A stretch of 49,151 bases of DNA, counting the filler, from Basidiobolus ranarum (Eukaryota): NCBI GenBank assembly GCA_040143965.1. It is 2 parts of 2 records of this genome, joined end to end, with 100 filler letters (N's around TTAATTAATTAA, not from the genome) between each part and the next. Parts side by side here need not be neighbours in the genome. Positions count along the whole stretch, not along the records: positions 1 to 24,552 come from JASJQH010000150.1; 1 more part is not named here. One strand, written 5' to 3'. The position numbers were made by a program, and so were the translations under genes. This document shows, in pieces, positions 1 through 49,151 of the stretch (positions are counted from its first letter, which is position 1; each line of letters opens with the position of its first letter). The notes beneath the pieces are model-generated. The model was not told the origin of the DNA. It saw only the letters and a program-made list of their open reading frames with translations, and did not search any database.

Positions 1-343
1 CGTTTTCTGAAACCCTACTTTTACTTCTAGACCATTCAAGCACACATCTTCGGGGCCCGAAAGCTAAATGCTTTAACATCATGTATCTTGCATACAAGTC
101 TATCCAGGATGTTTCGAAGGATGCTAACAAAAATTTACATGGTCTATTCAGTTTATATAATGGGAAACATTCAAATCACGATTTTATTCGCCGAGAGTGA
201 AATAATCCGGAAACAGATGTCAATTTCTTCTAATCAAAGCTTTAACTATACAACATGGATGAATTGAACTCTAAGAACACTTGTTTCCTAAAAATACATA
301 GAGTGACATGGAAGCTCAGAGAATAGATAATGCATTAGATCTT

Positions 344-982
344 CTAACTCGATGGTTTTTCTTCTCGGGATGCGATGAAGATTCCATTAGCTTCAGTTAG
401 AATGTTACCAGATAAATCCTCCACGGTTCCAACACAAAAACCCTTTCTACCTTCCAAGCGATCCACCTCCGATTTTATCACAATAAACTGATCAGTAAAC
501 ACCGGTTTCAAATATTTCACATTAAGCTGACCAGTGAAAATCCCCCGGTTAGGCCATTGATTCATCACTGCTCGAAATAAGGCCTCGTCAAGTAAGGTGC
601 ATAAGAAGCCACCATGAACAATTCCTGGGTGTCCAGCCAGCTTTCTACCAACATGCACCACAGTGACCAACTTTGGTTGTGTGTTATGTTTAAAGACCAA
701 CTGTGATAAGGCCAACTCTCCTGGCTTGTTCAACGTATACCCGGTCAAGTGAGTTGGCTCCACGTTTTTTGGTAGGAACTTGTAAGCGGCCATGATAGAA
801 TGGTCTCTGCTCTCACGTAACTCCTTTACGATATCCAAGTCTTCGCGCTCCTCGTATAGTGTTTGATCGTGAACTAGTTCTTTCGACACAGCTGCTGGTG
901 TATGATATCTTCGAAGGATATTTCCAGTCATAGTGACACCAATATTTCTGAAACCATGGATGTTTGGTAATACTTTGAACAT
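344..982 (-). CDS. Hotdog-fold (PaaI/4HBT-like) thioesterase, probably mitochondrial
   Basis: Intact 212-aa ORF with GHPGIVHGGFLCTLLDEA and TGQLNVKYLKPV, typical of thioesterase-superfamily proteins; basic, acid-poor N-terminus. Confidence 0.85.
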   Translation of the reverse strand: MFKVLPNIHGFRNIGVTMTGNILRRYHTPAAVSKELVHDQTLYEEREDLDIVKELRESRDHSIMAAYKFLPKNVEPTHLTGYTLNKPGELALSQLVFKHNTQPKLVTVVHVGRKLAGHPGIVHGGFLCTLLDEALFRAVMNQWPNRGIFTGQLNVKYLKPVFTDQFIVIKSEVDRLEGRKGFCVGTVEDLSGNILTEANGIFIASREEKPSS

Positions 983-2545
983 TACTGACGGTAAAGAAAT
1001 GAACCCAATGTAAATTTAAGAAGGAAGGTGTGGTGTAGAGCAGGAATATAGAGAAGAAAGACGATGAAGATACTATTCTTTCATTTTCATTTTCACTTTA
1101 TACCATCGCCGAATGACACCGCTTATCAAAAAGAAAAAATCGGAGAAAATAGGGGATCTTTCGGAGTGAATTTGACCTTGGTCCGGTATGAATGGAATCA
1201 TGGTTTTTTACACAATCGCCAAGATGATCATCGAATCTGGATTTGATCAAAGATGTAATGACATTGACATGATCAAGGTCAGTTTCCAGTTTAAGTATTT
1301 GTGGTACCCAATGTAGGATTGTGTATAAGAGGTGGTTTTATTCAACCGAAATTCTATATTTGGTAGAGGTAGCATTCGGACAAACCTCGGTAGTGGTTTG
1401 GTTGATTAAGCGAAAGGATCCATTCGATAATCCCACGATAGATCGAAATTTCATACTGCGCAGGAAGTAATGCCACTCAAATTCCAACTCCTAATTTGAA
1501 GTTAATTAATGACGAATATGCCTCTTTGGCGTGGGTGCCAAGTTTACCCAGCGCTAAGTAGCGAGTCAAGCGCCTTTTTGCGCTAATTCTATGATATCCT
1601 CATATAGTGTGGGATGCCTGGATTTGATACGCTATTCTCACTTTCGCAGATCTTGATCCTGGTTATCTTTTGACTTGACACCGTCTTACCTTCAGCTGAT
1701 ACAACACTTCTACGGAATTCCTCTCTTGGAAGTTCAAGGCTTGGGAGTTATACGGAATGTAATCGAGGGTCGGCATCTTTCCAATTCAACCCTACATGCC
1801 GTGAGGATGATACATCAGCCTTTTCGCCCAAAACTTCCCACCTAGGTAAAGCTCACAGATAAGATCTGATGTTCCGTGGATTGATGTTACAGTACCACAG
1901 ATATGATCAATCATTCCATATGAGACTCTGAGTTGGGACCTAAATCTATCGTAGATGGATTTTAGCCCATGAGAACCCGAACTTTTCACCTCTACGTCTG
2001 TGAGAATGAACTTCATAATCGAGGCATAAATTGACTCAACCTAGTGATAGATGGTACGCATCTCAAGGAAGAGCCTACTATTCAGTGGTGTTTAGTTCCT
2101 GTTCTGAAAATTTACGCAACGCTGTGTTTTATCACGTGGAAAGCAGAATAATATCTGTTTAGAAGATGCAATCTAAGTATCTCGATGAAATTCTAGGAAA
2201 TACAGATTTGCACAAATTCAGTAATATAAATCACCAGTCACGAAAAGATTATCGCTGGCCCAGCGGCTATTATTAAGGAGATTCCCTGCTCCACAGAAAA
2301 GTACCTGGTTGCCGCATATCAATCAAAGGTGTCTCTCGTAAGCGTTGGTTTATTTACTGTTACCATATATTAAAATAACAATTTTTCATTAATTCGTAAG
2401 GAAAGTCGAGAGTCAGTATTAGATTCCTCATAACTAGCTGCAAGTAGAGCCAAAAAACACTAGCAGATATTATTAGAAGATCGCATCCCGATGACTTGTT
2501 AAATTCGCAAAGCATGAAATTTTCCCAAATCTCTAGTGCCATTTT

Positions 2546-4937
2546 TCAATTTTGACGCGTAGTTCTATGTTTAGAGATTAGACTACGAGTTTCCTCTGAA
2601 GGTTCTGCCATCTGTGTTACCCTCTTATCTTGAAAGAGAATAGGTTTGGTGCTGTTGATTTTGGTAAGGCTATCTCTACGCTCGTCACTAAGTAGTGAAT
2701 TGCTTATAGAAAGCCATGAGTAGTACAATATGTGTTCATATCGAAACAAGTCGACCTGACTCTTGACTCGACATGCCTCTCGGGAAATCTCTAATCCTTT
2801 AGCCATATGCTCCGGCGAGAAAAACCTGATTTGAAACTTTACACAATCTCGAAATGTGAATGCTTGATAAATGGATCCTGCTGGGATAACAACTGCTATG
2901 CCTGGCTTTTGGTGCACCGTTTGAATAGAAACACCATATAGTCGAGAGAATTGCTCCAGCTGTGTATTGGTTAGATAGAGTAATCTCTCGTGAATTGGGT
3001 CTTTTGATTTTACGATACGTAATTGCTCACGAACGAAGTCTCTTAAAAGTGGAACCATATTATGTGTAAAAACGTGCCAAATGGCTGCAGATGTTTTATC
3101 TTTGATTTCTTCAAGATCGATGTTATGAATATTTGATACATCCACATTATCCTGCTTGGAAGTGCTCTGTCGTACAGTTAGCATAACGTTGAAAGTGTCG
3201 GTAACTGCAAACTGTAATGGTGTGGTCCGTTCATTCATAGTTAAGCTGGCCGTTTCGTCGTGAAAAATCTCTAATTTTGCAGAGAGTTCTGGTTGAATAT
3301 GAGATTTCGGAAAGTAACTAACGAGATTATATTTTCCTTTGGGGAGTATATATTCTGAAAAATTGTTCATGACTAATAAGTGATATATATCCGACCAGTG
3401 TTGTGGAAACTTGATTGAGAAATCTTCCTCAAACGGCCAGCACTATATACATAAGGAATACGTCAATTTAAATCCAATTAACACATATGCTTTCCAAAAC
3501 TTACAGTAAATGCGATCGAAACTTTGTTCTTGCCAATGGAAAGCCCTTGGTCCGTTCCTAGCTGGATATTTTGCAAAACAGATGTATCGTTTTTATAAGA
3601 AACTTTCTGAGCGAATTCATCGATTTGAAGGTAATATGGAATAAAATATTCTGGACTCCAATTCTTTCGAGTGTTTTCCATGCTTAATTTCATAACGATT
3701 ACTTCTCCTCTTAACCAACCTATGCCCAGCGGAGAAATATAGTCTTTCGAAGTTGGGTAATTGCATTCTTCTTTAGTCTCTGGCTGTACTATTCTGGGTG
3801 CTTGAGAAGTAAATAATTCCTCTACAGAATTTAAAATTGCTATAAATTGACTTGGATCCAGTAAGCAGACTCGAAGCCACTTATGCAGAGCATTTCCGTA
3901 TGAATTGATACCGTCGCATTGGGCTTTCGCTTCATTATACTCAAGGTAGCACTCCTGACAAGTTTCCTTCCCGCAGTGTTGACAAAACCAACAACCGCTG
4001 AATATGTTCGTGTAGCAAATGTCACAAACCGTTCGCACTCCTTCTTGAGTGGGTCTCTGTAGATGGTCTTCAAATTGAAGGAACCCCACTTCGGTTTGAA
4101 GTATGGAATTAATTACCACATAAATATTTCGTTTAATGTACAACGCCTCAGCTGGCTTAAGATCATTAATATAGTATCTGATTTGTTGTAGTCGCTCTAT
4201 ATTCTCATCAGCCGGAGAGAAGACATTGTTTATCTGGTAACTTCTTAACGTACGGAAACCTTGAAACCGACAATGACCACTCATATGATGACGACAACTT
4301 CGACAATATTCAAAAGGCCTCAACAATTTATAAGATAGACATGGTCGATTTTGGATCGAAGTTGTTAGCTCTTCTAAACCGTTTTCTGAATTTTCTTTTT
4401 GTGTTCTTTTTGGTATTTCAGGTCCGTGAGCATATGGGGTGGATTTTTCATACTCCTCGGAGGATGAAGAGCTGGTGTCTATATCACTTTTACAAATAGG
4501 ATGCAAGTATCTATTGCACTGGAGTTGAGATAGAGTGGGTGACTTCCTTTTTGATTCTTGTAACTTCAGAATACTCTGGGCTTGAAAACGAGCCGCAAGG
4601 TTGCTGTTCTGATAGCATAAAGTTTGATTTTGATCCACTTTTGAAGTACCGTTATCCCCTGTATCGTTCCTTGACTCTTGGCTTTCACCTAATCGCTCCT
4701 GGTTGGGATTTTCCTCTGTACGGCAGATACGATCAAGCGATAGAGGCAAATTATCGAACAAGTATTCCGAGTCGTGATTCTTGTGCGCTATAAGAAATTG
4801 GAAAGATAGTCATAACATGGCAATAAAAGAGGAACCGGAGATATCTCTGCTACTTTACCTAAGAGATTTCGTCTTACATTATTTTGAAACCATTCTTTAG
4901 TTATGTCCATTTGGATTTGATTATGAGGGACTCCCAT
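2546..4937 (-). CDS. KDM3/JMJD1-like zinc finger + JmjC protein with catalytic residues substituted; exons 4937-4859, 4787-3505, 3442-2546
   Basis: Motifs CRSCR..CRFQGFR, C6 finger CDICYTNIFSGCWFCQHCGKETCQECY, WPFEEDF, AAIWHVF, DPIHE and QKPGIAVVIPAG..FFSPEH follow KDM3 order. Introns 4858-4788 (GTAAAG..TAG, phase 1) and 3504-3443 (GTAAGT..TAG, phase 0) join the ORFs in frame. True start uncertain. Confidence 0.85.
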
Positions 4938-5852
4938 GCTATGAGTCGATACCTACTAGCAATGATGATCTTTTTTGCTAGAGTTATTTTTAAATACAAC
5001 TTCGTTTAGATAAATTTGTACATTTATACATTTTCGTTGATCAGTAAGACATGTATCAGATGAACCATCAGTATCATCGGATACCATTTTTCGAGATAAT
5101 GACTACTATTCATTTGAAGCCTTACTTAATGACAATTCATGAAGAGCTACCAATTGGCAATCATCGTAGGCTGTGTTCACCAACGATGCCCATACATTCC
5201 CAGCTACTAAGGGCACTGCGTTGTGGAACATATTTTCTGGAGCAAGCCCCAAGAACTAGTACCACTGTATCTCAGACTCTCCAATATCTAAGTTTATGTT
5301 GACCTCTTGGCTGCTCTGTGGAGCTCTTCCCTGAAAGAGTTGATTTTTCGTATTTCACCAAGTTGGCGGGAACCGTTTTACTGAAGATGCTAGGGTCTAT
5401 TTTAAGTATCTATATTTTGCCAGGGTTACATCAGAGATGCATCCCAAAGATTCTGGTTCTTGGTACCTGCACGGTAAGAAATCTCCAAAGCAGTGATATC
5501 GCGCGTCGCATATTGTCAATTGAAACGTCGTGATGCAAATGGGTTGTTTACTATTCTGATTGTTATCATTATGAATCTGATTGGTATATGCTACAATCAA
5601 AGTGCCCCTCTTTTTAGGTGCGCTGCCATCATTATAGGCTGTAGGAATGCAGAATATTGAATGCGGAATAGCTAACGCTGTATGTCGAGGTGATCTTAGT
5701 TAAACTTGGAAAACATCGGATATTCGTCAGTCTTAAAATTCCCAAGCGTATGTGTCATCCAAAAGGGAAATGTGCACGAATGGGTTACAGGCTGCGACGG
5801 TAGCTTTAGAACATCCATCAATATTATCACTTGACCTGTTCGATGATGAAGA

Positions 5853-6006
5853 ACGTCAGAAGTGATTTGCTAGAGTATGCTCTGATTGTATACGCTGTCT
5901 TTGTGAAGTAATGCATTTATGCATGACGTGGATGTGTCAAGCAAACACTGATTTCAGCTAACGTCACTCTTTTTCGGATTAATGTCCGAGATTAAGTATA
6001 TATAAA
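5853..6006 (+). promoter_or_regulatory. Three TGACGT (CRE-like) motifs plus TATA box upstream of microprotein 1
   Basis: ACGTCA 5853-5858, TGACGT 5924-5929, ACGTCA 5961-5966, TATATATAAA 5997-6006; ATG at 6053. Confidence 0.45.
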
Positions 6007-6052
6007 GCAGGCGATGAGGTATCATAATTATTGCTATTCCAACTTTCTTAAC

Positions 6053-6283
6053 ATGAACACCCGCTCCAAGACCAAAGGTTCAGTATCCACCAGCACCGAG
6101 AAGTCTCAAATGACTTCCGATTCCGCCGCCTCTCATGATCAGGAACAAAGTATCAGGCAAGCTAGGGAGCAGATAGAACGCGAAGAAGAATTTATCAAGC
6201 AAAATCCACCTAGTAAAGCGGGGACTAACGAAGTACATGATGCTTCGGTCGAGGGAGAATTCTTACGATCGAGCTATCATTAG
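6053..6283 (+). CDS. Small hydrophilic protein (76 aa) with TNEVHDA motif
   Basis: TATA upstream, ATG 6053, AATAAA downstream; S/T/E/Q-rich; motif shared with next gene. Confidence 0.65.
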   Translation: MNTRSKTKGSVSTSTEKSQMTSDSAASHDQEQSIRQAREQIEREEEFIKQNPPSKAGTNEVHDASVEGEFLRSSYH

Positions 6284-7056
6284 TATTGTTATCTTGTACC
6301 ATCTTGGCATTGTATATCTGTTGCCACTCAATAAAACTTCATTTGAATTTCAAGTCACACAGACTGTTCCCTCTTTCATTAATAATCCCTAAACTAAGGC
6401 AAATCCTCAATCACGGGATACATTAATTGCTACTCGCTATGGAGTATGGACTGATTGGTGGTCATTCAGATTATCCAGGATAGAATGCGGATGCATCTAT
6501 AAACCGATTTCCAGAATCTGACGCTTGGAGATGAATTGTATTTGGTCACGAGGACAATGGCTTGGAGATGACAATCTCAGGTATGTTAGTATCATAAACA
6601 TCTTAAGTGACGGTTGTGTTTCGGTTGGCGCTTTCAGTGAAGGCAATGAACAGTCATCACTAGATTATCGTCTACCATCGAGATAGACCATGCACAATCC
6701 TATTTTAGGGAAATCCGACTGTTCAGCATCACCTCACTGAGTGGTCAAATCAAAGTGGATCTAAGGGAAGAGGCTTTGTGACACAGATGGACGATGATAA
6801 TGGAACCCTCATGACAGTATCAAGAGGAGTTTTTCAGGTAAATTGATGGTCAGATATAGCCATACTAATGATGATTTATTCTGACCAAGCGGCTTTTGCA
6901 CATGCCACTCGTCGAAATGGGTGTATCTCGTATATGACAACGTAGCACTTGAGTACGCCCAGGCTCCGTGCATCCATGAGGCATCAAGTATTTAAAGAGG
7001 ATACTGGCAACGTCTCTCCTCAGATTCCCATTTTTCCTTCAAACTCATCAACTCCA

Positions 7057-7230
7057 ATGGAAGCACAAAACAGAACTTCTGACAACGCTCAACAGGTCGA
7101 TATTGTTGCTACTGTCCAAGACACCAACACCGTATCCGAAACAAATCAAATTAGCGACTTGTCGCATCCTCAGGCCACCACCACCACTAATGAAGTTCAT
7201 GACGCTAATCATGTGATTCATCATCATTAA
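7057..7230 (+). CDS. Small hydrophilic protein (57 aa) with TNEVHDA motif and His-rich end
   Basis: TATTTAAA 6989-6996, pyrimidine-rich leader, ATG 7057; ends TTTTNEVHDANHVIHHH. Confidence 0.6.
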   Translation: MEAQNRTSDNAQQVDIVATVQDTNTVSETNQISDLSHPQATTTTNEVHDANHVIHHH

Positions 7231-7797
7231 GTAATCTGGCTTCGGATCAAATGAGCCACCTTTTCTATCGACTTTGACCCTTGAATATCGCAAGTGGACG
7301 CTTTTTATTCATTGACAATCAAATTCGTCATCTCTTTGCATTCCAACTGAATATATTCCACATCTGCTTAATAATTTCTAATAAACTAGTTTGACTACTC
7401 GTACTCAATGTATACCTGTCTTATGAATAAGCCCCATGTTTCCACAATTCTTGCCTGAAGTAGCCAGCATATATACATTATCAAGTTCTGTGCCATTATT
7501 ACGTTCATCTGGATTCTCATAGCATCTTAATGAGAACTACAGTACCGCCAAACAACTCTGTCTTTAAATACGCTGGCCTGTTAGATCATTTCCTGGCTCC
7601 TGAGTAAAGTTGTTTACCTAATCAATTGATGGCAATTTATGTACCTCAATGCTCATAATCAAATCAAAGGAAATGGAAGTCCACATATCATGTGACTCGC
7701 AATCTAGACATCTGAGAGTTCAAGTAATATACTTTACGTTTGCCCTAAGATAGGGATATCCATACACACCCAAGTTTGACAACATACCAAAGACAAA

Positions 7798-9039
7798 ATG
7801 CCATCCTCTTTTAGCGGTGTTCGCTTGAAAGTTCAACTGAAACTCACAGTGAATCGACTCAAAATGCTACAGGCAAAGAAAAAATCTTTAAACAACAAAA
7901 TCCGTAAAGAACTAGCTTTACTTCTTGAAGCTGGAAAAGAAGAGAGTGCTAAGATCAGGGTAACCCTAAACACCCCTTTAAGAAAAAACCATAATTTCAC
8001 TTGATTTACTTTCCTTTTCCCACAGGTAGAACGAGTTATCATGGAAGATTTTCACACAGAGGCTTTAGAGATCTTAGAGCTGTATTGTGAATTACTGTTA
8101 TCCAGATTCGGTTATATAGAGCAAATTAAGTAGGTTAATTTTGTACTTCATTCTTAATATTAATATTAAATTGGGTATATATTTGTTAGTCAATGTGATC
8201 CAGCCATCATCGAAGCTGTTCACACTATCATCTACGCCGGTATGCGTATATCCGAAGTCAAGGAATTCTTAGCCGTATGGTTTATTTCTACAGCTTGTTT
8301 GTTGTTATTCACTATTGATATAACTTCTTCTAGATACGTGATCAATTTGCAGCTAAATATGGGCGTGAGTTTGTTGTCTCCGCTCTAGATAATAGGGATA
8401 ACACTGTGAATCCAAGGGTTTGTATATCATTTGATGTCCTTAAGCTTGCTTACTGAGAAATCTCACTGTTGTTACAACTATATCATAGATCATCCATAAG
8501 CTTCAAGTGCATACTCCTGAGCCATTCTTAGTAAATCAGTATCTCTCAGATATAGCCAAAGCCTATAATGTCAATTGGAAACCGGATGATGAAAGCCTGG
8601 TAGGTTCATATGAGGAATATTTCAAAATTTAACAATAGCTAATGTTGTTACAATGACGATGTTTATACCACAGACTTCTGATATGATAAGTAATTCCGAA
8701 GATCTTCTCCAGGATGTCCCCGCTCTCTCTTCTACGCAAGTTAACAAATCTCCGATATCGGATGTTCCACAGGGGTCTAATAGCCAGGTACTAAACAGTA
8801 AAAGTAATATTTTAGTAACGAAGTGATACTCAAGTATGTCATTCTTTTATCAGGAAAACGATAAGGCAGAGGAATTGGGAACTCATCATGACTTTCCTCA
8901 AACACCTGTTGATAATCCAAAATCCTCAAGCACTAGTAGTTCTAATTCAGGAGGTCCAAAATCCGCCAACGATAATTCGGGACTGCCGGATCTTGACGAA
9001 TTAACCCGTCGCTTCGAAGCCTTGAAGAAAAGAAAATGA
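7798..9039 (+). CDS. IST1: IST1, ESCRT-III associated regulator of Vps4; exons 7798-7959, 8026-8129, 8190-8274, 8334-8417, 8489-8599, 8674-8787, 8854-9039
   Basis: LKVQLKLTVNRLKMLQAKK, AKIRVERVIMEDFHTEALEILELYCELL, KYGREF, YLSDIAKAYNVNW and C-terminal MIM1 DLDELTRRFEALKK; six in-frame GT..AG introns. Confidence 0.95.
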
Positions 9040-10279
9040 AGAGTGAATTGGACCTCCATCATACCTAACATTTATTCTTACATATCAAGTTACCTTTCTT
9101 TTCACTCATTTTCATCCCACTGAACTATCACTCAAAGTCACTTGGTGATTTGTTTTCTCTATAAAGTACAAAAAATTCATGGCCTTCAATTTACTGCTGA
9201 ATACCTTTTCTGCCCTTCCTTCAAAAGACCGTTGAAAAAGCGTGTATATAGGAGTTGAGACCCAACACGGCAACGGAAGGGAGATACTATGTGGGTTTTA
9301 ATAATCAATTGAACTTATCTAAGAAAATATTCACATACACATCCATCACCATGTACTTAATAAAGAAACAGATCCAGAAAGATTTTTCTCGGCATTCTGA
9401 TGTTTATTCATTATTAGCAATAAAAGTGAAGTAAAAGTTGGTCAAGTAAATCGGATTATTCTAGCTAATTATGATTTGATTTTAAGTTGAGGAGAGTAAA
9501 TATGTCTGGGTATTATCTCTCGCCAACGATACATTGAATATTATTGCAAACATCAGCCAAACTAGAAATGTAATGTAAGCCTACAGATAGAAGATAGGCA
9601 AGTTAGTAAGTAGGGGCAGAGTATACACAGTTCCATAACATCACAAGCCACATATGGAATAACTCAAACCTAGGATACAACTCCCATTACCAGATAACTA
9701 TATAATTAGGCTAAGGGGGCAGACCGACAAGCCTTTACCCAGTATACATAACCGCATTTCTCTCGATACCGATATACCTTTGGCGGCAGTAGGATTTCTG
9801 CGCTAGATCCCTGTCATATATACAGAAATTTGTGGTCCCGGTTATATGCGAAATATTTAAGTTTTCGTACGAAGTTTGTAAGGAGTGAAATATGTCATTT
9901 GTTTCGGAGCCTATTTCTAGTGACAGTGTAAACCAGAGTAGATAGCGGTAGTCAGAAAAGAGACCCTTTGCATAATTCCGTAATTGCTATGTTGACATCA
10001 ATGATTTTAGGCTTGGATACCTTATTTAGAAGATAGATGGTTGTAATGTGTTGAATGAACCACTAAAGATCACAATCCTAATCGCAAATTGGAAATCAGA
10101 TAAAATTTTCCTGTCTGCTAGCCCATGCTCACTACAACCGCAACTGGTAAGAGAAACCCTCAGCCCTGCTCGAAGACTCGTACATAAGTGCGCGTATGAG
10201 TGATATGTAGACCTTCAAAGTAACCTCACTTCAATCTACATAAATAGATTGAGCTTCGGTTTACTGCTCACTTTCAACC

Positions 10280-10564
10280 ATGTCCCAGGTCAAAATACAG
10301 AAAGTTCAGGGGGAAATCAACAATGGGATACAAGTGATGGAGGACAATCTTCAGGCTGCTCAGTCTCTTGACGATAACTTCGATAGACTCCATGGGGAAT
10401 CCAACCAGCTGGAGGAGGGCACGAAAGGTAAATCGTGTCAGGTACACAAAAGATCCTGGTGGAGAAATAATAGATGGACCTTGGTGGTTATATTCGTAGT
10501 TCTACTAATCATTGGTGGCATTGTGGCCGGTTACTTTATCACCTCAAGAAAGCTTACTACTTAG
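10280..10564 (+). CDS. Divergent synaptobrevin/VAMP-like tail-anchored protein
   Basis: KIQKVQGEINNGIQVMEDNL SNARE-like helix, juxtamembrane KRSWWRN and C-terminal TM helix; intronless. Confidence 0.75.
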   Translation: MSQVKIQKVQGEINNGIQVMEDNLQAAQSLDDNFDRLHGESNQLEEGTKGKSCQVHKRSWWRNNRWTLVVIFVVLLIIGGIVAGYFITSRKLTT

Positions 10565-11219
10565 CCTCCAAATCTTCCTCTGTGGCATGCTTCGTTATAA
10601 TTATACAGTTTCATGATAATAAATGCATTTTTAGATAGTGCCAGTAGCTTATAGAGAAATCTCGCGGAAATTATACCAGAATGGTCTTGTATGCGGCTTA
10701 TAAAGCTGACCTCCATGTATTATTTGTTGAAAACAACATTCCAGAATACAAAACCAAACATACTTAGGAAAATGCTCAGAACACTGATGGTAGCTAAATA
10801 AAACCTGACTTGAGACAGTCTGAAACTAGCCACAGTTTATGCGTCGAAAGAGATTTGATCAAGTTTAGATTTGGTTTGAAAAGTTTTACCAGTTAAAGAT
10901 GCAAACCCGAGGCCTATATTCAAATATCCAAGTAGGCTTACGTTATGTTTTGCATGTTTTCAATCTCTGTTCCAAAGGCTCTTGAATATGACGGGTTAAA
11001 TTCAAACACGTCGATTCATTCTGATGATTTTCTATGATGAAATTTGCCCTCACTTTCCATTTCAAGCATATATGCATCACGCCACAAGCCCACATATTCC
11101 GAAAAGTTTATAAAAATAGCCCATCAATCCTGACTATTCCAAACCACTTCAACCTAGAGAAAATCAACGCACCCTTCGACTTTACCCTTTGGCGACCTTG
11201 GTACTCTAATAAACTCGAT

Positions 11220-11582
11220 ATGTATAATAGTTCTTACCAGTTGTTGGTCTGGAAGTTTAGCTAACCCGTCATTATGTACTTTCCAGGTCAGTAATCCATG
11301 CGCCCTCGACTAGGCCGAGTGAACTGGACGATGTGTTGTATGGCGCTAGAGTAAACCATGACTTTAAAGTAGACATAGACTCCCATCAGCCAGGTATAAA
11401 ATACTTGCTTAAATTCACCCAGATATGAATTGAATATTCACTAGGTCGCTTTAACAGATGAAATCGAAGTCACACAAGTGGAAAAAAAAGAATCAATCTG
11501 GTGGCGGAAGGCGCATTGGATTCTAACACTGCTCTTAGCTATCTCAATAGTGACTGCCATCTTGACACTCACTATAAAATAG
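11220..11582 (+). CDS. Spliced small tail-anchored protein (~77 aa), not in ORF track; exons 11220-11221, 11287-11393, 11458-11582
   Basis: TATAAAA near 11109; introns 11222-11286 (GTATAA, branch GCTAAC, TTCCAG) and 11394-11457 (GTATAA..AACAG) keep one frame: MSVIHAPSTRP...ESIWWRKAHWILTLLLAISIVTAILTLTIK. First exon uncertain (alternative donor at 11201). Confidence 0.55.
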
Positions 11583-11821
11583 CACCCACCCACTTACACC
11601 AAGAAGATTCCGGCACTACATGTTAATCATCCTCATTTATCTTTATATTCTTTTATGTAGATATAGCATCCCATTCAAACGCACACGATAGAAACCACAA
11701 GTGTAAATTCCATCAGTTTTCAAAACAACAGTTGCTGAACAATAAACTGAAATAAATTTATAACCCCTTTCAAGAGTCAGTATGGATCGAACAATGATAT
11801 TCCTTGAGAAATATGAGGTCT

Positions 11822-12228
11822 TTATTTCAGTGACTTTGATTCTAGCGCTGTGGGATTGAGGCCTGGGGTGGTTAGATGGTACAGTCGAACGGGTGAGATA
11901 GAGCTTATTTCTGGGACTTTGCTTAGATTGTAGAGCTGGTCAGCCGTAAGCTCGGCACTAAATCCACGAAGCACCGTCTGGTAACGATACCGTATGAGCC
12001 CCCCACTCTGAACAACTCCCGCAACGAGTTCATCGATATATTTTTGAGGTGTATCCTCCTTAAATTCCACGATATATGCTATAAAAAACAACCAACTTTT
12101 TAACGAGAACCGATGCTTCGATAAATGAAGTGTTGAATACCTTTCGAAATATCCCCCGAAACCAATGACCATGATATGGATATGAACAGAAGTAAAAAAA
12201 GAAGATATGAATGGTAATTTAGTCGCAT
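11822..12228 (-). CDS. Secreted peptidase inhibitor I9 (subtilisin propeptide-like); exons 12228-12141, 12078-11822
   Basis: YIVEFKEDTP...GGLIRYRYQTVLRGFSAEL is the I9 pattern; 62-nt phase-1 intron adds signal peptide MRLNYHSYLLFLLLFISISWSLVSG. Confidence 0.85.
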
Positions 12229-13177
12229 CGTGAGCTATCACTACAACACACGGAATACGAATCTATGGAATATGCTTATATACCATTACCAGCAATCTAT
12301 TTAGCTACTTAATTTTGATCAATATGCTGTATGTTCGACTTCGCCACTTTCTTCCATAGCCAACTGACCATACAATCTCAAACAAGAATATGGAACACCT
12401 GGATCAAACTTACTAACTTTGCTATCATCAAGAAAGGAACACGAAACTGTTTGATATGGCTAACATACTTGTGTATACCTACATTACTTATTGGCCTTCT
12501 CAGTTGGGATCTCTGCAGAAACCGCCCAGTCCAGAGAAGGTTGCTTTACACCATTCTCAGTGTATAATAACAATACCTCACATAACACTAAATCAATCCC
12601 TCCCAATGCCATAACAGATTGAGATCCGACAAGCTTATCTTTTAGAATGATTTCTGTCCATCCTTTCTCAGATAATCAATACCGCAGTTCAATCAAGGGT
12701 TCTGCTTATACAGGCTCTGCTTATCTAATCTATTGTTTCCGCTCAGACGAAATGAAATTCTTACACGAGAGAAACACTACTGCCACTGGCCGTATTTCAT
12801 CAACTTCCAGGCCCAACCAGACATGGAATCATTGCCTGTGGATGATTTCAATGGGAAATATTATGTGCGATGAAATTCAAGACTGTAGGTGCAACAGTAG
12901 ATATGTGGCTGAACAAATAGTGGCTCAATTTCAGAACTCTCGATATAATAAGGCTACTTGAGCAAAGATTGTTGCCAGACCAGCAAACATCTCCCCATAC
13001 TCTCATCAATTTACCACCTCGATTCCCTAATAAATCTTAATCGATAAATAGAAATTTCTTCGAGTCCATATTTTTAAGTGTATGTCCAAGATTTCCGCAG
13101 TAAATGCAATGGTTTTAAAAGCACTGATAATTTTTAAGCTTGACTTGAAGAGACTTTTTCGAATCAAATTATTCTTG

Positions 13178-13711
13178 ATGGGTTTGGAAAGCTCACTAAG
13201 CTACACACACCATGTCATTCGTCATAGTTCCCTTGAACCTTTAGAACTGGAAAGACTTGTCCAATTCTCGACACTATTATTTACCGAGGAGACTGGGGAA
13301 GCAACGAATAGTCCATACTCTTGTGCAAAAGAGTGGACACATAGATTGGAGCTTAGAAAGGGGTCCATTCACTATTTAAAAAATTCTCAAGAGGAGATAT
13401 TAGGCTTTGCTTTTACCCACCACAAAGCCATACCCAATATACTGGGGGAGAAAATCCAAGAGGGTTCAAGTTCTGTAGAAGTGAACGGATCAAGCATCCA
13501 CATCTGGCTATCTGGAGTAAAAGCCCAATATCGAAGGTACGGCTTAATGAGTGTTTTGGAACGACATATAATGGAGGAGATGAGGAAAGGCTCATTGTTA
13601 ACCGTTAACACCTATCCAGATACCTTTCCTGGGATGGCAAAATGGGTATCACGTCAGGGATATCATTATTTCGATAGTGCAGGAAAGCGTCATTGTTGGA
13701 AATGCATTTAG
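13178..13711 (+). CDS. GNAT-family acetyltransferase
   Basis: Motif A HIWLSGVKAQYRRYGLMSVL, then LTVNTYPDTFPGMAKWVSRQGY; start at ATG 13178 inferred (ORF opens 13082). Confidence 0.8.
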   Translation: MGLESSLSYTHHVIRHSSLEPLELERLVQFSTLLFTEETGEATNSPYSCAKEWTHRLELRKGSIHYLKNSQEEILGFAFTHHKAIPNILGEKIQEGSSSVEVNGSSIHIWLSGVKAQYRRYGLMSVLERHIMEEMRKGSLLTVNTYPDTFPGMAKWVSRQGYHYFDSAGKRHCWKCI

Positions 13712-15944
13712 CTTGGAATTTTCACCAACCTTCGTATACGATGAATACGTTGATTTATTCAATCATTGCTAGATGGTTGTGATTAGCAATTAAAGCATAT
13801 ATACATTATTTGCTAACGTCCATAGAATTCCCCAGTAATAATTCACTGTACTACCATGGATAGTTCATTTATGTAATTCTGAGGTCAGTTTGAAGTCGGC
13901 TGTGCATATATTTTAATGAAATGGAATTCCTAATCATTTCAATAGCCGTGGATGAACGCTTACAATCGGTGCAGTTATGAATGACAGTTACCCTACTAAA
14001 AGTTTGGTAAATTGATCTACATAGGCTAGGAATGTAAGGAGTACAATATTTTACTCGCCCGCCAATCTAGCCCACATGGTGGTCTCGGTTCAAAGTATAC
14101 TAAGCAAAATCTCCTGTCACACTAGTCTACAGATCTCGTACATTGAACCTTTGGAGGGCAAACACCTAGCATCGCCATATCTCCTTCAACAAAAACTACT
14201 TCAGAGTATTGGTATCTACAGAAGCTAATGAAAGCGCAAGAGGCACTCTACTAGTCACGACTTTTGCCTATTACGTCAATCAGGATTGTTTGCTTTTTGA
14301 CGAGTGATTTGGATGGGAAATAACATGCTTTCTAGTAGTATCCAATTGAATTGAAGGAAGAAGTGACTAGTTTAGAAAGATATGCATTTAGGTTGATTTC
14401 ACTCGCTCTCCAGCAACCAGTAGTCATTCTGCATTAAGGAGTTTCACTTGTGTACTCCCACCACCCCCTGTGTTCCCACGGGATTAGCTGTCAACTCGCA
14501 TTTGAATTACCATCTGAGAGGTTGTGGATATGTATTTCTTAGTTGGGATGAAAATTAGACATACTTGGCATGAGGGATTTACAACAGGCCTTATATACGT
14601 ATCTGAGCATTTTCAAAGACTTACACGCTAGAACACGCGACTTGAAACAGAGAGCTCTGACGCTTCTGTTCTCTTCATCCGCAACCCATGAGCCTTGGTA
14701 AACTGGAGGCTTGAAAAGGTGCTCTTACCCTGCTCACTTGATTGATTTGTCGCAACCCCCGAACTTTGAGCTTTGTCTGTAAACCTCACCCCAGCACACT
14801 TGAAAGTGTTCCACGCGGTACCTGGAATTTGGCCAGAAAGGTGACAGCAAGCAAGCTAGTATGGCTGTCAAAACTCCAATCATAGCTATTGTGAAGTGAA
14901 ACCTTAGTCAAATATGTCCAACACTATTTCCCATGGAGACCTTTTTCCAAGCTGTCAGATTCAGAGTTTCGCTAATGCCCAAATTAAGGGAAAGTCTCAG
15001 TGGCTGGATATTGCAGAACAATGATTATGACCACATTGTGGCAGTGAAGGCATTTGAATTGAGGCAGATTCCCATAACAATGTTACACATGGATGTGAAC
15101 ACTTGACAGCACCAAAAAGGGCATTGAATACAGATCTCAAAGCAAACTCAATCATTCAAAGGTCGAACAGGTGAGTTCAAACTCTTTGACCACTAGTAAA
15201 AAAGGATCCACTCTGCACACTCGCCAGAGCATATACTGCACCTACTTCTTTTCCTACATTAATCGATAGCGAACGCACGAGCCGATACCATCATATAGTA
15301 CGCACATCGCTAACCTTTCGAGGTGCCAAATCCTAGGCCACTATTCATGACGCCACAGTTGCTGAAAATGACTATTAAGGAACTAACAGGGCTTACGAGT
15401 GTAGGGCATTCTGGAATGAAGGATTTGATATACTAAGGGAGTCAGCCAGCCACATGGAAAATAGAATCCTGTTTGCAAGTGGCAGTTTCCAAATTAAGCT
15501 CCGCAACTTTGTAACGGTTTTCACCGTATCCTGAGAGCTATAGATCTTCCCACGTTTTCACAGCCCCACTCACTCATTTGCACAAACTTGATGGGTTGTA
15601 TCAATAGTTTGGCTGTTTCGACTCTAATGATGTTATTTGAAATGCTCGCATCATTAGTCATATTCATCTTCACGCTTTAAGTACCATTGAATCCATACCA
15701 ACCAATAATGTATTAGCTTACAAGCAGTGTATAAAAACTGGGCTATTCTTACTGAATCTGTACTTGCATTCATACATTTAGGATAAAAATCTAGTTCGTT
15801 TGACCGGATATTTTCTCTTTTTTTTAACTTGCAATTCGTCCGTATCTTTATTTGATTTTTAGTCTCGTTTAATTCTCTTATATCTTTCACTTTCACCTTG
15901 GCAATCCTCTACGTTCGTCCTTTCATCCCTGTCGATATACAATA

Positions 15945-17024
15945 ATGTCTATTGCCGCTGAGTCCGTTTCTATCTCTCCTGTTTCTCTTGGTGAAGAAAA
16001 GTCTGGTACCAAAAAGTATGGAGTTTCAGATTCTTCAGATTAAACCACTTTCCTTTTAACACGTTACTGCTTTTAGGCTCGTTCTAAAATTATTCAATGG
16101 AGCTATTGCTGGTGTTGTCGGAACTTTAATTATCTATCCTTTAGATATGGTCAAAACTCGTCTTCAAAATCAGAAGATGGATGCTTCAGGAAATTTCCGC
16201 TACAAAGGAGGGTATGTTGTTAGTGTGTATACGTGTGGGACGCGCAGAGAGTTTCCAAAATTATTTTTATACTGATGAAGGTTTTTTTCTTGAATAGTGT
16301 TCATTGTTTCAAATCCATTATTCAGGCCGAAGGGGCTCGTGGCTTGTACCGCGGTCTTGTACCCAATCTTATTGGTATTACTCCTGAGAAAGCTATCAAG
16401 CTTGCTGTGAACGATTATGCTCGTGAATATTTAGCAAAAACGAAGAATGTCGATCCAGAACATCTCCCCATCCACTTGGGTATGGTAGCTGGTGCTACAG
16501 CTGGTTTCTGTCAAGTGATTGCTACCAATCCTATGGAAATTGTTAAAATTCAAATGCAAGTTGCTGGTGCTGAGTTAAAGCCTGGGCAACCCAGACCTAC
16601 CGCACTTCAAGTGGTTCAAAAATTGGGATTAAAAGGCATGTATAAGGGAACTCCAGCTACTTTACTTAGAGATGTACCCTTCTCTATCCTCTTCTTCCCC
16701 TCCCATGCTTACTTGAAGACGCTATGCGCTGATTCAAACGGCAATGTGTCCTTCCCGGCTGTATTCGGTTCCGGAATTGTGGCGGGTATCTTTGCTGCTG
16801 GTGCAGTTACTCCTGCTGATGTAGTAAAAACTCGCCTTCAAGTCGCTGCAAAGCCCGGAGAGCCAGTTTATCGTGGTTTCGCGCACTGCTTCAAAGAAAT
16901 CGTTCGCAATGAGGGACCTTCAGCATTGTTCAAGGGCGTTGTACCCCGTTGTATGATTGTATCACCACTATTTGGTTTCGCATTGCTTACCTATGAAGCT
17001 CAACAACGGTACTTGAAGCTATAA
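15945..17024 (+). CDS. Mitochondrial carrier, glutamate or aspartate-glutamate carrier type without EF-hand extension; exons 15945-16015, 16077-16211, 16298-17024
   Basis: Three carrier signatures PLDMVKTRLQ, PMEIVKIQMQ, PADVVKTRLQ; NLIGITPEKAIKLAVND and LLRDVPFS typical of GC/AGC carriers. Confidence 0.92.
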
Positions 17025-18020
17025 GTGTTTTTCCCAGTTCGAAGCATCCTCTTGATTGATTCTGCCAGAAGCCAATATAGCATTTAGTGATTCTTTATTT
17101 AGCATCCATTCTCTTCATCTACTTTATTTCTCGAACCGAATATTTCCATTTAGTACCGGGTTTTATATGTTTCGAGATTTAGGTGGATTTGGATAACATT
17201 TAGTCTCACTTTTGTTACTAAACACCCATCTCATTCCCACCCAAGACTTCTTCCAAGTACTGCTCATATTCTCCTTTCACCCTTCACCAAGTACATATAC
17301 CTATTCAAGCCTTTGTTTCTAATTCATTCACTAATACAAAATATAAACTTATATCACGCTATCACCTATCTCAATCCTATTGCCGAATTTAGTTGGAACC
17401 AGACACTTCTGAATTACTCTCAGATAAGCCCAATTATAGAATGCAGAAATGACCATTATTGAATCAACATGCATCTGAATCTAAATGATTGGAGGGTTCA
17501 TTGCATACCCCTAATTTTATCCATATCTATTTCCATATATGTCCATAGAGTGAATTTCTTACTCCATGACCTGAACGATGATTACCGAAATATTATTTTA
17601 GAGCTTCTTATGATCATTGGCGGTTATATCTCTTAGTGATGGGTAGTAATATATGTAGTGCTCGTAATACACTAATTGAATCTTGATCATGATGGACGGG
17701 TTAATAATCAACATAGTCGGTGTTGATGTATCTGGAGATTATCAAAGATGTAAGCATACCCTTAGGATCTCATTAGTCGCAAATTTCCGTAGGAATAGTA
17801 GCAAATATGTATAACTATATATGTATTGTCATACCTCTCCATCTAGACTAACTAATATTCAATGGGTACACTATGGGGAGTTGAATGGATTTCTACTTTC
17901 ATTTATTCTAGTTAAAAGAGGGTTAAGGATGCATATATGTCGAGTAACGTATGCAATGAAATCGAAATTCAACGACCATACTTCAACGATTAAGTGGATT
18001 CTTTACCAGAAAGGAATTTA

Positions 18021-18963
18021 TTAAACTGAGATAGCGGTGATGTCTTGTTTCACCGCCGAAGAAGCCTGTAGATTAGGGTGATTCGAGGAATATGCCGGAT
18101 GATGATTGATTCGGACAATGGTAGTATGGTTAGAATCAGATTCATGTGTATACAAGTCCTTTCTTCTCAAACGGTAAGAAGTGTGACATTGCTGGGTGGT
18201 AAGTAAGGACATGATTATCCCTATAGATATTATGCAAACGTTAGTGAGAAATATGCTGTAAATCCTCTCGATCTACCAGAATTCACTTACACCAGCCATG
18301 TAGTAAAATCCCCGATTGAATGACTTTAAGAATTTGTAGAATCAGTACTATCACTGTGACTAAGGTAATCAATATCAAAATGATTATTCCATCTCGAATA
18401 AATACTTTAAATATTGGGAAGGAGTTCACTTTGGCTTGTTTGTACATCGAAATAATCACCATGGAAGCTAAAAAAATCACTACACATGTACTATTGGATA
18501 ACAAGATAATAACGTAAAAATCTTCAGTGATCCAAGAACAATTTCCTGGGAAATTGGCGAAGATATCCCGTGTGTTCATAAGCATGAATATTTCCACCAC
18601 TAAGTGGATGATTTGTGAGAATCCGAACAATCCCTTAATGAGCCGAATATGCCGGTTTATACACAAGGACTTTAAAAATACAAGGGTCAACAACAAAGTT
18701 ACCGAAGAAAACGCCATAATATTGTAGGAGTAAAAGTAGATTAGGCAACTGAATTGGTGGCCGAAGACTCGTATTCCAAGATTCATCAACCCTGTGCAGA
18801 GTAACAGGGAGGTTTGTATCAAATTGATCTTATAGATCACTGCTTGGTCTTTTAATACCATCCGTATGGAATGATATACATCCTGGATTACTAGAGGAAA
18901 GGTAAAGGTGACGAGGAGTAGCTCTACGAAAGCGTTTAATTTCGGCTGAGTGTCTAGGTTCAT
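18021..18963 (-). CDS. Seven-TM GPCR-like membrane protein, copy 1; exons 18963-18291, 18220-18021
   Basis: About seven hydrophobic segments, Cys before TM3 and in loop before TM5, FIRDG motif; 70-nt GTAAGT..TAG intron splits a Trp codon and joins ORF 18021-18212. Confidence 0.75.
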
Positions 18964-19962
18964 GTTGACGCAATTGTAGACCGTTGAGGAGATTTTATAA
19001 GATACGTCTTTTAGCAATGGTTCATTTACGTTAAAGTGAGCAAAAAATATTTAAGACGAAGGATCTAGAGTTGATTAATTCAAGGTGTCAAGTTGAGTAT
19101 ATCGGATCTATGTACAATGTTCTGAAGATACAAGCAAGGTGTAGTTAAGGAGTAAAGGATTATCTGAGGAATACCGATAGTGCACAGCCAAGAAATAAGA
19201 GAGCACCTCTATCAACCGAGTCATATGCGATGGAGAAGACTCAAAAGATCGCAGAGATGGCCATGTCACAGTGATCCATCATGCTTTGTGAGGCATTGCT
19301 GGGAAGACATCCAACAAAGCTCGTAAGCTGCATCAAATATTACAAAACTTAATGAATAACTGCTCAATGGTATTCGCTGTCTCTATTCAAGGCATGAATA
19401 TCGTTTGGGACCAAGTCTTAGTACTATAGTATGCACGATCTATTGCTTGATTTGTGTATAGCTGTGAAAGTCAATAGTGATTCATGTCGACTATCATGCA
19501 TTTTCCCTAAGAAATACTACATCTTATCTACTGTGCAACATCTGGTTAGGTTCAAACATATGCTTGTATTTCGCGATAGAGGCCGTCACATGAGGTGAAT
19601 AAGTCAACATTAAGCCAGTGATACATACCACAATCATGCTTGGTTCCTCATACGTACAAATCCAAGTGCTGGATGTCAACCAATCACATGGAGAACGGTT
19701 GGCTCCGATTCAACTCATACCACAGTGAAGCCAGTAGAAAGCGAGTAAGAGTCAAAGTTCTGCAAATCAATGGACTATTGGCCTCCAATTTGAAGTTGTA
19801 TATCCCCATTCACCAATACTCTTTATACTTTGTCATTGGCGAATATTCCGGTCACAAAACATCGCCACGCACCGTTCTAAGTGATCCTTTAGCCAATGAT
19901 GTAATCTGTATTTATATGCTGGCTGCCATCTATAGTCCTCGATATACACATACTTCATAAAG

Positions 19963-20133
19963 TGTCGAAAATGATAGAGTTAGAAACTAGTGGGTGCAGG
20001 TATGATTTTGGTAAGTTCTAGTCGCTGAAGGTGTATTGCGGTGGAAAGCTTAGTAGGCTCTATAGGCTTATATCTAGCTGCTACCCTAGCCCTAGGCTTT
20101 TACATAGTTTACAATCCACACTAGTATCAGAGT
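19963..20133 (+). mobile_element. Possible degenerate short LTR followed by primer-binding site
   Basis: TGTCGA at 19963 ... TCCACA ending 20120, then TAGTATCAGAGT (20122-20133), two transitions from the tRNA-iMet PBS TGGTATCAGAGC. No second LTR or TSD seen. Confidence 0.3.
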
Positions 20134-21021
20134 GTTGTGTTCAAGATAAAAGGGACAAAATTCTCATTAACACAGATCATGTATTATTTCCTACAATATC
20201 AACAGGGGCAGAGTTGCTGCAGAGTCTGTACTAAAGATTAATATAGTTAGCAGCTACTACATTTGATCTGACCACTGGTTTTCAAAACTGATGTTATCAA
20301 AGTGCTTTACCCCTGTTATATAGCAGAATATCCATGACTAGAGTTATCTAAATGGTATCCGGACTTGTAGCATAACGTGGGCTACTAATCACCTGCCGTT
20401 ATCTGTATAGCAGCCCCTATTAAAGCAATAGATCGTCAGTCACTAGGGACAGTACAGGATCTTCAATGAGAGTCATGCTGCAATGGTTTGACCAAATACC
20501 AGTATAACCTAATAAGGTGTCAGAAGCTTCTGAACATCTAGCTCAAATAGGAAGCGGTGATGATCGACATCTCTGACACAAGTACAACAGATATAATTGG
20601 CTTCTCTTCATGCACACCAGTCCACCTATAAAAGAAAATCACCAGCTGCATGCTTCTTTTTGAAGGAACTTGCCGCAAGAGTGGGTTTAATTGTACCAAG
20701 GGTAAAAATGGTCTTAACGTACAAGTGCCATCTGTCTTTAACAGAAAAGATGCTGAGTTGATAGGAGGTTGCCCCATCCAAGTGAAGTATATAGCGTTTC
20801 ACGAGTTAAGATTGAATTTTCCGGTATTCCTGGGATTTCGACATCGCTAACAATGGAAACAATTACGTATACATGAGATTTCAAATTTATTCCTAATACT
20901 CTAGTTCATATAGTGTGACAAGACCAAATCAAACAAATGCCTCAGTCTTGATGCAATTACACAAGAATTCCGAGAACATATAAATACGTAGTTGGGTTAG
21001 GGTTGTTAGGGTTAAGACGCT

Positions 21022-21960
21022 TTAAGGTTCACCAATGAATGATTCCGGGAAATAAGGCTTAAAGAAATCTTCATACTTTCTGTTAACGCACATACCTCCG
21101 CCGGTAGGCCCAATATGAGGACAATGGAAGCCAGGTCTGTAAGGAATCATGTTGACATGAATCACTCGGCATAGAACGTTGTTCCCTCCCATCTCATCTG
21201 GATTACCCAAAGGAACACTATTTAGCAAGAAATCCATACAATGTTGAATACTGTCATATTGCTGATCCGCATTCAGACAATATTTGTCGTGCGATTCGCA
21301 GATTCCTTGGGCTACGAATTTTTGTACCATGCCTGGAAGTTTCTCAGGGGTGACTTCCGAGCGCGGAACCTTTAAAGAGTCCGCAATCAAAGGAGCTATT
21401 TGTGGTAAGAAACTACGGAAAGCTAAAGACCATCGACGAAACACAGCATCGTATTGTGCGATTTCACCCTTCTCGTTGAATCTCAACCAAACGTCTACCT
21501 GAACGGGTAGGTGAATACCAGTGGCTTCGTGCACAAAGTCAATGATAACACTTGTTGATGCCACTTCCCCTGTCACTGCAAACTCGAAGATACTGTAGCT
21601 CTTGGGGACGCCCAATATAGTAGGTACGTTGGAAGCGGTAGCAAGGTTGGAGAACAAACCGAATAGATATTCGATGTTTTCCTCCAGATCATTAAAAGTC
21701 CAGGTAATATCGACGCGTCCTCGAACATCAGAGGACAAAATACCTGGAGCTTTGCCGCTCTTGGCTATTACAGTGTTGTTGGGATACATGAAGTTCTGGA
21801 AGAGCCTATTGACGTAGCCAAGCTTGGTTGCATAATTCTCTTTGGAATGATGCTTGTTAGCATCAAGTCTGACAGATACCTCTTGATCATGGCCGTTGGT
21901 CTCCTGACCAAAAACTACGGAGATACTGAAAAGAGAGATGAGCACTGCGGCAAGCTTCAT
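21022..21960 (-). CDS. Secreted protein with NTF2/SnoaL-like region and Cys/His-rich C-terminal domain, function unknown
   Basis: Signal peptide MKLAAVLISLFSISVVFG; WLRFNEKGEIAQYD; CESHDKYC..QYDSIQHC..CRVIH..HCPHIGPTGGGMC. Fold call is inference. Confidence 0.75.
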   Translation of the reverse strand: MKLAAVLISLFSISVVFGQETNGHDQEVSVRLDANKHHSKENYATKLGYVNRLFQNFMYPNNTVIAKSGKAPGILSSDVRGRVDITWTFNDLEENIEYLFGLFSNLATASNVPTILGVPKSYSIFEFAVTGEVASTSVIIDFVHEATGIHLPVQVDVWLRFNEKGEIAQYDAVFRRWSLAFRSFLPQIAPLIADSLKVPRSEVTPEKLPGMVQKFVAQGICESHDKYCLNADQQYDSIQHCMDFLLNSVPLGNPDEMGGNNVLCRVIHVNMIPYRPGFHCPHIGPTGGGMCVNRKYEDFFKPYFPESFIGEP

Positions 21961-23954
21961 GATCAATAGATAGATGCTTTTCTTAGAACTGAGAGTATGA
22001 AAATCCCTCTATGGGCTCAGAGGGTTTTATATTGTTTTTCCGTTTCAAACCATAACTGGGAATATGCAGATGCCAGGTTTGAGAGGTTTGTAGCATACAT
22101 CCAATGATCCTCACTAGTTACAGTTAGCGGTCTTGAAACAAATAGTCCGCGAGCACCTTGTACCAATTTCAAGTATCGGGTAAGGAGTATCAACTCACAG
22201 TAACACATTCGAAATACTCCTTATCACTCATGCATCAAGTTCGTCAAGTTTGAGGGGGTAAAAGGGCTTGATAGAATCTAGAGCACCCAGTATATTGATC
22301 CGGTATTATCTCAGAAGACCTGCGCTGTAGTTTAGGTAGCAACCAGCTTATTTTACACTTCGAACCCCATATCTGGATTTTCCGTACATGCGGCTAAATT
22401 TGCGCACTCACTTACCTTTCTGGTGATTGGGGCCCCTTGTTGTGAGGGATTTTAGAAGATGATCAAGTGTCTTGGATTTGCTTTAGAGTACACTATGCCC
22501 TCATGAGGTTTTCCGGTGCATCCGACATGCGTGTTACTCAAGTACAATTCGTATGATTAAAATCAAGTTATCCTCGCCATGTAGGATCCTTGAAAACTCT
22601 ACGCAGCGGTGCAAGCATTCAATTTCTTGGCTGAGTTGTTTCAATCAGCAACGTGAATAGAGCGGATAGCAAGTTACCAATCGATCTACCAAGATACCAT
22701 GGACTCGGCATGCTCTGGGTACTTTGAATTTACCGTGGTAGGATTTACATCGTGTATGCACTTGAAGATTCCTGTAAATTGAGAAATTCACGATCAGAAG
22801 ATACATCTATCAATCACTTAGTACCAATGTTTGTATTGCTTTACAGTGCCTTCCCTGTGCTTTATCTTTTATCATAGTGATATTGGATTGATTATGAAGG
22901 GGCTTGTATAAATACTGCTTGGATGTCAAAGGAAGGGATAGCACCCATACTCCAGTTCTTTGTAATAGGTGGTGGATATAATACTTCAAAATTGTAAAAT
23001 CAGTTTTCCAGTTAAATTGTAATGACTTCATCCTGTTTCTGATTGTTTTGGGTTGGACTTGTTTCCCCTAGCCTCAGATTGTATTGTAAGTAGAAGCAGA
23101 GTAAGTATTTTGAAGTGTATACTGGACAATTTAGTGTTGATCTCTATGTGGCTTGCTGACAGCAAGTCTATATTACCACAACATATTCTCAAGGTCCAAA
23201 AGCCACCAACTTAATTAAGCAATTCTATTCTAACAGTTGGTTTTGATGAAAAATCCAAACAGCTAACTAAAATGCTTTTATATCATGATTAGTATGCTCA
23301 TTGCTTACTACCTAATAACTTTTATTGGGTTCATGAGAGTAATGATAAAAGGTTTTGAACTTTGTGAATCAAAGAAACAATCAATTGCATATCATACAGT
23401 TAGTCAACCAGGAGATGTTAACAAAGCAGACCTAGACCAATGTATACTAGGGTTTGAGTAGACATACAAGTAAACTTAAATTTCTCACATACATTTTTAA
23501 ATTGTAAAGTTTTTGCAAAAATACCTTTGTAGCTGGCATTTTGATTGGTTTACTGCTTGATGAATTCAAATAAGCTAGTATGCCTTTATTTATCCATTTT
23601 TGGCTACATGTTCCAGCTATGGTACAAATAAAAAAAAACTAGCATCTCATTATGTGTGGTCTCTATTGGGAAAATATGGGCTGTTTGGAGGAACTTTGGA
23701 AAAGTGGAGTTGTGAATAGCTTTGTGAGATAACTATTTATTGTCCAGAAATAAAGCATTTATACATTTTGGTAGAAATACAGAAAACTAACCCTGGGGTT
23801 GCATTCAGAACATCTGTGGGAATAAAATGAGCTATCTTTGGGGCAATTTGGACGAGTTTGAAATTTCCAATATGGAATTGCTAATTCTCACATTATTTGC
23901 ATATATATATAGTATATGTTCCAATTTTCAGCTAAGTATAATTTAACTAAGTAA

Positions 23955-24552
23955 TGTTAACTAACTTATATGTGATATATGAAGTAGTTAGGTGTATAAA
24001 GATAGAGATAATTAATTTGATAAAGACAATAAACTTCAACATTCCCACTCACCTATGTATTCATATATCTTAATCCTAACTCAAATCCTAATTCTTCAAA
24101 TTTTGGCTTGGGTAATGGTTTGGTAAGGATGTCAGCAAGCATGTCCTCAGTTGGACAGTACTCTAGTTGGATGTGCTTATTCTCAATAGCTTCCCTAACA
24201 AAGTGATGTTGAATATGAATGTGCTTACTTCTAGCATGAGATTTGGGATTTTTAGCTAAAAAAATACAACTTGGATTATCCTTGAAAATTATGGTGGGTG
24301 AACTTTGAAAAATGCCCAAGTCTTTGAGCAGTTTCCTTAACCACATAGCCTCCTTTGTTGTATGTGATGCTGCCATATATTCTGCTTCAGTTGTTGAAAG
24401 TGCTATGGTGGGTTGTTTCTTGCTATTCCAAGATATGGCTACTTCACTATAGAGAAAGGTATATCCAGTGATAGATCTTCTGTCCTCAATATCACATCCC
24501 CAATCTGCATCACTAAACCCAATTAGATCCTTATTCTCATAAGAATATGTGT
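23955..24552 (-). mobile_element. Ty1/copia retrotransposon 3' end: RNase H, polypurine tract and start of 3' LTR; truncated by gap
   Basis: Open frame from the gap to 24053: GFSDADWG, DRRSITGY, ISWNSKKQPTIALSTTEAEY, HARSKHI, MLADILTKPL; PPT AGGTGAGTGGGAA 24054-24042 directly followed by TGTTGAAG at 24041. Distal LTR boundary (23955) is a guess. Confidence 0.93.
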
Positions 24553-24652
24553 NNNNNNNNNNNNNNNNNNNNNNNNNNNNNNNNNNNNNNNNNNNNTTAA
24601 TTAATTAANNNNNNNNNNNNNNNNNNNNNNNNNNNNNNNNNNNNNNNNNNNN
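24553..24652. other. Assembly gap with artificial six-frame stop linker
   Basis: 44 N + TTAATTAATTAA + 44 N = exactly 100 nt. Confidence 0.97.
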
Positions 24653-24691
24653 TAGTTCCCCTAGTGTATATAATAATCAGTGTAATTTCAG

Positions 24692-25410
24692 TGGCCTCAA
24701 GCGATCAAATCCGGTAGTGACGAAATGCCAAAGGACGCCGAAGGACATGTCCTTACCGAGGACATCAGTATTATAGATACATGGAAAGCCATGGAGAAAT
24801 TGGTTGAAACTGGCAAAGTGAAATGTTAGTTGTTTACTTCTCTGCGTAACGAATTTTGTAATTGATCTCTGACATAAATTAGCTATTGGAGTCTCGAACT
24901 TCAACATTCCTCGTCTTCAGGAGATTATTGATAACTGCAAGATAGTACCTGCCGTCAACCAGGTGGAATTGCATCCATACCTTCCCCAAGAAAAATTATT
25001 ACAATTCTGCAACAAGCACAATATCCTTCTCACTGCCTTCTCTCCTTTGGGAGGACCTAGATCTCCAAGAGCCATGGATGAGCCACTGGTAAGCCTACTA
25101 TTTAAATATGGATAAACAAACTCAACATAACTGATTTTCTCTTTAGATTCACGAGATCGCCAAAAAACTGAACAAATCTCCAGCCCAAGTGATGTTATCC
25201 TGGGCTGTTCAGCGTGGGACCGCGGTGGTACCCAAATCAGCAAACCCCGAACGAATTAAGAACAATTTTGAGATACGCGAGTTGCCCGAAGAAGATTTCG
25301 CGGCCATTAGTGAGCTTGGAAGAAAGAAAAAGATTCGTTATTGCTTACCAGAAAAGATATGGCCCGGAGTTAGCTCATGCTTTGAAGATGATGAACCAAA
25401 CACAGAATAA
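24692..25410 (+). CDS. Aldo-keto reductase, 5' part lost in the gap; exons 24692-24824, 24883-25088, 25147-25410
   Basis: WP.., [71 protein letters not shown]. Confidence 0.93.
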
Positions 25411-27348
25411 TTTCACTTCATACCCGAGGCATGCGTATCGTGTTCATTTAAAATCACAATAAACAGATCACACTGTTGGATAACAACCTTGGAGCAATAA
25501 AGCAGGGATGTGCATATTTCCACCTATTACTACAAAAATGCATGTTTATTTGATGCTACAATTAGTGCACTTTATACCACAGCCTCTAGTGGTAGGCTTT
25601 TACTGATTCATTTTACATAATTGTATATTTGGTTGCAAGGTACATACGCTGAGTCGGTAGCCTTAGAACAAAAAGACTATCTCTAAACCTGGGACTAAAC
25701 TACACAGGTTGTATTATAGGCATGCATGAAATTAGTGAAGGTCACCTTGAACATCGAGGTTATCCAAAGCTGCTCCTTTTACTACCACATGTCACCAATA
25801 TGCCATAACATACCAGCTATTTCCATAGCTACCATCAACCTAAATAGATTTTTCAGCCGATAACCAAGTGGCAAAAGTCATTAAACGTATTTTGGGCTTG
25901 GCTAGACGTGTGCAAAACTTACTTGAGGGTCATTTTTTGATATAAGCCTTGAATACACTCTCAGTTGGAGTATTTTATGACAGGCAAATATTCTAGCCCA
26001 ATTAATTTAAGCGTGATTTGGCGATTCTAACTTCAATTTCGGGGAAATAAACTTCAGATTTGAGTATCAACTGGTATCTTCAGCTAGGTCGGAAACCAAA
26101 CGTGATATATATTACAATTAGCATTCTTGTACCTAAAATACTAGATAAATTCGAGATGAATACATAAACTGAAATCATCTGACTAGTGATCGGATGGTAT
26201 ATTGTGCATTTGTTTGAAATGAGTATCATATATTATTGTGCCCTCAGAAAATGAATTCACATCAAATCGAAGATCAGATTGTTGAGCTTGACTTTTGCTA
26301 TTTATGATCATCACTAGGCTTAGGTTAATATTAACAGCTGACAGGATAAAGTTTATAAATGTGTAATCTGGTGAAAGGAATTATGGGATGACTATTATTA
26401 TACTTCGGAAAGAAAATATATCGAAATTACTGACATCCCCTGCTCAGTTGGTATCAATATCGGTTATGGACATACCTGTCATTTTGATCCTACTGGATGT
26501 GCCAATCCATGCTCTCGTATAGTCGCGCACGTGACATATTAAAATTCGAAAATTGTGTTAGGAACCTGATTAACCAATTTTCAGCTTTAGTATCATTTTC
26601 GTTCAATGTTGGCTGTGATACTCCCCGTAATTCTAATCAGTAAATTTATCAATCAAGGAAACAACGGTGCAGCAACTGCAGAGTTCTGTCTTTGAGTACC
26701 TGGGGGAGAAATGGTTCTTGTGTGCTTAGTTGGAAGACGTAAGGCGGAGCGTGATTTATTTTTCTCAGGTATAGCTAATTTAGGTAAGTAAACACTTACC
26801 CTGATTTAGAATAGCGCACTCTTCCTATTCACTCCCCTATCAATACAATGTAATGATCTATAAGGCTAAGGAATAGTGAATGTAGCTAATCACCACTTAC
26901 GTTATAGTATTGCTATTACATGGCTAATTTTATTCTGCTAGGTTTCGAGATACGCGGTGGGAATCTTACATCCCAATCCCAATTTATGCATTCAAGAAAT
27001 CACATAGTCCGATTGGCTGAAAATTCAAAATTAGCTAAGCATTACATCTAGCATAGACCACACTGTTAGAGCAATCTGTTCAATGCTAGAGAACTACTTT
27101 CATAACAATAGTACTGAAGTTAAAATACTCTTAGTGGCTGATATCCGAGTATTCTGTGCCATGGAGAGGAGGTTCTTCAAATTCCTTAAACACCATCAGC
27201 TAATTTGTAACCATAACAAAAATATATTGGCTGACAAAGAAACTTGAGTGTCATGGATTTATTTATCAATTTAATTGCATAGCGTAACAGTAAATAAAAG
27301 ATATCCAAAGACACCGCAGAGCTAGATATCAACTCTATGCCAGTATTT

Positions 27349-27516
27349 CTATATACACATCCTCTCTAAAAAGCTACTGGCCTGGGCTAATGCCAAAGAT
27401 TTGAAGGCAACGGAAGTGGATAGCGAGTTGGCTACATCATTAGCACCGATACTGTAAGCATCGAGCATAGAGAATAATAAGCCTACCGAGAGCCAAGTAT
27501 AATCATGAATTTCCAT
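27349..27516 (-). pseudogene. PHO89: Truncated 5' remnant of PiT-family Na+/phosphate symporter (PHO89-like)
   Basis: MEIHDYTWLSVGLLFSMLDAYSIGANDVANSLSTSVAFKSLALAQA carries the PiT signature GANDVANS; similarity ends and TAG follows after 55 aa; TATAAAA at 27586-27580. Confidence 0.8.
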
Positions 27517-27781
27517 TCTGGTGCCCGTATATTAGTTATAATACTGAATAAACCTAGCGTATTACATCGCACTCGAAGCTTTTATAGCTTGACTATCTGC
27601 AGAGGGGTGATTCTAATGATTGACTGGGCTTCATGACTGTAGTTACAAATGTCCATATTACTTCCATTACAACAGAGAAATCAATCAACCATGTAGAGAA
27701 TTAGTAGCATTTTATTTTTGTACTATGTGATTGTAGATTTCTGGTATAAAAGCTGGTTAGTGATAACTGTGTGGTATATCC

Positions 27782-28141
27782 TTAATTGATCTTGAAATAG
27801 TGACTATAACGTTCAACTCCTTTGTCGGTGACAATACGAATGGAATACTTCTCTCCAGGTTCCAAATCGTCAGGCACTGACCAGTCATACGATTCTTCAT
27901 TGGCATCTACATCAGTTGCAATTGCAACTGTCAACGCTAAGTTAGCCTTAGGACCCTCACGAAGCTCGATACTGACAGTCTCGGCTAGATCTGCTGCATC
28001 AATGATCCACGCCACGCTTACATCCTCACCTCGCCTCCACTCTGAATGTTCTACTGGATGAGTAATAGAAACCTCTGCGCCAACATACACAAGTGCCAAC
28101 ACCAAGATAAGTAGGAAGCTGCTAATATTGAATGTGCGCAT
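27782..28141 (-). CDS. Small secreted Kre9/Knh1-like N-terminal Ig-fold protein
   Basis: Signal peptide; ITHP..WRRG..V.W, SYDWSVPDDLEPGEKYSIRI, YSHYFKI; no Ser/Thr tail or GPI signal. Confidence 0.8.
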   Translation of the reverse strand: MRTFNISSFLLILVLALVYVGAEVSITHPVEHSEWRRGEDVSVAWIIDAADLAETVSIELREGPKANLALTVAIATDVDANEESYDWSVPDDLEPGEKYSIRIVTDKGVERYSHYFKIN

Positions 28142-29217
28142 ATTGGATCTGCTTTTCTGCTTAAGAAGTGAGTATTCAAAAAGCTGGACTTTATATGGTT
28201 TTCAAATCCCTAAATTGTGCTGTCAATTGAAATAACCCATATATTCGATTATACATATATTAATTAAAAGTATATGTGCTTCCTGTGAATTATTTGCTTC
28301 GTACATTTGAATGATTACAGGCACCATGAGCAACGTCTCGAAGTAGGGGTTGAATGAAAAAAACCTCTCCTACTGGATGATAAGGAGCCTACATAACATA
28401 ATGCTTGATTTGATAAAGTATCCAGTGAAATTTAGCCAGAAGCAAAGAGAAAGTGTTGCTTGAATATTGGGTTAATATGCTTGCAAGCCACTTATTAGTG
28501 CGATTTTGATCAATGGACAATTCTTAGAAAGTATGGTTTAATATTACTGTTGAAGTTCTTATTGTAGCTAAGCTTTGACCCTAGTTTAAACTAGCTCCGG
28601 TCACAATTGGAACAGCTTAAGTGAATTCAATTTTGAGATCACCATCAAATTAGGCCAGTTCTATCTCTTCAATACAGATATTTCGGAAATAGCGTTCATC
28701 AACTCCAATCAGATATTGGAAGATGGCCATGCTGATATAGTCTTTAAGCGTAGACAAACGGATTTTAGAGGAGTTACACTAAATAGATCCGTGTGATACA
28801 TAAATGGACATCCCGAATCTGCAACCATGTGTTACAGGGTCTATATGTTTTTGCGCATACTCTATTGCTTGTGTATGAATATATCTACATATAGATGCAA
28901 TGTAGGTAATGCTCACAGGCGGTGTATATCCTAGGTTAAAAATAGCACGGCATAGTTTGATGCAACTTGAGAACCCTGCAGAGAACAATACCCAGAGTAA
29001 CTTTGTATTTCAATTCATTTTTATTACACAATTGCACATATATCCATTAGTGATTATGCATGAAAATTTATGGAAAAAAGAGGATTGCTAAAGTGTTAGA
29101 TAGAAATAGAGCAACAACCTGTATATTTGATGCTGTGCTTCCAATCGATGTGGTATTAATTGTCAACTTGGGTTTAGTTACTGCAAGGTATGTCTTCTCT
29201 GAAATACCAACAACTTA

Positions 29218-29733
29218 TCACGAAGTCTCCACGCATCTTCCGTTGAACGAATATTGTGGCAAACAGCCAGTTCCGCAGTATTCACTGGATCCACCACAGT
29301 ACCCACCTTCGGAGCAGCATGGCATGCTCTGAGGACAAATATGGCCACCGAAGTTCGGACATCCTTCATTTTCTGGTAAAGGTTCTTTCCCTTGGATAGT
29401 AAAATAGGAACTATACTGATAATTTTCGGGCACTCTTCCAATAGTTACAGCGTAATCGCGTGCGGTGGAAAGCTGGGAAGGAACCACATAGCTACAGCTT
29501 CCATCTGGGCCCCCTTTATTGTAGCAAATTGGATTTGGTAAAGCTAACTGAAGATTGCTCGCCTCTCCATGTACTAAACGGACATCTACGCTAGTTTCTA
29601 CTGAGCCAGTCCAGGACACTGTAACATTTGAACCTGTTTTCCATACAACCCCAGTACCTGGAGTGATCACGTCCCCGGAACATATCTCTAGCAGACTCAG
29701 GGAAATCAGAGTGAACAAAACCTGTGCAAACAT
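29218..29733 (-). CDS. Secreted Kre9/Knh1-like Ig domain + hevein-type CBM18 chitin-binding module
   Basis: Signal peptide; Ig domain ending YSSYFTI; eight-Cys CPNFGGHICPQSMPCCSEGGYCGGSSEYCGTGCLPQYSFNGRC. Confidence 0.85.
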   Translation of the reverse strand: MFAQVLFTLISLSLLEICSGDVITPGTGVVWKTGSNVTVSWTGSVETSVDVRLVHGEASNLQLALPNPICYNKGGPDGSCSYVVPSQLSTARDYAVTIGRVPENYQYSSYFTIQGKEPLPENEGCPNFGGHICPQSMPCCSEGGYCGGSSEYCGTGCLPQYSFNGRCVETS

Positions 29734-30586
29734 TAAGTGGAGTTAGAAGTACTGAAAGGAGAGATATTTGTTAAACTATTCTTGCGCACCTTCGTATTTA
29801 ATAGATTTTGCCAAGTAGTATGTCCAAATCATTATTTCCCAATATTTTCAACTTATCTATCGAACTCTATTATTATGCTGCATATTCATTATGTTGGGCA
29901 GTCAATTTGCTGAAATGCAACTGATACTCTGGACATGAATAGGGATTAATTTCCTGACACTAAATTAACGCTACCTTGCATTAATTATATTAAACAATCA
30001 AAATAGTCATTGGGAAAGTAGCCAAAAGAGCCTTTGCTAGAGAACCTCATAAAAGAACTGCCCTATCAAGTAGGTAATGATAGGCTGAACTCTCAGGCGT
30101 CATCTGCACTCCTGAGAAGTATCGACCCATTAGTAAATTTGCCGGTGGAAAACGGTCATGAATGGATCAGCTACTGTTGAGAAGTAATAATTCCTTTGGC
30201 GCTTTGATGCACAAATTCAGCCCTAATAATTTCACTATCAACTGTATGACCGTACTCCTCCATAATTAAAAGCTATCTGAACCACATTGCGATTGGCTTA
30301 TTATAACTCCAGGAAGCAACCTCATTACAACCACCTTTCATACAGGGGAATAGCGATCTTTGACGAATACTCGGAAGAGTGGAATAAATCCAACTTTTTG
30401 AGGCAACTTTAATTCAGGGGGTAACATCCAGTAATAAAGATATGAATACTGGCGGAGTGGGAGTGGAAGTCTTCATATTAATAAGATTTTGGGCTGTATT
30501 TATTATACTAAAATGGAAATTACTATGTTCAAACTCTACATGGTTCTATCCTTGGAGCTATTATCACTTACCAAATGGTATCCGCT

Positions 30587-31556
30587 TCACGTAAAGGAAG
30601 GTTTTACGCTGATAGTGTTAATCGAATCTAAGCAGATGTTATCGTTAGCCTCGTCCCGTGTTAATGACTGAAGAGAATGCGCGTAGGATTTTCCGCCTCG
30701 CTCATTATATGTTTGATGGGTACTGTTTGGACTGAATGTCTGAGTTCTCTCTTTACGGCGATGATGGGAATTCCAAAGTTGCTCTGTCATTAACTTTGAA
30801 CTCAGAGCCCCTGTAGAAATGTAGCTTGAAATTAGAGTAGAGTTATGACAAGTTAGAGTCGTACAAATACTTACATCCCAAATCCAAGAAATAGCCGTTA
30901 ATCGCAGGTGCAACACCGATAAGGATCAAGAGCAGGATTACAGCAATTACTATGCATATGGAAAAGACATAAATAACGCCATCCTTAATCAACGCATCGT
31001 ACACTCCGCCAGTCTGAATCCTTGAAACTCTCAAAAGACTTCCAATAAATGCTCCACTCAAGAAGATAACTAAGCAACCCTCAGCGCTCACCAGTAGCAT
31101 AAACAGTAAATCTGTGCCTAATGAGAAACATGATCCAAGTGAGGTCACGACAGGCTGAATGTAGAACAAAATGATAACGTGGACAACAAGTCTGGCCACC
31201 TCGATTGAAGCTCCACATGCTGCAATAGTCTTGGAACACATATTAGCATAGTAAGCTTTGGTGATCAGAATCACTTCAATCAGCATTGTCGATACATAGT
31301 AAGTGATGGCTGCTAGCAGGATCCCAAAGCTACAATTTTGATTGTTCATTAGGATCAAAACGGACTGAATGATCTTGCTCAGAAGCAGGATAACAGACTG
31401 CCCCAAGTTCAGCTTGAATATGAAGGCTTTGTCTTTCCTAAGCATCTTAATGCTCATTATCGTATTACTGAGGCCTATAGGGATTGCGATAGCGGCGATC
31501 ATTATATTGACGTTACTTTGAAATATAACATCGGGGGTTACAGTTATGGCACTCAT
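30587..31556 (-). CDS. Seven-TM GPCR-like membrane protein, copy 2; exons 31556-30875, 30810-30587
   Basis: Seven hydrophobic segments, FKLNLGQ, KAYYAN, LIKDG; 64-nt GTAAGT..CAG intron splits the TM7 Trp codon. Confidence 0.8.
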
Positions 31557-33475
31557 TTGTGATAGCCTGTTAAGAGTAAAATGTACACTAGTTTTTTAAA
31601 TAAGTAGCAAGGACTCTCAGGCTAGCTTCGCAGATTAGAAACTATGTTATGAATTAGTATAAGGTGACGTTGGAATGGCTCCTGATTTGAAGTAAGGCTT
31701 CGAATTGGGAGAGTGTGTCTAAGTAGAGAACTGAAGTAAATTGGAATAAGAGTTAGCTTGTTACCCTTTGGCCTTGAGATGTTATTCTCTTATATACAAT
31801 CTAGTGAAAACAGAAGTTGGGGGAGAAGATCATTCAGCATTAAGTTCTGTAGAAGAATCCAGGAATTATGCTTCATAGTTGCACAAGTGGAGTACACACC
31901 TCACCAAGAATCAACGATTCATTAATTTTACTCAAATAGTACCCATTGTTAGTCAATGAATCGAATTGTTCCGCTAATTATTGAATTTGAGAGATGGACT
32001 CGATTTTGTGGACTTTTAAATAACGATAATGGAAAGATACCCATGACTTCTTTGGCCCAGAACTCGTACATATTACAGTCCAACTGCCATATTATGGTAG
32101 CGCCCGAATCATCTAGCCCACAAAAGAGTATTTATCCGGCCTGAGATGAAAGACAATGAAATTTCATTGTGTAAGGAACGATTCTTTTGCTACTGTGCCT
32201 GCAGCTTCCAAGTATTTGGAATTACTAATTTACACAACATCCAACAGTATACACATTAGACCAGCTAAGCGTATGATAGTTCGTTTGTCGTAGAGATACA
32301 AGGCTCTACCTATTGTATTTTGAGGTCGGTGGACCGCCAAATAACACGATAAGAATCTAGTACTTACACAGAGGTGTGCGAAATGTATGCTGTACCATTC
32401 ACATTGGTGTTACACTGGATATTTTGCCAGAACCGGATTGTTTTCTCGCAACGTGCACTTGTTGTGGGTAGGATTCATAACACTGAGAGTATCTGGTGTT
32501 CTATTGAATCGAGTCCAATTTTGTCAAACCTGATTGCTGTACAAATATTGAGTTATGCTACAAGATTTATTGTAAACAAACAGTGAGATGAGCTGGTAAC
32601 TCACGCGAATCTAATGAACCAGTTAATGATTTGATATGACTCGCATCAATCGGTTTACAAGCTGAGAATTTCGAACGTCAAGTGCTCCGCTCCAAATCTT
32701 GAATATTGGGCCGAATTTTTGGATGAAATTATTATCTGGAGTCTAAAGGACTTAGCCTAGTTTAGAAACTTGAGGAAATAAGTCACAAATTAATCAACTC
32801 CCAAAACCAATTAGTATATCTCCATGGCTACTGAAGCCAGACCCAATCTCATCTGCATCTACGTATTGTGCTGAATCGGTATGCTTGCTAGTTAGCAATC
32901 AGTTCAAGCTGGGCACAGTGACTAGATTTGTACCGATATTCAACGCTTGTAAATCCATTTAAATGGGCATACTGTGAGTGAAAAAAAATCCGCCATTTCC
33001 AAACAAGGCCACAGAAATCTTCATCTCACCTTTGTCATACGCACCCATAACATTACTCGATCGCACCAATAATAATCTGCATCTTGTGCCTAACACTAAT
33101 CATAATTAGAACACTGGATGGCTCGGATCAATTGAGCGCTTTGGGAAAGGCGAAGTTACGAATCTGCAGTGGAGTACCAAACATGTACCTCGTATGATTG
33201 CCCTGTTTATCGTTTATGAGCCTTCAGCTTCGAGATGCGTTACACTGTCATACGAGTTAGATGTGACCTGGATTGCTATATGCATTCCTTACGTAAACAC
33301 TGGTAATTGAAAAGGCTTCATAAATGTTTAGACGCCGACTTTTATTAACAGCATATCAAGAAATGTATCATCAGTAGGCCACTGAAGGCATATCATATTA
33401 ATTGGAAATCAACATGTACAATAATAGAGTAAATGGCAGTTAGCCATAGTAAGAATAGAGAATCTTTCGATTAAT

Positions 33476-34564
33476 TCAAACACCTTCATCGTAGTCACTG
33501 GCAATATGTACTTTGACGTTGGAGTCTTGGCCCTTAGTGATACTGGCGGCTGGGGAGCCAGCCTTGGTTTTGGCCCGTTCTTCTCTGCTATTATTGGTCC
33601 CGGAGGCTTGGTTGGCTGATTGGGAGTTCACGTTTGACAAGGATTTGGAGTTCTTCTGGCCCTGATATATATCCGTAAGGGGTCTCTCTCCTACCACTAC
33701 ACCATCAGGGAATCTAGTCTCCTCTTTCTTATCAGTTTCCTCTCCATACGCTTTAATCGGGGCCTCAGGAGTAGACCTGAACTCCAAAATAGGGCTATCC
33801 TCGGTCTCTGTTTTCTCGTATCCATAGCACGCTTTAGATTGTGAATTCTCATTCGATCTTTGCTCTACAGCTCTAATGTCGGTATGTGACTGAGCCTCTA
33901 TTCCTGAGGGTTTCTGATCTATTTGGTTTAAGCGATGTGCATACCTCTGACTGGGAAACCCATTTGAGGCTTTATTGCTTTCGCAGTCATCAGGTTTAGT
34001 AGACCTTTCGATCAATGTCTTGCCAATTTTTGGCTCCTGGTTGCTAATCAATTTACCATGTCCTACTTTGTTAGGTTGAGGTACCATAGATTTAGGGTAT
34101 GCATTCATATGATCTTTGTTGGATGGAGGCCCCATAGATTTAGGGTATGTATTCATACCATAAGTGGCCTTTTCATTATCAGATAGTTTGCTGCTATCGG
34201 CTTCAAGGATTGGCTGACCAGCTGGTTCCTCTGGTGAAGTAAAGTCATCAGAGCTAGCTCCAGTGTCGTAAGGACTCACAGGATTAGCATGGAACTCAAC
34301 ATACTTCAGGTTACTAGCATCATTATCGCCCATGTAGGGATTAAGATCAGGAGCATAAACAGTAGGAAAGTTACCAGACTGTTTGCTTTCATTGTTAGAA
34401 TTCGACATCAAGTAGGATGGCGAATGCTCCCTTCCAAACTCAAGCGCTCCTGAATTTATTTTTTCGGAATTCTCTTGCACTCTATTATACTTGGGGACAA
34501 CTAGTCCCTCAACCATAAAGAAGGCAGAGTGTACTATTAAAAGGTTTAAAGAAATAGATTTCAT
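33476..34564 (-). CDS. Secreted, largely disordered S/N/E/K/P-rich protein
   Basis: Intact 362-aa ORF, N-terminal hydrophobic signal-like segment, TATATAAA upstream (~34679-34672). Confidence 0.7.
   Translation of the reverse strand: MKSISLNLLIVHSAFFMVEGLVVPKYNRVQENSEKINSGALEFGREHSPSYLMSNSNNESKQSGNFPTVYAPDLNPYMGDNDASNLKYVEFHANPVSPYDTGASSDDFTSPEEPAGQPILEADSSKLSDNEKATYGMNTYPKSMGPPSNKDHMNAYPKSMVPQPNKVGHGKLISNQEPKIGKTLIERSTKPDDCESNKASNGFPSQRYAHRLNQIDQKPSGIEAQSHTDIRAVEQRSNENSQSKACYGYEKTETEDSPILEFRSTPEAPIKAYGEETDKKEETRFPDGVVVGERPLTDIYQGQKNSKSLSNVNSQSANQASGTNNSREERAKTKAGSPAASITKGQDSNVKVHIASDYDEGV
34062..34157 (-). repeat. Two-copy 48-nt in-frame tandem repeat
   Basis: MNTYPKSMGPPSNKDH / MNAYPKSMVPQPNKVG; CCATAGATTTAGGGTATG at 34084 and 34132. 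Confidence 0.85.
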
Positions 34565-35231
34565 TCCGGAAATGATTAGATTAGAGAAATGGGGTTTAAA
34601 GTTAAAGATGATGCACGCCAGTAACCGAGTTCAGTTGGTTTGGGATAGAGTTCTTCATCAACAGGCTCTGATTTATATACGAGTATCTGATACATATCTT
34701 ATTTACTCCTTGAAACGAATTTTCTTCGCTACAGATATTCGGGATACCAGCCTTGCTTATGATTAAGTAGTATTTAGTAACAAAAAGCAAAATCGTTATG
34801 GTGTCTGCACATCAAAAGTAGGTAGTGTTTTTTCGCACCTATGTAACTCCCCTTACATTTGAAAATTTGCGAATATCGATCTGTTATTTATTTCTATAAG
34901 TATTATGACGATGGCCGTATCGGAATTATATTGTATGACTTAAAACGAAAGAATTAACTCGCTGATCATGGTGATTGAGATTTGCAGATGCTGTTGAAAT
35001 TCGGATACTTGATACGCTAATCTTTATTATACTTGGACTTTAATTATCAAACGTATTTCCGCAATTCTCTGCATAACAATGAGGTAAAGTAATGACATCA
35101 AACAACTTCGCAACATACTGGGTATCTGAACAATGAAAGTAAATAAACAAATAAATAGAGAGATATTATAACTATAGGGAATTTATCTAATGTTGCAATA
35201 ATTACTGAATTCTTAAATTCTAATGCGAGGT

Positions 35232-36737
35232 TTAGTTTTGCCTTGATCGGTACCATCTACTTGTTTTTTCCACATTAATCAGCGCTACTGGAGATACGTA
35301 GCCAGACTTGTTTAAATCACTGATAATCTCTGCCTGTCTTCTTTCAATTGCTCTGGCTCTATTTACTGGGATATTCATTTTTTCCAAGTACCATGCTGGC
35401 AGTCCCATAGGAATTCTTAGATGGATTCGATTACGGCGATCGTCGGGATTTGGCCCTCCATATTCACCAGAGTATGAGAAAGCACCTTCTATATCTCGTT
35501 TTTGCAGATGAACTGGTAATGAATCAAATTCAAAATTCGATGAGAAATTCCCCAATTTAGTGACTTCACTGGCCTTTTTCATGTCGATTAGGATTTCATC
35601 GGATGCCTCTGTCTCGGTTGTACTTTCCACTGGTTCTGGAGTTGGGTTAGGGGGTTTGTGGTTTGATTCGCTCTCTTTGTTATCAGCAGTTGAGGGTGCT
35701 TTAAAATTTTCACTTGGTGCATTGGAGTATTGATAGCATAGCGTGTCAATGGGAAGTAAATCCTTCACTTGAATTTTGAAAGGTATCAGGTCGTCTTCTA
35801 AGGAGGCACGAGTATTATCGGAGTTTAATCCCAAATAGCTTCTACTTCTTGTATCGTTAGCCGCTTGCCAATCCGCCCAAATTTTATCTACAAACGCGTG
35901 ATGAATCCAGAAAATAGGACTATATTCAATGGGAGGCAGAGTTAGTCATATGAATAATCGCTCTACCAAAAGACTAACAAACTGGCCTTGAGATGCTCAA
36001 TCCACTAGGATAACAACAATACTTACTCGTTTGCGCTAGAAGCCATATCCATATCTCCTTTTTCACCACCAATACCGATGTGAATTCGATTATGAGGTAC
36101 ATCTTCAATATATTCATGAAGTTGTCGATAATCTTGAGCATTTTCAATAAAGTAGTTGAGTACCTCGGGCGGCATAAATGGTGAAAGTAATGTATTTCTA
36201 TCGAAATCCCGTCTCAAACAACGCTTTTCGGGAATCGCAACTGGCCAGTTGGCAAAAGGACCCGTCAACACACACGAATCAGGGCCCTCTCCATTACCTC
36301 CGAACCAATTGAACACTGGACTTTGTTCAGGAGCTTGGGAATCCAAAGACCAATCCTACATAGACAAGGGATGAGAATTTAATCTACTTGTGACATAAAA
36401 GTATTCGAAGGATAAGCATTGAATATTGAATTACCCAAAATGGTATCGTCACTTTAGGATCAATTTGTTGTAATGCCAGCTCAAATCTCTTTAAAAACCA
36501 TCTATGCCAGGGGAAAAATGGTGCGAACCCGTGTGCAGTTTCGAAGAAGCTGTTATGTTGTATTACGAACGCATCGTATTCGCCACGCTTCTTTAACTCC
36601 AAGATGCTATCGATGAAGCGATTTCTCTCGTCGACTGTAAGTTGCCTAATCTCCCGCCTAGTATGAATTCTAGAGCATTCTAGCGAGCTCACGAGGGGGA
36701 TAGATATGGATAGTACTGCTAAAGCGATCACACGCAT
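35232..36737 (-). CDS. Secreted tyrosinase (type-3 di-copper); exons 36737-36435, 36355-36027, 35919-35232
   Basis: Signal peptide, RREIRQL, CuA His (QHN, TAHG, FFPWHR), IPFWDWS, CuB His (HNRIH, [22 protein letters not shown]); both introns in frame. Confidence 0.93.
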
Positions 36738-39181
36738 TGGCAAAAGGTATCTTTAATGGTAACAAGATATTACTTGTATTCTATATACTGTCTGCTAGTG
36801 ACCAAGTGACACTGATGATAGGTGAGGATGGGGAAATCACTTGATTTTGGTAACAAGAAAAAATCCAACTTGCGAAATTAGGCAACTCTTATATTTGTTA
36901 GAAAAGGATCTACTGTAACAGGTGCGGACTCTTCCTTTGTTAGAAGTCGTGTTGATTATTTTGAGGTGAATGTAATTCCATGTCCGCTCGGTAGCACACA
37001 AACTCGCATGTAACACTCAATCTTTGTTTCAAGTTTGTTTTTATGGGGTGTTGAGATTCTGATAAGCCGGGGTAATAGGTAAACACCTCGGATTTTTCAT
37101 CGGAATGATAGGTATCAAGCAGCACATCGGTATCGAATACTGACCTTACGATAAGTAGTGTAAAGTTAGATGATGGTACCGCCACTCCCATTTTGCAAGA
37201 TCACATGTTCATGTCCTCACCAACGTTGGTATATATATATCTTGAGGGAAATGATGAGAAAAACCAACCAACACCAGCAACGATACTATACCGCTTGACT
37301 CTGAGAGAAGTTTGACCCCGACGACCATATCTTTTGTATCAGAAAGTTCAATAATGTATCAGGTGTGCTTTTATCAGTCAAATGCCATTTCTCTACTCGA
37401 TGATGTGCACATTAAGATTATCGGAGCCAGAAGATGAAGTTCTCACGACGATTATCGTCAATGAAATACCCCCCCATCTACTAATACTTGGTGTCTGCAG
37501 GTTTCATTATAATCATGGAATTTCCCCTCAATAAGTGAATGCATTAAAGGCTTTCTAGCAAAACATTACAATTCTGTGATGAACGATACATCACCTCCTC
37601 CTCTCACCAAGTTGCCTGTATGACACCACAGTGATTTATATGGAACTCCACAAACAATACAAGCACTTATTATCATATTACTGAACTTCCCATTAGTCCA
37701 ATACGAAACAATTGTTGGCTAATCTTTGTGATAATAAACATTATTTGTCAGCTTAGCTCATCCAGACGTCCGAGATATGAACGAGTTTCAATTTAAACCG
37801 GTATATAAGATATACACAAACTATCCATTGGTGGATTGGTGGAAATGGAAACATTGAGATTGATGATGTGGTTGGATTGAAAGGTTCTGGTTTCTTCTGG
37901 GAACCGGCTTTTGACGGCATAGATGTCATTCTTTATTCAGCACATATCTGGAATATGCAAACGTGAAGTAACCTACACCAAGTCTAATGCTATGATTAAC
38001 AGTAGTATTATCAGCTGCGTGTAATCATGCTTGCACTTCTTCGCATTACTCGTACATGCACTGCTTCAATGTGCATTTTCTCAACACTCGCCATACCTTC
38101 AGGTTAAAGCAAATGCTTATGTCGAATGCAAGTGCAAATCTACATAATCCAAGATATATATGTAAATACCACATCAAATGCAAGCGGATATTCTACTGGA
38201 CTCTATGGGCTATTCAAAATCCATGGCGTTTCCATTATTTAAGCAAATAATGCGCATGATGTGGAAGTTGGTTTAATTTTAGACATCACCATGGTTTCCT
38301 CAAACTCATTAATCATGCAGACGACGTCTGTCTACCTCATAAGCATCAAATAATCAATTTGCGAATCAAACCTTTTCTTTTGGAAATGATGGGCTTTTGC
38401 AGGTCAATTATTAATCTGCTACCTGGTGTTGCGTTGAACGAATCCTTCACCTCTATATACAGATACAATGTGTGCTTGAAATTGCGTGAAAACGATCAGT
38501 CTTGTTTCAAGTAGGTAATGCAGGCGGTATTTGCTATGGGCAATTCTATAATAACGCCTACGTCGTTTCCAAGGAAATATCCATCTTTTTTGTGAGGTTT
38601 TTCCAAGTTCAGATGAATAAAATAATCGGGGTTGGCGCCAACTTTATATCTCTTCATGCCAACTCCTCAACTGTTCAATTGAGTAAGATTGCTGTTTGTG
38701 AGGTTAGACTGTTCGACGTATCAGAGAAATTCGAATAAACCTTGGTTTGTGAGCTGAACGAATCACCTTTCTTGCATAAACTGCACCTTCTTAAAAGAAT
38801 CAAATGGATATGCATCAACCGCGCATCTCAGTCAATTACTTTCTTCCATAGTTTACTTGTTTTTCAGATGCTGTCATGTCTGGCCAATGAAGATTAGAGC
38901 ATAAGCTGAAGTTCAATGTTCGATAAATATTCTATCCTGCCATTAAGATCCGGCATCTTTCTAGGCGCCTAGTAATGAATGCCTGTCTTTTTGGAGTTTG
39001 ATGAGGTTTCAAAAGGCTCAGACATATTAATGAATCTACATTACTTTTCTGAATGCTATTTAAATAGACCAGACCTCAGCGGAAGTTATCAAAGTAGTTT
39101 AATCAACCACCACACCGAAAGCCGACTCTTTTTCGTATAACGCCAGTATAGTATTCATCATTACTTCTCACTAGCCTAATC

Positions 39182-39760
39182 ATGGAAGCAAGATACAAGT
39201 CATCGAAGATTAGCTTCAAGACAACCCTCCCTCCCATCAATCGAATATTGTCAGGTGCCGAAATGGTGAACAGTCTTCGAGAGATGGATTCGCAATACAA
39301 AGTGAACTACACCAACTGGGTAACAGATGAGAGAAATGTCATTGATATCGGGGCTAGATTCAGTCAACTAGTTAGCGATGAATACACAATACAACAGATA
39401 GGCAATGCCATGTTACTCTTGAGTAGAAATTGGAGTGATGCTGCGCGTCAATATCTATTCTATACCGCAACGTCTGATTGGGAGGAGTCCCGGAGAGAGC
39501 ATCTGTACTGGTATTTGGTGACACCTCGCAACCCCAAGCACATCATAACAGAGAGGGATTTCACTCCACAAGTATGCGATGTTCAAATAGCACGCACAAT
39601 CCTTAGAACCCATCCATACTATATACCTAGGACAGCGGACGTTAAGCCAATCTCGCCCACTTCTAATCGTAATAGGAGTGGTGCTATACGTATTTCAGTC
39701 TCCTCTTTATTAGCCTCCAACACAGATACTGTCAATCGCCCGAGAAGACGTGAGCGATAA
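39182..39760 (+). CDS. Hypothetical protein (192 aa)
   Basis: Intact ORF with TATTTAAATA near 39057; family not recognised. Confidence 0.6.
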   Translation: MEARYKSSKISFKTTLPPINRILSGAEMVNSLREMDSQYKVNYTNWVTDERNVIDIGARFSQLVSDEYTIQQIGNAMLLLSRNWSDAARQYLFYTATSDWEESRREHLYWYLVTPRNPKHIITERDFTPQVCDVQIARTILRTHPYYIPRTADVKPISPTSNRNRSGAIRISVSSLLASNTDTVNRPRRRER

Positions 39761-40696
39761 GAAGAGGCATAGTTTCATCTTTGTACATAGGTATCCAATT
39801 CCTTTCGCGTATTTATTTATTTTGCCAGTCGAACCACAAACGTGTAGAAGTCAGTTGATGTATGTACTTCCACCTCCTTTTGAAAATATCAATCATCGTT
39901 AAGAGATTCTCTTAAAATAATAGTCCCAGCAATAATTCTCTACCTAATTAAACCCACTGGATGGTAATAATCGGTTAAAAATAAATCTAATAAATCTTTT
40001 CTACTCAAGAATCGTTGATGGAGCACCTATCAATTCAAAGAAAACAAACCGTCAAAAGCATACTCTCACGACCTATAATTAGGGCATTATGTGAGCCCGG
40101 TAAGAGTGGAAAAGTAATTACCCGTGAATACAGAGGCTACATATATATATATATAGTAATTTCACTCCTCTATTTGAAAGCATGGCGATATGGTGAGGAA
40201 TCTTTCGAATTTCCCAATTATGATGGGAAAGGAAGAGCTATCCTCTGAGAATACAAAGAGATCCCTGTCGCAAACTATGCAACATACTCCTGGTGATTAT
40301 CAAACCATGAAACTGATGGATACTGTGATAGATTGAACTGCTTTATAGACACTTAGGATGTAGCATGGCTATGGAACAAATAGGGGTAATGGAGCCGCGA
40401 GAGATAAATTCACGACTAATTAACATGGGATTTTGAGGTAGAAACGGACAAGAATTGACAATAAGGTAGAGGATGTAGATGTAGCGAAAGTAGGAATTAA
40501 GCAAAACTTAAGAATCGGATGATATTTGGAATTTTATAATAAAAAGAGTAAGTAGAGGAGGGTAATGGGCTAGAAATCAAATGGAATAATAGTATGGATT
40601 CCAACATGCTAGATCTGCTAGGTTCAAAAAGAAGGTTATGGATAAATGGAACTGACCATCGTACACCTGGCTTTACACTGATAACCCGTCATAGTG

Positions 40697-42005
40697 TTAC
40701 ATAGAATTGCGTCTGATTAGAACATTGTCTTCACTAAACACATCATCATCTTCATCGAATTCCGATATAGGCGGGTTTCCAAAGTCGATCCGAGGTCCTG
40801 GCAGCAAAGACTCCATGGTAAGTGTAATTTGACGACTGGCCAACTCGACCAGGTAACGATCCAATAGCAGCACGCCCAGAGTGAAGCATAATGTCCAGTA
40901 TATCATGGAGAACAGGATTGGTTGATTGCTTGAGAGTGTTTCATCGTCATTAAGAAATTTACTTGTTTTGAGTTGATAAAGATCGAGGCTATCATGTTGA
41001 GAATGGGAGTCTAAATTTAGATTGGGCAAAATCATCTTGCGTCGTATCTCATATGGTTGATTCTCAATACCATTGCGAACAAACTGGCACCACACCTTCA
41101 GTTCATCGACCTCTGGTATCGAATGTGCACTTTGCTCCGTGACAGAAACGGTGTTCGATTTTCTAAATAAACCATCCCGTTTGGCTGCAAAGTCGTCTCG
41201 AATCGGTGATACTAGACAAGCACTAGATGCAAGCTCCTCGTCCGACTCTTCATGATAGCTAACTTCGTCCGCCTCAGGCAGTTTATCAATGGCTATTTTT
41301 GCGTCGCTCAACAAATGCTCCAACATGTTACACACACGATCAAAGCCGGAGTCATCACACTCACCTACATCAGACAGGACTGAAGATTCACAGCTGATAC
41401 GATCCTCCGAATGCTCATCATCAGCACCTGACTTGAACTTGACATTAGAACACACGAGATTGTACAGATTTCCTACTTTCATGACTTACCACCATCGATA
41501 ACTTCGGACTTGTTCGTGAATTCCGAGGGTGAGCGTCATCCTCGTTGGATCGATTGGAACGACTAATTCTAGAAACATACCGCTGGAATTAGATGTTACT
41601 AATTCCACGAATCACTCACACTACAAATTGATACTTACTCGCTCAATTGACCTTTCACATCTAAATAGGCAAAATTTTGAAACTCCAGCATTGTATGCAT
41701 AGAAGAGCACAATGTCTCTAAATGTACCATCTGAAGACAGAAATGATTCAAAAAAAGAGTATTTAGGTATATGATTTAACATATTCACAATCATCGAATG
41801 TTTAGATACAGTTTGAGGCACTAACTTTGTCCAGCATAGGATTATCCTTTTCCGAGGTAGTTGGTGAAGCTGTAAAGCTGTCTAATTTTAAAACCGGTGA
41901 ATTTGTGGCAGAGTACTTGTGAACCACCTCAGAGTATGCCGGTGGTGGTAGCTCCATGTCAACTTTCCCAGATTTAGTGTCCATGGATTCTGCGTTATTT
42001 TCCAT
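40697..42005 (-). CDS. Hypothetical multi-exon acidic protein with N-terminal PPAY motif and one C-terminal TM segment
   Basis: Long last exon ending 40697 with ILFSMIYWTLCFTLGVLLL; upstream ORFs flanked by GTAAGT donors (41638, 41489). Junctions and start not resolved. Confidence 0.55.
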
Positions 42006-45000
42006 TAAAGCTGGAGTGACCAAGAAAGATATAATGTCACTTCAATTCTTAGAAAGGACTTCAATAGAGGGCTTCTATAAGTGGAGCGAAACCGTTGTTT
42101 ATGATATATATTATGGGAGCTTTCAGGGGTTATTAACACCTCAATTTGTCAGCTAGCGAGGACAAGAGCTGGTTAGAGGTATTTCGTATCTTCTATTGAA
42201 GAAAGAGTAAAGCCAAAGAATTAAGGACTTGTTAAATCGGTATCGTATTGCCGTTAAGTTTTAAACTTTTTCTCCAATGGCACCGTTTGTGGTTTTCTCT
42301 ACTGTTTCTTATGTACTTCGGTAACTTGATTTTTTTTCGAAACGGAATATATGTGCCCCCAAACGTGACAGTTTTAAATGAACTCGTAGTGATATCCGAG
42401 AGTGAAGATAATGAGAAGTATGGTTTTCGAAGGTAAAGCAAGGTTGGCTCAGACCGCCGAGTTATATTTAGATTATTTACTTTGGTTAAGTTTCCTACTA
42501 CGTTATTGTTTCGTTTAGAGAACTCACACACACATATGCACACACACTAAATCACAAACAGAAAGGGTGAAGTGACTTACAGAAGATTTGGTCGAGGGAC
42601 GAGCAAAAGGAGTGGGCTCTTTCAGTAAGTTGTGCTGAAAAGGAAGAGATTGTTTACTCTAATATGGCGGGAAAATAGATGAGAAAAGAGAGGTAGATAT
42701 TCTAGGTCAAAACAGAGTAAGGATAAAGAAATGACTTAATGAATTTTAAGAAAAAATTCGCACATGTGAAGTTTTCTGAAGCTCTTAGTATGTAGTTAAA
42801 GGTACATTTAAAAACCAACAAAACTACAATCATACATGGAAATATTAATCTTTACTATAAAACCAAGTATTAATTCATTTGCATCAGAACAACGTAGATT
42901 GCAGGATTGATCAGTAAGAATCAATTGATTTCATGCAAATACCTTGTTCCATCTCACATGCGTACAAATCCACCCAAAAAGATGAAATTCGTTGATATTC
43001 CATTCCTTGACGTTTATCTCATCTTCATGCAATGGTGAGTTCTCTTTTCATGTGAAGTAATTAGCAATTTCAATTTCTGTAGCTCGCACTCAACCGGATA
43101 TTTCCCCAACTCGAATTTCCTGCTCCACCATGAGGTGATTGATTTGCCTTTGACTGGAAATCATGATTTAAGGGTATCAAGCAAGTCCATAGTTAATGAA
43201 ATCACCATCTCCATAACTCTTAAGCTCCATTCAATATTCTGTAGCAGAATCTATATCCAAGCAATATAAAGATGAGGTAATACAAGCTGTTGAGATAACC
43301 AATCGACGAGATCAAAACCGACCACATCCCGTGAAAAGGAGAAAGCTAAATGATGTAAAGCATCGGCTAGGCTTAAGCAACACGCAGAAATGATTTCTTT
43401 GTTACACTAAGGTTGTTTGTGTCAGTGAATTTATTATACTGCTTCTTTGACAGAGTTTGTACGCTCAATATGGACACTTATCACCATGTCAATATCGATT
43501 CCACTGGATATTTAATGATCAATCGTATCCAAGGATCTCATAGTTCAGCTCACTTACACGTGATATTGGGACGGCATCTCTGATGTTACAGATAAACAAG
43601 CAACGCCAGAGTTTGAAGTTCTTTCTACATCAGTGATACATGCAATCCTGATTCAAATGAAGGTATTCCACAACTGGTTAGGAATCCAGCATTGGTTCCC
43701 ATCCCATCATGCTTGTTTGAGAGAGGTCGAACTACAAGTTGCAGAAAACCGAGCATTGCCGCACATCTCTAACATAAGCAATTTCCCGTTGAAGCCAAGA
43801 CGATTTAAAATATAGCAGTGGCTGGGCCTAAGACCCAACTTTTCATTCAACTGGATTCAAAGCATACGTATGTGGAACCAACTGCGTTGGAGTGGACGTA
43901 GTTACAGATAAGCACTTGTCCATCTGTTGAAGAATCGATATATCCAGAATAGAGGAATGCTTCCATTTTGGGGATCTCTCGAACACAACAAACTAGTAGA
44001 TGATCTTCTCTGGGTAGTTTAAGTTGAAATCAAGTGTCAATAGTACTCAGCAGAACATTTGAGTAGTACACCAGGTTGGATAGTAGCAACGTAACGAAAA
44101 GAATATACGTGTAAGACGTTCGGTAAACATATGGGAGTCTATTTAGATAAATCAGGTCTGGTTAGTAGACCTGTAAATCCCCTTAACTTATGCATATGGA
44201 CCTGAGCCAATAGAGTTGAATTCAGACATCAGGAGCACTCTTCATCATCATAGTCACAACGTTGGTGGATAGAAGTCATGTTTGATACAAGCCAGTTTTC
44301 CAGAAGAGTTGGGGGAGTAGGTAGCTCTATTAGCGAGAATACAGATTCAACTGGATCCAAATCCGCATGCGAAGTTCAATCCATGAATCATTGATAACCT
44401 ATTACTCATGGGTCGGGTCTTTGGTAAGAGATTTTGAGTAATTAGACCTCAATGAGCACTGTTGGTATTAAGCTAAAGTAACTAGCTTATCTGTGCATAA
44501 GCTTAAATAATCACCCAAATGCCCACATATCACTCCCTGGCTATAATAGCTTCGTTCCCGGGCTTGAGTGTATTTTATAAAGGAGTATAGATATTCTGGT
44601 TTAATGCAAAATAAGTAGCCATAGGATATACTTGATATGCAGATCTATCCAAGCATTTCTAGATACTTGGACATTCGCCCAATAGATGTAATATATATTC
44701 GAGAAACTGATTCTTTTGAAGACTAGTTTGACAATCTTGAGCTATTTTGGAAGATCAAAAGCCAGCTAAGAAAAGCGTTGATCAGGTGATGCATCCAATG
44801 ATATCTGATATCTCTTTCCATAGCGCGAGTGATGAGTAGCTTTGTCCTTTCACCTCAGTTATTGATTAACGGTGAGACTTTATAACAAAGGGATGGAGGC
44901 AGGTACAGAGAGTTCTTTTCTATCTTGCTAGCGGTGGAAGTATCTTGGTCATTAAATAATCCAACGAGTGTCAATATAGAACGCTCATTTTTCTCTGTAA

Positions 45001-45354
45001 AACTAAAACCTTCCAGAAGATAACTCTGCAATTATTCTCTGCCAAAGGTATTTTACACTGCAAAATTCTCGAGTAGAGTTATTCAAAAAGAGTTTGATAT
45101 TGTTCAGACCATCTAAGAATGAATGGAATTTTGCAACCGACTCCGTGAGAATTATAGTATGTGAAGGAATTCAGATCCATGTCTGGCATATATGTATCTT
45201 AAATGATACTAGCTTGGTTTTCTCTATTGTATTTATATCCATACTTTAGCATTTCACCTCAGTTATACACCACAATATAGTGAGCATCGGTCAGTATAAA
45301 GAGCTCAGAAGCAGCCCTCTAAATGTATAACTTAACCTCGCTTTTTAGGTGACC

Positions 45355-45379
45355 AGATTAGATTAGATTAGATTAGATT
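45355..45379 (+). repeat. (AGATT)5 microsatellite
   Basis: Five perfect units. Confidence 0.9.
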
Positions 45380-46210
45380 CAATTGTTATTTTAAAAGGAT
45401 AGTAATTGCAGAGACGCCCCATTTCCTCATGTACTGCTTATTTACTAAACAACCAATAAATGGATACCAAGATCGATATTAAGAATCCAAACATGAGAAT
45501 GATGCTAGAGTACATAGCAAGTCGACCGTACATTACTCATAATGAGTGCAAATAACCTCACATTAATAGCGGGATTGCTGTGTTGGGTACAACCGCATTC
45601 GATAAATCAAAGAGGCCTAGCGAAAACGATTGCGTATATTCTCTGCAACTACCAGAGCTGAACCATCTGTATTAGTATTATTATTATTAGCAAGTTCTTG
45701 ACAAGGCAAGTGATATACAGTTCGAGAAACTATTGAATCCATATGGTTACGTTTTTCACTATTACTTTAGCAACATCAGACAGTTCATCACGGCCGAAGA
45801 AATCACTGGTTCTTATCTTGCTTTGATGGTGACTTTGAGTGCCAAAGTCTTCTTTTTTCTTAACACAAATAGGCTTGTCAAAGCACTCAATATCGTAATC
45901 CTGAACTGATGAAGCTTGCCTACAATCAGCCACATGCCTGATAATTCCAGGGATAGATCGCATTCAAATCAGGAAAACCGACTCTCTTGTTCAAGCTTCA
46001 CTAGGAATTGGTTGACAAGAATAAGCTATGAAGATATGTGCTTTTTATTACATTGAATTTAAGGGCAAACAAGGAATTTTGAGCTAAGAGATTTGAAAGT
46101 GAATCAAACATGGAGTGGCAAATGATTAATAATGTATAAGAAACCAATGCGACATGCGTTTTCTGCGGAAACAGTGCTTTCGAGTTGAAAAATAAATGCA
46201 ATTTTCAAAT

Positions 46211-46897
46211 TCATTTGGATGGTGCAGGGATATCAGGTACTTGTGGCATAATAGGACGGTTTTGCTCAGCAAACATACGAGTCATGGCAATACCAAGACC
46301 TTCGATCATAGCCAGTAGAACCCGACCAACAACAGCAGAAGTGGCAGCAGCTTTGAAACCACCTAGAAGAAAATTATGAATACCTCTTTAAAACGTTTGT
46401 ATTTCCTACGGATACTCTACCTCTAGCAGCCAAAACACCACCCGTCAAAGTACCAGATAGAATCGAGTTCCATGGATCTTCCTTTTGACGAATACCTTTG
46501 AAAGCGCAATCAAAAGTGGAAAAAAGACCACCCCATACAGCGAAATTACCTAAATAAGAGGGGTAAGCACCTTGAGGTCAAGTGATATACAAAAACACAC
46601 GCTAGCTATACCTCCAAGTACTGGAGCGCGAGCTTTGACAGAGGTCAGGGCACCAGTTAAACGTTCTCCTCGAGGAGAATTTTTGATTCCTTTGACGGAA
46701 TGCCAGATACCACCACCAACGGCACCCATTACAAAAGCACCACCGATATCATTTAGAATAACCCATGGGCTACAAGAGTTGGAAACGGAGTTCAAATGAT
46801 ACAATACGCTGAAGTCAGTATGTAATACATAGAAATATTCAAGAACTATTAAAATAAGGTACCAAGGATCTCTGGAATGATCTGAACTTCTAGGCAT
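46211..46897 (-). CDS. TIM17: Mitochondrial inner membrane translocase Tim17; exons 46897-46863, 46769-46612, 46549-46421, 46362-46211
   Basis: [64 protein letters not shown]. Confidence 0.96.
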
Positions 46898-47596
46898 CTT
46901 GAGGGTATAGGAGATAAAGATGTAATGTAGTAGGCTGAACGAGGAGGCCGAAGCTTTCGAAATACACTTTTAAGCGAGGTTTGCGCGATTTTTTTGAATG
47001 AAAAGTTTGCAAAATGGAAGCACAAATTTAGTTTAAATTCATTATTTAACTAAATTCTTATTATAGCTTGATTCGCTTTGATCAGCAATTAGGTCCAAAA
47101 AATCCCGAAATCACGTTTTTTTTAGGGATGATGGAGAGTGGGATTGGTAGGTTTGCAGAAACCTTAGTTTAAATTGCGGATAATGCCGTTTTGATAATCT
47201 TATTTTGCTTAAGCGAATAGCCATATGTCATTGCGGAATTTGAGCCTTGTCTTGGAAATTCTTAGATAAGATTATTTGCAGTATGGATAATTGCATATGT
47301 AGGATCTTCCCTTCTCCTTATCATCAAGTCTAATGATAGTGCTTATGGAAGTCCTTTAAATTTGGAGTAGGTACAATCTGCTCAGAGCAGTGTTTGATCT
47401 ACATACATTTTCTCTACTTCACATAGTCTGTGGTTCTCTTTTACACACGAATTTTCTCGCGATTATTCATTGGGAATTTTCTGTAACTGAGGCAAGGATA
47501 TGATTACGGGCGGGGTCAAAGTAAGTTGTAACTTCGGGTGCTTACAATGTTTTACTTGACTTTTATGTAATTCACAAAGATATAGTAAGTTTCAAT

Positions 47597-47945
47597 TTAC
47601 AAGTTCATGGTTTGCGGTTGATTTTGTTCTGTGCTTTCAGCGCTATTTGTAAATATAAAAATCAATTAAAAACCAAAAAAAACGCGACTGGACAGGTCCA
47701 TACCGTAGTTTCCGAGAAAAGTCATCTTCAACATCTTCGTCGTCCCAGTTATCCTCCCATTAGTGGGTGCCTTGATCTTCTTCAGTGGAATTCTAAAGTA
47801 ATTGATTAGTGCGTTTTCAGGATTATAAAAACATCAGGATACCTTCAGCGGGGAATTCTTCAAACTCGCCTTCCTCTAAAGCATCCAGACGAGGGGCTGC
47901 CTGTATAGATTTAGAAGTTTCAAAAGTAGGTGTGCTGGAAGTCAT
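47597..47945 (-). pseudogene. SEM1: SEM1/DSS1 copy with splice-phase frameshift and internal stop; exons 47945-47843, 47792-47704, 47642-47597
   Basis: LEEGEFEEFPAE, WEDNWDDEDVEDDFSRKLRAE. Exon 1 ends in phase 1 but the conserved frame of exon 2 starts in phase 0 (D-W codons missing); TAA at 47762-47760 sits in the conserved frame. Confidence 0.85.
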
Positions 47946-48634
47946 ATTAGAGACTTCAAATGCGGATGTGTGTTGATAAGGTTACCGTCAGCACTTGACT
48001 TACAAATTAATCGATGCCTCCTTTCCTCCAACCAGGTAATTCAACAACACAAATCGATTGGATAAAAGAGAAATTGACGTAATAAGTTACCATCACTGTG
48101 GTTATTGGCAAATGAGAATAAAGCCTGGCTAAATTAGGCGCAAGTAGACAAATACTGACTGTTATAGCTTTACTTAAAATGGAAAGAACGAACTACAGAA
48201 GTCTAAGCCTCAGTTGTACAACATATAAGGTTGGATGGCCATACAAGCGCGTTCAACGACCCCTTTAAAATAGCCAACATAAATGGTAAATTGAGGCTAT
48301 TTCATCACACGAAATCAAGTTAGGCGACCGTCAGTTTGTTAGGTGAGACGGGCCTTCAGTATTCTATGACTTGGTGATTCGTATGGCAAGGGTTGTGTGA
48401 AAGAAACAAATTCTTGTGGAAGGCTGTAGCCACAATATCTATAGATTTATCTATAGAGATGGATCCTATCAAACATATACCGTTGATAATCACGAAAGGT
48501 TAAGTATCATGTGGCAAAAATCGGAGTAGTTTAGGCATATTTTTATCACCCATGCGAAAACTCAACGATAATTCCATCATTACTCTTGTTTCTTCATTTT
48601 CTCAGTACGAATCACTTTGTAATTTCTTCCACAG

Positions 48635-49151
48635 ATGGTAAATCATATGGCGCTCGAGGAGGTAGTATTGGAATCAAAGAGTGACTATGGTTTCAAGCTG
48701 GTGTATGATGGTATGCAAATAGAAAACTTGTACTTTTAAACATTTTCTCATTTTAGTTTCGTTTCTAATGCACTGCAAAATGTATAGAACCATCGATATT
48801 ATGTAGATATTTACAAATAAACAACGTAGTGGTTGACCAGGGCGCTGATATTTCTTTACTTACGGAAGGGAAGTGGGTTCATTTCCAAGTGTTAATGTGC
48901 ACACCAGTTAAACAAGGCTTGGTCAATGAGAAGACTAAGTTTATCTTATCTTCCAAGAGGAAATTGTCTAGTTTGAGAATCATAAATGAGGTGAAACAAG
49001 GCGAAGTGGATGTGAACTACGAGTATTTGGTTGATACAGGGGCTATGAAGGGTACTGGTTGTTTCTTCCCTTCATTCGATTCTGAAGAAGAAAAGTATGA
49101 ATTCCCTGGGAAGCAAAGGAGAAAGACTGTCAAACTTTGTGCAGGTTCATT
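48635..49151 (+). CDS. Partial gene running off the window, resembling the PEX6 N-terminal region; exons 48635-48710, 48788->49151
   Basis: Frame open to window end; ALEEVVL and VVDQG..FQVLMCTPVKQGLVNEKTKFI resemble my recollection of fungal Pex6 N-domains; GTATGC..TAG phase-1 intron in frame. AAA domains not visible. Confidence 0.4.

Follow-up and report, generated by a model that had tools for sequence, protein, structure and literature searches.

A KDM3-family paralogue of Basidiobolus ranarum with all three iron-ligand positions replaced

Structure and family membership of K7432_004377

The window (the whole stretch of DNA analysed, 49,151 nucleotides including filler) comes from Basidiobolus ranarum and contains K7432_004377, the gene under study, a minus-strand gene on contig C150 of the same genome. 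Two isoforms are annotated under this locus tag, P0001 (558 aa) and P0159 (752 aa), which is only a hint that the gene is expressed. The 2259 nt obtained by splicing three exons translate exactly to P0159, with one terminal stop, and this mapping agrees with the start (4937) and end (2546) given in the initial annotation. The same annotation described over 700 uninterrupted codons; the genomic sequence instead shifts frame and meets stops (the largest stop-free stretches at the locus are 443 and 298 codons, in differing frames), and the 752 codons are continuous only after removal of two GT-AG introns. The shorter isoform begins within Cys cluster 1 and is missing three of the four Cys there. 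The features of the gene and its product are as follows:

4859..4937, minus strand: exon 1, with the ATG at 4937; residues 1-26 plus one base; maps to P0159
4788..4858, minus strand: intron 1, 71 nt, GT...AG, phase 1
3505..4787, minus strand: exon 2, residues 27-454, with the poorly conserved N-terminal region, both Cys clusters and the start of the JmjC-type domain
3443..3504, minus strand: intron 2, 62 nt, GT...AG, phase 0, at the position of an intron of the intact paralogues
2546..3442, minus strand: exon 3, residues 455-752 and the stop, with the JmjC barrel and C-terminal helices; Pfam JmjC match
4270..4341, minus strand: Cys cluster 1 (C176, C188, C191, C199), 31/39 residues identical to the orthologue
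3883..4026, minus strand: Cys cluster 2 (C281, C284, C295, C298, C303, C306, C317, H328), a cross-brace finger, ZZ- or RING-like
2705..3741, minus strand: predicted KDM3-type catalytic-domain fold, about residues 376-700 (AlphaFold2 model)

A candidate in-frame intron at 4253-4197 was rejected; it is not annotated and the orthologue aligns straight through it.

The protein scores 29.7 bits with Pfam JmjC, against a cut-off of 24, and all seven of its sequence matches in the PDB are JMJD1C or KDM3B. The initial annotation had called it KDM3-like and proposed structure prediction as a check. The AlphaFold2 model of P0001, built on an 82-row alignment, is a confident KDM3-type fold (mean pLDDT 81.8, pTM 0.84) and superimposes on KDM3B (6rbj) with a Z of 24.3 and an rmsd of 4.1 over 278 residues. 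KDM3B and JMJD1C occupy structural ranks 1-6 (Z 22.9-24.3) and the next family follows at 18.4, a ranking that is not independent, since the model was built on a KDM3 alignment. The closest JmjC sequence, the predicted fold and the upstream Cys/His finger all place K7432_004377 in the KDM3/JMJD1 family by descent, in line with the original label.

The two Cys clusters had likewise been reported as retained, and all 12 of their Cys/His are present, both here and in the B. meristosporus orthologue. Folded alone, the helix-finger-helix part reached a pLDDT of 81.6, and the best matches to its model are the helical-zinc modules of KDM6B (Z 6.4), JMJ13 (Z 6.1) and KDM5 (Z 4.8). The helices round the KDM3 finger resemble the KDM5/KDM6 helical-zinc module, placed here before instead of after the JmjC domain. 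Over 48-55 residues the finger model itself overlays the ZZ domains of Nbr1, BIG and p62 at an rmsd of 1.9-2.7 (Z 4.0-4.5); RING/U-box folds are tied with these within 1 Z unit. Foldseek on the finger favours ZZ (E 0.017-0.044) and a 61-row finger profile matches ZZ domains weakly (best E 0.004), while a profile of three sequences gives RING domains as its top matches, also weak (ARIH1 E=0.0097, NOT4 E=0.034). No Pfam ZZ match was seen in any of the 13 proteins scanned, a PDB search with the single finger sequence found nothing, and the ESM Atlas returned only unnamed plant clusters and one KDM3 fragment at 0.79. Two acidic positions of the finger are kept family-wide (Asp282 in 58/64 and Glu/Asp301 in 60/64), and both dead copies have D282 and E301; acidic residues of this kind in ZZ domains bind the free N-terminus of a peptide. 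The ZZ resemblance, which would extend to the whole KDM3 family, is a lead, not a result; the term 'ZZ domain' was not used in any of the papers listed from the open-licence literature (supplements aside).

The iron-ligand positions and the surrounding pocket

The initial annotation read Gln, Ala and Tyr in place of the three Fe(II) ligands, and the codons it gave are confirmed by alignment to JMJD1C and to the gene's own paralogues:

3212..3214, minus strand: Gln531 (CAG), at the position of the first Fe-ligand His
3206..3208, minus strand: Ala533 (GCA), at the position of the Fe-ligand Asp/Glu
2867..2869, minus strand: Tyr646 (TAT), at the position of the distal Fe-ligand His

All three align gap-free with the HxE...H of human JMJD1C (2ypd, E=1.7e-25) and with the HxD...H of two paralogues from the same genome, and identical residues occupy these positions in P0002, the orthologue from B. 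meristosporus. The H-D/E-H triad is present in 136 of 152 aligned rows (149 matches plus three sequences of our own, one match duplicating one of these), and its loss in K7432_004377 is thus not due to chance. The protein does not have the HxD/E...H that marks an active KDM3 demethylase. The original reading would have been undermined by an intact HxD..H elsewhere; we found no displaced triad in the JmjC exon, where the sole H-x-D/E is an HDE at residues 515-517, off the canonical position. This HDE is present in both species; we considered it as an alternative metal site and judged this unlikely, as it lies at the end of the first barrel strand, away from the canonical one. The metal ligands of KDM3B are H1560, D1562 and H1689 (PMC7718485, PMC5933860), and single His mutants are reported to abolish the activity of KDM3A/B (PMC3623819, PMC13149330). 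From the lack of a displaced triad and the effect of these mutants, we strongly infer that the demethylase activity of K7432_004377 has been lost.

The change extends beyond the triad. We took as family-conserved the 64 columns in which 80% or more of the 136 rows with an intact triad agree; of these, the two dead copies leave 39 unchanged, carry the same new residue in 18, differ from the family in one copy only in 5 and are changed differently in 2. In other words, 18 of the 20 conserved columns altered in both species have become the same residue. Among the 18 are four replacements absent from all 136 intact-triad rows (Glu512 for Tyr, Phe514 and Gln658 each for Ala, and Arg660 for Asp), which, together with a retained Lys, map to the following segments:

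3263..3271, minus strand: Glu512 (family Tyr) and Phe514 (family Ala), derived and shared by both species; presumed to face the pocket
2825..2833, minus strand: Gln658 (family Ala) and Arg660 (family Asp), derived and shared by both species; presumed to face the pocket
2837..2839, minus strand: Lys656 (of DCVKF), kept in both species

By correspondence with KDM4A (Tyr177, Ser288, Asn290) and KDM6, we take residues 512, 514, 658 and 660 to face the methyl-lysine and 2-oxoglutarate sites, and Lys656 is presumably the 2-oxoglutarate-binding Lys. The role of KDM4A Tyr177-type residues has been described (PMC13632499). A profile alignment to a KDM5-like ORF gave no usable correspondence for mapping the pocket residues (probability 2.3%). 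Lys656 was rightly noted as retained in the initial annotation, and it is lost in 8 of the 11 other ligand-deficient rows; the 2-oxoglutarate site as a whole is nevertheless not intact, since the orthologue has Ala in place of Thr528, three residues before the first ligand position, and both species have Phe514 where the family has a conserved Ala. The pocket seems to have been rebuilt and is plausibly filled by its own charged residues, in a Glu-Arg/Lys network. A self-filled pocket would count against both H3K9me reading at this site and 2-oxoglutarate binding, and would still leave room for a new ligand.

Like the H3K9me1/2 demethylases of the family (human KDM3A, KDM3B and JMJD1C, and fungal KDM3s such as the two intact ones of this genome), K7432_004377 combines a zinc finger with a C-terminal JmjC domain, and it has their fold and the 39 unchanged columns; it differs from the active enzymes in its Fe ligands, in the residues presumed to line the pocket and in a 5-residue gap in the C-terminal helical loop. 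The N-terminus of the intact KDM3 on C6882 (L004:4185-5765) has a weak, homeodomain-like Homez match at residues 88-114, below the cut-off (E=0.026), and this part is absent from the dead copy.

Loss of ligands is not confined to Basidiobolus. Apart from the 136 rows with the triad and 3 fragments, 13 rows deviate, two of them the Basidiobolus pair; of the other 11, seven have Tyr at the distal His and three lack all three ligands. These three are P0071 (Handroanthus, with the same Q/A/Y), P0069 and P0125 (Hohenbuehelia). P0071 and P0069 fall elsewhere in the tree, while P0125 shares a long-branch fork with the Basidiobolus pair, and the Basidiobolus loss is probably independent of the others. 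Convergence on Q/A/Y needs no special selection, because each of the three replacements (His to Gln, Asp to Ala, His to Tyr) takes a single nucleotide change.

Further fungal KDM3 copies have Tyr at the distal His (P0090, P0027, P0010 from Dipodascopsis, P0112 from Zopfochytrium, and P0125). P0090 and P0027 cluster with Conidiobolus coronatus proteins, the pair being sister to the intact Conidiobolus copy P0040, and P0112, a 1787-aa model, appears to hold an intact-type and a degenerate JmjC together. In the open-licence literature (supplements aside) we found no paper on Basidiobolus and histone demethylases, and none of the fungal KDM3 matches listed there concerns K7432_004377.

Origin of the paralogue and constraint on its sequence

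An active-type paralogue, which the initial annotation had suggested looking for, exists in two copies: the genome has two further KDM3 genes with an intact HxD...H, one on C6882 and one on C247 plus C1542 (3/3 candidates scored). This intact pair lies in collinear duplicated blocks and its synonymous divergence is saturated (pS 0.74, dN 0.12). Intron 2 of K7432_004377 has a counterpart in both genes, identical in position and also in phase 0, which indicates that K7432_004377 arose from a KDM3 gene by DNA-level duplication. Its core is 30% identical to that of an intact paralogue (151/504). The K7432_004377 region is itself collinear with C6980 over 7 blocks, yet no second copy was seen there (no tblastn match with E<1 in 20 kb and no tblastx match in 29.5 kb), and a DNA search recovered only the gene itself.

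Several other observations were made in these regions. The collinear duplicated blocks (window 349-21840 vs. C6980, and C247/C1542 vs. C6882) have saturated synonymous divergence and would fit an ancient duplication of the whole genome or of large segments. The interval C6980:5298-6542 (L023), set against window 1016-5995, holds a gene of the NADPH-oxidase/ferric-reductase type and an ICln-like (Voldacs) ORF, and no dead KDM3. That oxidase-type gene has a 75% paralogue on C247, where an intact KDM3 is found about 9 kb away, and the oxidase/KDM3 swap between collinear regions may reflect reciprocal losses after an old segmental duplication. Two small window ORFs (5996-6283 and 6946-7230) are conserved in C6980 (53% and 40% identity), the first without a Pfam match, and a 328-aa ORF at 21022-22008, with a signal-peptide-like start and no Pfam family, is strongly conserved there. 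Further along the window, an RNase H-like retrotransposon fragment (24053-24604), which we take from its motifs to be Copia-type, adjoins an assembly gap, and a cluster of secreted-type genes spans 27782-36752, including a Kre9/KNH Ig-like protein with a chitin-binding domain and a tyrosinase.

The closest relative of K7432_004377 is P0002 (ORX85574.1) of B. meristosporus, and no other close one was found; among 1.84 billion representatives, only 2 proteins fell below 1e-30, of 935 below 0.001. The triad loss, as read from these two sequences, predates the split between B. ranarum and B. meristosporus. The intact-type KDM3 model of B. meristosporus, P0163, is without zinc fingers and without 13 residues around and including the distal His, a gap that reflects misannotation or a damaged copy, so that this model does not document a full triad in that species.

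We judged selection on K7432_004377 at the protein level. A metagenome scan for orthologue DNA gave 82 pattern matches, none of which was confirmed. Between the two species, 156/220 residues of the JmjC core are identical (71%), vs. 3/25 (12%) in an internal loop that serves as a low-constraint control (Fisher p=1.2e-8):

3092..3169, minus strand: variable loop, residues 546-571

Identity amounts to 24/40 in Cys cluster 2, 40/128 in the N-terminus, and 62/91 (68%) and 94/129 (73%) in the two halves of the JmjC domain; it is also higher in conserved than in variable columns (57/64 vs. 101/180, p=7e-7). The intact KDM3 copies are 92-93% and 82-92% identical over the same halves, and the constraint on K7432_004377 is thus real but looser. 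In neutral simulations, with indels ignored, none of 1000 runs remained stop-free at any of 5 divergence levels, and neutral divergence down to the 57% identity seen in the core should introduce some 17 stops across the two lineages. Together with the domain-specific constraint, this makes plain decay unlikely; the idea of a paralogue in early decay, raised in the initial annotation, also sits poorly with an orthologue that has the same substitutions.

In a tree of 147 rows (the 152 less 5 fragments), the stem leading to the dead pair measures 3.34 substitutions per site and its two tips 0.17 and 0.41. The pair is placed away from the plant and animal rows, albeit with a long branch, and a test on a hand-chosen 37-row subset does not reject its grouping with the intact copies of the same genome (p-AU 0.569). 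A burst of change followed by slowing fits neofunctionalisation.

Possible roles of a non-catalytic KDM3 paralogue

On sequence grounds, K7432_004377 is a non-catalytic KDM3 paralogue of the JMJ24/Hairless kind: its cofactor residues are lost, an active-type paralogue is present and selection, as seen at the protein level, maintains the gene. Very probably it is both catalytically dead and functional. The iron site is gone, and the fold and zinc fingers are kept in two species, which suggests that the protein regulates chromatin non-enzymatically; the non-catalytic role originally proposed remains the best reading, given the lost triad and the two intact paralogues.

The role that we consider most likely, with modest confidence and by analogy, is that of an adaptor at chromatin, or of a protein opposing the intact KDM3s, that acts via its zinc modules and surface. 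According to this scheme, a KDM3 gene was duplicated at the DNA level and lost all three iron ligands before the two species split. A burst of change after the duplication (stem of about 3.3 substitutions per site) would have rebuilt the cofactor and methyl-lysine pocket and then slowed, with purifying selection keeping a folded, catalytically dead protein. This would work through what it has retained, namely both zinc modules and the outside of the JmjC fold, and would compete with or steer the intact KDM3 enzymes, thereby tuning H3K9 methylation, in the way that JMJ24 reportedly counteracts IBM1. One of 2 Pre-SET matches in the genome exceeds the cut-off, and chromo-like and chromoshadow parts occur in two HP1-like ORFs, indicating that the H3K9 methylation machinery is present in B. 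ranarum. Several findings count against the adaptor reading: dead orthologues were found in two species only, they evolve faster than the intact copies, and K7432_004377 is single-copy while its neighbours and the intact KDM3 have been kept as duplicates. In addition, the position corresponding by spacing to KDM3A T667 holds Thr in K7432_004377 but Ile in the orthologue, and a search for docking motifs in both species found no PxVxL common to both and no LxxLL, so that no such motif points to a partner.

Known JmjC proteins with variant ligand sites offer precedents of differing closeness. JMJ24 acts as an E3 ligase, and Epe1 belongs to a JmjC subfamily other than KDM3. Two plant KDM3 clades with variant cofactor residues are reported to be expressed (PMC2579438), and JMJ24 is reported to counteract IBM1 (PMC9029850). 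As in these JMJ24-like clades, a dead KDM3 occurs here beside active paralogues, and the P0071 triad is also Q/A/Y; the plant proteins differ in their separate tree branch and other N-terminal fingers, and P0071 in its lack of the Lys and its other pocket residues. Hairless (KDM3D) is likewise a KDM3-family protein with replaced cofactor residues, described as inactive with a proposed scaffold role (PMC3623819), whereas K7432_004377 has no LxxLL-type counterpart of its nuclear-receptor motifs; a report that Hairless keeps H3K9 activity despite altered ligands (PMC7280979) weighs against the dead-enzyme analogy. Epe1 of S. pombe is a fungal JmjC protein with Tyr370 at the distal His; it needs His297 for Swi6 binding and is described as having a non-enzymatic role at H3K9me chromatin (PMC7192584). 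It differs in keeping the first His (H297), which is Gln in K7432_004377, where all ligands are lost, and in binding Swi6/HP1, for which the two Basidiobolus proteins share no PxVxL. Of the two likenesses drawn in the initial annotation, the one to Hairless, together with the dead plant clades, is the closer precedent; the one to Epe1 is weakened, since Epe1 keeps H297 and needs both it and Y370 (PMC7192584).

The dead JmjC pocket might instead bind the methylated H3K9 tail and shield or expose it, as proposed for Epe1. The barrel core and the 39 of 64 conserved columns that neither species has altered, the H3K9me machinery in the genome and a distal His to Tyr change as in Epe1 Y370 (PMC7192584) would suit such a reader. 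We think it unlikely, however, because in both species the Tyr and Asp of the inferred methyl-lysine site have given way to Glu and Arg, and two small residues to Phe and Gln, and because Epe1 keeps and needs its H297 (PMC7192584); the 'chromatin reader' first suggested is weakened as far as it would act via this pocket. We hold it equally doubtful that K7432_004377 forms mixed dimers with the intact KDM3s and changes their output as a natural dominant-negative subunit, for example by stopping at H3K9me1. According to a review (PMC7280979), KDM3A forms homodimers via the JmjC and zinc-finger domains and depends on both active sites, and these domains are kept here, with intact partners in the genome; at 30% core identity to an intact paralogue a symmetric interface may have drifted, and dimerisation is documented for KDM3A only.

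A re-purposed pocket, in which Lys656 and Arg660 hold an anionic metabolite or an acidic peptide and make the protein a sensor or non-histone binder, seems to us quite improbable. In its favour are the fixation of 18/20 doubly changed columns to the same residue, the position of the C-terminal half of the old active site as the best-conserved long stretch (94/129) and the retention of Lys656 in both species despite its loss in 8/11 other ligand-deficient rows. Shared derived residues may, however, simply date from the long stem and be retained for packing, and Phe514 would crowd the cofactor site. In a related and similarly unlikely version, the active site was rebuilt and then frozen round Glu512, Lys656, Gln658 and Arg660 for a new ligand, with the ZZ-like finger anchoring the protein on the free H3 N-terminus. 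If true, comparison with the intact paralogues would show how KDM3 enzymes engage H3, a question that a 2025 review describes as still to be settled (PMC13632499).

It is very unlikely that Cys cluster 2 is a RING-type ubiquitin ligase module for which the JmjC fold only does the targeting: the RING-first ranking of the three-sequence profile (ARIH1, NOT4) and the closeness of RING/U-box to ZZ folds are offset by the weakness of these matches, by the larger profile and Foldseek, which favour ZZ, and by the occurrence of the finger in intact enzymes, where it serves demethylation (PMC13632499). As improbable is a decaying paralogue without present function, in spite of its faster evolution and the lack of a copy in the collinear sister region, in view of the open 752-codon frame, canonical introns, matching orthologue, domain-specific constraint and neutral runs that never stayed stop-free; function might still have been lost very recently in one of the lineages.

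Returning to the adaptor or antagonist reading, dead KDM3s recur, and K7432_004377 is thus a new and probably independent case of a known phenomenon. This fungal case, apparently independent of the others, extends the plant and mammal pattern of a dead KDM3 beside active ones, with the same Q/A/Y triad arising in an unrelated plant protein. Since an intact paralogue with the same gene structure, including the shared intron position, is present in the same genome, B. ranarum offers a clean natural experiment for separating the catalytic from the scaffold roles of KDM3. Finally, the ZZ-like finger with its conserved acidic residues provides a testable idea for how the H3 tail may be recognised across the whole family.

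Follow-up and report, generated by a model that had tools for sequence, protein, structure and literature searches.

A tandem pair of predicted disordered microproteins sharing a C-terminal peptide in Basidiobolus

Taxonomically restricted disordered microproteins that use short linear motifs are an established class of gene product: they are shorter than 100 aa, confined to a genus, disordered, and conserved only in short peptides. The pair of ORFs described here is like them in all of these respects, and is known from sequence alone. Hydrophilins and the LEA-like stress proteins of fungi are a second comparable group, being small, very hydrophilic and predicted to be disordered, with hydrophilins defined by a glycine content above 6%. 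As regards docking peptides, FHA domains recognize phosphothreonine ligands of the form pT-x-x-[ILV] or pT-x-x-D. The FFAT motif has the core E1-F2-F3-D4-A5-x6 followed by Glu at position 7, is set in an acidic tract and is a ligand of the MSP domains of VAP/Scs2, with the Phe or Tyr at position 2 filling the main hydrophobic pocket of VAP (PMC7610837).

We analyzed a stretch of 49,151 bases, called the window throughout, in which an original prediction had placed a tandem microprotein pair of an unrecognised family. Two adjacent short ORFs were indeed found on the plus strand, namely ORF1, encoding 76 aa (6053-6283, stop included), and ORF2, encoding 57 aa (7057-7230, stop included). On balance, we think it probable that the two are old tandem duplicates of a genus-restricted disordered microprotein and that the peptide conserved in their tails docks on a partner. 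If this holds, the locus offers a clean and small case of a lineage-restricted microprotein gene that duplicated and then kept a peptide of only a few residues. The general picture would remain unchanged, as orphan disordered microproteins are already a known kind.

The locus and the ORF1 gene

The window has about 39% G+C and is gene-dense, intron-rich and eukaryotic in character. Genes of fungal housekeeping type were recognized by Pfam, namely those for a 4HBT thioesterase, a JmjC protein, Ist1, synaptobrevin, a mitochondrial carrier, an aldo-keto reductase, two Kre9/KNH proteins, a tyrosinase and Tim17; Rfam and tRNA scans of the window returned no matches. The ORF pair is flanked by the JmjC gene on one side (minus strand, with coding sequence reaching at least 4809) and by IST1 on the other (plus strand, start codon at 7798). 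The minus-strand frames at 4790-5870 were considered as a divergent neighbor gene and set aside, since Pfam returned nothing for them at E up to 1 and their codon-usage rank was not high; this region is treated as intergenic or as the 5′ part of the JmjC gene.

ORF1 is already present in the databases through its orthologues, which are annotated only as "hypothetical protein" and are uncharacterised. These are K7432_003423 of Basidiobolus ranarum (P0002, 73 aa), with 62-64% identity at 100% coverage and an E-value of 4e-16, and K493DRAFT_61131 of B. meristosporus CBS 931.73 (P0004, 94 aa), with 49-51% identity over 100% of the ORF1 length. The alignment of ORF1 with both proteins begins at a common Met, ends at the stop and contains two short gaps, and 35 of the 76 positions are invariant in it. 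A 21-residue N-terminal extension of P0004 could not be aligned to ORF1, and the in-frame ATG at 6014, upstream of the ORF1 start, is without counterpart in the orthologues. The conserved blocks of this lineage comprise an N-terminal M-x-TRSKT-[KR], an SD block and a C-terminal VEGEFL-x-SSY. Judging by the identity values, the source of the window is probably a Basidiobolus-like fungus other than these two strains.

The ORF1-lineage frame is open in three species, which at such divergence argues for ORF1 being coding. Using a codon table trained on 12 long ORFs of the window, the sense frame scored best of six for ORF1 as well as for ORF2, and in their longer first-ATG forms (89 and 84 aa, respectively) the two ranked 13 and 3 among 109 short ORFs. 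Judged by these comparisons, ORF1 is a real, conserved protein-coding gene with predicted expression. The gene-caller models P0001 and P0003 come from the same assembly and do not count as independent evidence.

The family was searched for in larger collections. With HMMER, 1,835,955,588 representative proteins yielded 3 matches, all of them from Basidiobolus or from the window itself, and when the alignment was used to query 5.8 billion proteins by a word index, 4 of 18 candidates passed and proved to be the same set. Pfam gave 0 families for either ORF at E up to 0.01, LEA, Hsp12 and Con-6 included, and a PDB sequence profile search returned a single match with E 5.2. Among the articles searched, none combined Basidiobolus with microprotein and none contained the string TNEVHDA; a looser literature search produced nothing on Basidiobolus among the matches listed. 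The expectation of an unrecognised microprotein family is supported, in that ORF1 aligns from end to end with proteins of two other Basidiobolus species and that neither Pfam nor PDB sequences yielded a family for it. As far as the searched collections go, the family is restricted to the genus Basidiobolus.

The TATA-like boxes predicted before each ORF were found, as TATAAA at 6001 and as TATTTAAA at 6989. The box of ORF1 (AAGTATATATAAAG, 5994-6007, plus strand) stands 46 nt before ATG 6053, and that of ORF2 (AAGTATTTAAAG, 6986-6997, plus strand) precedes ATG 7057 by 60 nt that contain no other ATG. The sequence context of the two boxes is similar, at similar distances from the ATG; the corresponding pattern AAGTAT-N1-4-TAAAG, which was formulated post hoc, occurs 3 times where 0.22 occurrences are expected, twice at the ORF pair. 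As the ATG at 6014 follows the ORF1 box by only 7 nt, it probably lies upstream of the transcript start. Downstream, a candidate polyadenylation signal AATAAA is located at 6330-6335, 47 nt past the ORF1 stop, and another AATAAA at 7380-7385, 150 nt past the ORF2 stop, both on the plus strand. These are the only two on that strand between 5901 and 7800, one after each ORF, a weak indication in that their number is about what composition predicts.

In an intron-rich window, where the Ist1, tyrosinase and aldo-keto reductase genes are each broken into several frames, the two ORFs might belong as exons to a larger spliced gene, or to two such genes. Alternatively, as ORF2 shares its strand with IST1 (start 7798) and precedes it by 570 bp, they might be upstream ORFs of that gene. 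Against this, the ORF1 gene models in three species amount to the same Met-to-stop protein, and the similarity ends at those borders; moreover, both ORFs are preceded by a TATA box and followed by an AATAAA. For IST1, the Pfam alignment starts from position 1 of the model and only eleven residues past ATG 7798, so that no upstream exon is needed. We therefore regard the exon or upstream-ORF explanation as very unlikely.

The region before ORF1 also contains a cluster of TGACGT, an ATF/CREB-type half-site, at 5853-5858 (minus strand), 5924-5929 (plus strand) and 5961-5966 (minus strand), at distances of 30-145 bp in front of the TATA box of ORF1. The 49,151 bases of the window hold 13 matches to TGACGT, against 14.7 expected, and three of them fall within 114 bp (5853-5966). 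The chance of such a triple is roughly estimated at about 0.005, for a site that was picked post hoc. In other fungi, bZIP factors of the Atf1/AtfA type bind TGACGT-type sites and drive stress and spore programmes. Taken with this role, the cluster suggests that ORF1 may be induced under stress or in development through the putative binding of an ATF/CREB-type bZIP factor to the three sites.

Probable kinship of ORF2 with ORF1 and the shared TNEVHDA peptide

The peptide TNEVHDA is encoded in both ORFs, as originally predicted, at 6224-6244 in ORF1 and at 7186-7206 in ORF2 (both plus strand), and a check of the window with the back-translated pattern gave only those two matches; the figure of 0 expected matches applies to a pattern chosen post hoc. 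After the motif, ORF1 continues with VEGEFLRSSYH, the stretch that is best conserved in its lineage, and ORF2 with NHVIHHH. Both proteins end in His. The two orthologues carry TNEVYDA (P0002) and TNEIFDA (P0004), with Tyr or Phe in place of the motif His, and their last residue is Gln where ORF1 has His. TNEVHDA is accordingly invariant at just five of seven positions among the orthologues, and over the four sequences the family motif reads T-N-E-[VI]-[H/Y/F]-D-A.

The three DNA differences between the two copies (AAC/AAT, GTA/GTT and GAT/GAC) are all in third position and synonymous, as had been noted. It had been concluded from this that the peptide, and not the DNA, is conserved, an argument that is circular and adds nothing, because identical peptides force every DNA difference to be synonymous. 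Four of the seven motif codons are the same in the two ORFs and three differ, as expected from saturated synonymous sites. An exact shared 7-mer with synonymous differences only is not by itself evidence of selection; the case of this pair needed an adjacency null, orthologues and an anchored-diagonal test.

As a null, 200 second-order Markov simulations of the window were analyzed for stop-to-stop ORFs of at least 45 aa. A 7-mer shared among ORFs occurred in 99 of the 200 simulated windows (mean 0.73 per window), and the real window contains a second one, SMWLADS, evidently by chance. When the partners also had to be on one strand and no more than 2 kb apart, shared 7-mers arose 4 times in the 200 simulations, about 2%. 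A metagenome scan for orthologous DNA gave 50 pattern matches, one of which passed tblastn; it is a high-GC bacterial contig (L001) coding for a 347-aa protein with ITNEVHDASV. We rejected it as an orthologue and attribute it to chance, the protein being an unrelated bacterial one that has only the motif string.

These frequencies bear on the possibility that only ORF1 is a gene, ORF2 being a chance frame or part of an unrelated transcript and its TNEVHDA a coincidence. That shared 7-mers are common at the scale of the window, and that the unrelated bacterial protein carries TNEVHDASV, would agree with such a coincidence, whereas the rarity of same-strand adjacency speaks against it. So does the remainder of the two sequences. 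The ORFs had been described as otherwise unalignable, which is wrong, as they can be aligned without any gap. In addition to the motif they share a TSD-x-A block, TSDSA in ORF1 (6113-6127, plus strand) collinear with TSDNA in ORF2 (7075-7089, plus strand), which in both ORFs lies exactly 111 nt (37 residues) upstream of the motif. On the ungapped diagonal anchored on the 7-mer, ORF2 residue 1 is paired with ORF1 residue 15, so that ORF2 is collinear with ORF1 residues 15-71. When the remaining 49 positions were compared with permuted ones, 8 further identities were found (p=0.0066), with p=0.007 for the BLOSUM62 sum.

Direct comparison by BLASTP of ORF1 with ORF2 gave an E-value of 3e-4, and shuffles of ORF2 reached the observed best match in 1 of 5000 cases with 6-mers and in 0 of 5000 with 7-mers. 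By codon position, identities on the diagonal amount to 23/57 at first, 24/57 at second and 15/57 at third positions, the last being the random level; this pattern is in keeping with a duplication old enough for silent sites to have become saturated. The codon-usage rank of ORF2 (3 of 109) and its flanking signals, with a TATA box of its own in a similar context, the first ATG after that box as its start and an AATAAA downstream, likewise disfavor a chance frame.

Other comparisons were less favorable to kinship. When ORF2 was left out and the profile was made from the three ORF1 orthologues alone, ORF2 scored only 6.1 bits, with E 1.3 among 1577 six-frame segments, as a chance frame would predict. 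ORF2 gave no BLASTP alignment with P0004, and with P0002 it aligned in the 7-mer only, plus a weak second segment (E 1.4). VEGEFL-x-SSY, which is better conserved than any other block in the ORF1 lineage, is absent from ORF2. The gene-caller model for ORF2, P0003, starts at ATG 6976 and has 84 aa; its strong E-values in the searches of protein collections are circular, since ORF2 was part of the query. An old duplication predicts an ORF2 orthologue, yet none was present in the protein collections searched, P0002 and P0004 not being its counterparts. Its absence is weak counter-evidence, because short genes are often left unannotated.

Weighing both sides, we consider it quite likely, from these alignments, that ORF2 is a diverged paralogue of ORF1, and unlikely that ORF1 is the only gene of the two. 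ORF2 is thus best described as a candidate for a 57-aa hydrophilic microprotein by its codon usage and its collinearity with ORF1, and the peptide shared by the pair appears from the sequence comparisons to be genuinely conserved.

ORF2 also contains two adjacent degenerate copies of the first six motif positions, TNTVSE and TNQISD (7123-7158, plus strand), which conform to the pattern T-N-x-[VI]-x-[DE]. The pattern, defined post hoc, occurs 7 times over the six-frame translation, and 4 of these occurrences fall within the two ORFs. Three copies were found in 0 of 100000 shuffled versions of ORF2, for a pattern that had been fitted to the data, and a self-repeat test of ORF2 that uses no pattern was not significant, 9-14% of 5000 shuffles reaching the observed level. 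The internal repeats of ORF2 are retained only as a lead.

Protein properties and readings of the tail peptide

Both proteins are hydrophilic, in agreement with the original prediction, with GRAVY values of -1.32 for ORF1 and -0.90 for ORF2, and of -1.44 and -1.29 for the orthologues. Ser and Thr together make up 20-25% of residues across the family (23-25% in the very hydrophilic pair). The family proteins have no Cys, and neither a signal peptide nor a membrane segment nor a long hydrophobic stretch was seen in the sequences. AlphaFold2, run on the alignment of the four sequences, gave a mean pLDDT of 62.5, with one helix at residues 28-50 and coil elsewhere; the ESM Atlas model of ORF1 has a pLDDT of 0.48. 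ESM Atlas gave no usable feature matches for either ORF, and its ORF1 model, which is of low confidence, had small helical proteins with no relation to ORF1 as structure neighbors. The models thus predict proteins that are disordered apart from one charged helix in ORF1. A coiled-coil dimer formed through this helix was considered, as Ile 34, 41 and 48 are heptad-spaced, and rejected, as they are not kept in the orthologues.

A secreted peptide, a pheromone or a RiPP precursor was set aside on inspection, there being no hydrophobic N-terminus and no Cys. On the same inspection, no paired-basic cleavage sites and no hypervariable core were seen in the sequences.

Three functions had been offered for the shared motif, namely metal binding, partner docking and a hydrophilin-type role in stress or spores. 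The first is not upheld by the orthologues: Tyr takes the place of the motif His in B. ranarum, and Phe does so in B. meristosporus, while both proteins have Gln instead of the terminal His. Since neither His is conserved, metal binding by these histidines is unlikely.

The hydrophilin label does not fit either, as glycine reaches 3.9% in ORF1 and 0% in ORF2, below the 6% of the definition (2.7% and 5.3% in the orthologues). More broadly, the proteins could be bulk protectants against stress or desiccation, hydrophilin or LEA-like, acting in spores without a specific partner. Their strongly negative GRAVY values, their Ser and Thr content, their predicted disorder and the TGACGT cluster before ORF1, given the stress and spore role of such sites, a promoter possibly of stress type, would all be compatible with this. 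Unlike such proteins, the pair is far poorer in glycine, matches no Pfam family (LEA, Hsp12, Con-6 or other) and is conserved in discrete, exact short peptides and not in composition. A protectant function of this kind appears to us rather improbable.

For the tail peptide itself, we considered a divergent FFAT-like motif, which would dock on VAP/Scs2, a protein of the ER, at its MSP domain. The core E-[VI]-[HYF]-D-A-[SPN] of the family aligns with the FFAT consensus as given in PMC7610837, and both are peptides of seven residues in a disordered region (here a predicted one). Glu1, Asp4 and Ala5 are invariant in all four sequences, position 3, aromatic in FFAT, is [HYF], and in the ORF1 lineage acidic residues follow the motif (VEGE). 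However, position 2 is Val, Val, Ile and Val in the four sequences and not the Phe or Tyr described in PMC7610837, and position 7 is Val or His and not Glu. The acidic upstream tract is missing as well: the upstream flanks SKAG, SQVA, HPTM and ATTT are not acidic, and the six residues before the core Glu are without Asp or Glu in all four sequences, with ORF1 even having Lys there. Two features that define FFAT in that account being absent, we did not file the motif under FFAT. Docking on VAP/Scs2 as a divergent FFAT is, in our estimation, a highly improbable reading of these sequences. No MSP-domain protein is encoded among the 63 window frames scanned.

Partner docking by a short linear motif is the reading we favor from the sequences, since conservation confined to short peptides in predicted disorder, with the central region free to vary, is the signature of such motifs. 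According to this explanation, ORF1 and ORF2 would be two single-exon genes, transcribed separately, each from its own TATA box and translated from the first AUG after it, and both would derive from an old tandem duplication within a microprotein family found so far only in Basidiobolus. The paralogues would have kept T-N-E-[VI]-[H/Y/F]-D-A in the disordered tail together with the smaller (T)SD-x-A block 37 residues upstream. The tail peptide would act as a short linear docking motif for a groove on a folded partner, with Val/Ile and the aromatic residue or His perhaps anchoring the peptide and Asp-Ala giving it specificity. In this way the two proteins could work as small regulators or competitors of their docking partner. 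ORF2 may present up to three motif copies, and ORF1 may be induced via an ATF/CREB-type bZIP at its three TGACGT sites. If docking by this peptide is true, the tail would provide a defined handle to fish out the partner in an early-diverging fungus that is little studied at the molecular level.

A bolder version of the docking explanation would make T-N-E-[VI]-[H/Y/F]-D-A a docking motif not described before, whether of a new class or as a non-canonical ligand of VAP or FHA, by which the pair tunes or competes for a conserved hub, with ORF2 acting multivalently and ORF1 being induced by an ATF/CREB-type factor under stress or in spores. We hold this combination to be improbable. As regards FHA domains, a match to the T-x-x-[VI] pattern counts little because the pattern is very loose; each of the four sequences shows the ligand spacing, Thr with Val or Ile at +3, and so do both additional copies in ORF2.

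Surroundings of ORF2 and origin of the gene models

The 57-aa ORF2 is adjoined on its 3′ side, and on the same strand, by the gene for IST1, a regulator of Vps4, noted at 7798-8130 (+), which starts at ATG 7798 and has a second exon beginning at about position 8041. The window contains two runs of N, of 44 letters each, at 24553-24596 and 24609-24652, which were read as scaffold gaps. The gene-caller protein models P0001 and P0003, the latter being the longer ORF2 model, are recorded on a contig whose length, 24552 bases, is that of the part of the window 5′ of the first of these runs. The two models therefore come from the window's own assembly and are not independent evidence.

Chance heptapeptide matches

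A second exact 7-mer, SMWLADS, is shared by the open frame at 23026-23211 (+) and one unrelated to it on the other strand, at 15396-15557 (-). We took this sharing to be due to chance, and it shows the background rate of such matches. The bacterial metagenome contig L001, noted for its stretch 493-603, has a high GC content (about 60-69%) and codes for a protein, 347 aa or longer, that contains ITNEVHDASV. Its likeness to the 76-aa ORF1 product is a nine-residue coincidence, which surfaced only because the scan targeted the motif itself.

Minus-strand genes and open frames in the second part of the window

Pfam identified Kre9/KNH-like N-terminal domains in two adjoining frames, 27785-28201 (-) and 29221-29742 (-), the latter also with a weak chitin-recognition domain match slightly under the cut-off. 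The 362-aa open frame at 33476-34564 (-), for which Pfam returned no matches, encodes a sequence that is hydrophobic at its N-terminus and then hydrophilic over a long stretch rich in Ser, Asn, Pro and Lys; its product may be secreted or belong to the wall. Upstream of this frame, at a distance of about 460 bp, lies the window's third match to the TATA-box context pattern AAGTAT-N-TAAAG (35022-35034, -). A tyrosinase gene, split across at least three frames, spans 35235-36752 (-).
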